Assembly: GCF_001194135.2 (NCBI RefSeq)
Contig: NC_068989.1
Span: 44,171,140 to 44,225,301, forward strand
Direction of reading: 5' to 3'
DNA: 54,162 bases
Source: Octopus bimaculoides
Lineage: Eukaryota
How positions within the stretch are numbered: the first letter of the stretch is position 1; every line of letters begins with the position of its first letter. The notes beneath the pieces were generated by a model. That model was not told the DNA's origin, made no database searches, and was given only the letters and a program-made list of their open reading frames with translations. Positions 1-54,162 of the stretch are shown one piece after another. Made by a program: the position numbers and the translations under genes.

Positions 1-45
<45 letters not shown>

Positions 46-407
46 CAGAACCACACTAATACCGTAGGAGTGAAATTTAGGATCTCTTGGTTTTCTGAGA
101 ATCAATTTTGATAAAACTTTTCCCAGCTGGTTTGCACATTATAACAACACCATTGTTATATTTTCATTATCCTGTGTAACATCCTTTCTTTTTTTATTTC
201 AGATTCTTCAGTTTTTGGGGTGAACTATGTTAATAGCTTTGATGAAAATAGCCTATCTATGTAGTGATACATATTAAGCATACCTTGAGTATATATTTAA
301 CAGAAAACCATAATAACGTTATAACTTTTATTGACATAATGAAGTATTTAGCCACATGAGTGCCATTTCAACAGGTAACTTCAAAAATCCTATTAGTCAT
401 GGAATCT

Positions 408-630
408 GTCATATGGCGTAGTGGTTAAGAGCGCGGGCTACTAACCCCAAGATTTGGAGTTAAATTCCATCGAACTCTGAATCGAAAAATACCTCGGGAA
501 TGAGAACCCAAGTTCAAAATTTCCCTAAGACACTTGAAGAAGGCTGGAGGGTATATCAGCCAAAACGTTGTGCCAACAGCAAACAAGATCAGGATAAATA
601 TCCATCGAATGTAAATAATGTAAATAAGGT
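408..630 (+). mobile_element. tRNA-headed short element with a degenerate hammerhead-like 3' part
   Basis: A box TGGCGTAGTGG, degenerate B box GAGTTAAATTCC, hammerhead-like fold at 529-574, tail gtaaataatgtaaataa. Confidence 0.55.
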
Positions 631-639
631 AAATTTATT

Positions 640-1814
640 TTAATATGGGGTAGGATTGCCTTTGGCAGTAATTACAGCTTGCATTCTACAAGGTATGGAC
701 TCGTTCAAAATTTGAATTGTTTCCAAAGGAATTTTTGTCCATTCTTCAGCTAAAACAGTCTCCAGTTCTTGTAGTGATGATGGTGGAGGATATCTACTCC
801 TTGTTTTTCTAAACTGCACCATAAATGTTCAATGATATTGAGATCTGGGAACTGTGGTGGCCAGATAAGAAGTTCAACTTCACCAGAATGTTCCTCGTGC
901 CATTCAGTAACAACTTTAGCTGTGTGAATTAGTGCATTATCATCCTGAAAGATTGCGTTTCCCTCTAGAAACAGTTCTGCAACCATAGGATGAATTTGAT
1001 CAGATAAAATGCTTAAATAGTCTTGACTATTAATTCTGTCATGAAGGGAAACCATCGGGCCAGTGGATTTCCAAGATTCAGCCCCCAGATCATCACAGAT
1101 TCTCCTCTATGCTTAACAGTTAGAAGAAGGCAGTCTGGGTCAAAAGCTTCTTTTGGCTGTCTCCACACATATACTTGGTGGTTAGAAATAAGGTAAAGGA
1201 TGACTCATCTGAGGAAATAACATTCTTCCACTGCTCTAGGGATCAATTCAGTAGGTTTTTACTCCACTCTAAATGCTTTGCAATGTTTGTTTTGAAAGTA
1301 GTAGTTTTCTGATTGCAGCCCTCCCATGAAATCCAGCTTTGTGCAGCTCCCGGTGAATAGTTTTTGTGGAAACTGGGTTCTTGAAGTGGTCATTAAACTC
1401 TAACAATTCGCGTAAGAGTTCGATAGTCCCTATCTGAAAGTTTTGGTCTTCTTCTGGTGTCTTGTTTCGACGAGTTAGGTTTATTCCCTCTTTCTCAGAG
1501 GCTGTCATTACTTTCGAGACCGCACTTCTTGATACACCAAACATTTCAGCTGTTTTCATTATGCTAGTGCCTGCCATACAAGCACCAATAATTTGACCTC
1601 TTTGAAAGTCCGATAGAGCTGTCATTTTAATGAATTTTAATTACCTTTTTCTGATGATATCTGAAAAGAAATAGCAATTTTAGCAAAATATATTAAACAA
1701 CACTAATAATAAATCAAAAAATATAAAAATTAACAAGCTTTTGATGGCTTTATAGATATTTCAAAATTATGATGCTATGATACTAGGTGTTTCCATTATT
1801 TTGTCCAACCCCTG
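640..1814 (-). mobile_element. Tc1-like (DD34E) transposon, frameshifted, one TIR visible
   Basis: HTH N-terminus MTALSDFQRGQIIG, FQDDNA and WPPQFPDLNIIEHLW motifs; TIR CAGGGGTTGGACAAAATAATGGAAACACC ending at 1814, followed by TA. Confidence 0.9.
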
Positions 1815-1854
1815 TATATACATACATATATTACACACAGACAGACACACAGAT

Positions 1855-2008
1855 GATTATATACATACACATATAAGTTTCTTTCAGTTTCCATCAACCA
1901 AATCCATTGAGAAGGCTTTAACTGGGAGTACAGCAAAAGACATTTGTACTTGCCCAAGATGCCATGCAGTAGGATCTAGGGCAAGTATCTTCTACTATAC
2001 CAAGTGAC
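1855..2008 (-). mobile_element. SINE family B, diverged 5' half
   Basis: ttctttcagtttccatcaaccaaatccattgagaaggc...acttgcccaagatgccatgcagt matches the full copy at 14647-15086. Confidence 0.7.
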
Positions 2009-2067
2009 AAAAAGGATTAAAATATATGAATAATTCTTTTAAAAATATAAAGAACAAAAAGAACCAC

Positions 2068-2460
2068 CTACATTGTTGTGGGCAAGGTTGAGAATAGTCA
2101 ACTGGGAAAAAGGTATCTTGTCCTCCTTGTTTTCTCTCACAGGTCGTGTACTGTAGCAATTACAGGTTTTGATTCCTATGTCTAAAATGGGTACTTCACT
2201 TTCCTCTGATTCCTCTTCACTTGTCTCAAAAGAATACACATCAGAAGTGAGCACATCAGACTCAAATTCAGATTCAAGTTGCGATTCAGTTAGATGTGGA
2301 TGCGGATGCTCAGCATCTGATTCTGCTGCTGATGACGACAGTAGTGGTTCTTCCTTGATTTTCGGCTCTAGCCCAAGCAGATCAAAGGAGTCAAGAGGAA
2401 TTTCCTCATCATCCAGCCTTTCAGTAGTTTCCTTGATTTTTGACAGATTCATGAATAATT
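2068..2460 (-). CDS. XRRA1: XRRA1-like exon 9 (acidic region, then IPFSQLTILNLAHNNV LRR)
   Basis: Acceptor ccttctttctcttccatcag, donor G|GTGGTT; 393 nt, phase 1-1. Confidence 0.85.
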
Positions 2461-2522
2461 CTGATGGAAGAGAAAGAAGGGTGGAAGAAGTGCATTATGT
2501 GAAGACTGGAATTGCTATGATG

Positions 2523-2579
<57 letters not shown>

Positions 2580-3213
2580 CAAGCATGCACACAGACATGT
2601 ATGTCTGTTCTCTGCCTGTGTATACCTGTGTATGTGTATGCCTGTGTGAATATGTATGGCAAATTCATGCCTTTGAGAGCTTTCCATTAATTAAACAAAA
2701 TCTATATTTTTGCATATTAAAGCATAAATCATAAAGTCTCAATGTAAATGAAATAAAAGGGCAAGCATATTCCATCTAAGCTACTGNNNNNNNNNNNNNN
2801 NNNNNNNNNNNNNNNNNNNNNNNNNNNNNNNNNNNNNNNNNNNNNNNNNNNNNNNNNNNNNNNNNNNNNNNNNNNNNNNNNNNNNNNNNNNNNNNNNNNN
2901 NNNNNNNNNNNNNNNNNNNNNNNNNNNNNNNNNNNNNNNNNNNNNNNNNNNNNNNNNNNNNNNNNNNNNNNNNNNNNNNNNNNNNNNNNNNNNNNNNNNN
3001 NNNNNNNNNNNNNNNNNNNNNNNNNNNNNNNNNNNNNNNNNNNNNNNNNNNNNNNNNNNNNNNNNNNNNNNNNNNNNNNNNNNNNNNNNNNNNNNNNNNN
3101 NNNNNNNNNNNNNNNNNNNNNNNNNNNNNNNNNNNNNNNNNNNNNNNNNNNNNNNNNNNNNNNNNNNNNNNNNNNNNNNNNNNNNNNNNNNNNNNNNNNN
3201 NNNNNNNNNNNNN

Positions 3214-3250
<37 letters not shown>

Positions 3251-3559
3251 ATTGCTTCATCTTGAGAGATGATAGCCATCCCATCAACACACCCCATCAC
3301 ACAGTACAATCCCTCTATTGATGAGCCCTTAGATGACTTTTAAGAACAGCTGCTGACTGACAAGGTTTAAAACACAAGTGACATGTTACTTAAGTTTCTT
3401 CTATATCTTTGCCCTTTGGAATCTGATTCTGAAGGAATGTTTTTGTGAACTAGCATATGTGTTTTAAGCCCAGATATTGTGTTACAAGTTTTTTGAGATT
3501 AGACACAAGTTGTAAAAGGTGGTTGGTGTCCAAGATCATAACCTATTTGGGCATTACGA

Positions 3560-4410
3560 TTTTCATGTGACTTCATGTGGTGCACGTATCCTGCTTTTCA
3601 CAACAGAACACGATCACATATAATATATACCCAATGTTCACTGTTGATTACAGTTCTAATTGTTCCTTTGCAACGGGTCCTTTTAAGTTCAGAGTGCTGA
3701 ATCATCTTTTCCTCCCAGGCATTACAACCAGTCCTAACAGCACATCTCCACTAGAGCATCGTTTTCCCAATCACTTTTGTTCATATCTAGTTTTTTCAGG
3801 TTTTCCTTCACACAGTCTTTATACCTTTTCCTCGGCTTATGTTGTAGTCATTTACCAGAGTTGAGCTCACCATAAAAAAGACGCTTTGACAAACACTTGT
3901 CTTTAATTTTAATAACATGTCCAGTTCATCTCATTTGAGCCAAGATAACATGTTGTTCAACATGGCTGCAACATGCCATGCACAAAACCTCTGTATCTGG
4001 TATGAAACATTCCCACTTGACTCCTAAGATACATCTGAGGCACTTTTGATGAAATCACTTGAGCATTGTTATGTGACGCTTGTAAGTGGTCCATGTCTCA
4101 CTTGAATAAAGAAGTGCAGACAATACACACACTTTATAGACACAGATTTTTGTCTGCAGGTAAATATCTCTATCCGCCCATACTTGCTTTTCGAGCTTTC
4201 CAAATACAACACTTCCTTTCTCTATTCGATAGTTTATATCTGCATCAAGACTACCATCTTTTGACAGTGTGCTTCCAAGGTAAACAAAAGTATCTAACCT
4301 TGTTCGATTCACAAAAATGTTTGGTTCAGGATATGTTTGTCCTGGCATGGGAGTAAACATTACTTTGGTTTTCCCAAAACTAATTGTGAGTCCGAAATGT
4401 ACACAAGCAA
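3560..4410 (-). mobile_element. RTE-clade LINE, 5'-truncated ORF2 C-terminal fragment
   Basis: HFGLTISFGKTKVM, FVYLGSTLS, LLYSSETWTTY, RWTGHV, LFYGEL and a terminal CDRVLL..AGY..HMKSH finger; stops and frameshifts. Confidence 0.85.
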
Positions 4411-4647
4411 TACATACATATATGCACATACCTACATATATATGTATATATACATGCATGTCAAAAAACGTGAACATAATGAAAAACGAGAACATAGAAA
4501 AACAATGAAAACATAGAAAATGAACTTTTTTTCAGACAATGAAAGAAACAAATAGAGAAATAAGACAGGCAACATAAAGAACAATCCCTTCATCAGTTGT
4601 CCCCTGTTTTATCTACTCCACGTTTTGATGGTTGGGACAAGACGCGA

Positions 4648-4703
4648 CTTCGTTAAAACAGTCCTTCCCGCAAAGCATTGCAGGAAGGGCTGTTTTAACG
4701 AAG
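4648..4703. repeat. 26-bp stem hairpin (24/26 matches, 4-nt loop)
   Basis: cttcgttaaaacagtccttcccgcaa AGCA ttgcaggaagggctgttttaacgaag. Confidence 0.95.
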
Positions 4704-6839
4704 AGCACAGGGTTACATAATCAGACTGTTAGCTAACATTCCGTTGAAACCCCAATGCAAAATCAATTGGTAAGATCAGCTGTAATGGATATATAACACT
4801 ATGTTTTGCACTGCATTCTCCTTCACCACTCTCTACGCATGCTTTTTTGACAACGTCCTGTTACTTGTCAATAATATAAATAACCTAAGTTGTTTTTTTT
4901 TGTTTTTTTTTTGTACATACCTGTGGTGTGTGTCACACTTACTTCAAAAGAAGAGGTAAAAAGGTTGAAGGGAGAAGTACAACGAAAAAGAAAAATGAAA
5001 AGTGTTAAGCAGAGGAGGTATAGTTGAAGTGAGTGACAAAGCAGGAGGGAAGGGAGGGACAGAAGCAGAGGAAGTATAGTTGAAGCGAGAGGCAAAGCAG
5101 CAAAGAGGAAGTAAGAGGGAGTGAGAGAAGGGGGAGTTTGACAGTGCTGAGAAGTAAGAGAAATTAATGCATTATACGCAGGAGGACAGTTACAGGCAAG
5201 GAGATATAGAGAAGGGGGAGGGGAAAAGAGAGAGAGATTTAGAGAGATAGACTGAGTGAAGGAAGGGATTGGATAGAGAATAATAGTGAAATAGAATGGA
5301 ACCATTCTCGGATCTTTTTTAAAACGGGGGCCACATTTTTCATTAATGTTTTACGTAGTGTTTTTGGTACCGAAAGACTTTCAAACTTCGTATACTTATC
5401 TATTTTGTGTTATAGAACAGAAAAATATTTTTGTATTCGAATTTATTTCATGTAAAAAATAGTCTTATTTCGATAATTTCAACCAATCACTGACAAGTAT
5501 TCAGTTGTTTACATTTACTCCTTTGGCTCATTAAGCGATGTAAAGCGTATTTAATCTCCATACCTTNNNNNNNNNNNNNNNNNNNNNNNNNNNNNNNNNN
5601 NNNNNNNNNNNNNNNNNNNNNNNNNNNNNNNNNNNNNNNNNNNNNNNNNNNNNNNNNNNNNNNNNNNNNNNNNNNNNNNNNNNNNNNNNNNNNNNNNNNN
5701 NNNNNNNNNNNNNNNNNNNNNNNNNNNNNNNNNNNNNNNNNNNNNNNNNNNNNNNNNNNNNNNNNNNNNNNNNNNNNNNNNNNNNNNNNNNNNNNNNNNN
5801 NNNNNNNNNNNNNNNNNNNNNNNNNNNNNNNNNNNNNNNNNNNNNNNNNNNNNNNNNNNNNNNNNNNNNNNNNNNNNNNNNNNNNNNNNNNNNNNNNNNN
5901 NNNNNNNNNNNNNNNNNNNNNNNNNNNNNNNNNNNNNNNNNNNNNNNNNNNNNNNNNNNNNNNNNNNNNNNNNNNNNNNNNNNNNNNNNNNNNNNNNNNN
6001 NNNNNNNNNNNNNNNNNNNNNNNNNNNNNNNNNNNNNNNNNNNNNNNNNNNNNNNNNNNNNNNNNNNNNNNNNNNNNNNNNNNNNNNNNNNNNNNNNNNN
6101 NNNNNNNNNNNNNNNNNNNNNNNNNNNNNNNNNNNNNNNNNNNNNNNNNNNNNNNNNNNNNNNNNNNNNNNNNNNNNNNNNNNNNNNNNNNNNNNNNNNN
6201 NNNNNNNNNNNNNNNNNNNNNNNNNNNNNNNNNNNNNNNNNNNNNNNNNNNNNNNNNNNNNNNNNNNNNNNNNNNNNNNNNNNNNNNNNNNNNNNNNNNN
6301 NNNNNNNNNNNNNNNNNNNNNNNNNNNNNNNNNNNNNNNNNNNNNNNNNNNNNNNNNNNNNNNNNNNNNNNNNNNNNNNNNNNNNNNNNNNNNNNNNNNN
6401 NNNNNNNNNNNNNNNNNNNNNNNNNNNNNNNNNNNNNNNNNNNNNNNNNNNNNNNNNNNNNNNNNNNNNNNNNNNNNNNNNNNNNNNNNNNATACACACA
6501 TTGTTAAATTAAAAGCGGGACAGAGGTGGTACGGAGAGGAGGTATTTTCAGAGTAGACTGATACATACATCACAAAAAAAAGTAGATATATAAATCGAAA
6601 GAAAAGTTCTGTTGTGTCTGGGGAGAGTCATTTTCTTATCGTGCCTTAAAATTTAACACACTCACCGTTAAAATTTCCACTTATTATTTTTATTTTCCTA
6701 AAATTTTCGTTGCGTCTTGCAACCTTTTCAATAGTCTTGACTCTGTCCGTTATTCACGTTGCGTTCTGTTTTTGCTTTTCTTTTCTTTTTTTCTTCTTGT
6801 TTTTGCGCATGCGTGTGTCTCAGTGTGTGTGCATGTGTG

Positions 6840-6985
6840 TGTTAGCTATAAATACAGTGTCACCCATCCAGAAAGGGATTCTGTTCCAGTTAGTCAGCCA
6901 GCAGTTAGCAGAACACTTGGATGAGAGTACAGCTATTTTCAGTGGGACTCCAGAAGGACACTACCTCTGACGGCAGACTTCAACA
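6840..6985 (+). repeat. Unclassified dispersed repeat, copy 1 (copy 2 at about 9253-9392)
   Basis: ttagctataaatacag...cagccagcagttagcagaa...ggatgagagtacagctattt...gactccagaaggacactacctctgacggca is nearly identical at both sites. Confidence 0.8.
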
Positions 6986-7224
6986 TGAATAGCTGTGTTA
7001 TTTCACCAGCTTAACACCATAGATTTCAGGATTACATTAAGCTCGCATGGCAAATCCCATTATTCTCTATGGACGGAACCTGCCTGTTTAAACTTTTGAT
7101 TACCTTTATTGCAGTATGTTTCTACCCATTTGTGTAATAGTAAGTCCAATGGCTTTCCTTCACTGCTACATACAACAATTTTTTTATCTCGTTGCAACCC
7201 AAATAAATTATGATGTTTTTGGAC

Positions 7225-7729
7225 ACTAAACCCCGCTTGCGAAGACCTTTTGAGGCAAGTGAAATTGAAATCGAACTAAATTCGACGACTGGCACCCATG
7301 CCAACGTCGTCTCCTTCATTGGACACGAAACTCAGCTTGCGAAGACTTATTGGGGCAAGCGAAAGCGAAATCGGGATGGCACTTGTGCCCAGCGTCGCCT
7401 TTCTGGCACTTGTGCCCGTGACATGTGTAAGCATTTTCAAGCGAGATTGTTGCCAGTGCCCCTGGACTGGCTCTTGTGCAGGTGGCACATAAAATACACC
7501 ATTTTGAGCGTGGCCATTGCCAGTACTGCCTGACTGGCCTTCATGCGGGTGACACGTAAAATCACCCACTACACTCTCTGAGTGGTTGGCGTTAGGAAGG
7601 GCATCCAGCTGTAGAAACTCTGCCAAATCAGTTTGGAGCCTGGTGTAGCCATCTGGTTTCACCAGTCCTCAGTCAAATCGTCCAACCCATGCTAGCATGG
7701 AAAGCGGACGTTAAACGATAATGATGATG
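7225..7729 (+). mobile_element. 3' UTR/tail fragment of the (GAT)n-tailed RTE family
   Basis: Same 3' end as the ORF2-bearing copy at 21095-22794 (cacccactacactctc...aagggcatccagctgtagaaac...gcatggaaagcggacgttaaacgat(gat)n). Confidence 0.85.
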
Positions 7730-9394
7730 TTCTAATATGGCCTTCTGAGGTATTTTCTTAATGCCTTACAGATGCAACTCTTTCACTGACTTTCCACATT
7801 GTGTGTTTATTTGGTAACATGCTAAAATTCGTAACACTTTACTGAAGTTACATTCTTACATAGTTGCATTTGAAAACAGAAACAATTCCATTATGCTGGT
7901 GACCTGAATATTGAAATGTTTCTTCAGGAAATATTACCTAAAAAAAAATTAATATTTTTCTAGAATAGTGTAGCAGATGTGTTGTGGATCTCATGACTTT
8001 CAAATATATTCTCTTCAATATTCTTTTTTTCCAATATGGCTACCTTTCTCTTCTTTCCAATATGGCTACCTTTCTTCTTCACATGTAACCTTGTGGCACC
8101 ACAAGGTTACGCATGCATAGACTAGACTGACTTGCCTTGATTTGAATTTACTGCCGCTCACTGCCATCACTGTAAAATTTGCTCCTGCTGCAAGTTATAT
8201 CATTCACTGGATTTGTTTAATGGGTTAAAAGAATAAAATAGAAACAAAACGTGGATTAATTCTTTTTTAAAGCCTTACTTGTGATATCTGTTCTGTGAGA
8301 ACAGTGCTCATCATGTTTAAACAGCTTTTCTTCTGCAATCACCCAGGAGGCTGTGAACCACTTTCCTTGACAGACATATGGTCAAATCTCTCTTTCCTCG
8401 GATTTGGCCCTGTAAAGAGTTTTCAATGAATTTTCATCATTGCTGAATCATTCTTCATTGCCCTGGACTTCTCCCTTGATTTACTGAGCTCCTCCAGCCC
8501 TGCTTCCTGAAGGATGATTTCATCTTGCTTGCACCTGCTTGACTGTTTTTCTGCTGCTGAGAAATACTCTCCTTACAGCATCGCTCCTTGCTCCCCTGTC
8601 TCCAATGCAAAGCTTCAGCTTGTATATAGTGCATCAGGTATAGTAACTGACTACTGTTTCCCAGTCATTTCATCAACACTTTCAAGCATCTTATCTCCTT
8701 TGAATTCACTCAACACATCGTCTTCTGAATTTGCGACATGCGAATTCTGATCCTTGCTTATGCCAGCCTCTGCAGATTTGGTTTGACGTCGCCGAAGCCC
8801 TACCCACTCTGTCTCAACTGGGATCTTCAGCCTCTGAGAAGCTCATTTTGGCTACTCTCTTCTATCCACTATGAGGTGTTACATTCACTGGCTGATCTTA
8901 ATTCTGCATCCACTTTCAGCACACCAGACGCACAGTTCTGTCACAGCTGCTTTCATCTCACTGGCCCCTGGCATGCAAGACTGTATATATTTCCTCTGAC
9001 CATTCTCGTGTTTGAACATTTTGTCTTTTCTCACATTTGTGTGAATATACTGCTTGTATTTGTGCTTTCTCTTTATTTTTTTCCTATCAACTTACAGTCT
9101 GAAGTTGTGTCATGTAGTGAGTCAAGGAAGTGCTATTTAGTTGTTGCGTATTAACACAGTAGTTCTATGGCAACTTCAGCCAATTAAAGCTAGCTGCAGA
9201 TTGATATAGGCAGCAGCTTCCATCCAGCAGTATTTTGTGCCTTTTTTCAATAGTTAGCTATAAATACAGCATCATCCATCCAAAAAGGGATTCTACTCCA
9301 GTTGGACAGCCAGCAGTTAGCAGAAGACTTGGATGAGAGTACAGCTATTTCCAGTGAGACTCCAGAAGGACACTACCTCTGACGGCATACTTCA

Positions 9395-9660
9395 GGATTT
9401 ATTCTGCAGTCTTCAAAATCATTTGGACAGAAAAAAATATGAATTCTGTAGATGAGGTCAAAACAGTACTGGAGGAGTATTTTTCATCCCAGACAATTGA
9501 ATTTTGGAAGAGGGGCCTTGCAAGTCTACCAGACATATGGAAGAGCATTGTAGAAAGTGAAGGAGAATATATTTTAGATTAAAAAAGAACTTTGTTTATC
9601 TTAATTTTGAAAAATAAAAGAAGTATTAGAAAACCCCACATCATTTATGGGATGACCCAA
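9395..9660 (+). mobile_element. Mariner 3' fragment (cecropia-like) with right TIR
   Basis: LFCSLQNHLD...EFWKRGLASLPDIWKSIVESEGEYILD* followed by ttatgggatgacccaata. Confidence 0.8.
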
Positions 9661-11164
9661 TACATTCATACATACATATACATTTTAAAAATGGGGAAGG
9701 CTAGTTTAATGGATTACCCTGGGTTTCCCATCCATGAAAGATTTAGCTTCATGGTGTATAGTCAGACCATAAAACCTGTTAACCAAAGACCTTGTAGTAA
9801 CGCCGTGTGCAGTCTCACGCATGCGTGGAATTCAACAAGCAAGCTTTCCTGCTTCATTCTGTCTCTTTCTTGGTCGGCCGGCCATGAGCATGGACGTGTC
9901 AAGCAGTGTCTCCAACATTCCAACTCTGGNNNNNNNNNNTTTAGCTGTCTCACACCATCTTTAGGACTTACACTAGACAGCTCGCTTACATCTACATACC
10001 AACGTCCCAACAACAATGCTCACACACACAGAAGCTGTAACAACAAACAAGAGCTAAAGATGTATATATTTACAACCTGAATAAACGTTGTTTAAGTTGA
10101 TAGTCTGGAGTTCAGCGTTCCGTTATATTCATAATTTTATATAGGAAAGTCAGGTATACATCTAATGATGTATAACCCACTTTCCTATAACCTCTTCAAA
10201 ATATGGAGCGGGGAAAGCCCCATTATGAAGGTAACCAATAGGAGATTATCTCCCTTTAGCCTTTTGGGGACCGCAAGTTGGCAACAGCCAGAAGTCAATA
10301 GGTCATGGCAAAGGGAGATAATCCACTATTGTTTACCTTTGTAACCTTTTAGAGACCATAATATGGTGGCAGGTGGCACAGCCAGAAGTCAATAGCCAAT
10401 GACAAAGATAATCCCCTATTGTTTACCTTTTTNNNNNNNNNNNNNNNNNNNNNNNNNNNNNNNNNNNNNNNNNNNNNNNNNNNNNNNNNNNNNNNNNNNN
10501 NNNNNNNNNNNNNNNNNNNNNNNNNNNNNNNNNNNNNNNNNNNNNNNNNNNNNNNNNNNNNNNNNNNNNNNNNNNNNNNNNNNNNNNNNNNNNNNNNNNN
10601 NNNNNNNNNNNNNNNNNNNNNNNNNNNNNNNNNNNNNNNNNNNNNNNNNNNNNNNNNNNNNNNNNNNNNNNNNNNNNNNNNNNNNNNNNNNNNNNNNNNN
10701 NNNNNNNNNNNNNNNNNNNNNNNNNNNNNNNNNNNNNNNNNNNNNNNNNNNNNNNNNNNNNNNNNNNNNNNNNNNNNNNNNNNNNNNNNNNNNNNNNNNN
10801 NNNNNNNNNNNNNNNNNNNNNNNNNNNNNNNNNNNNNNNNNNNNNNNNNNNNNNNNNNNNNNNNNNNNNNNNNNNNNNNNNNNNNNNNNNNNNNNNNNNN
10901 NNNNNNNNNNNNNNNNNNNNNNNNNNNNNNNNNNNNNNNNNNNNNNNNNNNNNNNNNNNNNNNNNNNNNNNNNNNNNNNNNNNNNNNNNNNNNNNNNNNN
11001 NNNNNNNNNNNNNNNNNNNNNNNNNNNNNNNNNNNNNNNNNNNNNNNNNNNNNNNNNNNNNNNNNNNNNNNNNNNNNNNNNNNNNNNNNNNNNNNNNNNN
11101 NNNNNNNNNNNNNNNNNNNNNNNNNNNNNNNNNNNNNNNNNNNNNNNTATATATATATATATAT

Positions 11165-11320
11165 ATATATATATAACAAACTCCTTTCAGTTTCTGTCTA
11201 CCAAATCCACTCACAAGGCTATAGTAGAAGATACTTGCCAAAGGTGCCATGCAGTGAGACTGAACCCAAAACCTAGTGGTTGAGAAGCAAACTTCTTACC
11301 ACGCAACTATGCTTGCACCA
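11165..11320 (-). mobile_element. SINE family B, 5' half abutting (TA)n and a gap
   Basis: ctttcagtttctgtctaccaaatccactcacaaggc...acttgccaaaggtgccatgcagtgagactgaaccc. Confidence 0.8.
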
Positions 11321-11431
11321 ACTGTTTGTGTATTTTTCATATCTGACCACTGAAACTGCAAAAATCTAACTGGAACTTACTGAACAACAACAACAACAAC
11401 AACAACAAAATCAACACAAAATATTACTTAC

Positions 11432-12880
11432 TCAGGTCTTCAATTGATGGAATCTCTTCCATTAAGAGCATATCATCAGACAAGTGAGAAGAAATAAATG
11501 ACTCGTGATTACTGAAATCATTTAAAACAGCAGAAACTGGAGTTCTTGCATCAAGTTCTTCAGTTAAACATCCACTGCAATAATCTTTACTGTCAGTATG
11601 TGCTTCATCTGTACAGATATGTGAGCCTTCCCTACTGGCAGAAAATGCTCCCAGACTTTCAGTAAATTCTACTACACTGCCATAGAGTTCTTCCTTACTA
11701 CTACATAATACTTCTCCATCGCTTTCTGGTTTTTCCGTACTTCCATACAATTCTTCCCTACTGCTATCTTTTCTTTTCCTACTGCCACGTAATCCTTCTC
11801 TACTTATACGTAATCTTTTTCTACTGACATCTGATCCTTTTCTGCTGCCATCTGATCCTTTTCTACTGACATCTGATCCCTTTCTACTGCCATCTGATCC
11901 CTTTTTACTGCCATCTGATCCTTTTCTACTGACATCTGATCCTTTTCTACTGCCATCTGATCCCTTTCTACTGCCATCTGATCCCTTTCTACTGCCATCT
12001 GATCCCTTTCTACTGCCATCTGATCCTTTTCTACTGCCATCTGATCCCTTTCTACTGCCATCTGATCCTTTTCTACTCCTAGGTGATCCTTTTCTACTGC
12101 CATCTGATCTTTCCCTGCTTCTCCGTAAGCATTCTTTTATATCTTCTTGAAGATCTTTATCACAGCAATGAGATGCTTTTCTAGTGCTAAGTAACAGTTC
12201 TCTATCACCATATGAGTCTTCCACATTGTACTGAAATTCTTCCTGAATACTGCTTAATTCTTCCTTACTGTTAGGTAATCTTTCCTTACTGTTAGGTAAT
12301 CTTTCTTTACTGTTAGGTAATCTTTCCTTACTGTTAGGTAATCTTTCTTTACTGTTAGGTAATCTTTCCTTACTGTTAGATAATCTTTCCTTACTACCAA
12401 ATGATCCTTCACTACTGCCAAATAATTCTTCGTTACTACTATGTACTTCTTCCCTCCTATCAGGTACCCTCCTTTCAGTTAAATCTTCCAGGCTACCAAT
12501 TGTTTTTTCTGTATGCCCAGTCTTTCCTTCTATACTACTAACTGATTCTTCTACATTGCTAAATGCTTCTCCAACATATTTTTGTTCTTTGCTGCTTTGT
12601 GATTTATCGTCACTGATATATAACACTTCTCTACTGCCAGGTAATGCTACTTTACTGGCAAGTGATTCATTTTCACTCAAAGATAATTCTTCCTCAGTGT
12701 CATGTAACACTTCAAGTGGCTGATTTTCTCTGTCATGGATTTCTTTGTTGAGATCTTGGCATTTTAGGTTTTCATCTTCAAGTGTTCTTTCTGCTTGATC
12801 TGAAGGTTTCTGGTATTCCACATCTTCAACGGCTGCTTTTGGCTTTTCCAAAGTCTTCTCTTTCTGGTTCTCATCAAGAA
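11432..12880 (-). CDS. XRRA1: XRRA1-like exon 8, giant low-complexity exon (483 codons) with 7-aa repeats
   Basis: Acceptor tttatttctaaatttag at 12881, donor GTAAGT at 11431; 1449 nt with no stop; phase 1-1, matching exons 7 and 9. Confidence 0.85.
11818..12111 (-). repeat. Coding 21-bp minisatellite, about 14 units, (SRKGSDG/V)n
   Basis: atctgatcc recurs every 21 bp from 11829 to 12060 (12 units), plus two diverged units at 12081 and 12102. Confidence 0.97.
12262..12396 (-). repeat. Coding 21-bp minisatellite, 6 units, (SKERLPN)n
   Basis: ttaggtaatctttc recurs every 21 bp from 12271 to 12355, plus an LSN variant at 12376. Confidence 0.97.
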
Positions 12881-13290
12881 CTAAATTTAGAAATAAATGG
12901 ATTTATTTGAAGCAGGTTACACCAAGTTTTGTAGCTAATAGTAGAGGAAATGGACAAGGTCAACAGTAATGATTTCAATATATTCTTTGTACATAAACTG
13001 ACTCTAGAGAGGGATGAAAAACAGGGTCAAATAAGAATTACGAGAACAAATTTAAAACATGAAACAACATCATAACCTTCTTTTAGGTTTTTAGCTTTAT
13101 CATGTATCAATATCTCAAAGAGCTCAGTGAATTAGAATATTATTACCCTTAATTTGGTAATAGGAAATGGCATTAGTAGGCATCCACCTGTAGAAACAAT
13201 GTCAAATTTGACACTGAAACTCTGCATCTCACAAGATCCTGTGAAACCATTCGACCAATGATAGCATGGAAAAAGGACATGAAATGATGG

Positions 13291-13324
<34 letters not shown>

Positions 13325-13850
13325 AATAGATACAATGACTTCAACCGTTCATCAATGTTTTCATGCATGTAATCCAAGAATAAGATATAATGATCAGAGA
13401 TAAAGTTAATTATAATGTAATCACCACTGTCATCATCATCACCATCATCATCACCATCATCACCATCATCATCATTTCTTTGATGTCCACTTTTTCATGC
13501 TTACATGAGTCACATGGAGATCATTGAGGCAGTCTTTCAATGACTGGATGAAAATTTCTATCACCAAACAAGGTAATGTTTCNNNNNNNNNNATTTCTAT
13601 CACCAAACAAGGTAATGTTTCCTTGTGACCTGACATGTTTTCATGGAAGATTGGAAACAAATAACAAAATGTCTAAACAAAGAAGTGCAAGCAAACACAC
13701 ACAGACACATACACACACATATATGCAAAAATGCATACATATTCATACATATATACACACATATATTTTTACATTATTTCATTTATATATATATATATAC
13801 ACAAATAAAAACATACATACATACATACATACATACATACATACACATAT

Positions 13851-14217
13851 ATAAAAATCCAAATTGTGAAAATGGAGCAGGTAAAATCCAGGTTATATAC
13901 GTTTCCTAGCTAGCAGAAGTTTGGAATTAATCCTCAATGAGAAGTACTCCACTAGCTAGTCATCAGGCCAAAGATACCTCAGTTAAATGAAGGTTACATT
14001 GTCATCAATGGATCCCAAGTTAAATTACATCTCCGGCAACTGAACTTGGGGTCCCTTAATGACAATGTAATATTCATTTAACTAAGCTGTCTTTGGCCTG
14101 ATGAGTAGCTAGTGGAGTACCCTTCATTGAGTAATTATTACTTCCAAGTTTCTGCTAGCTAGGAAACATATTTAGCTTGGATTTTACCAGTTCCATTCTC
14201 TCAATTTGGATTTTTAT
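13851..14217. mobile_element. Foldback MITE, imperfect arms of about 170 bp, loop about 18 bp
   Basis: ataaaaatccaaattg...gtttcctagctagcagaa...gtactccactagcta...catcaggccaaaga...cccaagtt is mirrored to ggatttttat at 14217. Confidence 0.9.
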
Positions 14218-14432
14218 TCACATTCATAGCAATCCTAGTTGCTAACTGTGAACTATAAAACTTTTTTCAGCTTATCAAACTTCAGTAAGGGAAAAACCTA
14301 TAACATTTTATGCCAATAAACTGTTGTTGTTCTTGAAAGTTGTTTTTATACCTTACTAACTCCTTACACCTAGAACCTTGGATCTTACAATTGTATAACA
14401 TACATACGTACGTACGTACGTATGTACGTATG

Positions 14433-14464
<32 letters not shown>

Positions 14465-14646
14465 GTCATAAATAACAGAAATAATTTGACAAAATTTTAT
14501 TTAACACTAAGAAAATTCTAATATCATGGCAAATTGTTTTGTAACTTAAAAACATGTAAATAATTTATATTGTTATATTTAATTTTTTGCATTTCGCATT
14601 AATGCAGACATATAAGTAATTTATTTATTATTAAACATAATAATAA

Positions 14647-14869
14647 TACTCTTTTTACTCTTTTACTTGTTTCATTCATTTGACTGCGGCCATGATGGAG
14701 CACCACCTTTAGTCGAGCAAATCGACCCCAGGACTTATTCTTTGTAAGCCTAGTACTTATTCTATCAGTCTCTTTTGCCGAACCGCTAAGTTACGGGGAC
14801 GTAAACACACCACCATCGGTTGTCAAGCGATGTTGGGGGGACAAACACAGACACACAAACACACATACA

Positions 14870-14915
<46 letters not shown>

Positions 14916-15086
14916 TACGATGGGCTTCTTTCAGTTTCCATCTACCAAATCTACCCACAAGGCTTGCTTTGGTCGGCCCAAGGCTATAGTAGAAGACACT
15001 TGCCCAAGGTGCCACGCAGTGGGACTGAACCCGGAACCATGTGGTTGGTAAGCAAGCTACTTACCACACAGCCACTCCTGCGCCTA
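14647..15086 (-). mobile_element. SINE family B, full-length, with internal (TA)n
   Basis: Minus strand: A box TGGCTGTGTGG, B box GGTTCAGTCCC, CORE-like CCTTGGGCAAGT, internal (TA)n, 3' body ending GAAACAAGTAAAAGAGTA. Confidence 0.9.
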
Positions 15087-15304
15087 CAAATTATTTATAT
15101 GTTTTTAAATTATGAAACAATTTATCGTGATATTAGAATTTTCTTATTGTAAAATAAAATTGCGTCAAACTATTTCTGTGTCATTTATGACTTTATACAC
15201 TCCTTATCATTTTCTCTTGTATCAGACTGTATATTCTGTTTTGTACAATGATACGTTGAACTATTTTTTGAGTACTACTGGATTACTTGAATCCATATAT
15301 TGTA

Positions 15305-15537
15305 AAGGCAACGAGCTGGCAGAAATGTTAGTGCACCGGGCGAAATGCTTAGCGGTATTTCGTCTACTGTTATGTTCAGAGTTCAAATTCCGCCAAGGTC
15401 GACTTTGCCTTTCATTCTTTCTGGGTCGATAAATAAAGTACCAGTTACACACTGGGGTCGATGTAATCGACTTAATCCCTTTGTCTGTCCTTGTTTGTCC
15501 CCTCTATGTTTAGCCCCTTGTGGGCAATAAAGAAATA
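15305..15537 (+). mobile_element. SINE family A (tRNA-like head GGCRRCGAGCTGGCAGAA)
   Basis: B box GAGTTCAAATTCC and body GGTCGACTTTGCCTTTCAT...GTCGATAAATAAAGTACCAG. Related copies at about 16097-16299(+), 18147-18349(-), 25723-25935(-), 27765-27972(-), 32625-32860(+), 37850-38010(+), 38820-39005(+). Confidence 0.88.
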
Positions 15538-16309
15538 TATATATATATGTATATATATATACATAGACACACACACTGCTATGCAGGTGTGCTCAGATCT
15601 CACATAGCAGTCTACTCACATAGCTCAGTCAACAGATTACCAGATTTCTAATCTGAGGGCCAAGGGTTCATATCCTTCCATGAGCACACATAATTATACT
15701 GAGAGAGCCATGTATCTCTACAGCAAGACATCTGTTCCTGCACCCAATCAACACTTGGCACAAAGCCACTTCCTTCAATTCTGCAACCCCTTTCCATCAA
15801 GGAAACTTGTCTTGTGTAAGTGAAGGGCTGACAGGGACATATTGGGTGAAGGGACACTTTTACGTGTTGCTGCACAGATGCCTTTAGGTGGCACCACACG
15901 GACGCTATTAGGTGGCACCAGATGGACATTTTGAGTAAAATAGAAATCAAAGGGATCCATAGGCAAAAAATGGTGAAGAAACACTGGTTTATATTATTAT
16001 ATATTATATATTATATTATTCAAATGTCAGGCCTCACTGAGGTGATGACAAGTGACCAAGACCTTTTGTAATATGCTAATATGCTGTACTTGAATGGCGG
16101 TGAGCTAGCAGAAACATTAGCACGCAGGGTGAAATGCTTAGTGGTATTTCATCTGTCTTTATGTTCTGAGTTCAAATTCATCCCTTCGGAGGTCGATAAA
16201 TTAAGTACCAGTCGCATACTGAGGGTAGGGGGTTGATCTAATCGATTGGCCATCCCCTCCCTAAAAATATTGGGCCTTGTGCCTAGAGTAGAAAAGAATA
16301 TGCTGTACT

Positions 16310-16604
16310 TGAGAAGATTCATCAAGCCAAGTGAAATCATAGTTGTGGCTATTGCCAGTGTCAACTAAATAGCACTCATGGAATCGTAATCATGGCCGTT
16401 GCTGGTGTTATGTAAATGCCAACAGCATGTAAAAAGCACCCATTACACTCTCAGAGTGGTTGGTGTTAGGAAGAGCATCCAGCCATAGAAACGATGCCAA
16501 ATCAGACTGGAACCTGGTGCAGCCCTCCGGCTTATCAGTTCCAGTCAAACTGTCTAAACCATGCTAGCATGGAAAGCAGACGTTAAATGACGATGATGAT
16601 GATG
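16310..16604 (+). mobile_element. RTE-family 3' tail fragment with (GAT)n
   Basis: gtaaaaagcacccattacactctcagagtggttggtgttaggaagagcatccagc...gcatggaaagcagacgttaaatgacgatgat. Confidence 0.85.
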
Positions 16605-16884
16605 GTGACAGTGGCAAGCTGGCAAAATCGTTACCAAGACCAATAAAATGAGTACCAGTTAAGTATTGGGGTCATTGTAATTGACTAGCCCCACCCTGCT
16701 TCACCAAAATTTCAGGTTTGGTGCCTATAGTAGAAAGAATTATTTAAGTTAGGGAGTAGGAAGAGTGTTTCCACTTTCATGATATGTTATTAGTGAATAA
16801 ACAAATGTGTCAAGAAGACTCAGTAACAAAAAAAATGTTACTGATAACGGTCATGGAGAGTTTAAGTGTCTTTCACATATTTAT

Positions 16885-17233
16885 AAAAAAGGGTAAAGAC
16901 CCCCTTCAGTCACGAATGACTATGGGATTGTACCAAGAAAATTTCCCTCCAGAGCAGAAGTCTGGGCAAAGTTGTTTATGGAAAACTAGCAGTCACCCGT
17001 GCATACCAGCCTCCGCTCTCCACACCACCAATGTTGACCAAGGGAAAGGCAAAGGGTGATACAGATTGGTGCCAGTGAAGTTACAACTCATTTGTACAGT
17101 TGAGTGAACTGGAGCAATGTGAAATAAAGTGTCTTGCTCAAGTACAGGACACACAGCCCAATCTGGGAATCGAACTCAGTACCTCGTGATTGTGAGCCTT
17201 GATGCTCTAACTACAGAGCCATGTGCCTTCACT
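16885..17233 (-). mobile_element. tRNA-headed SINE family E
   Basis: Minus strand: TGGCTCTGTAGTTAGAGC...GAGTTCGATTCCC head, then TTGAGCAAGACACTTTATTTCACATTGCTCCAG. A similar head lies at about 39905-40075(-), inside the mariner. Confidence 0.75.
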
Positions 17234-17348
17234 AGGTAATTATAACCAGATTGAAAAAAAGGTACTGAATGTCTAGTTGCCAGAATCTTGGTAGTGTGCT
17301 TATACAATATTAGATTTTACGCTTTAAAGTTAGCGTCATTTGCTACAC

Positions 17349-17399
17349 GGTACCCTCGTAAACATGCATACACCCCGTATGCATGTTTACGAGAGTACC
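17349..17399. repeat. 23-bp stem hairpin (1 mismatch, 5-nt loop)
   Basis: ggtaccctcgtaaacatgcatac ACCCC gtatgcatgtttacgagagtacc. Confidence 0.95.
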
Positions 17400-17655
17400 C
17401 CTTCAAACTACCACAAGAATTCGAGCCATTCAATCAACAGAATTACCTACTTTTTGAATTGCAGACACTGAGTATCTCACAGGCATTTGCACACTTAACT
17501 GAAGCTTCAGGTAGAATTAGCTGCGATCTTGGATCACAATGGAATTCTACAGAATCTAGCATCTACTAATTTTACTTTACACTTGAAGCTTTCAGCAACA
17601 GAAATGTGTTTAGGTCAAAATTGTAGTGTAAGAAAAAAGAAAAGTAGTTGTTAAC

Positions 17656-17807
17656 CTCTGAAATAACCGGTTTCCTTTCTTTCCAGTTCTGGTGGCTGAA
17701 TATCCTGCATAAAACTGTCCACTGGAGGAAATATGTTTTCTGTACTCTCCTTCTCCAAACGAGGAATGTGGTAGATGGAGTTTCCTTCAAGGTCTAAATA
17801 TATCAAG
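17656..17807 (-). CDS. XRRA1: XRRA1-like exon 7 (LIYLDLEGNSIYHIPRLEKES...ETGYFR)
   Basis: Acceptor gttctgtttgcag; donor G|GTTAAC at 17655; 152 nt, phase 2 to 1. An in-phase alternative donor GTTATT 12 nt upstream makes the 3' edge slightly uncertain. Confidence 0.85.
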
Positions 17808-18402
17808 CTGCAAACAGAACATTTGTAAGCATTTATATCATCATCATCATCATCACCATCATCACCATCATCCCCATCATCACTACCACCACCATCACCG
17901 CCATCATGATCATCATAATTCCCACCAACACACTATCACACCAATCATCATCATCATCATCAATTTAATGTTCACTTATCTATACTTGCATGGTTTAGAC
18001 AAAATTTGTTAAGACAAATTGTTTGGGGGTGGATGCCCTCTCTGACACCAACCTTCAACCACTCCCCCTAGTCTTAACACATTTTCTTGGAAAACTGCAC
18101 AAGAAAAAATAAAAAGAGACAACTTGTATGACAGTAATCCTTTTAACTATAAGCACAAGGCCTGAAACTTTTGGGGTAGGGGATAAGTTGATTACATCCC
18201 CCACCCCAGTTCTTGGTGCTTATTTAATTAATCCCAAAAGGATGAAAGGCTAAATTGACTTTGGCAGAATTTGAACCCAAGACATAAAGACAAAAGAAAT
18301 GCTGCTATGCATTTTGTCTGGTGCAATAATAATTCTGCCAGCTTGCTGCACTTGTATAACAGCAATGCTTGCTTAAAATTTCTGCATGATATCACAACAA
18401 CG

Positions 18403-18437
<35 letters not shown>

Positions 18438-18741
18438 GGCCTTCCTTTCAGCTTGTTTACCAGATTCACTCAAAAGGCTGTGGTCAGCCTTAGATAAGGA
18501 AATACATACTTACATGTTTCATAGCAATTGCAAAATCACATTTGCCAAAAATTGTGGACATAAACCAGGTATATTTTGATCCCCCACCCCACCCCCGCCA
18601 TCCCGAGTGCTCAACTAGTACAAGTCGACCACAGCAGAGTTTGAACTCTGAATGTAAAGATGCACGATATGCCACTAGGCATTTTTGCCCAGCATGCTAA
18701 TGATTTTGCTAGTTCACCACTTTAAAAATGATAAACATTAT

Positions 18742-18799
18742 ACATTTCTGTCCAAAATTGGTGTTAATAATTATTAACACCAATTTTGGACAGAAATGT
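18742..18799. repeat. Perfect 58-bp spacerless palindrome
   Basis: acatttctgtccaaaattggtgttaataa|ttattaacaccaattttggacagaaatgt. Confidence 0.97.
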
Positions 18800-19460
18800 T
18801 CATCAGGACAAAACCATTCACAGAGAATATTTTTCTTGTGTTCTCAGCAATCATCAAAGGGTAATTGGTGTTACCTTTATAACAGCATATTTATTAGCCT
18901 AATTCACGTGGTATGTTTGTTAAAAATAGATATGCACTATATAGTATCCTCATGAGTCAAGTTTGATCATATTTCAGCATGGTCTGAGAAAGATTGGGAA
19001 GTTTACTTCCCAACCACGAGGTTTCAGGTTCAGTCACACTGCATGGCACTTCAAACAAATGTCTTCTGCTATTGCTCCAGATCAAATCTAATTGGCAGGA
19101 TGACAACTGGGTCCAGCCTGTGATACACTGGGACACCTGCCAAGCCAGACCTGTTTCTCCGACGTTCCCAAGCTTTTTTTGCTATTTACTGAATCTGTTT
19201 GAGACATCTTAGAGTAAGTTACAAGTGCATTTTTAAGTTTCTGCCAACCAACCAATTCAATGATTTTACTAAAATTTTGTGTACAGGAAATATCTGTACA
19301 GATGAATAATTTTCAGTGGGTGTAGCTTGAACTGTACTACTCCCACCAATTGGCCCAAGAAGACTTTCGCTCGTGTGACATGAAAATTGACAAAACCAGG
19401 AACTTTCAAGGCCTCAGGTTTTATTTTGGAGATTTCCTTCTAGGTAGATTACCAGCCGGT

Positions 19461-19849
19461 GAAGGTGCAATGGCCCAGTGGTTAGGGCAGCGGTCTCGTG
19501 ATCATAGGATCGTGGTTTCGATTCCCAGACCGGGCGTTGTGAGTGTTTATTGAGCAAAAACACCTAAAGCACCACGAGGCTCCGGCAGGGGATGATGGCG
19601 AATCCTGCTGTACTCTTCCACCACAACTTTCTCTCACTTTTACTTCCTGTTTCTGTTGTGCCTGTAATTCAAAGAGTCAGCCTTGTCACTCTGTGTCACG
19701 CTGAATATCCCCGAGAACTACATAAAGGGTACACGTGTCTGTGGAGTGCTCAGTCATTTGCACGTTAATTTCACGAACAGGTTGTTCCGTTGATCGGATC
19801 AACTGGAACCCTCGACGTCGTAAGCGACGGAGTGCCAACAACAACAACA
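19461..19849 (+). mobile_element. tRNA-headed SINE family D, full-length
   Basis: A box TGGCCCAGTGG, B box GGTTTCGATTCCC, 3' end ...GACGTCGTAAGCGACGGAGTGCC(AAC)n. Confidence 0.9.
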
Positions 19850-20497
19850 GATTACCAACCAAGGTTAAAGAGCTTCTACCTGCCCATGAGGTAAGCTATC
19901 CCATCTCGGACACCAAACCAACACTCAAACACTCTATAAAGGGATCAGATATCACTCCAGTGACTGACGCGGAGTAGCTCATTCATACATAAAAAAAAAA
20001 GTACGATATGTGATTTGCAAATGTAAATAAGAATTATATATAAATATAAAAAAGTAAAAGATATGCAATAAATATAAATATGTATATAAACATATATATA
20101 CATATAAAAAAATTAAAAAAGTATGATGTGTGAATAAGAATTAGATATAAATAATATATATAAATATAAAGAACAGTAAAAGATATGCAATTGAAAGATA
20201 TAAAATAATATAAGTAAAAATAATAAAAGTAAAAAGACACAAGTAAAAATATACATATACGTACATATAAGAAAAAAAAGACATACATATTTACAGATAT
20301 TTTGTTAGATGGCCGTTGACTGTTCAGGAGTTCCTTTGCCCTTTGACGGGTCTTATTTTTCATCCCGCAGAGTGTCCAACAACACCCACCTCACCAACCA
20401 AGCTTGATGGGGTCACCAGTTTAGTCGCTGACGACCCGACAATGTGACAGGTTGTACTGGATTACATGTTACCAGTAGCACTCAAGAACAACCTGGC

Positions 20498-20536
<39 letters not shown>

Positions 20537-20846
20537 NNNNNNNNNNNNNNNNNNNNNNNNNNNNNNNNNNNNNNNNNNNNNNNNNNNNNNNNNNNNNNNN
20601 NNNNNNNNNNNNNNNNNNNNNNNNNNNNNNNNNNNNNNNNNNNNNNNNNNNNNNNNNNNNNNNNNNNNNNNNNNNNNNNNNNNNNNNNNNNNNNNNNNNN
20701 NNNNNNNNNNNNNNNNNNNNNNNNNNNNNNNNNNNNNNNNNNNNNNNNNNNNNNNNNNNNNNNNNNNNNNNNNNNNNNNNNNNNNNNNNNNNNNNNNNNN
20801 NNNNNNNNNNNNNNNNNNNNNNNNNNNNNNNNNNNNNNNNNNNNNN

Positions 20847-20877
<31 letters not shown>

Positions 20878-21094
20878 GCTATGCTATATTCCATTAGGAA
20901 CGTGGTAAAGTACAGTATAAAGCTCGTTCACCTTCAAAATTACCCAGTACTATCGGTAGTATTATTAGAAACTTCCAAGTCTAAGGTTAGGCATTCATCA
21001 TGTGTGAATATAAAACTGAAGAAACTGGAGTCAAGAAGATGGAGTACAGTTGGACATTTATCTATTATTTGCTACAATTGTTTCGGCACAACAT

Positions 21095-22794
21095 AGTTCT
21101 CCAAGAACTGATGATATATTCCTGGTATGGCAACTGCAGGAGAAATACCTAGCCAAAGATAAACCCCTGTAATTGGTTTTTGTTGACTTGGAGAAAGCCT
21201 TTGACAGGGTCCCCTGCTCCCTTATCTGGTGGACGATGTAGAAAGTGGGGATTGACGAGTGGTGAATAAGAGCTGTACAGGCCTTGTACAGGGATGTTGT
21301 TAGTAAGTTAAAGGGCAGCAATGAGTATAGCACAGAATTTCGGGTAGAAGTAGGGGTTCACCAAGGATCAGCCCTCAGCCCCTTCTTATTCATCATAGCC
21401 CGCCAGGCAATAACAGAGGAATTCAAGACAGGCTGCCTCTGGGAGCTCCTCTATGCTGATGACCTTGCTCTCATAGCGGAATCACTACCAGAAGTAGAGA
21501 AGAAATTTCAGGTGTGGAAGCAAGGTTTAGAATCGAAGGGCTTCAGAATCAATGTTGCAAAAACCAAAGTCCTAATAAGTAGGAAGGCAAACACATCACA
21601 AACCTCTTCAGGAAGGCAAACACATCACAAACCTGCTTGATCTGTAGAAAAGGTGTATGTAGTAACTCTATAAGATGCACCCAGTGTAAGCTATGGACAC
21701 ATAAGAGGTGCAGCAACATCAAAGGGAGGTTAACTGGGAAGATAGCTTCTGTGTGCAGCAGATGCACAGGGGTTATAAACACCACAGATACTCAGAAAAC
21801 TGATTCCATCACATGCCAGGGGAAGAAACTAGAAGTAGTTGGTAGCTTCCATTACCTAGGTGATCAAGTCTGTAGTGGGGGTGGATGCTCAGAGAGTGTT
21901 GCCACTAGAATAAGAATAGCCTGAGCAAAGTTCAGAAAGCTTCTACCCTACTGGTGACAAAGGTCTCTTGCTCAGAGTGAAAGGTAGATTGTATGATGCA
22001 TGTGTGCAAACTGCCATGCTTCACAGCAGTGGAACATGGGCCATGACTGCTGAAGACATGCATAGGCTTGAAAGAAATGAAGCTAGTATGATCAACTGTA
22101 TGTGTAATGTCAGTGTGCACACACAACAGAATGTAAGCACCCTGAGTGAAATGTTGGAAATAAGAAGCATCGGGTGTGCAAGAGAGACGACTGCACTGGT
22201 ATGGTCATGTGCTACATATGAATGAGGAGAGCTGTGTGAAGAAGTGTCAGTCCCTAACAGTGGAAGGAAACCGTGGAAGAGGGAGACCCAAGAAGACATG
22301 GGATGAGGTGGTGAAGCATGACCTTCAAACGTTGGGCTTCACAGAGGCAATGACGAAAGACTAAAACCTCTGGAGATATGCTGATTGAGAAGACCCAACA
22401 AGGAAAGTGTGATTACAGCCACAGCCTACACCAGTGTCACATAACCAGCCCATTTAAATGTACCTTTGAATCATCGGGTGACATTCCGTGCTTGAGGAGA
22501 CCTACTGAGTCAAGTAAATCAAAATCAAATCACAATCAAATGGAAATTGTAGTTGTGGCTGTTCTCATTCATGTGTGGGTCCCTGCCAGAGCTGCTTGAC
22601 TGGTTCCTCGTGCACGTAAAAAGCACCCACTACACTCTCGGAGTCATTGGGTGTTAGGTAGGTCATCCAGATGTAGAAACATTGCCAGATCAGACTGGAG
22701 CCTGGTGCCGTCTCCTGGCTCACCAGTCTCCAGTCAAACCATCCAACCCATGTCAGCATGGAAAACGGATGTTAAACGATGATGATGATGATGA
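21095..22794 (+). mobile_element. RTE-clade LINE, 5'-truncated: RT, PHD-type finger, C-terminus, 3' UTR and (GAT)n tail
   Basis: QLQEKYL, FVDLEKAFDRVP, GVHQGSALSP, LLYADDL, INVAKTK, C4HC3 cluster, FHYLGD, RRLHWYGHV, RGRGRPKKTW; several stops and frameshifts. Confidence 0.93.
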
Positions 22795-23089
22795 ACTAAT
22801 TTATATTTTATTCATTTCACACACCATTTCAAATTCAGAACTGAATCTTACAAACGTAAATTTGTTAGTATTCAGTACCTTTCGTTCGTATGATTATCTA
22901 CTCATTACTCCCTCCCTGTATATCTAAGTAAACATTGCCCTCAATTCTCCTTTATTTGCTGGTCAAAGAAGCATGCATAAGTACATCTTGAAATATGTGT
23001 GTGTGTGTCCATGCGCACGTGCGTGTGTGCATGCGTGCATATGTGTGTGTGTGTATTATTATTTCCCTTTCTTTCAAACTTTTTTTTTT

Positions 23090-23285
23090 CCAATCATTTG
23101 CCATGCTGGACTGCTGAAATCTACAAGCTTTTTTTCATTTTCTCTTGTTTCTTTCTGTTAAAGAGCATAGGCTCGAAATGTAAAAGACTTTTCCATTTTC
23201 CCGAACATCAAACTAATACACTTGCTTGTTGTTCATACACCTGTCTTCGTCTTCTGTTTTTCTATAACTTTCAACTATATATATA
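23090..23285 (+). mobile_element. Non-coding repeat with a hammerhead-like motif (Penelope pLTR-like); second copy at 41907-42181(-)
   Basis: Both copies share ttctgtNNaagagcataggctcNaaaNgt.aaagacttt...cacctgtcttcgtctt..gttttt followed by (TA)n. Confidence 0.55.
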
Positions 23286-23325
23286 CATGTATATGTGTGT
23301 GTGTGTATATACATATATACAGAGA

Positions 23326-23719
23326 GAGACATCACTAGAGAGGCAGAAGGTACTAAGTGGTACTGGCATTGCTAGAAATAAGAGTCAAGCTGACTAACAA
23401 GCCACAAGAGAAGTATCTTAATGACTGACAAGGGAGATAAGCTCCCTTCGCAGACATAGCCACATCACCAGTGATTTCTAATTATAAGCTGACAAGGTGA
23501 GTTGAATTTAGCCCTAGGCACAGTAAGAGCCATCAATGAGAATTAAGATGCTCTGCATCAAAATTTAAAATCACTGGTGATATGGCTATGGCTGCAAAGG
23601 GAGCTTATCTCCCTTGTCAGTCATTAAGAGAGTGCTCTTGTGGTTAGTGAATTAGTTTGACTCTTATTTCTAGCAATACCAGTACCACTTAGTACCTTCT
23701 GTCACTTAAGTGATGTCTA
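23326..23719. mobile_element. Foldback MITE, arms of about 155 bp, spacer about 80 bp
   Basis: agacatcact...cagaaggtactaagtggtactgg..ttgctagaaataagagtcaa...ttaatgactgacaagggagataagctccctt...atcaccagtgattt is mirrored to agtgatgtct at 23718. Confidence 0.9.
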
Positions 23720-24004
23720 TAAATTTTCCTTTAGATTGCTAATTGCTAATAAGCTACTCATATTATTAATATATGAATATAAATGTTTGTTTTTATATTA
23801 TAATAAAAACAATTTTACATTAATCTGATGGGTTACTTTATACTTTTGCAGAGTACAAATTTATTATTCTTGAAGAAGAATGTTGCTGACTGTAACTTTG
23901 AAGTTTTGGCCAGCTAAAGCCAAGCCATCTGGAAACCCTTGAATGATGATACAAGTATCAGCAGACCAAGAAAAGTATATATCAATCAACTGTACCAGTG
24001 GAGC

Positions 24005-24391
24005 ACTAAGAGCGTGATTGTTGCCAGAGCAGCTGTCTGGCTTCCGTGCCAGTGGCATGTGAAAAGACATTTGAGCGAGATTGTTGCCAGTACCTCCTGA
24101 CTGGCCTTCGTGCCGGTGGCACGTAAAATACACCAACATCGCCTTCCTGGCACTTGTGCCAGTAGCACGTGAAAAGACATTCGAGCGAGATCGTTGCCAG
24201 TACCTCCTGACTGGCCTTCGTGCCGGTGGCACATAAAAGCACCCACTATACTCTCAGAGTGGTTGGCGTTAGGAAGGGCATCCAGCTGTAGAAACTCTGC
24301 CAAATCAGATTGGAGCCTGGTGTAGCCATCTGGTTCACCAGTCCTCAGTCAATCATCCAACCCATGCTAGCATGGAAAGCGGACATTAAAC

Positions 24392-24432
<41 letters not shown>
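24005..24432 (+). mobile_element. RTE-family 3' tail fragment with an internal 110-bp duplication and long (GAT)n
   Basis: Near-identical blocks start at 24046 and 24156; the family 3' end follows. Confidence 0.88.
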
Positions 24433-24433
<1 letters not shown>

Positions 24434-25287
24434 ATAGAAGACACCAGATATCAGGTTGAAGATTTGAGGACTGCTATGGAAGATCAAGACATCTGATGTG
24501 GAAAGTTTAGTTTGAGATACTTGCCCAACCAGATAGATATATAAAAAAAAGGGAGGTTAAAAATTTATCCTACAAATTGCTGCAAGGTTGCTAAAACTTT
24601 CTCTTCCAGGGTGTCCCTTCAACATGTCTGACAGTGTTAGTGTACCCCGTGTGAAGAATACAGTGTAAAATGATCGGGTACCATAAAACAGATGTGTATC
24701 ATTTGTTATTAATTTAAAGGGTTCAAATTCAGCTGTGGTCAACTTTGGTTTTCATCCTAACAGGGTCGATAAAATAAAGTCCCAGTCAAGTACTGTTCTC
24801 AGTTCCAAAGCTTCTGGCTTTGGGCCTACCTGTCTAAGAAATCTATTTGCATGACTCATAACCAATCTACAACATTTTAAACCAACAGACAACAGTACAT
24901 TGTTGTTACCAATGTTTCACTGATACATTATGAATGTTGAGGAAGTGAGGGAGGAAGAGAAAGAGGAGGTGAGAAGTGAGGTAAGAGGAGAGAGGATGGG
25001 AAGAGGTGAGCGGATGGGATGGGAAGGAGAGGAAGATGGTGGAGGGGAAGACGGAGATGGGAGAAAACAAGATGGTAGGTGATGGGGAGGAGAAGATGGG
25101 AGAGGAGATGAGGACAAGGAGGAGATGGGGAGAAGGAAATGGGAAAGAGGAGTGAGACATGAGGCAGATGAGGATGAGATGAGGGTGATGAAGCAGATGA
25201 AGAAGGAGAGGAGATGGGGAGGAGGAATGCTGGTGAAAAACATGAGTTTTATGAGAAGGCAAAGTTTAAAATAAAGTGCTGACTTAC

Positions 25288-25392
25288 TGAGTTATATTTG
25301 CCAGAGGTATGAAGATGTCAGGACTTTCCAGTTTGTTGTAATCCAATTTTAATACTTCTAGACGGGGAAATCGGACATATCGAACCTTTGTA
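25288..25392 (-). CDS. XRRA1: XRRA1-like exon 6 (TKVRYVRFPRLEVLKLDYNKLESPDIFIPLANIT)
   Basis: Acceptor tttcttatctttctcag, donor GTAAGT; 105 nt, phase 2-2; one LRR; absent from the ORF track. Confidence 0.9.
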
Positions 25393-25949
25393 CTGAGAAA
25401 GATAAGAAACATTTTGTAGGATTTTCACTTAACACACACTCACACACACACCGCTCATTTATGATTTATTTAAGGGCCATTCTTGCATAACATATGTGAC
25501 AATCAGACACACACACACACACAAATTATGAATTATCTAAGCTGTAAATCTTGAACGTTAACAAGAATTGTACAGATTCATCTTACATAGTAAATAAAGT
25601 TTCTCTACCCTGGCAAGGACACTGCTAATGTGACAAAGACATTTGTTTACAACTATCACATGATGTCAAGATGGGGAATCACTAACACATACATACACAT
25701 GCACACACACACACACACATAATGTTTTCAAATTTTGGCACAAGGCCAGCAATTTTAGGGGAGGGTAAGTCGACTACATCAACTCCAGTGTTCAACTGAT
25801 ACTTATTTTATCGACTCTGAATGGATGAAAGGCAAAGATGACCTTGGCAGAATTTGAACTCAGAACGTAAAGATGGACAAAATGTTACTAAGCATTTTGC
25901 CTGGCATGCTAACAATTCTGTTAGCTCAACACCTTATATAGAAACATAA

Positions 25950-27075
25950 TGAGAGGAATAATAGCCTCTGCTGCACCTTCAATAGACATATTACATCCCA
26001 CCTAGAAGGATATGCCTTTGCTATCCAGGAACATGAGATAGCTACTAAATACTTGATAAACAAGAGGGACAAATATACCACCAAACCTCCATGCTGTGAA
26101 TAAATATGTCAGCTCCGCTATTCCAGTACACAAGCTATCACCTTCATCAGCAGCAGCTACTTCAAAATGTCTACAAGATACTACCTGCCCCTGAGGTATG
26201 ATACAGTTGCAAAGACTATTTTACAATGCTATCCATAGGAAAGACTACCCTGATATGTAAAGGCATGTCAGAACTAGCAGGTATTCACACCAGACATACA
26301 CACACACACGTGCATGCATGCATGCATGCATACATACATACATACATACATACATACGTACATTGTTGTTGGCACTCTGTCGCTTACGACGTCGAGGGTT
26401 CCAGTTGATCCGATCAATGGAACAGCCTGCTCGTGAAATTAACGTGCAAGTGGCTGAGCACTCCACAGACATGTGTACCCTTAACGTAGTTCTCAGGGAT
26501 ATTCAGCGTGACAGAGTGTGACAAGGCTGACCCTTTGAATTACAGGCACAACAGAAACAGGAAGTAAGAGTGAGAGAAAGTTATGGTGAAAGAGTACAAC
26601 AGGGTTCGCCACCATCCCCTGCTGGAGCCTCGTGGAGCTTTAGGTGTTTTCGTTCAATAAACACTCACAACGCCCGGTCTGGGATTCGAAACCGCGATCC
26701 TATGACTGCGAGTCCGCTGCCCTAACCACTGGGCCATTGCATCTCCACATACATACATACATATGGGACAACGAACAAAGTCATGCACTGTTGTAGAGGT
26801 TAGCTGCCCAGCAGACGTGAATGTGCAATTTAAAGTCCAAGAAAAAGAGAACAGTTATGGCAAATTAAAGCAGAACTTACAGCTCATGTACCTTGACTAT
26901 GAATTCTCATTTGTACCCATCATCATAGATGCAGTAGGTTATGTGTAGTAGGCTATGTGCCACTTGGTTTCACAGATAAAGAGCAAAGGAAACTGATGTG
27001 GATTCTCCAAATCCAATCTGTTAGTGGCACAGTGAAGATTTGTAAGACATTCCAAAATTGCTCCATGTGAGATTG
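25950..27075 (+). mobile_element. R4/Dong-like RLE retrotransposon 3' fragment, interrupted by microsatellite and SINE D
   Basis: ITSHLEGYAFAIQEHEIATKYL, decayed zinc knuckle, RYYLPLRYDTVAK (25995-26230); then CTVVEVSCPADVNV..KVQEKENSYG..FVPIII (26770-26945). Confidence 0.7.
26363..26746 (-). mobile_element. SINE family D, full-length, inverted relative to 19461-19849
   Basis: Reverse complement aligns end to end with the 19.5-kb copy with scattered substitutions. Confidence 0.9.
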
Positions 27076-27559
27076 TTATATGAAAAAATGCAGATATTTT
27101 GGTGTATGCAGCAACAGTTCAACCAACACACTAACTCAAACACATATTTACAAATACTAGGAACTCTCTTTACTCAAAACATATGTTGCTTTGTTAGTGA
27201 CTAGCTTGAACTCTCTGAAGCAGAACTTCAATTAAACTCAAAGAAATGCCATACACACATATAATGACATGCTTCTTTCAGTTCCATCCACTGAAATCCA
27301 CTCACAAGACTTTGGTCAACTTGGGGATATAGTAAATGACACTTGCCCAAAGTGCCACACACTGGAACTGACCCCAAAGCCACATGGCTGGAAGCATACT
27401 TCTCAACTACACAGCCTCACCTGAACCTGTGTCTGTATTTAAAAAGAAATGTATTAATGTTTCTTCCAGTTACTGGCTATTGATTCTAATATGATAGTGT
27501 TGAGTGCATAAGAAACAAATTTCAAGTGATAAAGGCTGAATGGCGCCAGAAATGCTAAC

Positions 27560-27705
27560 CTGTCTGACAATGAGAAACATTGCGTGGAATCTACTGGCAG
27601 GAATGATATGTTGTTGTTTCCTAAATTTAGGTACTGTAGATTTGGCATCAATCCTAAACATTGGAAACAGTCTCCTGTTAGGTTATTGTAAGAAAGATCA
27701 AGATA
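27560..27705 (-). CDS. XRRA1: XRRA1-like exon 5 (YLDLSYNNLTGDCFQCLGLMPNLQYLNLGNNNISFLP...)
   Basis: Acceptor T-run+cag, donor GTTAGC; 146 nt, phase 0 to 2; two LRR motifs. Confidence 0.92.
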
Positions 27706-27723
27706 CTGAAAAAAAAAAATAAC

Positions 27724-27761
<38 letters not shown>

Positions 27762-28041
27762 GGGTTTTGAAATTTGGCACAAGGCCAGAAATTTTGAGGG
27801 AGGAGTAAGTTGATTACATTGATCCCAGTGTTTAAATGGTACTTAATTTATCAACCCCGAAATGATGAAAGGCAAAGTCAACCTTGGCAGAATTTGAACT
27901 CAAAACTTAAAAGTAGATGAAATGCTGCTTAGCATTTTGCCCAGCATACTAACAATTCTGCCAGCTCACCATCTAATAATAATAATACTAATAATAATAA
28001 TACTAATAATAATAATGATAATAATAATAATGAAAAATTAG

Positions 28042-28930
28042 CTAGCAGATGGGAACAGAAACCTCTGCATGGCAAGTATATGGCTCATAGCAAACAAGCT
28101 GGTGTCGACCAGAAACACACGCAACAATGGTTACGAAGCTCAGGGCTAAAAGCAGAGAGTGAAGGTTTCATATTGGCTGCTCAAGACCAAAGCTTATTAA
28201 CCCGGAACTACCAAGCCAATGTGATAAAAAATGGAGCTGACCCAAAATGCCGGTNNNNNNNNNNCAGAGAGTGAAGGTTTCATATTGGCTGCTCAAGACC
28301 AAAGCTTATTAACCCGGAACTACCAAGCCAATGTGATAAAAAATGGAGCTGACCCAAAATGCCGGTTTTGTAATGATGGGATTGAAACTATAGACCACCT
28401 CATCTCAGGGTGTAGAGTTTTAGCACCTGTAGAATATAAAGCAAGACATGACAGAGTTGGCCAGTATTTACACTGGACAATATGTCGGCATTATAAAATC
28501 AAAACCGCTGACAAATGGTATAAACACCATCCTGAAGTTGTGACTGAGGGAGAAAATGTNNNNNNNNNNNNNNNNNNNNNNNNNNNNNNNNNNNNNNNNN
28601 NNNNNNNNNNNNNNNNNNNNNNNNNNNNNNNNNNNNNNNNNNNNNNNNNNNNNNNNNNNNNNNNNNNNNNNNNNNNNNNNNNNNNNNNNNNNNNNNNNNN
28701 NNNNNNNNNNNNNNNNNNNNNNNNNNNNNNNNNNNNNNNNNNNNNNNNNNNNNNNNNNNNNNNNNNNNNNNNNNNNNNNNNNNNNNNNNNNNNNNNNNNN
28801 NNTTTAAATACACATTTTACCTGTGAATTTGTGTGTGTAAACTGGGAATGCATACAACGAGTTTCTCTGCCCTAGGTGTACGGAAAACACTCGGCGAGAA
28901 ATGGAAGAAAATTTGAAGAAAGAAAAAAAA
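28042..28930 (+). mobile_element. R4/Dong-like retrotransposon 3' portion (partly in a gap) between (AAT)n tracts
   Basis: WEQKPLHGKY, LKAESEGFILAAQDQSL, CRFC..ETIDHLISGC CCHC knuckle, RHDRVGQYLHW; (AAT)n at about 27975-28032 and 28947-29010. Confidence 0.85.
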
Positions 28931-28950
28931 ACAACAACAACAACATAATG

Positions 28951-29006
<56 letters not shown>

Positions 29007-29019
29007 TAAATAAAAAATT

Positions 29020-29725
29020 ATTTCAAATTTTGGCACAAGGCCAACAATTTCAGGGGGAGGTGATAAGCCAGTTTCATCAACCCCAGTACTCAACTGGTAG
29101 TTATTTTATCAACCCTGAAAGGATGGCAGGTAAAGTCAACCTTGGCAAAATTTGAACTCAGAACATAGAGATGGACAAAATGTTGTTAAGCATTTTGCCT
29201 GGTGTGCTAATAATTTTGACATCTCACAACCTTAAACACTTTGTGCCGCATACCAACAACTCTGCCAGTTTACTGTGTAATAATAATAATAATACTTTCT
29301 ACTATAGGCACAAGACCTGAAATTTTGGGGGAGGGGACTAGTCAGTTACATCAACCCTGTTTCACTGGTACTTAATTTATCGACCCTAAAAGGATGGAAG
29401 GCAAAGTTGACCAAGGCAGAATTGAACTCAGAACATAGCAGCATACAAAATACTGCTAAGCATTTTGTCCAGTATGCTAACGATTTTGCCAGCTCACTAC
29501 CTTAATAATAATAGTCCTTTCTACTATAGGCACAAGGCCTGAAATTTGGGGGAGGGGTAAGTCGATTACATCGACCCCAGTACTCAACTGGTACTTAATT
29601 TATTGATCCTTAAAGGATGAAAGGCAAAGTCGACCTCGGCGGAGTTTGAACTCTGAACGTAGTGACAGGTGAAATACTACTAAGCATTTCACCCAGCATG
29701 CTAACGTTTCTGCCAACTTACCACC

Positions 29726-29799
<74 letters not shown>

Positions 29800-30650
29800 A
29801 ATAATGATGATGATGATGATGATAATGATAATAATAATACCAGGAACTTTTTAATAATTAGCAACATCTAGAGTTTTCTAGCAATTAGCAATGACTTTAG
29901 TTTTCTTGTAGTTATCAATGTCTGAATTTTAACTTCAGTTTCTGGTTGCAGCCAGTCGTGTTCTTATAATAATGATAATAAATAAAAATAATCCTTTCTA
30001 CTATAGGAACAAGGCCTAGAATTTGAGGGGAGAGAGATAGTCGTCATAGCGACCCCAGTACTTGACTGGTACTTAATTAATCAACCCTGAAAGAATGAAA
30101 GGCACAGTTGACCTTGGCGGAATTTGAACACGAACTGTAAAGATGAACAAAATGCTGCTCAGCATCTTGTCTGATGCTGTAACAATTCTGCAAGCTTGCC
30201 ACCTTTATATTAATAATGATGATGATGATCTTCAGTTCTAATACCTTGTAGTAATATAATTCTCTTCAGTTAGGTTTTTAATAGGAATAATAGTCAGCAG
30301 AAGTTCTAATCCTGCTAAAGCTGATTTAGCTTTTCCTCTTTTCTGATGAAATAAAGTACCAGTGAAGTGCTAGGGTTAGTATTATTTCTGATTTTAAGCC
30401 CATATTAGAAATTGTCATTATTATTATTGGCAAAAAGGCGGCGAGCTGGCAGATTTGCTAGCACGCCGGGTGAAATGCTTAGCGGTATTTTGTCTGTCTT
30501 TATGTTCTGAGTTCAAATTCCGCCGAAATCAACTTTGCCTTTCATCCTTTTGAGGTCAATAAATTAAGTACTAATTACATACTGGGGTGAATCTAATCAA
30601 CTGACCCCCACCCACCAAATTTGTGCCTATAATAGAAAGGATTATTATTA
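29020..30650. mobile_element. Cluster of five family-A SINE copies linked by (AAT)n
   Basis: Copies at about 29020-29235(-), 29292-29505(-), 29513-29727(-), 29992-30205(-), 30433-30645(+). Confidence 0.85.
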
Positions 30651-30867
30651 TTGGAGAAATTGTGAGACAGTCAGAAAAGATACCTTATGGCATTTGTTCT
30701 GGCTCTTTACAATCTGAGTTCAAATCCCAGAGTGGTCAACTTTGCCTTTTATTCCTTTCAGGAATAGATATAATTGATTAAGTTCTCTGCACCAAATTTC
30801 TAGCTTTGTGCCTATGTTAGAAATTGTTATTGTTGCTATTATTATTATTTGATTCAACTCATTACTG

Positions 30868-31174
30868 TACTTGAGAAGACCCAGCCACCACAACAGAATT
30901 GAGATCCTAAAATCAAGGTGCCACGTAAAAAATACCAGTGCTGGTGCCACGTAAAAAGTACCAGTTCTGGTGCCACTTAGAAAGCACCTATGATGATACC
31001 GCATAAAAAGCACCCAGTACACTCTGTGGAGTGGTTGGCATTAAGAAGGGCATCTACCCATAGAAACCAAGCCAAAACAGACCATGGAACTTGGTGCAGC
31101 CCCTGGCCTTACCAGTTCCTGTCAAACCCTATGCCAGCATGGAAAATGGACAGTAAATGATGATGATGACGATG
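30868..31174 (+). mobile_element. RTE-family 3' tail fragment with about 4 GGTGCCACGTAAAAA modules
   Basis: Modules about 26 bp apart from about 30917, then the family 3' end and (GAT)n. Confidence 0.8.
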
Positions 31175-31229
31175 ACTCAGGTTTGGTCTTATTCCTGATA
31201 GAATTTATGTGGATAATGGGTTAATACTT

Positions 31230-32285
31230 GTAACATTAGATATCCACAAGCTTTCAATAATCTTTCAAGTGCTCAGTCTTTGATTATGGTGGAGCCACCA
31301 GCAGAGAGTAGGGGTGCCAATCCTCTACTTGAAGGCCTGTTGATGGCTTTGATGGTATTAAACAACTGCTTGGGGTTGTTTATGTCGGCGTAGAACTTCA
31401 CTTCATCAGCTTTATTATCTTGCATGGTGTAGACTTCACACTGAACGCTGGCCTTGCATTCCTTGAGCCTGTCATGTCATGAGACACAGTTGGGATGGTT
31501 CTGCCAGTTGATGTAGGCAGCTCTCATCTCATTCATCAGGGCTTGGATGGCTTCATTGTTTCCGTCAAACCAGTCTTGATGATGCCTCCTCTTAGAGCCA
31601 AGGACTGCTTTGGCTGTCTCAATGACTGCTTCTTTGAATTGGTTCCAGTTTTCCTTTGGTCCTCCAGTAAGTAGACCTGCTGCATTAAGTCTTTCATCAA
31701 GGCTTTTTCTGGAAGTCCCATTGGTATTGAGTAGACTGGAGTCTTGTTGTGCTGAAGGTCTGCTTGATGAGCTTTGGGCACTTGTAGTGGTGGGGGACTA
31801 TGTGAATGTTGAGCTTGGCTCAAACAAGGTGGTGGTCTGTCGAGAAATCTGCAGTGCATAGTGCCCTTGTGGTGAGGACGTCACTGCTGTCTCACTGACA
31901 GGTGATGATGTAGTCTATGAGATGCCATTATTTGGATTGGGGGCACATCAATGTGTTCTTGTATTTATCAGCCTGTGTTTGTGATGAGCAGTTCATGTTC
32001 TGCACATTTGCTCAACAGGAGAAGTTCATTGTTGTTCATCTTGGCTACACTGTGCTTCCTGATCACTCCCCTCCACTTATAGTTGTCAGTCAACTCTGGC
32101 ATTGAAATCACACAGCAGGATGAGCTTGTCAGTGGCAGGTGTGGTGCATAGACGAGTGTCCAGGTTGATGTAGAACTGCTCTTTGATTTTCTCCATGGAT
32201 GTCATGGTGAAGCTGTAGGTACTGATGATAGTGATGAACTGCCTGTTGCTGATGAGGTGGTGGATCTTCATTAGCCTTTCCTTGA
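31230..32285 (-). mobile_element. RTE (BovB-like) ORF2 fragment: endonuclease C-terminal half and linker
   Basis: DKLILLCDFNARV, WHLIDYII, DFSTDHHLV, WNQFKEAV, RHHQDWFDGNN across frameshifts. Confidence 0.8.
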
Positions 32286-32401
32286 TGCCTATCAGGAGAT
32301 TTGCATATTATTATATAATAAATAAATGTCAGGTTCAGTTCTACTGCAAGACACTTTGGGCAAATGTCTTCTTCTATAGCCCTGAGCCAACCAAGTCATT
32401 A

Positions 32402-32572
32402 TTGTCATCATCATCCTCATCATCATCATTTAACGTCTGCTTTCCATGCTGATATGAGTTAGACAGTTTTGACTGGAAATGGTAAGCCATAGAGCTGCAC
32501 TAAGTTCCAGTCTGATTTGGCATGGTTTCTACGGCTGGATACCCTTCCTAATGGCAACCACTTCAAGAGTGG
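32402..32572 (-). mobile_element. RTE-family 3' tail fragment
   Basis: (tca)n tttaacgtctgctttccatgctg...gatttggcatggtttctacggctggatacccttcctaa. Confidence 0.8.
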
Positions 32573-33483
32573 AATTCATGAATAAATGAATTTAATCAAT
32601 GAACCTAATAGACAGAAACAGATAAAGGCGGCGAGCTGGCAGAAATGTTAGCACACTAGGCAAAATGCTTAGTGGTATTTCGTCTGCTGCTATGTTCTGA
32701 GTTCAAATTCTGCCGAGGTTCACTTTGCCTTTCATCCTTTCAGAGTCAATTAAATAAGTACCAGTTATGCACTGGGGTAGATATAATCAACTTCATCCAT
32801 TTGTCTGTCCTTGTTTGTCCCCTCTGTGTGTAGCCCCTTGTGGGCAATAAAGAAATAAGAAACAGAATAAGGCTTACTGTGACTCTAGAGAGAGAGAGAG
32901 AATGTGCGTGTGTGTGTGTGTGCGTTTGTTTGTTTTTACTTTTGCCTTGCTTCAAACATTGCTGATCGACATGGTGGCATTGTTAATTTCCTTGCTAATA
33001 AATCATTTGCTGGTTTTACACCTTCTGAGGCATGTGGAATAAGAAATCTCTTGCTTGGAAAACAGACAAAAGGTTAGCCACAAGAAAGGTATCCAGCTGT
33101 AAAAACAATGCCTTTGTAATATATTGATTTAACCCAAGTTAATGAAAAAAGCAAAATAGATATAAAAATGAACAGATATACTGTTTTTTTCATTTACTTT
33201 CCTCACTTGGATGAGTGGGACGTGAGAATATATGGGGAAAGATGGGTTCATAAATAAATATGCTTCTTTCTTTTAACAACTCGACCATAAAGCAGGAGTG
33301 GAAACTGGGGCAAGCAGAATGCTGTACCTTGCTTTGGAGGCAAACATGCAATAGCATTAGAGAAAGCACTTAACATTTTAAGGCCAACTGTAGTTAAGAG
33401 TGCTGACACATTGCAAATAAAAGTAATAGGTCTGAATTGAAATTCAGCTTATCTCAGAGATACATATCTCTGGAACCTGCAGA

Positions 33484-33825
33484 TATATCATCATCATTAT
33501 CATTCAACATCTGTTGTCCATGCTGGCATGGGTGGGATGGTGTGACCAGAGATGGCAAACTAGTGGGATGCAGCAGACTGCAGTCTGATTTGGCATGGTT
33601 TCTATGGGTGGGTGCCCTTCCTAATGCCAACCACTTTACAGATAGTGCTGGGTGCATTTACATGGAATCACACAGATGCTTTTATGTGGCACCACATGGG
33701 CACTTTTATGTGGCACTGTACGGGTGCTTTCATGTGGCACCGCATGGGTGTTCTGATATGGCACTGCCTGGGTACTTTTACGTGACACCATATGAGCACT
33801 TTTATGTGGCACTGCCATGATTGCT
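33484..33825 (-). mobile_element. RTE-family 3' tail fragment with about 7 tandem 24-bp modules; a shorter tail lies at about 33950-34125(-)
   Basis: Repeated gggtgcttttacgtggcacc-like unit at about 33645-33820. Confidence 0.8.
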
Positions 33826-34536
33826 TTACACCACCAGAAGGATCGGTCTTGATATCTCTGCTGCAGAGTACAAGTCTTGGAATGCATTAAGATATTTGGA
33901 GATTGTCATCATTATCACCATTTTCTTCATAATCATTATAATCATTATAATCATTATCGTTTTTACATTGCTTTCCATACTGGCATGGACTGGATAGACT
34001 ACTACTACCCTCCTAGATGAGTTCAAGAACATCTCACTTGTAAGTTTCAATTTTTGGCTTGGTTTTGTTTTTATGACTGAATGCCCCTTCCTAACATCAA
34101 CCTCTTTACAGAGTGTATTGGATGTTATTTTATCATGATGCTAGTATTAAAGGAAATTGCCATGTCCTTGAAAGACTAAAAGGTCCCCTCAACTTATGCC
34201 TCAAGTTTACTTATCAACCACTTCACATAGTGTCCTAGGTGAAAATATATAGTGATGGTAACACAAGTAGAGTTCCAGTGTATCCCCATAAGATTCTGGA
34301 ATCCTTACCATTCCAACCAATATAATATTACAAACAAATACACATAAAATGGGATTTGCAGTCCAAAAAGACAATAGTACTCATAGCAATATCTCCTCTC
34401 TTGAATACAAGCTGCAGTAAAATTTGAACTATGCAATTATGCCCTGAGTGGTCCAGCACCTTTACCTCACAGCCACTGTGAAGTTAAGCGCTGAGCTTAT
34501 TTTTCAAATGTTATTTATCAAATTGTCTTTACTGAC

Positions 34537-34634
34537 CTGAAGATGTGGAAATTCACCAAAGCTCACACTTAAATTCGTTAGTTTGTTTAATGGTAGTTTA
34601 AGTTGTACCAGGCGACTGAATGATGCAAATGTCT
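34537..34634 (-). CDS. XRRA1: XRRA1-like exon 4 (ETFASFSRLVQLKLPLNKLTNLSVSFGEFPHLQ)
   Basis: Acceptor ccatctcttttag, donor GTCAGT; 98 nt, phase 1 to 0; LxxLxLxxNxL motif. Confidence 0.9.
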
Positions 34635-36169
34635 CTAAAAGAGATGGGAGGGAGAAAAAAATTCAGAAAATACATGTACTATTGATTTCCTGACATTAAA
34701 GAACTTGTGTACTTGAGAAATAGGAAGACTGGTGGAAGACCTTGCTTTCAATGCCCCAGCCAAAAAATATAAAGAAAAAGCAGACAGGCAGCATATAGAC
34801 AGACAGACAAATAGACAAGCAGACGGGGGCGGGGAGTCAGACAGACAGACAGGGAAAGTAGGTAGGTAGACAGGCAGGGAAAAAAAGAAACTAGACAGAT
34901 TGACAGATGTGATAATTAAAGAGATAGCTAGATAGAATGATGGATATTTTAAACAGACAGGCAAGTAGATGAGACAGATGGATTGATAAACAGATAGATG
35001 GACAAACAGACAGAAGTATGAGCTATTTCCTTTGAACACTATTCCTGTCTTGTAAGTATTCAATGAGGATGATTCTTTTGTAAATTTATAGAATGCTCAT
35101 GTTTCATTTTTTAAATATTTTCTGCAGCCTTGGTTTCTCTTTTTGCCTTCAACTTGTCAGAGAAAAGTCTGAGTTTGTCAAAGATTTCTATGGTTAATTG
35201 TCCTACAGATGAGAAAATTTCTTCCAAAACCAGTGACAAGGAGAGTATTTATAGGCAACCATTTTGAAACATGCAGCTGCTCTTCCCTGATTAGAAATTC
35301 ACATTTACACCAATAATAATTGGTGCAGGTGGTTTTGTTAATAAATGTTTAAGTGACAATCTAGGAAAGCTAGGATTCCCAAGCAAAGAAAATTACAAAC
35401 TGTCACACACTGCAAAACAGAAACAGTAAAAATGTGCATTTATAAGACTTTTCTAAAGCTAAGCATGTAACACTTATCATTGTAGTTAATCCAAATTCCA
35501 ATGGAGGAGTTTTATTTCCTTGTTAGAAACTAGTTCCTTCTTTGAAGAAAGAATTAAAATAATTATAACTGAATAATAGACACAAATCATATATGCATAC
35601 AGCAAGATACATACAACATTCATAAATAGAGTGCACATACATACAAACAAATGTGTGTGTGTGTGTGTGTTTATTTTTATGTTGAGTAATAATAAAGACA
35701 ATTTAACAAAGAATTACTCAGTACTTTTCTGTAGAGTACATATTTATAATACACAAGTGCATTTTATGTAGCACCAGCACATGTAAAGGACAAGCCTGTA
35801 TGTATGGATGGCAGTGATTTTACTTAGCTTGGTGTGTTTTCTCATGTAGAGTAAATTGTCAGAATTCCCAGTCCTTCGTCATTTAAGAGGCTCAGCATCC
35901 AAAGATCCTTTCTCACCACTTATCCCACATCTTTCTGGCTCTACCCCTTTCACAGGTTTCCACCACAATTAGAGCTCAGCAACAAAATAGAAATAAAATT
36001 TTACCATTTATTGTTTCTGTGTAGTCTGATCCAGTACCAAATGACCCATGGCCCGAAACTGATTTACAGCCTGGTGGTTGGAGACCCCTATTCTACAGGG
36101 TTAGCAATTAATGAGCAAAACTGTTAAAAAAAAAAAAAAAAAGAAGGGAAAAACTTCATTCTCACATAC

Positions 36170-36314
36170 CTAATTTCAAAAAATTATCTTCAGCATCAAT
36201 GATTTCCAAGTTTATGAAGAAATGAAAATCTTCAGTATTGGCAAGATTTAGTCCTTGGTTTGAGATTTTCAAGCTGAATACATCTTCTGGATCAGTAACT
36301 TTGCAATATTTCAG
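36170..36314 (-). CDS. XRRA1: XRRA1-like exon 3 (LKYCKVTDPEDVFSLKISNQGL...IDAEDNFLKL)
   Basis: Acceptor ttttccccttctag, donor GTATGT; 145 nt, phase 0 to 1; first LRR-like unit. Confidence 0.9.
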
Positions 36315-36659
36315 CTAGAAGGGGAAAAACAATAAACGGAAAATTTAAGGAAAAAAAAAAGTGGAATAACATTTATAAAAAGTGATTCNNNNNNNNNNNN
36401 NNNNNNNNNNNNNNNNNNNNNNNNNNNNNNNNNNNNNNNNNNNNNNNNNNNNNNNNNNNNNNNNNNNNNNNNNNNNNNNNNNNNNNNNNNNNNNNNNNNN
36501 NNNNNNNNNNNNNNNNNNNNNNNNNNNNNNNNNNNNNNNNNNNNNNNNNNNNNNNNNNNNNNNNNNNNNNNNNNNNNNNNNNNNNNNNNNNNNNNNNNNN
36601 NNNNNNNNNNNNNNNNNNNNNNNNNNNNNNNNNNNNNNNNNNNNNNNNNNNNNNNNNNN

Positions 36660-36807
36660 AGCCGAGCAAATTGACCCCGGGACTTATTCTTTGTAAGCCT
36701 AGTACTTATTCTATTGTTCTCTTTTGCCAAACCGCTAAGTGACGGGGACGTAAACACACCAGCATCGTTTGTCAAGCAATGCTAGGGGGACAAACACAGA
36801 CACACAA

Positions 36808-36852
<45 letters not shown>

Positions 36853-37621
36853 TATGTATGTGTGTATATGTGTGTGTGTGTGTGTGTCTGTCTGTCTGTC
36901 TATGTGGTGGTGGTATTGCTGGTAGTGTTGATATTGGCAGTGGTTCTGCTCTTGTTGTTGTTTAGTGTTTGTATTGGAGTTGTTGATGGTGGTGTTTCTT
37001 GTCTTGTGGAGATCCAAGTTATTGATCAACCCCCAGCCCAGGTCTGTTCTGATTAAGTAAAAAAGCTTATGACCGGTCACTATGTTATTCAGGTATGGTA
37101 TTTCTTGGGTTAAATTATTCACCATGTCATTCGAGCGAGTTTGAGTGAGATCGTTGCCAGTGCTGCTGGACTGGCTCCCGTGCAGGTGGCACGTAAAATA
37201 CACCATTTTGAGCATGGCCATTGCCAGTACCGTCTGACTGGCCTTCGTGCCGGTGGCATGTAAAAGCACCCACTACACTCTCAGAGTGGTTGGCGTTAGG
37301 AAGGGCATCCAGCTGTAGAAACTCTGCCAAATCAGATTGGAGCCTGGTGTAGCCCTCTGGTTTTACCAGTCCTCAGTCAAATCGTCCAACCCATGCTAGC
37401 ATGGAAAGCAGACGTTAAACGATGATGATGATGATGATGATGATATATACACATATACGACGGGTTTCTTTCAGTTTCCGTCTACCAAATCCACTCACCA
37501 GGCTTTGGTCGGCCCGAGGCTATAGTAAAAGACACTTGCCCAAGATGCCACGCAGTGGGACTGAACCCGGAACTATGTGGTTGGTAAGCAAGCTACTTAC
37601 CACACAGCCACTCCTGCACCT
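36660..37621 (-). mobile_element. SINE family B split at its internal microsatellite by an insert that includes an RTE tail (37125-37443, +)
   Basis: 3' body 36660-36815, (CA/TA/TG)n, insert, (GAT)n, then 5' half 37445-37621. Confidence 0.85.
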
Positions 37622-37624
37622 TAT

Positions 37625-37800
37625 TCATTATTATCTAACGAAGTCTATAATATAGTATATTCTATAATACAGTATATTCTATAATACACTAAATTCTATA
37701 ATATAACAGTGTGTTCTATAATGCAGTTTATTCTACATCAAAATAGTGTATTCTACAATATAGTATATTCAATAATATATGACTATAGTCTATTATATAA
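37625..37800. repeat. Degenerate AT-rich minisatellite, unit about 17 bp (ttctataatacagtata)
   Basis: ttctataat/ttctacaat recurs at 17-20 bp spacing. Confidence 0.75.
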
Positions 37801-38167
37801 TTGTGTATTTTCTGAAGTTATTAGATATGATGTGTGTATAAACAGTTTAGTTACTTGTTTTGCTGCGATTGGTCAAATACCACCAGGGCTGAATTTACCT
37901 GTCATCCTTTCGGGGCTCAATAAAATAAGTACCAGCCGAGCACTGGGGTTGATGTAATCTACTTACATCCTTTCCCAGAAGTGATAGCCTTGTGCCAAAA
38001 TTTGAAACCAATATTTACTTCTTTTGCCTAAACCCAATTTTGAGGTACCAATTTCATCAATTACAGTATATTTCCATTGCTTATACTTTTTAAAACCTTA
38101 GATAATGAAAGATAATGCTGATTATCTGGGTTTAATTCTATGATGAAGAAGACTGTTGTTTCTGCAC

Positions 38168-38168
38168 T

Positions 38169-38208
<40 letters not shown>

Positions 38209-38291
38209 AAGTAGTGGCGGTGGTAGTGGTAGTAGTAGTAGTGGCGGTGGTGGCGGTAGTAGTAGTAGTAGTAGTGGCGGTGGTAGTGGTA

Positions 38292-38328
<37 letters not shown>

Positions 38329-38391
38329 CAGTAGTAGTGGTAGTAGTAGTAGTAGTAGGAGGAGGAGGAGGTATATTTTTACATTGTACAA
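38168..38391. repeat. (GTA/GTG/GCG)n compound trinucleotide microsatellite
   Basis: Direct reading; it produces the poly-S/T/V/L ORFs in the track. Confidence 0.97.
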
Positions 38392-39394
38392 AGAAAATAA
38401 AATTGTTATTTAAACTTATATAAAAACATATCAGAATCATATCAGGCTTGGAAAATTCTTTAAAAACTATAGATATTGAAAAGATTGGATCTTTCTTTGT
38501 ATTTCCACAGAAGTATCTATCTGGCAAAGCAACCAGCTTATCCTCTAAAGAATTAAACTGGTAACTTGTAGCAACTAAAACTAAATAGATTTAAGAAAAT
38601 TTTTTAAAAGATTTTTGAGACATACCTTTATGATTTTTGCTTTCTGAATATGGCTTGGATTTCATTACTGGAATTAATCTTTGCACATAATATAGTATTG
38701 AACTGGTACAACTGTTGTACTCTGTAAGATTGCAGGTATGTACTTGATAACACTTTAAGGGTTTAAATATTCTTTTCTACTCTAGGCACAAAGCCCTAAG
38801 GGTTTAAATATTGTCTTAAGATAAGGTAGCAAACTGGCTGAATCATTAGCATGCGAGGCAAAATGCTTAGCGGTATTTTGTCTGTCTTTATATTCTAAGT
38901 TCAAATTCTGTCAAGGTCAGCTTTGCCTATTATTCTTTCGGGGCCGTTATAATAGACTTACCCCCTTCCTTCCAAATTGCTGGCCTTGTGCCAAAACTTG
39001 AAACCAATATTGTCTTAGGTAACTCAGTTTTAGTTTTTGTGTCTAATTTTAACTGCATAGAGCATATAAATACAAATAAAATAGCCTATGTAAAATCTGT
39101 AGTACGTGTGAAACTATAAATTTTTTTTTTTTCGTATGTGTACATATACGAGCTTGCACACACTCACATGCTCATACCGAACAGTTTCAAAACAACACCA
39201 TATCATACATTCAAAATAAATGGAAGTGGAGAGACAAGTTACTGAAGAGATTGCAAGAGTGCAATGAAATGATTTAACAAAAAAACTATATACTGTTTAT
39301 AAATTAATAAAGGACTGAACCAGTGCGTGTGTTTATTACCGGCATAATGCCTCTCCCAAGGTTTAATTATAAATTTTTTTTTAGTTATGTTTTA

Positions 39395-40955
39395 TGAGGG
39401 TTGTCCTGAAGTGGGTATAACACTTTTATTAGTTGACTTATGTCTTTCAAACAGCACATGTTAGTAGAGTAACTCTTCCTCTATGCAAAGGTACTACTCA
39501 ACATAGTCTCCATTAGAAGCAATGCATCTGTGCCATCACTGAACCCAACTCTCAAATCCTCTTTCAAAAAATTCAAGTGTGCACTGTTACAACCAATTCT
39601 TCACAGTCACTTTCCCCTTCTTAGCATCATGAAGTTATTGTCCTTGGAGACTGTCATTCATCACACCAAACAAATGGAAGTCAGAGGGTACCAGATCTGG
39701 ATTGTAAGATGGATAAGGGAAACACTGACAAGCCCAATTTGCTGATTATCTGATTTCTGAGAAAAGATGTGTTGTTGTTGTTGACCTTCAGTGCAGTTGA
39801 ACAACTAATCCCAACCAATCGGGATTCACAGTATTGGTTGTACTATTCGTCCTTTTGATCACTGAATATAAGACGTAGCTTATAAGACCTCCATTCAGGT
39901 GATGTTCCTGAGTCACCATCTCACCCTTGTATGCCAGTCCATCACAAGGTTACCCCTATACAGCTGGGTGGATGGATACAACATGAAATGAAATGTTTTC
40001 CTCAAGAACATGACACAGCTGGGAATCAAAACCATGATCTCATGATCACGAAAGCAATCCCTTAACCATGGCTGAATGTGGATCATTTTTAAGATTCTTG
40101 TTTGGTCTCTTTCTTCTAATAGCTTCCCTAATCTTTTTGAGTGTCCCAATGTAGTGCTTGCTGTTCATGGTACAGCCATATTCCAGAAAATTGAAGAGAG
40201 GGATGCATTTTCATACCCTCAAAACAGTCATCATGACTTTCTCGCTAGCTCTTGAACTCCTTAGGCCTTGGAGAAATGGTGTGATGCCATTCCATGGACA
40301 GGCCTTTGTTTCTGGATCACAAAGACATGGCCACATTTCATCCCCAGCTAATGATCTGGATTAAAAAAAAAAGAAAAAGATATTTATCTTCATTGGATTC
40401 AAATAATTCCTGCAAATCTTAGCAGACTTTCACATTTTTCTCCCTCAGATCAGGTGTTTGCTGCCAAGGTGCCCACTTTGCACACTCTTTCCAATACCCA
40501 AAGTCTTCCAGCATGTTCTTCTGTAATGCATTGTGAATACAGTAGTTGTGCAGCAAGCTCATGAATTGTGACTCATCTGTCCTCATGAATGACTTCTTCA
40601 TCTTCTTGCTAGCAATTTATATCAGTGGTTGCAGTTCATGGGTTCACACAGTATGGTCTGTCCTCAATGATGGTTTCCCCTTCTTTAAACATCTTCATCC
40701 ATCTGTGCACATTGCTTTTATCAACGGTGTCATCTCCAATAAACAACTTGTAGCCTTCTATAAATGTTAGACAGCCTGCATCCCTTCCTACAACAAGAAC
40801 TCACAGCACATTGCTTCTCCTTGGAACCCATTATTTGTCTGTAACGAAGAAGAAAGGATAAAGAGTTGCTTTAAAGGAAGTGTGCAATTTGAACAATGTA
40901 TGCCAACAAATAAAAAGTTACACCTACCTTTACATAACTTTCAGTATAACCCCTG
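39395..40955 (-). mobile_element. Near full-length decayed mariner (DD34D, irritans-like) with both TIRs and a SINE insertion
   Basis: Termini ta|tgagggttgtcctgaag and actttcagtataacccctg|ta. N-terminal HTH at 40420-40830; GDEMW..DPETK..KVMMTV at 40075-40365; YNPDLVPSDFHLFG and WHRCIASNGDYVE at 39490-39745. Confidence 0.85.
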
Positions 40956-41093
40956 TAATTTACTACTATAAAACTCCTAACTTTAATCAGAAATATCCTG
41001 AAAGTCAACAATCTTATGCATATCAAGTTGCATGAAGTAACAATTTTCAAACTAACCAAATTATTAATATGACTGAAACCTTGTACAACTTAC

Positions 41094-41266
41094 AATATAA
41101 TGAGTATCAAAAAGAAAGGAAGTTTTTCCCCAAATGCCTTTACTAGATTTTCTACTTGTATGTCGTTTTAATTCTTTCTTGATTTCCTCATTGGACATAA
41201 TCTTTGTTTTTAATACAGTATTAAGACGGCGCAGCTGTTCCGCTTTGTAAGCCTGCAACCATGCAC
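41094..41266 (-). CDS. XRRA1: XRRA1-like exon 2 (GAWLQAYKAEQLRR...FDTHYI)
   Basis: Acceptor ttttgtatattaccag, donor GTAAGT; 173 nt, phase 1 to 0. Confidence 0.88.
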
Positions 41267-41875
41267 CTGGTAATATACAAAAGAAGTGATTTTTCAGTCA
41301 GAGCTTTTTTTAATAATATGCTTCAGACTAAAGTAGATGTGCTGTAGTGATAGTGTGCACATGTGCATAAAAATTAATGGTAGTTACCAGAGTAGATGTG
41401 CCAAAGTTACGGTGTACATGTGCATGCAACAACTGATGATGGTGATCAAAGTATATCTGTAAACAGATACCATGGGGTAGTTCCATATCATTATGATAAA
41501 CAGTGAGAACACTGCAAAATTTTGTAAAATCACTGTATGCCTCATTAGCTTCCAGTATTTAGTTCAAGTCCTACTGTTGGAGGGGAAAAGCAGCAAATAG
41601 CCACTGCTATATCATTAATACAATAATACATAACATTGTTTTTTCCTTACTAGCAAGGGCTACACAGGGATTTATTTGAGGCAGTGTCACCAACCGTTAC
41701 CTATTTTTCAACTAAGGGATTTTTTTTTTTATTGCAATGGTCTTTGAAAATGCAGAGCAACCAGATTACATGTTAACAAAGACTGTAAAAATCATGTTAC
41801 CATTTCATGAAGATAGTGACAAGCAAAGCAAACAAATGCCAACCTTTATGTACATACAAAATATGCACATCATAT

Positions 41876-41911
<36 letters not shown>

Positions 41912-43029
41912 AGAATTCACAAAAAAACAAAAGACGAAGACAGGTGGTGTAGAAAACAAACAGATGTATTAGTATAACGCTCGGGAATTGAAAAAGTCTT
42001 TAACGTTTTGAGCCTATGCTCTTCCACAGAAAGGAACACAGAAAGAAACAAGGAGAGAAAAAAATATGTGTAGTGGTTAGCGATCTATCATGGCGAATGC
42101 CGGACAGAACGGTCACACAGGAGAGCTAAGAAGAAGGGGAGATAACAAAGTAGTAGTGATCCCAAAACGAAGGTGCGCGTGNNNNNNNNNNNNNNNNNNN
42201 NNNNNNNNNNNNNNNNNNNNNNNNNNNNNNNNNNNNNNNNNNNNNNNNNNNNNNNNNNNNNNNNNNNNNNNNNNNNNNNNNNNNNNNNNNNNNNNNNNNN
42301 NNNNNNNNNNNNNNNNNNNNNNNNNNNNNNNNNNNNNNNNNNNNNNNNNNNNNNNNNNNNNNNNNNNNNNNNNNNNNNNNNNNNNNNNNNNNNNNNNNNN
42401 NNNNNNNNNNNNNNNNNNNNNNNNNNNNNNNNNNNNNNNNNNNNNNNNNNNNNNNNNNNNNNNNNNNNNNNNNNNNNNNNNNNNNNNNNNNNNNNNNNNN
42501 NNNNNNNNNNNNNNNNNNNNNNNNNNNNNNNNNNNNNNNNNNNNNNNNNNNNNNNNNNNNNNNNNNNNNNNNNNNNNNNNNNNNNNNNNNNNNNNNNNNN
42601 NNNNNNNNNNNNNNNNNNNNNNNNNNNNNNNNNNNNNNNNNNNNNNNNNNNNNNNNNNNNNNNNNNNNNNNNNNNNNNNNNNNNNNNNNNNNNNNNNNNN
42701 NNNNNNNNNNNNNNNNNNNNNNNNNNNNNNNNNNNNNNNNNNNNNNNNNNNNNNNNNNNNNNNNAGGAATCAGAGCAAGAGAGGAGAGGTAGGTGGGAGG
42801 AAGTAGGAGGGAGGGGGAGAGAGGCAAGAGGAGGAGATTAGATGAAGAGGGGAGGAGAGACGAGTACATGTGGCGCAAAGGAGTGAAGAGAGAAGATTAA
42901 TCCTTGTTCACGGCGCAAACAGGAGTCCGGATGGCCCCCGTGCAAGGACAATCCGAACACAGACAGGTGTTGCAAAGAGTGACTGGTAGAGTGGAAATGG
43001 CGTGAGACCGGAGTGTCATTGCCAGTCAC

Positions 43030-43493
43030 CTAGTCACCTACCGTTCTGGTAGACACACTAGCCAAATTGACTATATCCTCGCCAGAAAAAGGGAAAGATG
43101 ACTGCTTCTAAATGCCAAAACATTTCCAGGTGAAGAATGTACCCCACAACAGAGACTAGTAGTTAGTGACTTCAGGATTAGGGCTAAATGGATGCCCAGA
43201 TGACGACCAGCATGGAAGAGAAGGGTCTTGAAGTTTAAAGATCCTGCGAATGGACAGAGATTTAGAGACAAGTCTTTGACGAAGCCTTTGACAAAATAGA
43301 GGGGGAAGACAACTGGAGGTTTCTACAGGACAACCTGCTGAGAGCTACTGACCAGATCTGTGGATGGTGCAAAGTCCCCTCTCAACCTAAGGTAATGTGG
43401 TGGCGGAACAATGTAGTTGACAGGGCTATTAGACAAAAGAAACAGGCTTGGAAGGACTGAATGGTGGTAGCAGGGAATTGTATCAGACTACCA

Positions 43494-43495
<2 letters not shown>
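43030..43495 (+). mobile_element. RTE fragment (end of endonuclease plus linker)
   Basis: VTYRSGRHTSQIDYIL, GEECTPQQRLVVSDF, ATDQICGW, RAIRQKKQAWKD. Confidence 0.8.
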
Positions 43496-43525
<30 letters not shown>

Positions 43526-43929
43526 NNNNNNNNNNNNNNNNNNNNNNNNNNNNNNNNNNNNNNNNNNNNNNNNNNNNNNNNNNNNNNNNNNNNNNNNNNN
43601 NNNNNNNNNNNNNNNNNNNNNNNNNNNNNNNNNNNNNNNNNNNNNNNNNNNNNNNNNNNNNNNNNNNNNNNNNNNNNNNNNNNNNNNNNNNNNNNNNNNN
43701 NNNNNNNNNNNNNNNNNNNNNNNNNNNNNNNNNNNNNNNNNNNNNNNNNNNNNNNNNNNNNNNNNNNNNNNNNNNNNNNNNNNNNNNNNNNNNNNNNNNN
43801 NNNNNNNNNNNNNNNNNNNNNNNNNNNNNNNNNNNNNNNNNNNNNNNNNNNNNNNNNNNNNNNNNNNNNNNNNNNNNNNNNNNNNNNNNNNNNNNNNNNN
43901 NNNNNNNNNNNNNNNNNNNNNNNNNNCCT

Positions 43930-46520
43930 AATTCTCTCATACTTCACTCTCCCCCTCTCAAACTTCGAACAACCATCATGAACTATCTTCCTCCATCCAT
44001 CATGGTCTTGTGCCTCCCTCTCCCAATTACCAGCTGCAATTCCTGTCTGTATTAGAGCATTTTTAAAGCAATCCTTAAACCTTAGTTTAGGCTTATGCGC
44101 TGGTCTCCTGCCATCTTCCAGCTCACCAGTCGCTCATCACTCATCCTTACCAAATGTTCCCCCCCTACCTCAAATGTCCTTGCAAAATGACTCTATACTT
44201 CTACTGCCACTCCTCTCAAGCACCTCCACATTACTAATGGCCATTTTCCAGTTTATCCCCAAAATTTTTCTCAGACAGTATTGATGAAGTCGCATTTACC
44301 AAGTGCTGCAAATCTTTCTGAGAATGTGCCAACAGGTCACAATCATTTGCATACAGAAACTCAACAAGGTGAGAATGCAGAACTTTCGTTTTGAAACAGA
44401 GTCTTTTGAAATTGAACAGTTTTCCTGTTGTCATATATCTTATATAGGCCCCTTTGGGGCAATCTTTAAAAGCTATTTGAAAGACTATTGCAAAATATAT
44501 AGCAAACAGTGTAGGAGAAGGAATATCACCTTGCTTTACACCAGTTTCTACAGAAATTGGATCTGATAAGGTACTCCAAAATTAACTCTCACTTCCATTT
44601 TGTCATGAACTTGTCTAAGCATTCTCACAAATTTTTCAGGGCATCCTAGCTTTTTTATGATCTCCCAAAGTGCAATTCTATTGATAGAATCAAACCCTTC
44701 TGTTAGGTCAATGAAAACTTGGTATAAGTCCATATCCTGTTCTATGCACTTCTCTTGCAACTGTCTAGCCAAAAATATCATGTCCATAGTACTCCTACTA
44801 TCCCTAAACCCACATTGCAATTCTGGTAGAACCTCATCAGCAATGTGCAGAAGCAATCTGTCCAGCATTACCCTAGAAAGGACCTTTCCAGCAACAGCTA
44901 ACAGATAGATGCCACAATAATTATCACTGACATCCTTTCCACCGTCAGATTTATATAGTATTTCCATAGTTGCATCACGCCAATCCGGAGGAACCTCTTC
45001 ACTTTGCCAAACTCTCTGAATCACATCCGTCAACATTGTACAAAGATGATCACCACCATATATATCTCTGCACCTAGTCCATCATACCAGGGGCTTTGCA
45101 TTGTTCAATTCCTTGATTGCTGCTTTTATTTCAGCCAGGTTTGGAACTTTTGTTATAAGATATTTTATTGGTCTCTTGGGTATATTATCAAGAAAAGAGA
45201 GATCAACTTCAGTGGGTCTATTGAGCAACTCATCAAAATGTTCTTTCCATCTCCCAACAATATCTTTAGGATTTGTTAATAATTCTGTGCCATCCTTGCT
45301 CCAAAGTGGCGCACCTTTGATGAAACTGGTCCACAAACGTTGTTCAAGAGAGAGTAAAAAAGTTTTGAAATGTTAGCATTTGAAGCTGCTTGGCTTTCAT
45401 CACATCTATCACTCCACCAATTTTCCTGCATCATCTGTAGCTTCCTCAGCACTGTTGCTTTTACAGCCTTGAAATATGTAGCTACTGTCCTGTTCGTTGA
45501 CATGTCAACATTTTGCAACATGTTAAATGCCTTTCACTTCTCCTCTAAGATAAGATTAACTTCTTCATCATTATCGTCAAACCAATCTTGGTGTTTTTTT
45601 TACAACAAAGCCACTTTCTTTGAATGACTTCCAGCTTCCATCACAGGACAAATTATTTATCTCACTCACAAACTCATTGCGACTGACGGAATCTTAAGTT
45701 TATTCACATCAATCCATTTAGGTAATTTGTCATTATTTATTCTAACCTTAGGCTTGACAACAAAATTCACCTTGGCACGCAAAAGCCTATGATCAGTCCA
45801 GCACTCTGCACCACTCATACAATAGCAAAGTCCCTAGTATCTCATTTCCTGGTGAGGATGTAATCTATAAGAAGTCATTTCTTAGAACTAGAGTGTATCC
45901 ATGTCGTTTTATACTTATTCTTTCATGACACACAAATCCATTTCTACACACATTTGTAACAGTAGCAAACCATTACTGTTGGAACTCTCAACCCCATGCT
46001 TTCCTAGGACACCCCAAGTCTCCCAATCTGCACCAACACGAGCATTAAAATCACCCAAAATGACAACTTTGTCATCATGGGGGATATCGCGTATAATCTC
46101 TGTAAGTGACAGAAGGCAAGTTTATCATCCTCTGATGAATTCATAGTTGGAGCATATGCACTTATATGTGTCGCATAGCAACTTTTTCTTAATAGCAGCC
46201 GTAAAGACATTAAACAATCCGAATGACCACATGGTAGTTCCTCAAGTTTTGAAGCCAGAATGGTTTTGATAGCATATCCCACTCCTGATTCTTTCTTATA
46301 GGTCTCCTCTCTACCGCTCTAAAAGAAATGATATCCAGCAGATTTCTCTACGAAATTCCCCTTTCCATGAATTCTTGTTTCAGCTAACGCTACAACATCC
46401 ATATCATATCGCTGCAACTCTTTTGCAACAAGCGCAGATTTTCTCTCTGGACGAGATTTCAGACAATCATTGTCTAATAACATTCAAACATTCCAACATC
46501 CTCTACTCATAGGCTTGCAT
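43930..46520 (-). mobile_element. RTE-clade LINE, decayed: endonuclease, RT (YAND) and C-terminal piece, with internal deletions
   Basis: WNV, ALAETR, SAYAPT, GDFNARVG, QCGFRDSRSTMDMIF..RQLQEK, FIDLTEGFDSINR, FLYANDC, then NVEVLERSG..PAHKPKLRFKD at 43930-44235. Confidence 0.9.
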
Positions 46521-49500
46521 CTTAACTTAAATTTACTCACAGTTGCAGGATGACAACCAGATCCAGGCTGTGGTGCCCTGGGACACCTGCCGGGCCAGAC
46601 CACAGAACAAAATGTTCCAGAGTCCTTTTTGCCATTTACTTCATTATCAATATGAACTTTTGTTGTTTAGACGTGCCTTTTTAAGCTTCGGCCAGCCATG
46701 TACATACAAGATGTCCATTTCTTTTTCCTCTCCAGCAATACCTGTGCTTCACACTTTTTAAAGTGAGGAAAAGTTTTGCACGGCAACCATTCCCACTCTC
46801 TAAACTACAAAGCATGATCCAAAAAGAAGAGCAAGTCAACACCATTGGGTGCATTTGCAGTCGCAGGTTTTATATCAGAGTGTCCTTCTCCCAGTCTTTG
46901 CCCAACCAAAGGCTAACTACAAGACAGCAGTGAAGTATTTAAATTCAGAGTTACTTTCTCCTAGATAGACTGCCTTCGCCATGGCTTGGGTAAACAGAGG
47001 AGCTCTATCCACCCGTCATCTATTTATAAAAAAAAAAATTAAAATAAGAGAAATACAAATTAAAAATTGGGATAAAAACTGAGTAAATTTTAAAATAAGA
47101 TAGACATACAACATATACCATTTAAAAACACAATATACAATATGTACATACACATGCTGAAATACAGNNNNNNNNNNNNNNNNNNNNNNNNNNNNNNNNN
47201 NNNNNNNNNNNNNNNNNNNNNNNNNNNNNNNNNNNNNNNNNNNNNNNNNNNNNNNNNNNNNNNNNNNNNNNNNNNNNNNNNNNNNNNNNNNNNNNNNNNN
47301 NNNNNNNNNNNNNNNNNNNNNNNNNNNNNNNNNNNNNNNNNNNNNNNNNNNNNNNNNNNNNNNNNNNNNNNNNNNNNNNNNNNNNNNNNNNNNNNNNNNN
47401 NNNNNNNNNNNNNNNNNNNNNNNNNNNNNNNNNNNNNNNNNNNNNNNNNNNNNNNNNNNNNNNNNNNNNNNNNNNNNNNNNNNNNNNNNNNNNNNNNNNN
47501 NNNNNNNNNNNNNNNNNNNNNNNNNNNNNNNNNNNNNNNNNNNNNNNNNNNNNNNNNNNNNNNNNNNNNNNNNNNNNNNNNNNNNNNNNNNNNNNNNNNN
47601 NNNNNNNNNNNNNNNNNNNNNNNNNNNNNNNNNNNNNNNNNNNNNNNNNNNNNNNNNNNNNNNNNNNNNNNNNNNNNNNNNNNNNNNNNNNNNNNNNNNN
47701 NNNNNNNNNNNNNNNNNNNNNNNNNNNNNNNNNNNNNNNNNNNNNNNNNNNNNNNNNNNNNNNNNNNNNNNNNNNNNNNNNNNNNNNNNNNNNNNNNNNN
47801 NNNNNNNNNNNNNNNNNNNNNNNNNNNNNNNNNNNNNNNNNNNNNNNNNNNNNNNNNNNNNNNNNNNNNNNNNNNNNNNNNNNNNNNNNNNNNNNNNNNN
47901 NNNNNNNNNNNNNNNNNNNNNNNNNNNNNNNNNNNNNNNNNNNNNNNNNNNNNNNNNNNNNNNNNNNNNNNNNNNNNNNNNNNNNNNNNNNNNNNNNNNN
48001 NNNNNNNNNNNNNNNNNNNNNNNNNNNNNNNNNNNNNNNNNNNNNNNNNNNNNNNNNNNNNNNNNNNNNNNNNNNNNNNNNNNNNNNNNNNNNNNNNNNN
48101 NNNNNNNNNNNNNNNATATATATATATATATATACATGTATGTGAGAAAGAGAGAATACAATCAATACATAACATATGGAACAAAATCGATACGTATCAT
48201 AACTGAGTGCATAATCGATATGTAACATATGAAACAATCAGTAATGTAACAAGGCATGTCACATTTAATAGGAAACATAATAGAGATGGCTATCCATGCG
48301 TAACATAACAGATAAGAATCGATATCAAGCGATGAATATGTAACTTAATATATTATACAACATAATCAATAGGTAAACAGGATCTTATTCAAAATATAAT
48401 AGAAAAGCTCGCGGAGAAAAGTAATTAAAACACACCTATAGAACAGGACTGAATGATGCGGTTGATAAGGCAGATCAATAAGCAATATTAGTGTAGGGGA
48501 ATATATAATGGAAATATCTCGCAAGATCAGTTAAACTAATAGCCATAACCATCAGTGACAGGAAATCGTGAATATATCGAGGTAAAAACATAATGTAGAG
48601 CTAAATACGGTGAAATGAGAACTGGATTCTGTTGATGAAAGAGATAAGAGTGATTTAACGCGAAAGGGTAACTGATAGGGAAAAGGCAGAGTATGTATGT
48701 ATATATATNNNNNNNNNNNNNNNNNNNNNNNNNNNNNNNNNNNNNNNNNNNNNNNNNNNNNNNNNNNNNNNNNNNNNNNNNNNNNNNNNNNNNNNNNNNN
48801 NNNNNNNNNNNNNNNNNNNNNNNNNNNNNNNNNNNNNNNNNNNNNNNNNNNNNNNNNNNNNNNNNNNNNNNNNNNNNNNNNNNNNNNNNNNNNNNNNNNN
48901 NNNNNNNNNNNNNNNNNNNNNNNNNNNNNNNNNNNNNNNNNNNNNNNNNNNNNNNNNNNNNNNNNNNNNNNNNNNNNNNNNNNNNNNNNNNNNATATATA
49001 TACGCGCGCACACACATTCGTTGATATTTTAATGCAATAACATTTTCCCCCTTTGAATTATTTTATGAAATGGGTAATTGTGTTGCAAATAAAGCCCAAC
49101 ATTGTCTCACGTACACATGTAACAAGTACCGCCGACGCGATCCACATTAACCAAAAGCAATCCTTTTTTTTCCTTAGTGACTTTATACCTAATTAACAAA
49201 AAAAATCATCATTAACAACGTTTTCATTATTAATATTATATCCATTATTATTGCTACAGTAACTTTTGTGGGTTCGATTCCTAGTTGTAGCCTAGCCAGC
49301 CCAGTGTACTTACATCGCTAAAAAAATCATGTCAGCCCCAATCTATTTTCTATTCCCTATAAATACAAGACAATGGTCCGAGTTAAGATCAATATAAGGC
49401 AGTGAGTCTAGACAGAAATCAATACAAAACATTGTGCCTTGGTAGTTACAAAATCAATTAAAAAAACATAAAAACTGAAAGCAAATTAAGACTATATATA

Positions 49501-49538
49501 AAGTATGGGTTTATGAATGTTTCCAGTAAGAAACTAAC

Positions 49539-49665
49539 CATAGGAAATTACTCCATCTCGCAGTCTTATCGGGAAGTAATTGCCTAAATAAACTCGTGGC
49601 TCTGTGTAGCGGCTTGAGTTACTGCTGCTATCACTTCGGATATTTGTAATCTTCTTTGCCGCCAT
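49539..49665 (-). CDS. XRRA1: XRRA1-like exon 1 (MAAKKITNIRSDSSSNSSRYTEPRVYLGNYFPIRLRDGVISY-G)
   Basis: aaaATGG start context; 42 codons + 1 nt; donor G|GTTAGT phase 1; YLGNYFPIR resembles the XRRA1 N-terminal motif. Confidence 0.8.
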
Positions 49666-49681
49666 TTTAGTAGATATTGAC

Positions 49682-49695
49682 GTTGACATAGCAAC
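49682..49695. promoter_or_regulatory. RFX X-box-like motif GTTGACATAGCAAC
   Basis: 14-bp imperfect palindrome, two differences from GTTGCCATGGCAAC, with a canonical AGCAAC half-site; 16 bp upstream of the predicted ATG. Confidence 0.6.
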
Positions 49696-50073
49696 TAGTA
49701 AACATAAGACCCAGATTGTAACAACGATTATAACAACAACAACGAAAAGATATTGTCCAGTCGCTGTCGTTGTTGTTGTTTAGTCTTAGGTCAACCTGTA
49801 CTAAGGCATTCCAGTTGTGACCATCCTGTCTGCTAGAAACACGAAGGACTATATTATTCCAGGTGTATGTTATGGTGCGTGATTTGGGTGGTGGAGGAGT
49901 GGATTTGGTCGTTATTTCTAGCGAGTCAAATAACCATAGCTGCTCCTCACCCAACCCACATTCTCAGATCGTATTACAGGTGTTGTACGTTGACGTTGTA
50001 ATGGCGAGGCCGGCGGCGATGGTGGTGGTAGAAACAACGGTATAAGAGTAGGGGCAGTGAGAGTAAGAGTTGT

Positions 50074-50716
50074 TCTTTTACTTGTTTCAGTCATTTGATT
50101 GCCGCCATGCTGGAGCACTGCTTTGGAGGGTTTTAATCGAACAAATCAACTCCAGGGCTTATTTCTTAAGCCTAATACTTATTCCATCGTTCTATCGGTT
50201 TTTTTTGCCGAACTGCTACGTTACGGGGACGTAAACACACTAACACCGGTTATCAAACAGTGATGGGAGAGACAACTACGCGGATATATACATATATATA
50301 CAAGCTTCGGTAATTTTTCAGATTAACACCCGCATGATCTTCACTAGGGTGTTAGGGTTAGGGTTTTAGAGTCAGGGTTAGGGTTTTAGGGTTAGTGTTT
50401 AGGGTTACAGTTAGGGACGGAATTCCCTAACCCAAACCCTAACCCCTAACCGTAACCCTAACCTTCAAACTAACCCTAAAACTCTAACCTTAAAACTAAC
50501 CCTAAAACCCTAACCCCCTAGTGAAGATCATGCGGGTGTTAATCTGAAAAATTACCCAAGCTTCTTTCAGTTTCCGTATACCAAATCCACTCACAAGGCT
50601 TTGGTTGGCCCAAGGCTAAAGTAGAAGACACTTGCCCAAGATGCTACGCAGTGGGACTGAACTCGGAACCATGTGGCTGGAAAGCAAGCTTCTTACCACA
50701 CAACTACGCCTGCGCA
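50074..50716 (-). mobile_element. SINE family B upstream of the XRRA1-like ATG, interrupted by a MITE
   Basis: 3' body 50074-50290, (TA)n, MITE 50309-50556, 5' half 50557-50716. Confidence 0.88.
50309..50556. mobile_element. 248-bp MITE: perfect 41-bp TIRs, 8-bp TSD, internal inverted TTAGGG-like arrays (Merlin-like)
   Basis: TIR GGTAATTTTTCAGATTAACACCCGCATGATCTTCACTAGGG (50309-50349 / 50516-50556); TSD CAAGCTTC (50301-50308 / 50557-50564). Confidence 0.92.
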
Positions 50717-51878
50717 TTGATAATAATTTGTGAAGCTGATTGAACAAACCTATGATCAAATTTTTCAGCTTTGACCACACATCTTTTTTTTCTATTAGGT
50801 ATTACCGTGTCCAATATACAGCTTTTATTATTATTATTATTATTTATTATTTATTTTTTGAGGTAACTTTATGGTTGTGATTTAAGAAAGAGGTAGCTGT
50901 TATTTCTAGAGCCACATAGAGGCTACTTCGTTGACTGATACGTGGATATCGGTGGAGCTGCGGGGAGTGGAAGTGGGGTTGTTGGACATTTTTTTTTATT
51001 CCTCCTCACCTCGCCTAAATGTTACAGCAATGAACAAGCAGTGAGCCAACACATGGAAGTGACCACTGAGTTATAACAGCAACCTGTACATGGAGAACAC
51101 TTGGACCACTGGCCGCGCTTCGCTGAGCTCAGATCCGGTGTAGAGGAAAAGTCCAGCAGCACCCAAGGCAACTGGACAGCCATTTTGAAGATATTACTAC
51201 CCAGCCTGTAATCAGAAAGGGGCTAAGAAGAAGTAATCTAAACATCGCCTTCCCTAGTCCATCTGGCCAGATACGAAAACTTGCCTTTCTTACTCCGCCT
51301 GAGCAACTATCCACGGTTNNNNNNNNNNNNNNNNNNNNNNNNNNNNNNNNNNNNNNNNNNNNNNNNNNNNNNNNNNNNNNNNNNNNNNNNNNNNNNNNNN
51401 NNNNNNNNNNNNNNNNNNNNNNNNNNNNNNNNNNNNNNNNNNNNNNNNNNNNNNNNNNNNNNNNNNNNNNNNNNNNNNNNNNNNNNNNNNNNNNNNNNNN
51501 NNNNNNNNNNNNNNNNNNNNNNNNNNNNNNNNNNNNNNNNNNNNNNNNNNNNNNNNNNNNNNNNNNNNNNNNNNNNNNNNNNNNNNNNNNNNNNNNNNNN
51601 NNNNNNNNNNNNNNNNNNNNNNNNNNNNNNNNNNNNNNNNNNNNNNNNNNNNNNNNNNNNNNNNNNNNNNNNNNNNNNNNNNNNNNNNNNNNNNNNNNNN
51701 NNNNNNNNNNNNNNNNNNNNNNNNNNNNNNNNNNNNNNNNNNNNNNNNNNNNNNNNNNNNNNNNNNNNNNNNNNNNNNNNNNNNNNNNNNNNNNNNNNNN
51801 NNNNNNNNNNNNNNNNNNNNNNNNNNNNNNNNNNNNNNNNNNNNNNNNNNNNNNNNNNNNNNNNNNNNNNNNNNNNNA

Positions 51879-53037
51879 GATTTTTTAATAAACAAGCTTC
51901 GAATTTACAAGGAAAATGGAGAAAACTGAGTATCGTGCTGTCATAAAGTACCTTCATTTGAAAGGCGTGACTCCATCAGAAATCCATGAAGATATGGTGA
52001 GAACCTTAACAGACAATGCTCCTTCACATGCAACAGTCAAACACAGGGTAAATGAATTCAAGCGTGGCAGGGAGAGTGTGGAAGATGATCCAAGACCAGG
52101 GAGACCTCCAACTGCAACCACCAAGGACAACCTTGACCTTGCTCTTGGTATGATAATGCAAGATCGCCGAATATCATGTCGTCAGATAGCCGAGAGACTG
52201 GGCATCTCAACTGAAAGAGTAGACAACATTGTGACAAAATAACTTGGGTTCTCAAAGGTTTCTGCAAGGTGGGTTTAGCCTTTTGACTCCTGAACAGAAA
52301 CGCACCAGGTGCAATTTGTCCACGAGCAATCTGGAACTGTTTGAAGCTGATGAAGAAAATTTTCTTGCTCGTTTCATTACTATGGACGAAAGTTGGGTCC
52401 ACCACTACCAGCCTGAAACCAAAGAACAATCAAAGCAGTGGAAGCACACATCTTCTCCTACCCCAAAGAAGGCCAGGGTTATTCCTTCAGCTGGCAAGGT
52501 CATGGCGTCCGTTTTTTGGGGATTGTCAAGGTGTCTTGCTCATCGATTACCTTGAAAAGGGTTACACCGTGACAGGGCTGTATTATTCTCAGCTACTGAA
52601 ACGCCTCCGAGAAGCAATCAAAGAAAAAAGGCCGGGAATGCTCATCAGAGGAGTCCTTTTTTATCACGACGATGCTCCAGCCCACACCTCAGTGGTTGTC
52701 ATGGCAACAATTTGTGATTGTGGATACGAACTTGTTCCCCATCCGCCTTATTCGCCAGACTTAGCCCCCTCTGACTTTCATCTATTTCCAAAAATGCAAA
52801 AAAAAAGCCCTGGCTGGTCGCCATTTTGCCAGTGACAATGCCGTCATAGATGCTGTAGGAAGTTTCTTGGAGTTCTAAACAAAAGAGTTCTTCTACGCCG
52901 GGATAATGGCGCTTCAGCACCGCTGGAGAAAGTGTTCAGCCATCGAGGGGGACTATGTTGAAAAATAAATCATCAGAAGTCTTGTAACATGTTTTTTTTT
53001 TTTTTTTTTAGGCTCAAGACTTTTCAAACACTCCTCG
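51879..53037 (+). mobile_element. Mariner (DD34D, irritans-like) transposase pseudogene; left TIR in the gap
   Basis: MEKTEYRAVIKY, ITMDESWVHHY, KVMASVFW, HDDAPAH, HPPYSPDLAPSDFHLF, GDYVEK*; right TIR ggctcaagacttttcaaacactcctcg|ta ends at 53037; stops and frameshifts. Confidence 0.93.
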
Positions 53038-53039
53038 TA

Positions 53040-53600
53040 TAACGACGTCCACTTTTTTTCTAGTCCAACAGCTGTTATTTTAAAGTTGTTCTCTATCCGT
53101 GTCAGGCCGCGGCTTCGTTCTGAGCAGGGTAGATATATTATCTGTTTGCTTTTGGTGACTTGGATGTACCGTTAATAGTTTTCTGGTTTTTCTAAGTTTC
53201 TCAGTTCACTAATCTTCCAGTTGAAGCTGTACTTTATGACTGTTATGGCTAGCCTGTTTACCCATATCTTCTTTTCAGCATTGAATTCCTAACTTTTCTG
53301 TAGCATTCTTTAGTAATTTCCTTTCTTTTGTGAGTTGTATTTTAGTTATTTCGTCTGTTCCTAGATATATGGGCGATTGTGGTCCAATTTTCTGGTTTCT
53401 GTGTCTATATCGTTTTCAATGCTGATTAATTTACCCCTTCTCAGTATCAGTTTAGCACATTTGTCCATCCCAAAGCTCATCGCGATGTCCTTGCTGAAAT
53501 TATGGACAATTTTTAGAAAGGATTTTTTTGTTCCGTGATAATTTTAGTGAACATTTTAAAGACATCCATGTATATGACATGATTTATTGTTTGTCCATTG
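53040..53600 (-). mobile_element. R4/Dong-like RT fragment, highly decayed
   Basis: INHVIYMDVFKMF (degenerate HLLYMDDLK), DIAMSFGMDKCAKL, NRLAITVIKYSF. Confidence 0.65.
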
Positions 53601-54021
53601 CATATATAACCTATAGTGGTTTCGTTTAAGACATTTGTAGGGTCAGAGTAAGGCAGAAAAGCAGCGGTGACAATGAGTCTCCTTGGAAAATTTTTCTTTT
53701 TATGGGTGGAGGGCTGGTTTTCATGACTTGTGATTCATTTTTCAGTGTTATGCTGGTGTTCTAGTTTGCCATTGCATGGTTGATAAATTATAATAGTGCT
53801 GAAGCTACTTTATCTGCACTTTATTTATTGTTGTTGTTATTATTATTATTAAAGCGACGAGCTGGTAGAATCGTTAGCACGCCGGGCGAAATGCTAAGCG
53901 GTATAACAGCTCTGTGAAGTCATTGCGTGAGTCTATGTTGAACTGTTTATTGAATTGTTGCCATTGTTGATTGAATTGTTGTTGATTCGTTAATTGTTGT
54001 TTTGTTTCCCATTATGGGAAA

Positions 54022-54162
54022 ATGGAGAAGGAGCCGGAGGCAGGCCCAAGTTATGCGGCCGCAACGGGCAAAGGAGTAGACACACGAGAGTTGGAGGTCC
54101 ACGAAATAAAAGTGGAGCCTAGAAAGATGAAGGAGAGTGAGAAATTAATCACAAAAGAAGGA
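54022..54162 (+). other. Open frame running off the window (MEKEPEAGPSYAAATGKG...), possibly a LINE ORF1 start
   Basis: 47 codons without a stop; an SYAAA motif is common near the N-termini of non-LTR ORF1 proteins. Too short to identify. Confidence 0.3.

Follow-up and report, generated by a model that had tools for sequence, protein, structure and literature searches.

The Octopus bimaculoides gene LOC106873252 contains a giant internal coding exon of 1449 nt on the minus strand (positions 11432..12880 of the window, by which we mean the whole 54,162-nucleotide stretch of DNA analysed here). We believe that this exon is a coding minisatellite that grew in frame and had two of its parts re-amplified or homogenised later, and that it encodes a length-tolerant linker, a reading to which we assign a probability of about 0.78. 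An ancestral 21-bp unit close to AGTAGAGAAGAATTATATGGC (S-R-E-E-L-Y-G) would have been amplified in frame before O. bimaculoides and Octopus sinensis split, and most of the units would then have decayed independently. Two variant units would have been re-amplified or homogenised at a later stage, via replication slippage, unequal exchange or gene conversion: a SKERLPN variant may have risen from one copy to six in the O. bimaculoides lineage, and an array of 13 SRKGS units may have been homogenised to SRKGSDG. As 21 bp corresponds to seven codons, every such amplification or conversion event keeps the reading frame. The product would be a spacer of ~480 aa inside the leucine-rich repeat (LRR) region, rich in Ser, Glu, Lys, Arg, Gly and Asp and probably disordered, in which two basic repeat blocks (+6 and +15) would lie between acidic segments.

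The giant exon and its host gene

The protein encoded by LOC106873252 is XP_014776026.1, which is 1018 aa long and annotated as 'uncharacterized protein LOC106873252 [Octopus bimaculoides]'. Using tblastn, we mapped it to nine exons of the window, which is located in CM046609.1 of GCA_001194135.2. Exons 1-3 lie at 49665..49530, 41267..41091 and 36314..36171, exons 4-6 at 34638..34537, 27708..27562 and about 25394..25290, and exons 7-9 at 17807..17656, 12880..11432 and 2460..2072, the eighth being the giant exon. It corresponds to aa 316-799 of the protein, the first and last of which are split codons; tblastn placed aa 316-798 at 12881..11433 with 100% identity, and a search of protein representatives with the giant exon matched aa 317-798 of the same protein, also at 100%. 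The exon on its upstream side (17656..17807, minus strand; exon, Pfam and tblastn evidence) carries the last LRR before the insert (LIYLDLEGNSIYHIPRL...GYFR), and the downstream exon (2072..2460, minus strand) starts with an acidic stretch (11 K+R vs 31 D+E) that is followed by the next LRR (IPFSQLTILNLAHNN). Pfam matches to these flanking exons were LRR_8 (4e-15) and LRR_4 (4e-14), and the same families match the full proteins of both octopus species. The distance from HIPRL to PFSQL, which the original prediction had estimated at about 630 aa, is 632 aa in the annotated protein.

The giant exon consists of 2 nt, 482 codons and 1 nt, giving phase 1 at both ends, a symmetric arrangement. Its AG acceptor is at 12881..12882 (minus strand; ...TTTCTAAATTTAG|TTCTTGATGA), so that the sequence around 12880 reads ...ctaaatttAG|TTCTTGATGAG..., and its donor at 11426..11431 (minus strand; GAAGACCTGA|GTAAGTAATATT) reads GTAAGTaat immediately after 11432, matching the consensus GTAAGT. 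These junction phases fit both neighbours. The upstream exon ends at 17656 with ...GGT TAT TTC AGA G|gt and joins the giant exon as GYFR-V-LDENQ (G|TT = V), while the downstream exon starts at 2460 with ag|AA TTA TTC ATG and gives the join IEDL-K-LFMNL (A|AA = K). The predicted NCBI model XP_014776026.1 has junctions identical to these (17656>12880 and 11432>2460). The coding frame of the giant exon contains no stops, compared with 15 and 80 in the two other sense frames, and stop-free reading through the region extends over 492 codons.

Neighbouring exons measure only 102-177 nt, about a tenth of the length of the giant exon. This size is one reason to consider that it might be an optional cassette, or else a purine-rich minisatellite within an intron that was annotated ab initio as an exon. 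Its 1/1 phase means that 17656 joined directly to 2460 would stay in frame (G|AA), and the XP_ records are predictions, with several isoforms in O. sinensis. However, the non-repeat ends (67 + 47 codons) share the open frame of the repeats, and identity between the species reaches 81% at the C-terminal end. Although the sequences differ by 32% and carry several indels, the whole stretch of 444-482 aa stays in frame without a stop in both species, and the consensus donor is accompanied by a density of RGAAR motifs (purine-rich and enhancer-like, of the GAA type) of 37 per kb in the exon against 4 per kb in the intron. We therefore find it extremely doubtful that the exon is optional or misannotated. 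The sense strand of the exon is 65% purine compared with 48-49% in the flanking introns, and this composition, with the density of GAA-type motifs, may help the recognition of a very long internal exon. The predicted gene models and the conservation of the frame, on which inclusion of the exon rests, support LOC106873252 as a genuine LRR-protein gene and the giant exon as real coding sequence. Documenting that the locus is real, and that its gene model is split by an assembly gap, has some annotation value; we found no mention of the LOC or XP identifiers in the literature.

The host had been predicted to be XRRA1 (X-ray radiation resistance-associated protein 1). Both XP_014776026.1 and its O. 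sinensis counterpart XP_036362238.1 are named 'uncharacterized protein' rather than XRRA1 in the source annotation, which lowers this claim and does not refute it. Human XRRA1 has been described as having a leucine-rich repeat and a PEST sequence (PMC5634579). The octopus protein likewise contains LRRs, a feature that is not specific to XRRA1, and Pfam recovered generic LRR families only. Word-indexed searches with the LRR exons and an N-terminal profile yielded only generic LRR proteins, largely of plant origin. Neither octopus protein was recovered although both belong to the collection searched, so these searches are uninformative on XRRA1 and on other orthologues. Queries of the PDB with sequences of the LRR part, the exon and both protein termini gave only generic LRR receptors or nothing, with TLR9 as a weak top match for the N-terminal part. 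Our literature search on XRRA1 in molluscs found no paper mentioning XRRA1, and a 2026 preprint on XRRA1 does not describe its domains.

Clean arrays and decayed units

Two clean arrays of 21-bp units lie within the exon, both on the minus strand. Array 1 (11826..12098) has 13 units of AGTAGAAARGGATCAGATGGC (SRKGSDG) with a mean pairwise identity of 0.91 and a net charge of +15, and array 2 (12270..12395) has 6 units of AGTAAGGAAAGATTACCTAAC (SKERLPN) with a mean pairwise identity of 0.96. Tandem Repeats Finder (TRF) detected both as arrays of period 21, the tandem-repeat check that had been proposed for this exon, at 11758-12109 (16.8 copies, 87% matches, score 487) and 12261-12395 (6.4 copies, 95% matches, score 249), along with weaker 21-bp rows at 12380-12439 and 12527-12577. 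When the window was searched with the consensuses, AGTAGAAAAGGATCAGATGGC was found within 3 mismatches in 12 units at 11826-12077, followed by an edge unit, SRKGSPR, at 12078-12098, and the array 2 consensus was found in its 6 units at 12270-12395. Neither consensus occurs elsewhere in the 54-kb window, where ~0 chance matches are expected. The two clean arrays had been said to share a core, and their consensuses do agree at 12 of 21 positions in register, while none of the 20 other cyclic shifts reaches more than 9. The exon has the hallmarks of a coding minisatellite, namely head-to-tail units of 21 bp, a unit length that is a multiple of 3, a position within an open spliced frame, and a copy number that differs between species (six SKERLPN units vs one).

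Variants within the arrays are mostly synonymous AAA/AAG changes in a Lys codon that are common to non-adjacent units, together with a recurrent GGC/GTC change. This pattern bears on whether the homogeneity and copy number of the arrays could be an assembly artefact, in which short reads were collapsed or mis-joined across a tandem array. The contigs of O. bimaculoides are short-read-like, the window holds 14 N gaps, one of which begins 285 bp downstream of the giant exon, and the 273-bp array probably exceeds the length of a short read; furthermore, the sole copy of the sequence that we found belongs to the same assembly, GCA_001194135.2. The copy number of this near-identical array may therefore be wrong. 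However, the variant sites of array 1 (AAA/AAG, GGC/GTC and AGA/AAA) are interspersed in a non-periodic order, there are no Ns between 11148 and 13582, and the O. sinensis protein, which was assembled independently, has an equal number of SRKGS units. An artefactual origin of the arrays is consequently very improbable in our view.

Coding-minisatellite structure extends well beyond the clean arrays. We compared the DNA match at lag 21 with a codon-shuffle null, leaving out the clean arrays, and found three regions of decayed units, in each of which no lag between 3 and 63 gave a higher match than 21. Upstream of the arrays (12396..12677, minus strand; exon aa 68-161), units with small slips (SENESLA ... 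SNEELFG SSEGSFG) gave a match of 0.53 vs 0.31 for the null (z = 7.4). Between the arrays (12099..12269, minus strand; aa 204-259), the match was 0.44 vs 0.29 (z = 4.0), and the units read SKEELSS IQEEFQY NVEDSYG DRELLLS TRKASHC CDKDLQE DIKECLR and, after one additional residue, SRERSDG; helices are predicted here with low-to-moderate pLDDT. Downstream of array 1 (11574..11825, minus strand; aa 351-435), the match was again 0.53 vs 0.31 (z = 7.2) in units reading SRKRLRI SREGLRG SRKRKDS SREELYG STEKPES DGEVLCS SKEELYG SVVEFTE ..., which show positional orthology with O. sinensis. The BLOSUM score of the protein at lag 7 was also elevated in the two outer regions (z = 4.5 and 5.1). Against the same codon-shuffle null, no significant lag-7 or lag-21 signal was found in either end of the exon, that is, in the acidic N-terminal part (12678..12880, minus strand; aa 1-67, net charge -12) or in the C-terminal part (11432..11573, minus strand; aa 436-482).

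The periodic footprint therefore spans ~368 aa (window ~11574-12677), or about three quarters of the exon, and contains ~50 heptads in register with a few slips. A heptad register continuing around the arrays for roughly 300 aa had been proposed, and the z values of 4-7 bear this out over a somewhat longer stretch. The consensus of 31 decayed units (AGT AGA GAA GAA TTA TAT GGC) translates as SREELYG, with columns of S (21 of 31), R/K, E/K (23 of 31), E, L/S, a mixed sixth position at which Y is commonest, and G/S. It matches array 1 at 17 of 21 positions and array 2 at 13 of 21; in both cases the in-register alignment is best, and other cyclic shifts reach at most 10. Intermediate forms such as SRERSDG, SREGLRG and SRKRLRI adjoin the arrays.

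Comparison with Octopus sinensis

The O. sinensis orthologue, XP_036362238.1 ('uncharacterized protein LOC115216585 isoform X3 [Octopus sinensis]'), is one of several isoforms in that species, and its equivalent exon encodes 444 aa in a single frame with in-frame indels only. A tblastn search of the window with this protein gave 61% identity over 493 aa at the giant exon, again in a single frame. The two proteins are 84% identical over the N-terminal LRR part; identity falls to 68% for the giant exon and 71% for the exon after it, and is 85% beyond that. The C-terminal end of the giant exon (aa 436-482) is its best conserved part at 81%. The flanking LRRs are separated by 632 aa in O. bimaculoides and by 592 aa in the O. 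sinensis protein. As the insert is common to both Octopus species, it predates their split. Apart from the two octopus proteins, no protein among 1.84 billion representatives matched the non-repeat parts of the exon. The insert is shown to be lineage-specific only in this limited sense, with the lineage including both of these species. Other matches among the representatives, such as SKERRPS heptads in a gecko and GSDGTRS repeats, were rejected as unrelated low-complexity sequence, as they did not match the N- or C-terminal parts or the exon flanks. A homologue search with the whole exon, made in the collection that holds both octopus proteins, yielded 8000 low-complexity candidates and no match, an outcome that is uninformative on other orthologues.

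Identities between individual units show that different parts of the exon have evolved differently. This comparison was made at the protein level between two species, a setting in which homogenisation in O. bimaculoides and faster decay in O. sinensis look alike. Decayed units at the same position in the two species are 0.605 identical, compared with 0.27 for units at different positions and ~0.27 for units within either species. The decayed flanking units are therefore positionally orthologous, and thus old. The SRKGS array comprises 13 units in each species, which align without gaps, but positional orthology has been lost: between-species identity is 0.703 for units at matching positions and 0.687 for units at different ones. 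Within O. bimaculoides, SRKGS units are 0.885 identical, exceeding the same-position value between species as expected of concerted evolution, while within O. sinensis (0.636) they do not; in the old decayed units the pattern is reversed. Nearly every unit, in either species, keeps the S-R-K-G-S core unchanged. Variation falls mainly at positions 6-7, and the preferred residue at position 7 is G in O. bimaculoides and D in O. sinensis. The O. sinensis array also has local runs of its own (HD/CD/YD, VS/VS and DD x4). Judging from these unit identities, the SRKGS array is undergoing concerted evolution, most strongly in O. bimaculoides.

An ancestral SRKGS array might alternatively have been homogeneous already, with O. 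bimaculoides retaining this state and O. sinensis diverging from it by point mutation. The equal number of units, their gap-free alignment and the SRKGS core common to both species are what would be expected in that case. On the other hand, deviation from SRKGSDG is strongly asymmetric (~6 of 91 residues in O. bimaculoides vs ~27 of 91 in O. sinensis by hand count), and elsewhere in the exon both species have diverged (~68% identity; 61% for the degenerate units). The local runs in O. sinensis indicate that turnover has occurred there too, and a species-specific residue at position 7 is a classical sign of concerted evolution. We consider simple retention to be quite doubtful, and favour the later homogenisation of a shared array.

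The SKERLPN array appears to have a different history. Its 6 units in O. bimaculoides correspond to a single unit in O. sinensis (..SREELCV DKERLPN IKEELSS..). Given the 96% DNA identity among the six copies and the single O. sinensis unit, they are most simply interpreted as a recent expansion in the O. bimaculoides lineage, with loss in O. sinensis as the alternative. Both clean arrays are therefore young relative to the decayed units, in agreement with the prediction of two recently homogenised sub-arrays, which can be refined in that SKERLPN would represent a change in copy number and SRKGS a homogenisation at equal count.

The encoded segment and comparable systems

The encoded segment is dominated by a few polar and charged residues. 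Ser makes up 17% and Glu 13%, K, R, G, D and L contribute 8-9% each, and S, E, K, R, G and D together account for 64% of exon residues. Net charge alternates along the exon in blocks of -12, -9, +6 (SKERLPN), -5, +15 (SRKGSDG), -2 and -10, after which the next exon is strongly acidic. A single-sequence AlphaFold2 (AF2) prediction of the exon alone gave a mean pLDDT of 47, with 374 of 482 residues below 50. The arrays scored 41-47 with no secondary structure, and helices were predicted outside them at aa 27-51 (pLDDT ~80) and aa 205-259 (pLDDT 47-68, block means); the full-length protein, modelled from a two-sequence alignment, had a mean pLDDT of 32. We conclude that the segment is probably disordered, bearing in mind that a low pLDDT is weak evidence when the model was built from a single sequence. 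The disordered insert proposed previously is consistent with the polar and charged low-complexity composition and with the lack of predicted structure in the arrays. Coiled-coil heptads were considered as a source of the periodicity and rejected, as Gly or Ser recurs every 7 residues with no hydrophobic a/d pattern and AF2 places no helix in the arrays. Plus-strand ORFs across the arrays (PSDPFLL...) and an ORF in another frame (MAVEKDQ...) were dismissed as by-products of the repeat.

The exon contains 14 R-[RK]-x-[ST] motifs of the basophilic-kinase type, 12 of which are the R-K-G-S of array 1, as well as 20 S-x-E motifs, most of them in older units. As motif matches, these could represent multisite phospho-acceptors. 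It is conceivable, if unlikely, that the clean arrays form a selected module, a tunable multivalent domain of phospho-acceptors and charge blocks whose unit number is under stabilising selection while its sequence turns over. The number of these motifs would fit such a module, as would the retention of 13 SRKGS units in both species despite lost positional orthology, the near-invariant core with variation at positions 6-7, and the alternation of charge. Nevertheless, motif matches are cheap in low-complexity sequence, two species may share a unit count by chance, and the giant exon, at 68% identity, evolves faster than the LRR parts, at 84-85%. A selected module would add a function to the coding minisatellite without replacing it as an explanation. 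The narrower proposal that the SRKGS array is a selected multivalent switch, with 12-13 R-K-G-S sites held constant across octopus species during turnover by gene conversion, seems rather improbable from the sequences at hand. If true, it would place an octopod-specific, phosphorylation-tunable basic block inside the acidic linker of an otherwise conserved LRR scaffold. Should the host really be XRRA1, this would amount to an elaboration, specific to cephalopods, of a protein that is widely conserved and poorly understood. We prefer to regard the segment largely as a linker that tolerates changes in length.

Exons of this kind have precedents. In involucrin, a short codon block is repeated within one exon, with older and 'modern' segments that are lineage-specific in primates. 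Like the octopus exon, it combines a single large exon, short in-frame units, old decayed units beside young near-identical ones, lineage-specific additions, and a charged, flexible product. It differs in having a unit of 10 codons rather than 7 and in the identity of the host, a cornified-envelope precursor instead of an LRR protein, and there is no sequence relationship between the two. Short repeated units that become phosphorylated are found in the tails of neurofilament-H (KSP repeats) and RNA polymerase II (CTD heptads), where Ser-containing units of 6-8 aa form a disordered region with potential for multisite phosphorylation, and the CTD unit of 7 aa or 21 bp has the same length as that of the octopus. 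However, the octopus consensus is unlike KSP or YSPTSPS, and phosphorylation of the octopus protein is suggested by its RKGS and S-x-E motifs. Loops or islands are also inserted into other LRR solenoids, such as the island domain of BRI1 and the Z-loop of TLR9. These resemble the octopus insert as non-LRR segments that interrupt a run of LRRs (in octopus, from ...IYHIPRL to IPFSQLTILNLAHNN), but they are ~30-70 aa long and folded or cleavable, while the octopus segment is 632 aa long and apparently unstructured.

The zinc-finger array of PRDM9 has been called a 'coding minisatellite' (PMC3890296, PMC8925151), and shares with the octopus exon tandem coding units, unequal exchange or conversion, concerted evolution and species-specific arrays. 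Its 84-bp units encode zinc fingers, which are folded and whose DNA-contact residues are under positive selection, in contrast to the 21-bp units and low-complexity sequence of the octopus. Coding tandem repeats of this kind are also known from metazoan repeat surveys (PMC5100051). Growth of disordered regions by tandem repeats with concerted evolution is already well known, and the octopus exon is an ordinary though well-resolved coding minisatellite that does not represent a new class of mechanism. Among exons of typical size, it has grown to 1.45 kb with its reading frame unbroken. In a view of two species, this one exon displays three stages of a minisatellite: decayed units that are orthologous by position, an array present in both species and still undergoing homogenisation, and another that has only recently expanded.

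Extent of the gene model and its exons

On sequence comparison, the O. bimaculoides model XP_014776026.1 (LOC106873252, 1018 aa), a leucine-rich repeat (LRR) protein encoded on the minus strand of the window, is truncated. The counterparts of residues 936-1177 of its O. sinensis orthologue (XP_036362238.1, LOC115216585 isoform X3) are found as exons at 74253-80954 of L001, the assembly sequence that reaches past the window, where they are annotated as a distinct 276-aa gene. These exons lie past an N gap (L001 71599-74252) that is outside the window and downstream of the gene model. The full-length O. bimaculoides protein would probably be about 1200-1250 aa long.

The exon that follows the giant repeat-derived exon (11432-12880, minus strand), at 2072-2460 (minus strand), is strongly acidic (31 D+E versus 11 K+R), and at 2256-2288 it contains a short 12-bp repeat. 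Identity between this exon and its O. sinensis counterpart is only 71%, and the fast-evolving, low-complexity spacer therefore reaches past the giant exon. Another difference concerns the exon at 25290-25394 (minus strand), which is 35 aa long and codes for a single LRR (TKVRYVRFPRLEVLKLDYNKLESPDIFIPLANIT); because O. sinensis isoform X3 lacks it, we suggest that this exon is alternatively skipped.

Heptad look-alikes and limits of the data

Among protein representatives, the giant exon had a low-complexity match (P0004) to a Paroedura picta protein, XP_077202735.1, in which a long array of SKERRPS and SKEQRPS heptads spans residues ~1700-2066. As this gecko protein is unrelated, we rejected homology of its heptads to SKERLPN, the unit present in six copies in the second array of the giant exon, and the likeness is taken to be convergence in low-complexity sequence. 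The word-indexed protein search missed both XP_014776026.1 and XP_036362238.1 even when queried with identical sequences, despite their presence in the collection; its negative results for animal proteins are not to be trusted. Exact repeat copy numbers also deserve limited trust because of the many assembly gaps: the window holds 14 runs of N (e.g., 10433-11147, 5567-6491, and 47168-48115), one of which begins 285 bp past the downstream end of the giant exon.

Other repeats and transposon remnants

Tandem blocks of 24-26 bp or 48-64 bp recur at 24010-24132, 30917-30988, and 33650-33815. They have a motif in common (e.g., GGTGCCACGTAAAAAGCACC) and appear to be copies of a SINE-like interspersed element that carries repeats internally. 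At 29281-29740, long TAA microsatellites lie on both sides of a longer, 224-bp unit that forms 2.1 tandem copies with 80% identity. The introns also carry decayed Tc1/mariner-type transposase remnants, one in the downstream intron (753-1640, minus strand; DDE_3 and HTH_Tnp_Tc3_2) and one in the first intron (51892-52832, plus strand; HTH_48 (Mos1) and Transposase_1), together with the fragmented reading frame of a non-LTR retrotransposon, which has RVT_1 matches and lies on the same strand as the gene (44237-46318, minus strand).
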